Origin: Promethearchaeia archaeon
Lineage (GTDB): Archaea > Asgardarchaeota > Lokiarchaeia > Sigyniarchaeales > SOKP01
Assembly (NCBI GenBank): GCA_029856105.1
Contig: JAHQWH010000220.1
Location: 1-14,608, forward strand
Length of the DNA stretch: 14,608 nucleotides
Reading direction: 5' to 3'
Part shown: piece after piece, positions 1 through 14,608 of the stretch
How positions within the stretch are numbered: the first letter of the stretch is position 1
Layout: the number at the start of each line of letters is the position of its first letter
Notes under the pieces: model-generated
What the model was told of the DNA's origin: nothing
What the model saw: only the letters and a program-made list of their open reading frames with translations
The model's database searches: none
Program-made: the position numbers and the translations under genes

Positions 1-1
1 A

Positions 2-211
2 AAAGGAAAACTACTTCGCGCGGCTTTTATCACTTTTACGATTGCTGCTGTTTTAGATTCATTACTTGGTACGATTTTTGAAGTTCCTACTGACCCCTTG
101 TTAGCAATTATGGTAGTTATAACTCGATTATTATTAATAATCAGTGCGCTCGAATTTTATGGAGGGTTTATCCTTCCAAGTTGGATGCACGCTATATTCA
201 CTAAAAAATAA
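2..211 (+). CDS. 3' end of a multi-pass membrane protein (5'-truncated by the window edge)
   Basis: Frame is open from the window edge to TAA at 209-211: KGKLLRAAFITFTIAAVLDSLLGTIFEVPTDPLLAIMVVITRLLLIISALEFYGGFILPSWMHAIFTKK*. It has two hydrophobic helices and is followed directly by a T9 run. Not in the ORF track. Confidence 0.8.
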   Translation, partial: KGKLLRAAFITFTIAAVLDSLLGTIFEVPTDPLLAIMVVITRLLLIISALEFYGGFILPSWMHAIFTKK

Positions 212-212
212 A

Positions 213-223
213 TCTTTTTTTTT
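213..223 (+). terminator. Archaeal-type oligo-T terminator candidate
   Basis: TC followed by T9 (215-223) immediately after the stop at 211. Confidence 0.45.
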
Positions 224-326
224 ATTATATCCTTATATTTCTAATTGCAATAATTTTTTTACTATCAATGATGATTCTCTTTTAAGTAGTGAAATAATCC
301 GGATAAATTTTGAGATAATTAATAAG

Positions 327-863
327 ATGGACGATTACACAGATTTAGATTGGAATTGGGAATTTTACGAAGAACTTGTTGATGATGTAGACGAAAATAA
401 AAATATCATTCAATGTATTTCGTGTGGAAAGTGCGTAGGTGATTGTCCTGCTGCGAAAGTATCTAACTTTAATAGTAGAAAAATTATTAAGAAAGTTCTT
501 CGCGGCGATAAAAGCGTTTTGAAAGATTCTGATATTTGGTATTGCTATTTATGCGAAAGATGTAAACGAGTTTGTCCTAAAGAAAATATAAACATCCCCT
601 TACTTATAATCAACCTTAGGAACGAATCTTTTAGAAAAGGTTTTGGACCAAAATATAGCGATTTGAGAAAATACGTCGAGATGTCGGAGAGATTTTTAAC
701 CCAAGGTACTGTAGTAGAAGACCCATTGGGAGGTAATTTATCACAGGAGCGAGTTGATGAAATCTACGAGATATGTAACTTTGCACGAATAAAATATGTG
801 TTTAAAGCAAGTAAAACCGACCAAAGCAAAAAAAACAAGAAAACTAAGAAGAAATCGAAATAG
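327..863 (+). CDS. hdrC: Heterodisulfide reductase subunit C-like 2[4Fe-4S] protein (178 aa; start revised from 144 to ATG 327)
   Basis: Motifs CISCGKCVGDCP and IWYCYLCERCKRVCP, with the typical 'NSRKII...G...L....IW.C..C..C...CP..I.I..LI..LRN' spacing. It lies directly upstream of a CCG-domain gene. The 144 start overlaps the upstream CDS and runs through non-coding T-rich sequence. Confidence 0.85.
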   Translation: MDDYTDLDWNWEFYEELVDDVDENKNIIQCISCGKCVGDCPAAKVSNFNSRKIIKKVLRGDKSVLKDSDIWYCYLCERCKRVCPKENINIPLLIINLRNESFRKGFGPKYSDLRKYVEMSERFLTQGTVVEDPLGGNLSQERVDEIYEICNFARIKYVFKASKTDQSKKNKKTKKKSK

Positions 864-896
864 AAATTAAAAAAAAGATTAATTGAATAGGATAAA

Positions 897-1910
897 ATGA
901 ATTTTAATAATTTAGCTTTAGATTTACAAGAAATTAAAAATAAATACCCCGATAATCCTTTAGAATTTTTTAAAGGTAAGAAGTTATGCCTATTTAAAGC
1001 TTGTTTAGAAAAGTATTTTCCAGGCGTAAGATGGGGGTTTTATGATCTCTTAGAAGAACTACAGTTAGATGTGGCTATATGTAACGATCAATCTTGCTGC
1101 AGTGGAACGTTTTTTCAGAGGAATCTAATAACAAGAGCTCAATTTTCCGCAATTAACGAGCGGAACCTTAGCGAAATGAACCAGCAGGCAGATATCGTGT
1201 TAGTTAGTTGCAACGGATGCTATAATTCCCTTCTCAGAGGGCGAGACTTCTTAGAAAATACAGAAGTGAGAAATAAAACCCAAAACATCCTGAATTCAGT
1301 TAAAAAAAAAGCTGATGGGGAAAAATACCCTGGAATGTACGACATATTAGAAAATCCAAAACTTAAATTAGTTCACGATTTAGATTTCATATACTTAATC
1401 CGAGATGACATTCTCAACGCTCTAAAATTCGACTTAAGAGGCTTAAAAGTGGCCGTCCATTACGGTTGTCATTACTTAAATTTATCGAGAGATAAGAAAA
1501 ACGTGGAAAATTACTTAGGGAGTAAAACTAAATTAGAGGAGCTCATTGAGCTTTTTGGGGGGGTTCCCGTCGATTACCAAGAAAGAGAAAGTTGTTGCGG
1601 ATGGGGGGCCAGTCAATTGTTAATAAATCCTCGCGAAGCTCTTAAAATCACTTATAACAAGTTAAAAAGCGCGGAAAACGTTGAAGCAGACTTTATTCTA
1701 ATGCCTTGCCCAACCTGTTTATATACTTTAAGTAAACCAGAATATCGAGAAAAGATTGAAAAGTGGTTCAACGAAAAGCTAGAAATACCTACGATTCATC
1801 TTAACGAATTAATCGCTATTTTGCGAGGGTGCGAAGAAGAACGCTGTATTACCTTGCGCAGAAAAACTCCGCGTCTTGAGGAAATATTTGAAATTATAAC
1901 ACAGCAATAA
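897..1910 (+). CDS. hdrB: Heterodisulfide reductase subunit B-like protein with two CCG domains
   Basis: Two complete five-Cys motifs: C36-x30-CC-x36-CxxC (LFKAC...QSCCSG...VSCNGC) and C191-x41-CC-x36-CxxC (VAVHYGCH...SCCGWG...MPCPTC). Lies 33 nt after hdrC. Confidence 0.87.
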   Translation: MNFNNLALDLQEIKNKYPDNPLEFFKGKKLCLFKACLEKYFPGVRWGFYDLLEELQLDVAICNDQSCCSGTFFQRNLITRAQFSAINERNLSEMNQQADIVLVSCNGCYNSLLRGRDFLENTEVRNKTQNILNSVKKKADGEKYPGMYDILENPKLKLVHDLDFIYLIRDDILNALKFDLRGLKVAVHYGCHYLNLSRDKKNVENYLGSKTKLEELIELFGGVPVDYQERESCCGWGASQLLINPREALKITYNKLKSAENVEADFILMPCPTCLYTLSKPEYREKIEKWFNEKLEIPTIHLNELIAILRGCEEERCITLRRKTPRLEEIFEIITQQ

Positions 1911-1946
1911 TTTCATTCAAACTATTCTTATTTATTAAAAGAAAAT

Positions 1947-2342
1947 TCACATTTTTTCAATAGCTTGCCTTGGACAAGAATCGATACATAATAAACACCC
2001 TATACATTTTTCAAACGACAATTCTAAGCGTTCATCCATGTTAAAATGCAGAGCGTCGGTTGGACAAAGAGATATGCAAGCACCACAATCAATACACTTA
2101 TCGTCGTCAACGATGACCCTTCCCTTTTTATTTACAACTACTTCGTTTCTTTGTAAAGCGTCAGTAATGAGTTTCATTTTATTTTCAGGAACATCTAACA
2201 AGAAGTTCACGCCACTCGTTCCCGTAGAAAACTTTAGAATGTTAAACGTAATATCGTATTTTAAAATCTCGTTTATGATTTTCGAATAGTCGTCAATGTC
2301 TCTTATAGCTCCGAACGGTAAGGTGCAATTAATTACAGTCGT
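1947..2342 (-). CDS. NIL-domain 2[4Fe-4S] ferredoxin, iron-sulfur partner of aspartate-semialdehyde sulfurtransferase (MA1822/MJ0099-like); start uncertain
   Basis: Motifs CIDCGACISLCP and CIGCLLCIDSCP. The frame stays open upstream of the track start (2210) to 2348 and encodes TTVINCTLPFG...YDITFNILKFSTGTSG, which contains the NIL motif. It would be 131 aa from ACG 2342. Abuts the DUF39-CBS gene. Confidence 0.85.
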   Translation of the reverse strand, partial: TTVINCTLPFGAIRDIDDYSKIINEILKYDITFNILKFSTGTSGVNFLLDVPENKMKLITDALQRNEVVVNKKGRVIVDDDKCIDCGACISLCPTDALHFNMDERLELSFEKCIGCLLCIDSCPRQAIEKM

Positions 2343-2343
2343 A

Positions 2344-3816
2344 TTACATCAACTCCTCCGAAGTAATTATTCCAATTACTCTCTTACTTTCATCAACAAC
2401 CGGTAATGCTGAAATATTGTTATTTTTCATTCGTCTAGCAGCAAGTCCAATTGGTTCGTTGTCTGTAGTAGTAATTACTTTTTTTGTTATAATGTCATTT
2501 AATTCCCTTTTATTTAGAGCAATTGCTTTGGTCACATCAAAACTAGTCACGATACCTTTTAGGTAGTTTTCTCGATCTGTAATAACGATGTGATTCATGT
2601 TTTCTTCTATAATTTTCTCAGCAACCTTCTTTAAATCACAATCATCAAAACATTTGATCGCTTGCCTTTTTAAATCCTTTACAAATTTTAACTCGGACGA
2701 TTGTTTCATTGGTTTATAAATTGTGTTTGTAGGGAGCGTCTCTGCGGGAGGGTTTAAGAAAAATTTGCCTTCTTGAATCCAATTTTTAAGTGTTTCAGCA
2801 ATCTTACGCGCGTAATATAGGGACGATAACGAAGAACATTTGACTTTTTTTCCATTAATCTCAACATACCCACTTTCTAATTCTTTATAACTAACCTGTT
2901 TTAATACAGGTCTGTCCCTTCTAGGTACACCATAATCAACTATGTCTGTTAAAATATCCTCGTTTTTGATTGCGGTCTTCTTAGCCAAACCTTCGTTTAA
3001 AATTGGAATCGGAATTCCAACCCCTACAAACATACTAGTGCCGTACTTTTCGTAGGTAACACCTCGCAAATATTCAGAACTCATCTGTTTTAGATCTCCT
3101 TTAAGAAATAACGTTCCAAATCTGTTTGAGGGGTTATGTTGAGTCCCTTCGCCAATAGCATACCCTATACCACCCCCAAGAAAGATTCTCGTACCTAACC
3201 CAATTGTTTCGTAGTCAGGGTCGTTACTCAGAGGGCTTAAATATCCTGCTCCTGCGTAATGGGCGTTGCCAAATTTTGGCAGTAGCTTACCCATATAAGT
3301 GTATAAGGTTTTATCAGAACTGTTTACCGCACATACATATCGCTGGTAAGCATTTCTTGGGTTGCATAATATGGCTTGATTGATGCTATCGAGGGTGACT
3401 TCCGTATCCACTTCAGCTAAAGGATAACAATCAGTAGTGTTTGAATTTCCTCTAAGCCTTATCGGTTTTCCAGAAACGAGATCTTCGATAACATGACCCC
3501 CTCCGTATTCGAACGGTCTAACATCCGCCATTCTGGTGCACCCAATATAACAATCGACGGCCGCGTTCCCATGATAAGCGTGAACATCGTTTAACCATAG
3601 GTGTTCGAATTTTATTGGAGGGTCAGAGTGCCCAAAATTTAAAAAAGCGCCGCTAGAACACATAGGTCCAAAGGTTCCTGTGGTAACTACATCAATCTCT
3701 TCAGCAGCTACTTTAACGCCTCTTTTTTCAACTATATTTATCATTTCTTCCGCGGTGACAACTACTACACTACCATTATTGATTTTTTCGTTTATTTCTG
3801 CATAAGTTTTCGTCAA
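2344..3816 (-). CDS. L-aspartate semialdehyde sulfurtransferase (homocysteine biosynthesis; DUF39 plus CBS pair, MA1821/MJ0100-like)
   Basis: Motifs KTYAEINEKI, DVVTTGTFGPMCSSGA (Cys53), YGGGHVIEDL, TDCYP (Cys130), NPRNAYQ, TIGLGTRIFLGG and GVGIPIPILNE, then two C-terminal CBS motifs (GIVTSFD; LPVVD...GIITSEE). TTG start preceded by GGTGA. Confidence 0.95.
   Translation of the reverse strand: MTKTYAEINEKINNGSVVVVTAEEMINIVEKRGVKVAAEEIDVVTTGTFGPMCSSGAFLNFGHSDPPIKFEHLWLNDVHAYHGNAAVDCYIGCTRMADVRPFEYGGGHVIEDLVSGKPIRLRGNSNTTDCYPLAEVDTEVTLDSINQAILCNPRNAYQRYVCAVNSSDKTLYTYMGKLLPKFGNAHYAGAGYLSPLSNDPDYETIGLGTRIFLGGGIGYAIGEGTQHNPSNRFGTLFLKGDLKQMSSEYLRGVTYEKYGTSMFVGVGIPIPILNEGLAKKTAIKNEDILTDIVDYGVPRRDRPVLKQVSYKELESGYVEINGKKVKCSSLSSLYYARKIAETLKNWIQEGKFFLNPPAETLPTNTIYKPMKQSSELKFVKDLKRQAIKCFDDCDLKKVAEKIIEENMNHIVITDRENYLKGIVTSFDVTKAIALNKRELNDIITKKVITTTDNEPIGLAARRMKNNNISALPVVDESKRVIGIITSEELM
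2353..2359 (-). promoter_or_regulatory. Shine-Dalgarno-like GGAGGAG embedded in the last codons of the DUF39-CBS gene
   Basis: Minus strand reads TCG GAG GAG TTG ATG TAA T ACG, immediately before the NIL-ferredoxin frame. Confidence 0.6.
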
Positions 3817-3820
3817 CTAA

Positions 3821-3825
3821 TCACC
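3821..3825 (-). promoter_or_regulatory. Ribosome-binding site (GGTGA) for the TTG start at 3816
   Basis: Minus strand reads GGTGA-TTAG-TTG. Confidence 0.6.
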
Positions 3826-3920
3826 GATTCTTTAATCTTCTAACCAATGGGAAAAGAAAGGTTATATTAAAATAATTAATTATATGCTATTTAAAAATAT
3901 TTACATGTAAAATATGCGAT

Positions 3921-3960
3921 TACAGCATTATTAATGATTTTATAGCATTTTTAATGATTT
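3921..3960. repeat. 20-bp tandem direct repeat (2 copies) in a divergent promoter region; candidate operator pair
   Basis: TACAGCATTATTAATGATTT and TATAGCATTTTTAATGATTT are 18/20 identical. The core CATTA-T-TAATG is palindromic. Confidence 0.65.
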
Positions 3961-4029
3961 TCAATAGTTTTTTCATAACTATCTAAAAATAAATAAGTCT
4001 AATTTTTAGAAAAAATTATAGAAAATAGT

Positions 4030-4938
4030 ATGGAAAAAAAGAATAATCACGCTCCATCATCTAAGCAGAAGTTAATAGCAAATATCCTATTAATATCCAC
4101 AACTATTCTCTGGGGCACAACATTTATAATTACAAAAAACCTCACTCAAGAAGTACCTATTTTCTTATACTTAGGTTTACGGTTTTCTTTCGCAATCATT
4201 GGTTTTCTTCCATATTTTATTCACATAAAAAAAATTAACAAGAAAATTATTTTATATGGTGCTTTAACCGGCTTAATTTATTGTTTTGCAATTATTTTTC
4301 AAACGTTTGGTCTTCAAACTACTACAGCGGGTAAGGCAGGTTTTATCACGGGTTTAAGTACTATCATGGTGCCTTTTTTAACCTGGTTATGGTTTAAAAA
4401 AACGTTTAAAAAGAGAGTTTGGCTAGCCGTAATTATTTCTGTGATTGGTATGGCCTTATTATTATTAGAGGGAGAATCAGGTGTCGTAGGGGGAGATTTT
4501 TTAGTCCTTATTTGCGCTGTTTTTTGTGCGTTTCATATCGTATTAACCGATAAATTCGTTCGACTTGTAGATGTTTACCTCTATTCGATCGTTCAACTAA
4601 CTACAATTAGTTTGTTTTGTTTTGGAAGTTCATTTCTATTTAATGAGACATTCGATTTAATAAACGTGGGTTTACCTTTTTGGTTGATTATGATTTATCT
4701 GGGGGTTATCGTTACAGCTGGAACTTTTTTCTTTCAAAATTGGGGGCAACAACATCAAGGGCCATCCCAAACGGCAATAATCTTTACATTAGAACCCGTA
4801 TTTGCCGTAATTTTTGCCTCTTTCATTATTGGTAATGAAACAATGAGTATAATGGGTTGGTTAGGATGCACTTTAATTTTTATTGCAATTTTGATTACTG
4901 TTCTAAAAAATAACGCAAACATTAATAAAAGAGATTAG
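4030..4938 (+). CDS. EamA/DMT family transporter
   Basis: About 10 hydrophobic segments in two EamA-like halves: LWGTTFII.K, LGLRF, GLQTTTAGKAGFITGL, GDFLVLICA, TAIIFTLEPVFA, GC.LI. Confidence 0.93.
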   Translation: MEKKNNHAPSSKQKLIANILLISTTILWGTTFIITKNLTQEVPIFLYLGLRFSFAIIGFLPYFIHIKKINKKIILYGALTGLIYCFAIIFQTFGLQTTTAGKAGFITGLSTIMVPFLTWLWFKKTFKKRVWLAVIISVIGMALLLLEGESGVVGGDFLVLICAVFCAFHIVLTDKFVRLVDVYLYSIVQLTTISLFCFGSSFLFNETFDLINVGLPFWLIMIYLGVIVTAGTFFFQNWGQQHQGPSQTAIIFTLEPVFAVIFASFIIGNETMSIMGWLGCTLIFIAILITVLKNNANINKRD

Positions 4939-4950
4939 TGAAATTATAAT

Positions 4951-6843
4951 TTGGAAGAGCTTGAATTTAAATTACAAAACATAAAAGTAGAACCTAAACG
5001 CGTAAATGTTAGAACTCTAAGCGACATTTCGATTACTTTTTCAGTAAATCAAGATATTCCTAATGGCTCTTCTATAATTTTTAGATTCCGTGGAGGAAGA
5101 AACAATAAAAACGATTGGTATTACTTACAGCCTTACGACCCGCAAATGAAAGGGTACGTTAAATTGAACCTAAGCTCGCAAGTAAAATTAGTTCCAGTAC
5201 TTATTTCTGGAAAAGAACTTTTAATTAAATATATCATCTGCGAGGAAAATGGAATTAAATCTGGAACTGTTTTTCACTTCAATATTTTTAAAACTCTAGT
5301 TCAATCGTTAATAGAACAAAATAAAAAGGTAGAGGTCTTAATCAAATTACGAAATCAAAAGTTAATCACTCTAGATATTTGTCCCACTATTAATGTCATT
5401 AACACGAAATTTGATCACGTTACAATAATTTGCCCCTCAATCGTTAGTGCCAACAAGGAGTTCAAAATATTAATAAGGGTTGAGGATAAATTTAATAATT
5501 TAATAAAAAACTTCTCCGATAGCATACAATTGTACAAATCAACAAATTCTAAAGATAGAGATTACATAGCAAGTTTAGAATTTAAGAAAGAAAACGAGGG
5601 AATTCTTAAGAAATGCGATTTTAAAATTTCTGAATCTGGCACTTACTCAATCGAAGCTTTTTGCAACGGTTCTTACTTTAAATCTAACCCCATCATATGT
5701 CTTGATAAACCTAACGAAAGGAATGTATTCTGGGGCTATATTCATGGACATTCTAATAAGAGCGATGGAATGAGAGATGTAGAGGAATATTTTAAAAATC
5801 TAATAAATGCGGGATTAAATTTTGGGACGGTAACAGACCACGATCATAAATGGGAAACATCTGACGAAGATTTTGAAGATATTAAGCGAACTGTAAAAAA
5901 ATATCACTCAGAAGAATTCGTTTCTTTTTTCGGATACGAATATGGATATTGGTACACTGGATATGGTGATATTTGTATATATCATTACGATGAGGATCTG
6001 CCGATTTTAAGGTCTGATGTTAACAAGTATAATTCTACAAAAAAATTAGTAAAAAATCTGAAATCTCATAAAGGAAAAGTTTTGTTGATTGCTCATCATA
6101 CTGCTTTAAGGCCAGGTTATCGTAATTGGGATTACTTTGATAATTCCATTGAAAAATTAGTTGAAATATATTCTACTTGGGGGAATCAAGAATATTCCTA
6201 TAAGGATGGTAATCCTCTCCCTCCCCGTTATAAATTTTTTGGCTATGGAAAGTATGCTAGAAAGCGGGGACCAATTTTAGAAAAAAAAGGTTCTTTTGTT
6301 CAAGACGCTTTAAAGAGAGGATATAAATTGGGTTTTACAGCCGGCGGAGACGATCATTTTGGCATTTACCCTTCCGGTCCAGGCGATCCCGATAATGGCA
6401 TTTATCCCTCTGGAATCATGGCGGTATGGGCAAAACAGTTAACGAAAGAATCGATATGGAACGCTTTACTTAATCGTCGTTGTTACGGCTCAACGGGACC
6501 AAGAGTTATTATAGACTTTCACTTAGCTCAATTTTTCATGGGAGACATTATAGATTTAGAAACATTTTCTCAATTACGGTCTAAAAGAGAAATTATTATG
6601 AAAGTAATAAGCCCAATTAAAATTAATAAAATAGAATTAATCAGAAATAATTCAATCTATAAAGCTATTGATGTGAATTCAACTAGAATAGAATTCAACT
6701 TAATTGACAACGAGAATTTTAAAGAATTTTCTCTAACTCACATAAATAATAAAGAAAAGTTTGCTTTTTATTATCCTCGGATTATTCTTGAGGATGAAAA
6801 TATGGCATGGGCAAGCCCCATATGGCTGATTAATAAATTGTAG
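4951..6843 (+). CDS. DUF3604 / CehA-McbA-like PHP-fold metallohydrolase with beta-rich N-terminal extension
   Basis: Motifs FWGYIHGHS..SDG, TDHD, GYEY, AHH, LVEIYSTWG, GFTAGGDDH, AVWA..LTKESIWNAL..RRCYGSTG and C-terminal AWASPIW. No signal peptide. Starts 12 nt after the EamA stop. Confidence 0.8.
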   Translation: MEELEFKLQNIKVEPKRVNVRTLSDISITFSVNQDIPNGSSIIFRFRGGRNNKNDWYYLQPYDPQMKGYVKLNLSSQVKLVPVLISGKELLIKYIICEENGIKSGTVFHFNIFKTLVQSLIEQNKKVEVLIKLRNQKLITLDICPTINVINTKFDHVTIICPSIVSANKEFKILIRVEDKFNNLIKNFSDSIQLYKSTNSKDRDYIASLEFKKENEGILKKCDFKISESGTYSIEAFCNGSYFKSNPIICLDKPNERNVFWGYIHGHSNKSDGMRDVEEYFKNLINAGLNFGTVTDHDHKWETSDEDFEDIKRTVKKYHSEEFVSFFGYEYGYWYTGYGDICIYHYDEDLPILRSDVNKYNSTKKLVKNLKSHKGKVLLIAHHTALRPGYRNWDYFDNSIEKLVEIYSTWGNQEYSYKDGNPLPPRYKFFGYGKYARKRGPILEKKGSFVQDALKRGYKLGFTAGGDDHFGIYPSGPGDPDNGIYPSGIMAVWAKQLTKESIWNALLNRRCYGSTGPRVIIDFHLAQFFMGDIIDLETFSQLRSKREIIMKVISPIKINKIELIRNNSIYKAIDVNSTRIEFNLIDNENFKEFSLTHINNKEKFAFYYPRIILEDENMAWASPIWLINKL

Positions 6844-7049
6844 CCCGTATATCGAAAAGATTTTTTGAATTTTATAGTTTTCGTTCAGATTCTTCAACAA
6901 ATATCTATTAAAACAAATTTATTAACCCTTAACCTATTAATTTTACAAAATAGATGTATTTATTCTAATCGTAATTTTTATTAGTAAGAATATATAGCAA
7001 AAATCTTTGAAGTTCTTTCTAAAATCTATTCTGGAGAAGAATATCGATA

Positions 7050-7193
7050 ATGGAGAAAGTAACAGTTAAGAAGTTGCATATTTGCGAAAAATGCGGAAAC
7101 ATCATGGTTAATAGAGTGCTTAGGCGAGACTCCGACAAATTAGAAAGAATACTTCAATGTATTGTATGCAGACATTGGGTCCCTTTAAATTAG
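7050..7193 (+). CDS. Small zinc-ribbon protein (47 aa)
   Basis: MEKVTVKKLHICEKCGNIMVNRVLRRDSDKLERILQCIVCRHWVPLN* has CxxC-x21-CxxC. GGAG at 7033-7036. It sits as a higher-GC island in AT-rich intergenic DNA and is below the ORF track cutoff. Confidence 0.75.
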   Translation: MEKVTVKKLHICEKCGNIMVNRVLRRDSDKLERILQCIVCRHWVPLN

Positions 7194-7303
7194 ATCTATT
7201 TCTTCTCCTATAGCTACTTAATTGAACAATTCCAATTTCTTCAGATATACTTATTGACTATCGTATGTAGAAGTTTTAAATAACAATTAAACGAATATTG
7301 ATT

Positions 7304-8743
7304 ATGAAAGAAAATATCGAATTACCAGAAGAATTAGTTTCGGCAAAAACAAAATTAAGCTTCGGTATAGGGGGTTTAGCTAACGGCTTATTAAACATGC
7401 TGGTGTTCGGAAATCTTACTTTTTTCTATCAAATAAAACTTGGTGCAGATGCGGGCTTATTAATGATTGGTTGGTTGATATTTGCCATCTGGAACACGTT
7501 AAACGACCCAATTGCCTCTTACATTGTCGACAATACGAGAACTAAAATTGGTAGAAGGATCCCCTATATTCGATTCGGTTCAATTTTCTATGGATTAGCT
7601 TTCATATTCTGTTGGTTTCCGATATCTCCCTTGGATAACCAAATAGGCTTATTTATCAATTTTATAGCGGCTCTTTTTTTGTTAGACACGATGTATACGC
7701 TCGTTGGAGTGTGTTTCTTTTCGCTTCCTAACGAAATTGCTGTGACGGCTAAACAGCGCGCAAGTATTGGCGTATATAGTGGAATAATAGGTTTGATCAA
7801 TATAGTACTTGGCTTAGTCATACCTATTGTTTTACTTACTGGTCAAGAAGGAACTTATCCTTTGTTCGTACCTGTAATTTTAACAATTGGGCTTGGAAGT
7901 TCGTTGCTATTATTTATCACGTCTTTCGGAATCAAAGAAAACCTGTTTGCTCAGCTCCAAGAGCACGAAAAATTCATAGAAGGGTTGAAATTGACTTTAA
8001 AAAATAAGCCATTTTGGCTATTAATGATTCCCGCTTTTCTGCTTGGTATAATCTACCCTATTGTCTCAACGGGACTTCTCTACTATATTGATTATCTCAT
8101 ACCAGGGCAAGATCCGATTTACATGTTACTTGCCTTGATTATAGGAATTATCCTTGGAATGATTGTAAATTTGAAAAAAATCACAAAATGGCAGCCTAAA
8201 AAGACTATGATGATGGACGCATATTTAGTTACCGCAGGATTAGTTCTACTATTTATAATTGGATATAATTCAATGTTATTTGCAATTCCATTTCTATTTA
8301 TTGGAATAGGATACGCAGGTATGTCGATCGCCAATTTTGCATTAATGGGTGACGCAATTGACAACGACGAGCTCATAACAGGAAAACGGAGAGAAGCAAT
8401 TTACGGTGGAGTCAACGCAATTGTAACTAAACCCGCACTTTCCATCGCTAACGCACTGTTCTTGGCTATCATTGCCGGTTTTGGGTTTAAAGCTCCAATA
8501 ATAGTAGGAGGCGTAGATGTAAAACAAGCTCAAGATTCTATTGCTCTAAAAGGCATATTAATCGCATTTTGTATCGTCCCGGCAATTCTCTTGGTTTTAA
8601 GCGCTCTAAATCTACGATGGTACCCCTTGGATGGTCCTGAATGGCTAAAAAAGAAGAAGTACGTAATGGAACTTCACGAACAAAAGGAAAAAGAATACCT
8701 TAAATCCCTATCAGAAAAGTCCAAACCTAAAAAAACAGAATGA
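7304..8743 (+). CDS. MFS transporter, glycoside-pentoside-hexuronide (GPH/MelB-like) family
   Basis: Motifs WNTLNDPI...IVDNTRTKIGRRIPY and GDAIDNDELITGKRREAIYGG, with about 12 TM segments. ATG 7304 preferred over TTG 7298. Confidence 0.93.
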   Translation: MKENIELPEELVSAKTKLSFGIGGLANGLLNMLVFGNLTFFYQIKLGADAGLLMIGWLIFAIWNTLNDPIASYIVDNTRTKIGRRIPYIRFGSIFYGLAFIFCWFPISPLDNQIGLFINFIAALFLLDTMYTLVGVCFFSLPNEIAVTAKQRASIGVYSGIIGLINIVLGLVIPIVLLTGQEGTYPLFVPVILTIGLGSSLLLFITSFGIKENLFAQLQEHEKFIEGLKLTLKNKPFWLLMIPAFLLGIIYPIVSTGLLYYIDYLIPGQDPIYMLLALIIGIILGMIVNLKKITKWQPKKTMMMDAYLVTAGLVLLFIIGYNSMLFAIPFLFIGIGYAGMSIANFALMGDAIDNDELITGKRREAIYGGVNAIVTKPALSIANALFLAIIAGFGFKAPIIVGGVDVKQAQDSIALKGILIAFCIVPAILLVLSALNLRWYPLDGPEWLKKKKYVMELHEQKEKEYLKSLSEKSKPKKTE

Positions 8744-8816
8744 TTTGAGCTAATTTTACAATTTTTATTAGTATAATTCATATAAATTTTTTAAACTTTT
8801 TTTAATACGGTTTTAA

Positions 8817-8981
8817 TTCCGTTATCTTTAAACGGCTTCAAATTCCAAGAACATTAAAGATAAAGGAAGGGAACGATTTATTTGAGCAAAATACAAAAAC
8901 AGGGAGAGAATTAAACTCTTAGAGCTTAATAGAGGGCGAAATCCAATGTTAGCTCAAATTATCGCGTAAATTTCCCTTCTT
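8817..8981. other. Intergenic region with nested/overlapping inverted repeats; candidate structured RNA or degenerate element
   Basis: Pairings: 8822-8831 with 8854-8863 (10 bp perfect), 8866-8873 with 8972-8979 (8 bp), 8874-8877 with 8961-8964, and 8880-8887 with 8952-8959 (8 bp). Confidence 0.35.
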
Positions 8982-9216
8982 AATAATTGATCTACCGCGG
9001 TACTTTAAATAAATATGTATTATATTTTAAAGGATTAAAAATTTCTGAACAAAAAATTCGAATTAATTTTTGTTGTCCCTCGCGATCGTAATTTTAACAC
9101 AGCGTTAAGAAAATAAGCATTTTGTACACACGGTTATTCAAAATTTACACTCAAATAAACTATTTAATGGGTTTTCTTATAATTAATACTCTTATTAATA
9201 GTCTTTTTTTTCCCTT

Positions 9217-9237
9217 GAAAAAAGTAACTTTTATATA
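9217..9237 (+). promoter_or_regulatory. Candidate archaeal BRE/TATA promoter of the subtilase gene
   Basis: Purine-rich GAAAAAAGTAAC followed by TTTTATATA (9229-9237). An inverted repeat ATTAATA-ctct-TATTAAT lies at 9182-9199, just upstream. Confidence 0.45.
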
Positions 9238-9363
9238 TGAAACTTATCTTAATTTTTAATCACATAAGAAGTCTAGATAAAAATGTAAAAAATTTCAGAT
9301 TCTAATTATCGATTGACTTCTGATATCTAAAAAAAACCTAAAAAAATTTAAGTGATTAAAAAA

Positions 9364-12000
9364 ATGAAAATGAATAAAAAAAATAAACTACTATTTCTCT
9401 TCGTTGGAGTCACGGTTATAAGCTTGTTATTGGTACCAGTTATGGCTGCACCGAGCAGTAGAGTCGATAAAGTTAATTTAACTCGGGAAGATTCAAAAAT
9501 TTCTGCCTTTAATAAATTAGAATTCGGACCTCGCGAATTTTTTGCAGAAGGAGACTCGTTAGTTTCGGTAATAGTTGAAACTACTAATAATGATTATGAT
9601 TTGTTAACAACTCTAGTAGAATCCTTAGGAGGAATAATTAATATAGAATATAATAATATCAACGGAGTTTCTATGAATATACCTGCCAGCGCACTTTTAG
9701 CTTTAGCAGAAAGCCCACTAGTAGCTCGTGTATTTAAAGATGAATTTAAAGAGCTTAATGTCCTTAAAGAAGAAATAAATACTTATACGCTAATGGCAGA
9801 TGCAGACATTGTTGCTACTCCAATAAATTTAGAAGTATCTGAAGAATATCCATCAACTTATACAAATTCATATCTTACAGATGCTGAAGCTATCTGGGCC
9901 GAGACTGATGCTGGAGATGGAGTTAAGGTTGCAATTATAGATACAGGATGCTGGAACGAATCTTGGGAAGTTCCGGATGAACCTGGCAATATTCGCTATC
10001 CTTGGTACTGGGATGCTGTTTATGACGGGATAGACCTAAGTTATGATGTAGGTGACCCTGATTATGAAGGATATGGTAATCCAATGAATCATTACCATGG
10101 TACTGCTTGTGCAACGCTTGTTGCAGCAGCAGCAAAAATAACATTTAGTCCTGGTCATCCGTGGGGAACAGCAATAGCGACTCATGATCCTGATGGAACA
10201 GAGATCGATGATGAAGGGTATATTTCTACTCTATCTTATGGTATAGCACCAAATGCATCAATCTATGCTGTTAAAATCTTTGATCATACTGGTGCAGGTG
10301 TTCCATCTTCAATTGTTATGCAGGGTATCGATGCTGCGATTACTGAAGGCGTAGATGTAATAAGCATGAGTCTTGGTGGGGGCGTTGGAGCTCCTGGAGT
10401 AGACCCTTCAGATTTGCTGGTTGATGTGGCTACAGAAGAGGGTATTACTGTAGTTATTTCTGCTGGCAATGAAGGACCAGCTCCACTTAAAGTAGGTTCT
10501 CCAGGTACGGCAAAATCAGCTATAACTGTTGGTGCTGCGATGGACCCTATTCATGAACGTGTATTTGGTGATATTGCTATTGGTCCTGGTTATGGATATT
10601 ATTATTACCCTCATGAAGAAAAATTCATTGCTGACTTTAGTTCTCGAGGTCCTACTTCAGACGGACGAAACAAACCTGATGTGGTTGCTACAGGATCCTG
10701 GACGTTCTTTAGCGCAGCGCCTTCAGATTGGCCATCCACAATAAGATTAGGCGGAGGAACATCGTTCTCATGTCCACAAGTAGCTGGTGAGGCTGCATTA
10801 TTGATCGCCTATATAAAAAATGAAGGACTAGACCTTGATCCTTTAGATGTAAAGGAAGTAATTATGGAAGGTGCCACGCCATTAGAGGGATACGAAGCTT
10901 TCGAGCAAGGTGCTGGATATATCAATTGTTTTAACTCTTTAGAACTTATTAAAGAGATGGCAGAAGAGGAAGATAAGGATAAATGTTGCCATCGATGCAG
11001 ATGCAGATGGAATCATCATTTCGGATCTATGTGGTTCCCACCCCTCGAAATGCTTGATTTTGATGATGGCGTAGCTACGGTTAAAGATATTACCTTAGAA
11101 CCTGGATTGTTTGAGTATTTCAATTTTTGGATCAGCGAAGAAGTTGATTCTATAAAAATTACTCTATCTGATGTTAGTTTTGATGATAATCAAAATTTTG
11201 TTTTTGGAGGAGATGCTGGAGTAATATATCTTAGTACTGCCGTTCGAGAAGGAATTGATGATTACTACTTTGGAAGTCCCTCAGTGGGTCCCGAATTGAT
11301 TTTTGGTGATGCTGTATTTCAGATATCATCTGATGTTCATGTTCAACCAGGTGTAGTGCGATTAGTTCTTGGAGGCGATTTTTCCTCTTTTGGTAACGTA
11401 TATATCGGAGAGATGACCATTGAAGTAGTGAAAACCCAGGGATTTAAATGCGGGAGATGGGTAGGTATATTTAATTCTGGAGTTGATGTTGAAGAAGCTC
11501 AAGTTTCTCTTTACGAAGGAGGAGTTATAAAAGAACGTGGAAAAGTGAAAGAAGGTGAATACGATCTCTATTCATTTACTATCCCAGAATTAGGTCATGA
11601 ACAATTAGCAATTGTAGAACTTTCATGGTTCCGCGATTGGTCTAAATGGGCTACAAGTGACCTTGACATATTAATTTTTAAATTGTTTCCTGACGGCTAT
11701 GAATTAGTAAATGTTGACGGTGCTACAGGCAGATCTCCTGAATTTGTTCAATTAACTGAACCAGGTTCATATTTAATTATGATTGATGGTTATCAGGTTT
11801 ACTTCGACAAAAAAGAACGTTATTCGCTTGAAATTATGTATTTCTCGAGTATGATCTCTATTTGGGATTCTGAAATATTTGCTCTTGATAGCTGGATAAC
11901 ACTTATTAGAATGCCAAGACGAAAGCATGGATTAGCAGTCATATGGATTCATGATACCTTGTTTGGTTATAGGTATATGGGCGATATTATTAAAGTTTAA
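9364..12000 (+). CDS. Secreted S8 subtilisin-like serine protease with propeptide and two C-terminal PPC/jelly-roll-like domains
   Basis: Signal peptide (MNKKNKLLFLFVGVTVISLLLVPVMA) and an I9-like propeptide. Catalytic motifs VAIIDTG (Asp), HGTACA (His), SAGNEG (oxyanion Asn), FSSRGP..DGRNKPDV and GGTSFSCP (Ser). C-terminal 'VELSW...SDLDI...ATGRSPE...PGSYLIMIDGY'. The start could be GTG 9352, ATG 9364 or ATG 9370. Confidence 0.95.
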   Translation: MKMNKKNKLLFLFVGVTVISLLLVPVMAAPSSRVDKVNLTREDSKISAFNKLEFGPREFFAEGDSLVSVIVETTNNDYDLLTTLVESLGGIINIEYNNINGVSMNIPASALLALAESPLVARVFKDEFKELNVLKEEINTYTLMADADIVATPINLEVSEEYPSTYTNSYLTDAEAIWAETDAGDGVKVAIIDTGCWNESWEVPDEPGNIRYPWYWDAVYDGIDLSYDVGDPDYEGYGNPMNHYHGTACATLVAAAAKITFSPGHPWGTAIATHDPDGTEIDDEGYISTLSYGIAPNASIYAVKIFDHTGAGVPSSIVMQGIDAAITEGVDVISMSLGGGVGAPGVDPSDLLVDVATEEGITVVISAGNEGPAPLKVGSPGTAKSAITVGAAMDPIHERVFGDIAIGPGYGYYYYPHEEKFIADFSSRGPTSDGRNKPDVVATGSWTFFSAAPSDWPSTIRLGGGTSFSCPQVAGEAALLIAYIKNEGLDLDPLDVKEVIMEGATPLEGYEAFEQGAGYINCFNSLELIKEMAEEEDKDKCCHRCRCRWNHHFGSMWFPPLEMLDFDDGVATVKDITLEPGLFEYFNFWISEEVDSIKITLSDVSFDDNQNFVFGGDAGVIYLSTAVREGIDDYYFGSPSVGPELIFGDAVFQISSDVHVQPGVVRLVLGGDFSSFGNVYIGEMTIEVVKTQGFKCGRWVGIFNSGVDVEEAQVSLYEGGVIKERGKVKEGEYDLYSFTIPELGHEQLAIVELSWFRDWSKWATSDLDILIFKLFPDGYELVNVDGATGRSPEFVQLTEPGSYLIMIDGYQVYFDKKERYSLEIMYFSSMISIWDSEIFALDSWITLIRMPRRKHGLAVIWIHDTLFGYRYMGDIIKV

Positions 12001-12004
12001 TTAA

Positions 12005-12034
12005 AGGTTGATTTTAATTAACCTCTTTTTTTTT
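12005..12034 (+). terminator. Hairpin plus T9 terminator of the subtilase gene
   Basis: AGGTTGAT-ttta-ATTAACCT (8 bp with one G.U) followed by C and T9, 4 nt after the stop. Confidence 0.7.
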
Positions 12035-12059
12035 ATATAACATCTATACGATGAGTAAG

Positions 12060-12204
12060 TTAGGTAGAATTTAAAATTTCATATGAATTAATTCTCAGAA
12101 CTTCATTAGTGCTAATCAGAATACCTTTAGTGCAATAAACACAAATACCAGTATATTATGATGAAGATTTGCAGAATTTATCAATCAACATAAATTTTCG
12201 TCAT
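12060..12204 (-). pseudogene. Possible decayed small Cys-rich ORF
   Basis: ATG lies 2 nt after the MBL stop. Removing one base and ignoring one TAA gives MTKIYVDCKFCKSSS*YTGICVYCTKGILISTNEVLRINSYEILNST*. Confidence 0.2.
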
Positions 12205-12206
12205 AT

Positions 12207-13016
12207 CTACATTGTTTTAATAATTTCTGCAATTTTAATTTTTAACCCATCTTCTGCTGCAATTATCGTATTTATATCAGTCTTCTCTTTTAACTTTTCG
12301 ATTTGGCTTGGTATGAAATTTTTTGGGGAAAAAGGGCTGTCCATATAGCTTCCAAAATGAGTGATTAATAGCCCCTTAAGCGCGGGCTTAATTTTGTTTA
12401 AATAGGGTATCACTTCGTCAGTACATAAATGGCGACGACAAACTACGGAGTCTGGTCTAAGCAAATTCAGCACCAATATGTCAACTCCCGAGAATTGTTC
12501 GGAGAATCCTTCAAATACCCTCGTATCGCTGGAGAATGCGATCCTATAATCCTTCAGATTAATTTTCACCCCAAATCCTTCGACTTGAGAGTGTACGACT
12601 TTAGTACCGATTATTTCAGCTCCTTTGTAATTAAAAGCATCTCCAGCCTTGAAAGAAACGATCGTTTCGAGCATGTCTTGGTGATATTTGGGCACGAATT
12701 TTAACACCTCTTCGGTCGTTATCAGAGTTCCTTTTTTAAAATAATCGTAGTTTTTATCGTGAAGGCGTTCTCGAGAGGCTTCGATTATCGCGCACAAATC
12801 GTTAAAATGATCTATATGAATGTGAGTTACGATAAATAATTCTGTTTTCGTAGGGTCTTCGTTGTATTGATTGATCCGTACGATGGCTCCGGGTCCAGGG
12901 TCTATGTGCGTTTGAATTCCGTTGAATTTATACAAAATACCACCCGTAGCTCGATATTGAGTTCTGATGTGGTGCCGTCCACCTCCAGAACCTAGAATTA
13001 CTAATTCGTCGTCCAT
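12207..13016 (-). CDS. Metallo-beta-lactamase-fold hydrolase (RNase Z/PhnP-like archaeal family)
   Basis: Motifs ILGSGGG, IDPGPGA, THIHIDH (HxHxDH), VVHS, FSSDT, RHL and ITHFG. Confidence 0.9.
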   Translation of the reverse strand: MDDELVILGSGGGRHHIRTQYRATGGILYKFNGIQTHIDPGPGAIVRINQYNEDPTKTELFIVTHIHIDHFNDLCAIIEASRERLHDKNYDYFKKGTLITTEEVLKFVPKYHQDMLETIVSFKAGDAFNYKGAEIIGTKVVHSQVEGFGVKINLKDYRIAFSSDTRVFEGFSEQFSGVDILVLNLLRPDSVVCRRHLCTDEVIPYLNKIKPALKGLLITHFGSYMDSPFSPKNFIPSQIEKLKEKTDINTIIAAEDGLKIKIAEIIKTM

Positions 13017-13058
13017 AATTTAAAATTATAAAAATGAGTTAATAAGCAAAATTAAAGG

Positions 13059-13580
13059 TTAAAAATTTCTTTTTTTCATTAATTCTTCAACTAGAATATC
13101 AAATACTAAGTCTATATTATCGCCTGTTTTTGAGGAAGTTTTCACGAATTGGATCATATTAAACGCATTTTTTATACTATTGGCAGATTCGTCGTCGACA
13201 GCAATAGCTTCCTCAAGATCGCGTTTAGTTCCAATGAGAACTATGGGAAGGTCTAAATCGTGCATTCTGATAATATTTACCCAATTCAGAATATCGTTTA
13301 TTTTTGGCATTTTGGTTAAGTCAAAGAGTAAAAGCGCTCCTTTTGCGCCCATAATAAAGCTTTCGAGCAAGTGCCTAAAGCGTTTCTGACCACCTAAATC
13401 CCACAATTGAAGCGTACAGTTCCCTATATTTTCGTAGATTACCTGTTTTATGAAGAAATCAACTCCTACTGTTGCTATTGTAGACTCATCGAAAGTACCG
13501 TCTACATATCTTCGGAGTAGCGTAGTTTTACCGACTCCGCCATTTCCTCCCACAATTATCTTAAAAACATAGTTCTTCAA
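13059..13580 (-). CDS. Rab-like small GTPase (Ras superfamily; 173 aa from TTG 13580)
   Basis: G1 GNGGVGKT, G2/RabF1 TVGVDF, RabF2/G3 LQLWDLGGQ, RabF3-like RFRHLL, RabF5-like LLFDLT, G4 TKRD and G5 TSSKTG. No C-terminal Cys. The start was revised because GGTGA (13590-13586) lies 5 nt before TTG 13580. Confidence 0.93.
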   Translation of the reverse strand: MKNYVFKIIVGGNGGVGKTTLLRRYVDGTFDESTIATVGVDFFIKQVIYENIGNCTLQLWDLGGQKRFRHLLESFIMGAKGALLLFDLTKMPKINDILNWVNIIRMHDLDLPIVLIGTKRDLEEAIAVDDESANSIKNAFNMIQFVKTSSKTGDNIDLVFDILVEELMKKRNF

Positions 13581-13690
13581 AAACTTCACCGCGTTAAGCG
13601 CAATTTTGCATCTGGTATTTAAAATCAACCATATTATAATAAATAATAAGAATTTGTACTTTTATTTTATTATATCACATTTACATTCTT

Positions 13691-14608
13691 TCAAGATATC
13701 AATTCATTATTTAGTATATCGTCGATTTGTTTTAATATTAGAGACAAGTTCTTGAAAAGAGCCTTTTGTATTTTAATTTTAGAAACATTATTGTTGTTTT
13801 TTTCCAGTATGCCAATAGTAATTGATTTGGAGATCTTATGAGCTTTTTTCGCTAATTCCGCTAGTTTCAAATGATTTTTATCGGAATTGCCAAATTTTTT
13901 TATCGGAACTTCGAAAGGGATTTTAAAAATGTGTCTTGAGCTTTTTTTTATTTTAACTTGTTTTGTCATTAACGGCGAGTTTAGAATTGCTGATAAGTAA
14001 TAAGCTTCGTTTAGGTCGTCTGTTGAGTAAAAACTTAAATCTCCCGTTACAATAAAATCTCCTTGAACGACTGCTGCGTTGACAACTGATCCCGAATTGT
14101 TGTAAACTACTTTAATTTTGGATGTTTGCCTTTTATTTATTAACTTAGACCATCTGTTAAGGTTATCCATCAAGGATTCGTTTTTAGTCGTTTCTTTTTT
14201 ATAGTTCAAATAGATTCCGTTTATCTTATCGTAGAAAACCTTAGCCTTCTTTCCTAACGAGGAATAATCAAAACTTAGGTTCCCTCTATTTAGCGGTAAA
14301 AAGACGTCGTAATAACCGTAAACAAAGAATTTCACCAGCTCTGTGCTTTTGATTACTTTAAATGCGTATTCTTTTTCGACTAACTCGTCTTTAAATTCTA
14401 TATTATTCCAAGGTTCTTTTGCTCTCTTAAAAATTCGGATGTCTGGACTAATTTTTACCAGAGAGGTATCGTATTTTTCACAATTTATAAATATTAAATT
14501 CCTGGGATTTAAATCTGCCCCTTTATGGAAGAGCTTTTTGTATTCGCTTACTTTAATTGGAATTAGTTTTTTATAATCTTCTTCTGTGATCAATTTGTTA
14601 GTATAAGT
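13691..14608 (-). CDS. C-terminal (TaqI_C-like target recognition) part of an N6-adenine DNA methyltransferase / type IIG restriction-modification enzyme; 5'-truncated
   Basis: Frame is open to the window edge (TYTNKLITEEDY...). FHKGADLNPRNLIF and KVVYNNSGS..NAAVV...IV...EAYYLSAILNS..M...PIKKF....HLKLAELA match the specificity-domain pattern. The catalytic motifs lie outside the window. Confidence 0.7.
   Translation of the reverse strand, partial: TYTNKLITEEDYKKLIPIKVSEYKKLFHKGADLNPRNLIFINCEKYDTSLVKISPDIRIFKRAKEPWNNIEFKDELVEKEYAFKVIKSTELVKFFVYGYYDVFLPLNRGNLSFDYSSLGKKAKVFYDKINGIYLNYKKETTKNESLMDNLNRWSKLINKRQTSKIKVVYNNSGSVVNAAVVQGDFIVTGDLSFYSTDDLNEAYYLSAILNSPLMTKQVKIKKSSRHIFKIPFEVPIKKFGNSDKNHLKLAELAKKAHKISKSITIGILEKNNNNVSKIKIQKALFKNLSLILKQIDDILNNELIS

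Follow-up and report, generated by a model that had tools for sequence, protein, structure and literature searches.

Stand-alone HdrCB next to the L-aspartate semialdehyde sulfurtransferase operon of one Asgard family, probably an inherited adjacency

The window (the whole 14,608-nt stretch of DNA that was analyzed) carries an hdrC-hdrB pair that runs into the operon for L-ASST (L-aspartate semialdehyde sulfurtransferase), and the question is whether these neighbors work together. The preliminary description had proposed that they do, as a sulfur-assimilation module that also includes a nearby EamA gene. We think it probable that the window instead holds two independent units that have been neighbors since the ancestor of one Asgard family, so that their adjacency and the nearby EamA gene represent inherited synteny and not a functional module for sulfur assimilation. 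The gene families themselves are known; the link between hdrCB and L-ASST is unproven and probably coincidental. The features at the locus are as follows.

2..211, + strand: 3' end of the gene that precedes hdrC (~250-aa hydrophobic product; no Pfam match; outside any Hdr system)
327..863, + strand: hdrC-like gene (178 aa; two [4Fe-4S] motifs, CISCGKCVGDCP and CYLCERCKRVCP; lysine-rich, unconserved tail)
897..1910, + strand: hdrB-like gene (337 aa; two CCG domains; ligand cysteines 10/10 for two non-cubane [4Fe-4S] clusters)
1911..1946, no strand: spacer between hdrB and the NIL-ferredoxin gene (36 nt, AT-rich, between convergent stop codons)
1947..2342, - strand: NIL-ferredoxin gene, L-ASST small subunit of the MA1822/MJ0099 type (131 aa; N-domain plus 2x[4Fe-4S] ferredoxin)
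2344..3816, - strand: DUF39(HcyBio/COG1900)-CBS gene, L-ASST large subunit of the MA1821/MJ0100 type (490 aa, TTG start)
3817..4029, no strand: divergent intergenic region between DUF39-CBS and EamA (213 nt)
4030..4938, + strand: EamA/DMT-family transporter gene (302 aa; EamA 116.9 bits, two repeats)

These coordinates agree with the preliminary description on the 36-nt gap and on the divergence of the operon from EamA across 213 nt, and the end of a hydrophobic protein without a family match fits its view that the upstream gene is unrelated to Hdr. In relatives, too, an ortholog of that gene precedes hdrC, in most of them separated from it by an Arf-like GTPase gene.

Both proteins of the hdrC-hdrB pair retain their predicted cofactor ligands. 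HdrC, encoded directly upstream of hdrB, has two CxxCxxCxxxCP motifs whose 8 cysteines are invariant in 20 sequences, and it aligns with methanogen HdrC (PDB 5ODC_C), although the best NCBIfam hdrC models score 67-89 bits, well under their cut-offs (88.6 versus 270). Residues 1-159, counted from the ATG at 327, are conserved among orthologs (tblastn); a GTG at 144 was ruled out as the start, because conservation begins at that ATG. The ten HdrB cysteines (C36, 67, 68, 105 and 108, and C191, 233, 234, 271 and 274) are all present, align to those of methanogen HdrB and are invariant in 30 orthologs, and PF02754 is found twice (CCG, 81 bits). HMMER alignments with solved methanogen HdrB chains reach ~77-97 bits, and the scores stay below the equivalog cut-offs (NF041780, 135.2 versus 450; TIGR03288, 130.4 versus 345). 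Compared with HdrB and HdrC of the methanogen HdrABC-MvhAGD complex (PDB 5ODC, 7BKB, 8RVU), the pair is colinear over the full length and shares the two CCG domains, the ten cysteines and the two HdrC [4Fe-4S] motifs, but the window HdrB has an N-terminal extension of ~30 aa and an additional cysteine, Cys31, that is invariant within the host's family, scores far below the NCBIfam cut-offs for its methanogen counterpart, and belongs to a pair with no adjacent hdrA or mvhD (neither is found in the window) in a genome in which McrA was not found. Judged from these sequences, hdrC-hdrB is a complete HdrBC-type disulfide reductase module, intact and stand-alone at this locus, just as had been described (HdrB ligands 10/10, HdrC motifs 2/2). 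The word 'orphan' that had been applied to it holds for the locus but not for the genome, which encodes 23 other CCG-domain ORFs, at least 12 HdrA-like regions and 11 MvhD domains.

By comparison with the solved methanogen enzyme and given the intact ligands, HdrB with its two non-cubane [4Fe-4S] clusters would reduce a disulfide in two one-electron steps, and HdrC, with two [4Fe-4S] clusters, would receive its electrons from a donor of ferredoxin-like or HdrA/MvhD type whose gene lies elsewhere. The substrate would not be CoM-S-S-CoB in any methanogenic sense. McrA was not found in the host genome (92% completeness) and ComA was not found in five genomes of the host's genus, which bears out the earlier view of a non-methanogenic host. 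Ras/Arf-type GTPases encoded in the host genome, and the names attached to close homologs, mark the host as an Asgard archaeon.

The second unit is an L-ASST operon. DUF39-CBS, the sole DUF39-family gene in the genome, matches PF01837 (HcyBio) with 484.8 bits over model positions 1-349 and a CBS pair with 71.8 bits; among solved structures, the MJ0100 CBS pair matches it best (PDB 3KPB/3KPC, E = 6e-23). All 25 sequences compared have Cys53 and Cys130, which, by the residue numbering given in PMC12068725, would correspond to Cys54 and Cys131 of MA1821. The NIL-ferredoxin gene starts with an ACG at 2342-2340, 1 nt past the DUF39-CBS stop, in a frame that is open to 2348; most species have ATG or TTG as the equivalent codon, while three have ACG and three ATA. 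A GTG at 2210 was rejected as the start, since protein-level conservation extends over the 44 codons before it and most homologs start with ATG or TTG. Its ferredoxin domain has eight cysteines that are invariant in 21 sequences. The N-domain contains an ITFNILKF motif, of which the literal FNIL is conserved, and adopts a beta-alpha-beta-beta-alpha-beta fold in an AF2 model (pLDDT 88.7); the Pfam NIL model does not match the N-terminal 77 aa even at E = 10, a PDB profile search returned ferredoxin-domain matches only, and Foldseek matches are dominated by the ferredoxin half. As in MA1821/MA1822 (PMC12068725, PMC5764234), there is a COG1900/HcyBio domain with two conserved cysteines, a CBS pair (most like that of MJ0100), and a translationally coupled small protein that combines a putative NIL-type domain with a 2x[4Fe-4S] ferredoxin; the window differs in the ACG start of NIL-ferredoxin, in a host genome in which COG2122 was not found, and in the HdrCB pair that abuts the operon, an arrangement seen only in the host's family. 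The operon is predicted to turn aspartate semialdehyde and sulfide into homocysteine; electrons would enter through the operon's own ferredoxin subunit, and CBS and NIL would serve as regulatory domains. The earlier identifications of HdrB/HdrC, the L-ASST subunits and the EamA family hold.

The EamA gene was compared with the E. coli EamA (YdeD) cysteine/O-acetylserine exporter. Both have two DMT-superfamily EamA repeats, a likeness at family level only (TIGR00950 gives 79.6 bits against a cut-off of 230), and the link of the window gene to L-ASST is not conserved: its distance to L-ASST varies among relatives and it persists in genomes from which L-ASST is gone. The gene is, as far as its domain matches go, a generic DMT transporter, which weighs against a dedicated module.

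Adjacency of hdrCB and L-ASST was found in 36 species genomes of six genera, all from the single Asgard family to which the host belongs, and within that family every L-ASST whose context is visible has hdrCB beside it. Outside the family, a CCG gene lies within 8 kb of L-ASST in 0/20 loci of other Asgard families and in 2/69 loci of other archaea, none of the 69 abutting. The linkage that the preliminary description wanted surveyed is therefore real inside the family and missing beyond it. The same neighborhood approach does recover COG2122, the known third component, which adjoins L-ASST in at least 12 Asgard genomes from other families and is co-distributed with it by family, yet no CCG gene adjoins L-ASST in the loci surveyed outside the host's family, which argues against a dedicated module. 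Wider synteny (MBL, a Ras-like GTPase, a 300-aa gene without assignment, and EamA) is also conserved across most genera, so the adjacency is not exceptional there. The spacer between hdrB and NIL-ferredoxin ranges from ~15 nt to ~1.9 kb in relatives, and some genera have unrelated genes between hdrCB and L-ASST, encoding an AAA_31 ATPase, a ferredoxin and an aldo-keto reductase. Genus g14, the most divergent, has rearrangements on both flanks, and only the four-gene block of hdrC-hdrB plus NIL-ferredoxin/DUF39-CBS stays together there. Because the two units are convergent, they are separate transcripts, and a search of 17 species for a shared regulatory motif, a crude test in AT-rich DNA, gave no 8-mer that half or more of the hdrC upstream regions and half or more of the DUF39 ones contain.

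Three congeneric genomes of one subclade (G010, G018 and G020, 91-98% complete) have lost DUF39-CBS and NIL-ferredoxin from the locus and from the whole genome, and G010 has no DUF39-family gene whatsoever. Their hdrCB genes keep all cysteines and are under strong purifying selection (dN/dS 0.04-0.07, with dS above 1.2). Neither Cys_Met_Meta_PP nor MetE was found in these L-ASST-less genomes, which are probably auxotrophic or dependent on other homocysteine routes and are in this respect uninformative about HdrCB. In two further genomes (G161 and G178), a common deletion removed the CBS pair and NIL-ferredoxin; the DUF39 core is kept ~40 nt from hdrB under purifying selection (dN/dS 0.08), and no NIL-ferredoxin was found elsewhere in either genome, so the core needs another electron donor. 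Neither linkage beyond shared ancestry nor co-occurrence, by which a functional module was judged, was found: the linkage is limited to one family, and hdrCB is kept without L-ASST in three genomes. One-family linkage, convergent units and the selection on hdrCB where L-ASST is absent all weigh against a dedicated sulfur-assimilation module.

The ancestry of the pair was traced in an HdrB tree built only from the genome's own paralogs, relatives and unnamed cluster representatives. The host family's HdrB forms a clade (support 100/100) on a long stem of 1.11 substitutions per site, nested in an Asgard HdrB clade with support 99/98, whose other HdrCB are encoded between FwdF-like polyferredoxin, FeS(PF04060) and FwdB-like genes. 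Five genomes from two sister families, with two arrangements among them, and one metagenome contig show this context (loci L038-L042, protein P0123); these HdrCB are the nearest in the tree and have the same hdrC-hdrB order, whereas the window pair has lost the Fwd-type neighbors and adjoins L-ASST instead. One of them, the HdrCB of G026, is the reciprocal best match of the window's pair, and identity between the window HdrB and Fwd-linked HdrB is only 29-35%. The window HdrB does not group with the genome's own HdrA-linked copies; the preliminary description had named grouping and co-regulation with a canonical HdrABC-MvhADG complex elsewhere in the genome as evidence against its idea. The placement of HdrB with sister-family HdrCB of polyferredoxin/FeS/FwdB-like clusters points to descent from a redox complex rather than from sulfur assimilation, and hdrCB is probably a fast-evolved, relocated descendant of that Asgard lineage. 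The sulfur-oxidizing sHdr (sHdrAB1B2C1C2 with LbpA) is an Hdr-like system for sulfur chemistry outside methanogenesis, and it was the analogy behind the earlier idea; the window contains no sHdrA, no second HdrB/HdrC pair and no gene for a lipoate-binding protein.

Against inherited synteny of two independent units has to be set the possibility that HdrCB was recruited to the homocysteine pathway in the host's family, as a ferredoxin-fed reductase that would resolve the persulfide or the enzyme-S-S-homocysteine of the DUF39 enzyme, or would feed it electrons. The proposed reduction of a persulfide or of an enzyme-homocysteine disulfide by HdrBC is plausible, and the earlier functional interpretation, weakly supported as it is, keeps a place here as an unlikely reading because g14 retains just the four-gene block and because G161 and G178 keep a DUF39 core by hdrB. 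The adjacency across 36 genomes and six genera, which in g14 outlasts the surrounding synteny, speaks for recruitment, as do the long HdrB stem after relocation, which would fit a change of function, and the selected core that still abuts hdrB where NIL-ferredoxin and CBS are gone. From the literature, two points were counted in its favor: whether L-ASST takes 2 or 4 electrons and what donates its sulfur are not settled (PMC12068725), and a persulfide on the MA1821 cysteine is reported (PMC5764234, with Rauch et al. as its source). The convergent units with unrelated genes between them in some genera weigh on the other side, together with hdrCB under strong selection in three genomes without L-ASST (one without any DUF39-family gene), L-ASST loci outside the family, Asgard or other archaeal, with no abutting CCG gene, and upstream regions without a common motif in 17 species. 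The genetically supported DUF39 partners in Methanosarcina and Desulfovibrio are NIL-ferredoxin and COG2122 (PMC5764234), and 28/29 other genomes of the host's family carry COG2122. The failure to find COG2122/UPF0280 (NF003323) in the host genome, at 92% completeness, is therefore likely due to assembly incompleteness, and the candidate idea that HdrCB replaces COG2122 in the family, with a complementary distribution, was ruled out by the same 28/29. The block retention in g14, the family-wide pairing of L-ASST with hdrCB, the long HdrB stem and the DUF39 core of G161 and G178 were counted against inherited synteny.

A fuller version of recruitment, which we regard as rather improbable, would have HdrBC leave the Fwd-like cluster, evolve fast and become an accessory of the DUF39 homocysteine synthase, either as persulfide/mixed-disulfide reductase or as electron donor; the loss of NIL-ferredoxin and the CBS regulators in two species that kept the DUF39 core beside hdrB would then be accounted for. 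If true, the non-cubane HdrB clusters would have their first role in biosynthesis rather than energy metabolism, and the DUF39 pathway would have a fourth component. It is very doubtful that HdrCB still serves, in trans, its former FeS(PF04060)/FwdB-like module, represented here by FeS-FwdB'-FwdD'-FwdA' on contig C195, in C1 and energy metabolism. The closest HdrCB in five genomes of two sister families always lie between FwdF-like polyferredoxin, FeS and FwdB-like genes, the G026 pair is a reciprocal best match, and C195:9985-10452, which adjoins FwdB-, FwdD- and FwdA-like genes, encodes a counterpart of the FeS protein with 42-48% identity. However, an ortholog of the C195 FwdB-like protein was not found in G004, G010 and G012 (83%, 93% and 100% complete), all of which keep hdrCB; that protein is no closer to HdrCB-linked FwdB-like proteins than canonical FwdB is, and the 29-35% identity to Fwd-linked HdrB is low.

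A complex prediction of HdrC(1-159) and HdrB with the DUF39 core (1-372) scored 0.01 against a mark of 0.32 and counts neither way. If HdrBC were a real partner, it would say much about the mechanism of DUF39 (L-ASST), namely its sulfur donor, electron number and persulfide resolution, and the probable inherited neighborhood cautions against reading too much into gene adjacency where Asgard lineages are poorly sampled. For experiments, the family offers an intact, stand-alone HdrCB of its own, natural L-ASST deletions that keep hdrCB, and a natural DUF39 core without ferredoxin.

The genes listed below lie on a contig taken in its entirety (14.6 kb) from an AT-rich Asgard genome (3.66 Mb in 238 contigs, 92% completeness, 6% contamination).

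Genes of the contig (coordinates, strand, product)
2-211, +, tail of a hydrophobic protein
327-863, +, HdrC-like protein
897-1910, +, HdrB-like protein
1947-2342, -, NIL-ferredoxin
2344-3816, -, DUF39(HcyBio)-CBS protein
4030-4938, +, EamA
4951-6843, +, CehA/PHP-like metallohydrolase
7298-8743, +, MFS_2 transporter
9352-12000, +, S8 protease
12207-13016, -, MBL-fold protein
13059-13628, -, Ras-like GTPase
13691-14593, -, unknown gene

As the preliminary description had claimed, the hdrC-hdrB pair (hdrCB) stands beside the operon for L-ASST (L-aspartate semialdehyde sulfurtransferase; DUF39-CBS and NIL-ferredoxin), with all cluster cysteines present, a convergent spacer of 36 nt and a divergent spacer of 213 nt. 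The DUF39-CBS protein scores 484.8 bits against the HcyBio model, its invariant Cys53 and Cys130 correspond to Cys54 and Cys131 of MA1821 (both treated in PMC12068725), and its CBS pair most closely resembles that of MJ0100; the best-supported reading takes this L-ASST for an ordinary MA1821/MA1822 system. The start of the NIL-ferredoxin gene (2340-2342, minus strand) is not ATG, GTG or TTG. The codon homologous to the ATG or TTG start found elsewhere is ACG in three species (the host, G017 and G109) and ATA in three (G022, G016 and G007), the loci concerned being the window, L024, L058 and L034-L036. This codon is a few nt from the DUF39-CBS stop, and the arrangement suggests near-cognate initiation or termination-reinitiation coupling. 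At the other end of the contig, the genes for the MBL-fold protein, the Ras-like small GTPase and the unknown 300-aa protein (12207-14593) are syntenic as a group of three in most genera of the host's family, f1.

HdrC has both CxxCxxCxxxCP motifs, and HdrB, which can be aligned to the solved methanogen enzymes, has two CCG domains with 10 of 10 cluster cysteines, all invariant among 30 orthologues. Beyond these, the f1 HdrB (window 897-1910) carries one more invariant cysteine, Cys31; Cys62, Cys312 and Cys317 are mostly conserved, and compared with methanogen HdrB the protein is longer by about 30 aa at its N-terminus. The pair had been called an orphan, which holds at the locus but not genome-wide: the host genome has 44 CCG-domain matches spread over 23 ORFs and the window HdrB, 23 HdrA-like matches in at least 12 regions, and 11 MvhD domains. 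Several of the HdrA genes and four MvhD genes (contigs C132, C11, C194, C175 and C57) contain an in-frame TGA and probably encode selenoproteins; Asgard selenoproteomes, including part of the Hdr repertoire, have already been described (PMC11227280). McrA was not found in the host genome, nor ComA in five genomes of its genus, and the host is therefore a non-methanogen, as had been proposed, and one with a large Hdr repertoire.

The window proteins were placed on relatives' loci by tblastn, using species representatives whose completeness varies. In 36 species genomes of f1 (genera g1 and g12-g16), hdrC-hdrB lies tail-to-tail with NIL-ferredoxin/DUF39-CBS, and three more f1 loci are interrupted by contig ends. 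HdrB identity among the linked loci is 53%-93%, and hdrB and L-ASST are separated by about 15 nt at the least and about 1.9 kb at the most, with a gene for an AAA_31 ATPase, small ferredoxin or aldo-keto reductase inserted in some genera. In other Asgard families, 20 L-ASST loci were searched by tblastn with the 23 other CCG ORFs of the host and the window HdrB as queries, and no CCG gene lies within 8 kb of any of them. An HMM made for HdrB was also applied to 80 additional L-ASST loci across Archaea; it matches 9 of the 11 f1 loci (the remaining two stop too early) and 2 of the 69 non-f1 loci, the matches lying 2.5 kb and 7 kb away, and an HdrB-type gene abuts L-ASST in none of these 69. The linkage that the preliminary description proposed to survey is thus kept inside f1 but absent outside it. 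COG2122 (NF003323), a known third component of the DUF39 pathway (PMC5764234), served as a positive control for the adjacency approach: it adjoins L-ASST in at least 12 non-f1 Asgard genomes, and its family-level distribution matches that of L-ASST. EamA, which had been counted in the sulfur module, is a generic DMT transporter at variable distance from L-ASST that stays in genomes that lost L-ASST. Directly 3' of EamA is a 630-aa CehA/McbA-type metallohydrolase (4951-6843; weak DUF3604 match), and this gene pair is recurrent in several relatives.

In three genomes of a single subclade (G010, G018 and G020; HdrB identity 84-87%, completeness 91-98%), hdrCB and EamA occupy the syntenic position, and DUF39-CBS and NIL-ferredoxin are absent at the locus and genome-wide, which may reflect one loss event; the G010 genome has no DUF39-family gene of any kind. 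Their hdrB genes retain every cysteine and have a dN/dS of 0.04-0.07 (dS > 1.2, near saturation), so HdrCB is maintained without L-ASST. In two other genomes (G161, L049:7946-9130; G178, L054:6577-7725), a common deletion takes the CBS pair together with all of the NIL-ferredoxin gene, and no NIL-ferredoxin was found elsewhere in either. What is left, the DUF39 core, sits about 40 nt from the stop codon of hdrB; it evolves under purifying selection (dN/dS 0.08, dS about 1.0, near saturation) and must receive electrons from some other protein; HdrCB is one candidate, in competition with many ferredoxins.

Searched against 1.84 billion cluster representatives, the window protein falls in one tight cluster whose next relatives are at most 38% identical. 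The nearest relatives from the same order (G026, G027, G029, G031 and G033) are 29-35% identical, with G026 as reciprocal best hit of the window pair. In all five, hdrC-hdrB is flanked by genes for a FwdF-like polyferredoxin, a PF04060 FeS/ferredoxin protein and a FwdB-like protein. This cluster occurs in two arrangements (L038-L042, and also L087), the hdrC-hdrB-FeS order recurs on the metagenome contig carrying P0123 (an HdrB-like cluster representative), and the whole looks like an undescribed Asgard Hdr/Fwd-like redox module. In a maximum-likelihood tree of 59 sequences (midpoint root only, without named sHdr or methanogen HdrB1/B2), the f1 clade (support 100/100, stem of 1.11 substitutions per site) is nested in the Fwd/FeS-linked clade (99/98) as sister to G026 and P0123 (94/81). 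HdrB-type paralogues of the host, including the HdrA-adjacent copies, form a separate clade, and its longer CCG proteins branch outside both. A related but divergent second Fwd-like cluster, encoding a 155-aa FeS protein and FwdB-, FwdD- and FwdA-like proteins (C195:6598-10452, L084), lies beside an MttB-like gene on another host contig with no hdrCB adjoining. Its FwdB-like protein contains SICQG and LGGHFNM and scores barely over its cut-off; the FwdA-like protein is under its own. HdrCB could be the fixed partner in trans of this module, but the FwdB-like orthologue was not found in G004, G010 and G012, all of which keep hdrCB, making such a partnership doubtful.

Together, these results best support hdrCB and L-ASST as independent units. 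In this reading hdrCB is intact, is under selection of its own and, judged by its conserved ligands, would form a disulfide reductase module; it was relocated to a spot adjacent to L-ASST in the ancestor of f1. The preliminary description instead proposed that HdrCB may work with L-ASST in a sulfur-assimilation module for homocysteine synthesis, to which it would have been recruited. Despite rearrangement of both flanks, the four-gene block stays intact in genus g14, the f1 HdrB stem is long, and the DUF39 core of G161 and G178 is deprived of its ferredoxin, all of which speak for recruitment. However, the units are convergent with genes inserted between them, hdrCB is retained where L-ASST is gone, the pairing is absent outside f1, no motif common to their upstream regions was found, and COG2122 is present in f1. 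We consider recruitment unlikely, and the evidence argues against a dedicated hdrCB/L-ASST module.

Other sulfur-related genes were seen in the genus. The host's sole Cys_Met_Meta_PP (PLP sulfhydrylase-type) gene (C217:2010-3203) is absent from four congeners and could be a contaminant or recently acquired. In the genus, though not in the host, most genomes encode a further DUF39 paralogue, 432 aa long (L097:3574-7538 on G018:C5; L098 on G008:C11). It scores 447.6 against the model for methanogenesis marker 16, a proposed CoM synthase (PMC12068725), above the cut-off of 363.95, and shares a conserved cluster with genes for an SDR and a 576-aa ThDP enzyme that resembles acetolactate synthase/Xsc. 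Sulfoacetaldehyde could be a substrate of each of the three, an unexpected prospect for a non-methanogen.
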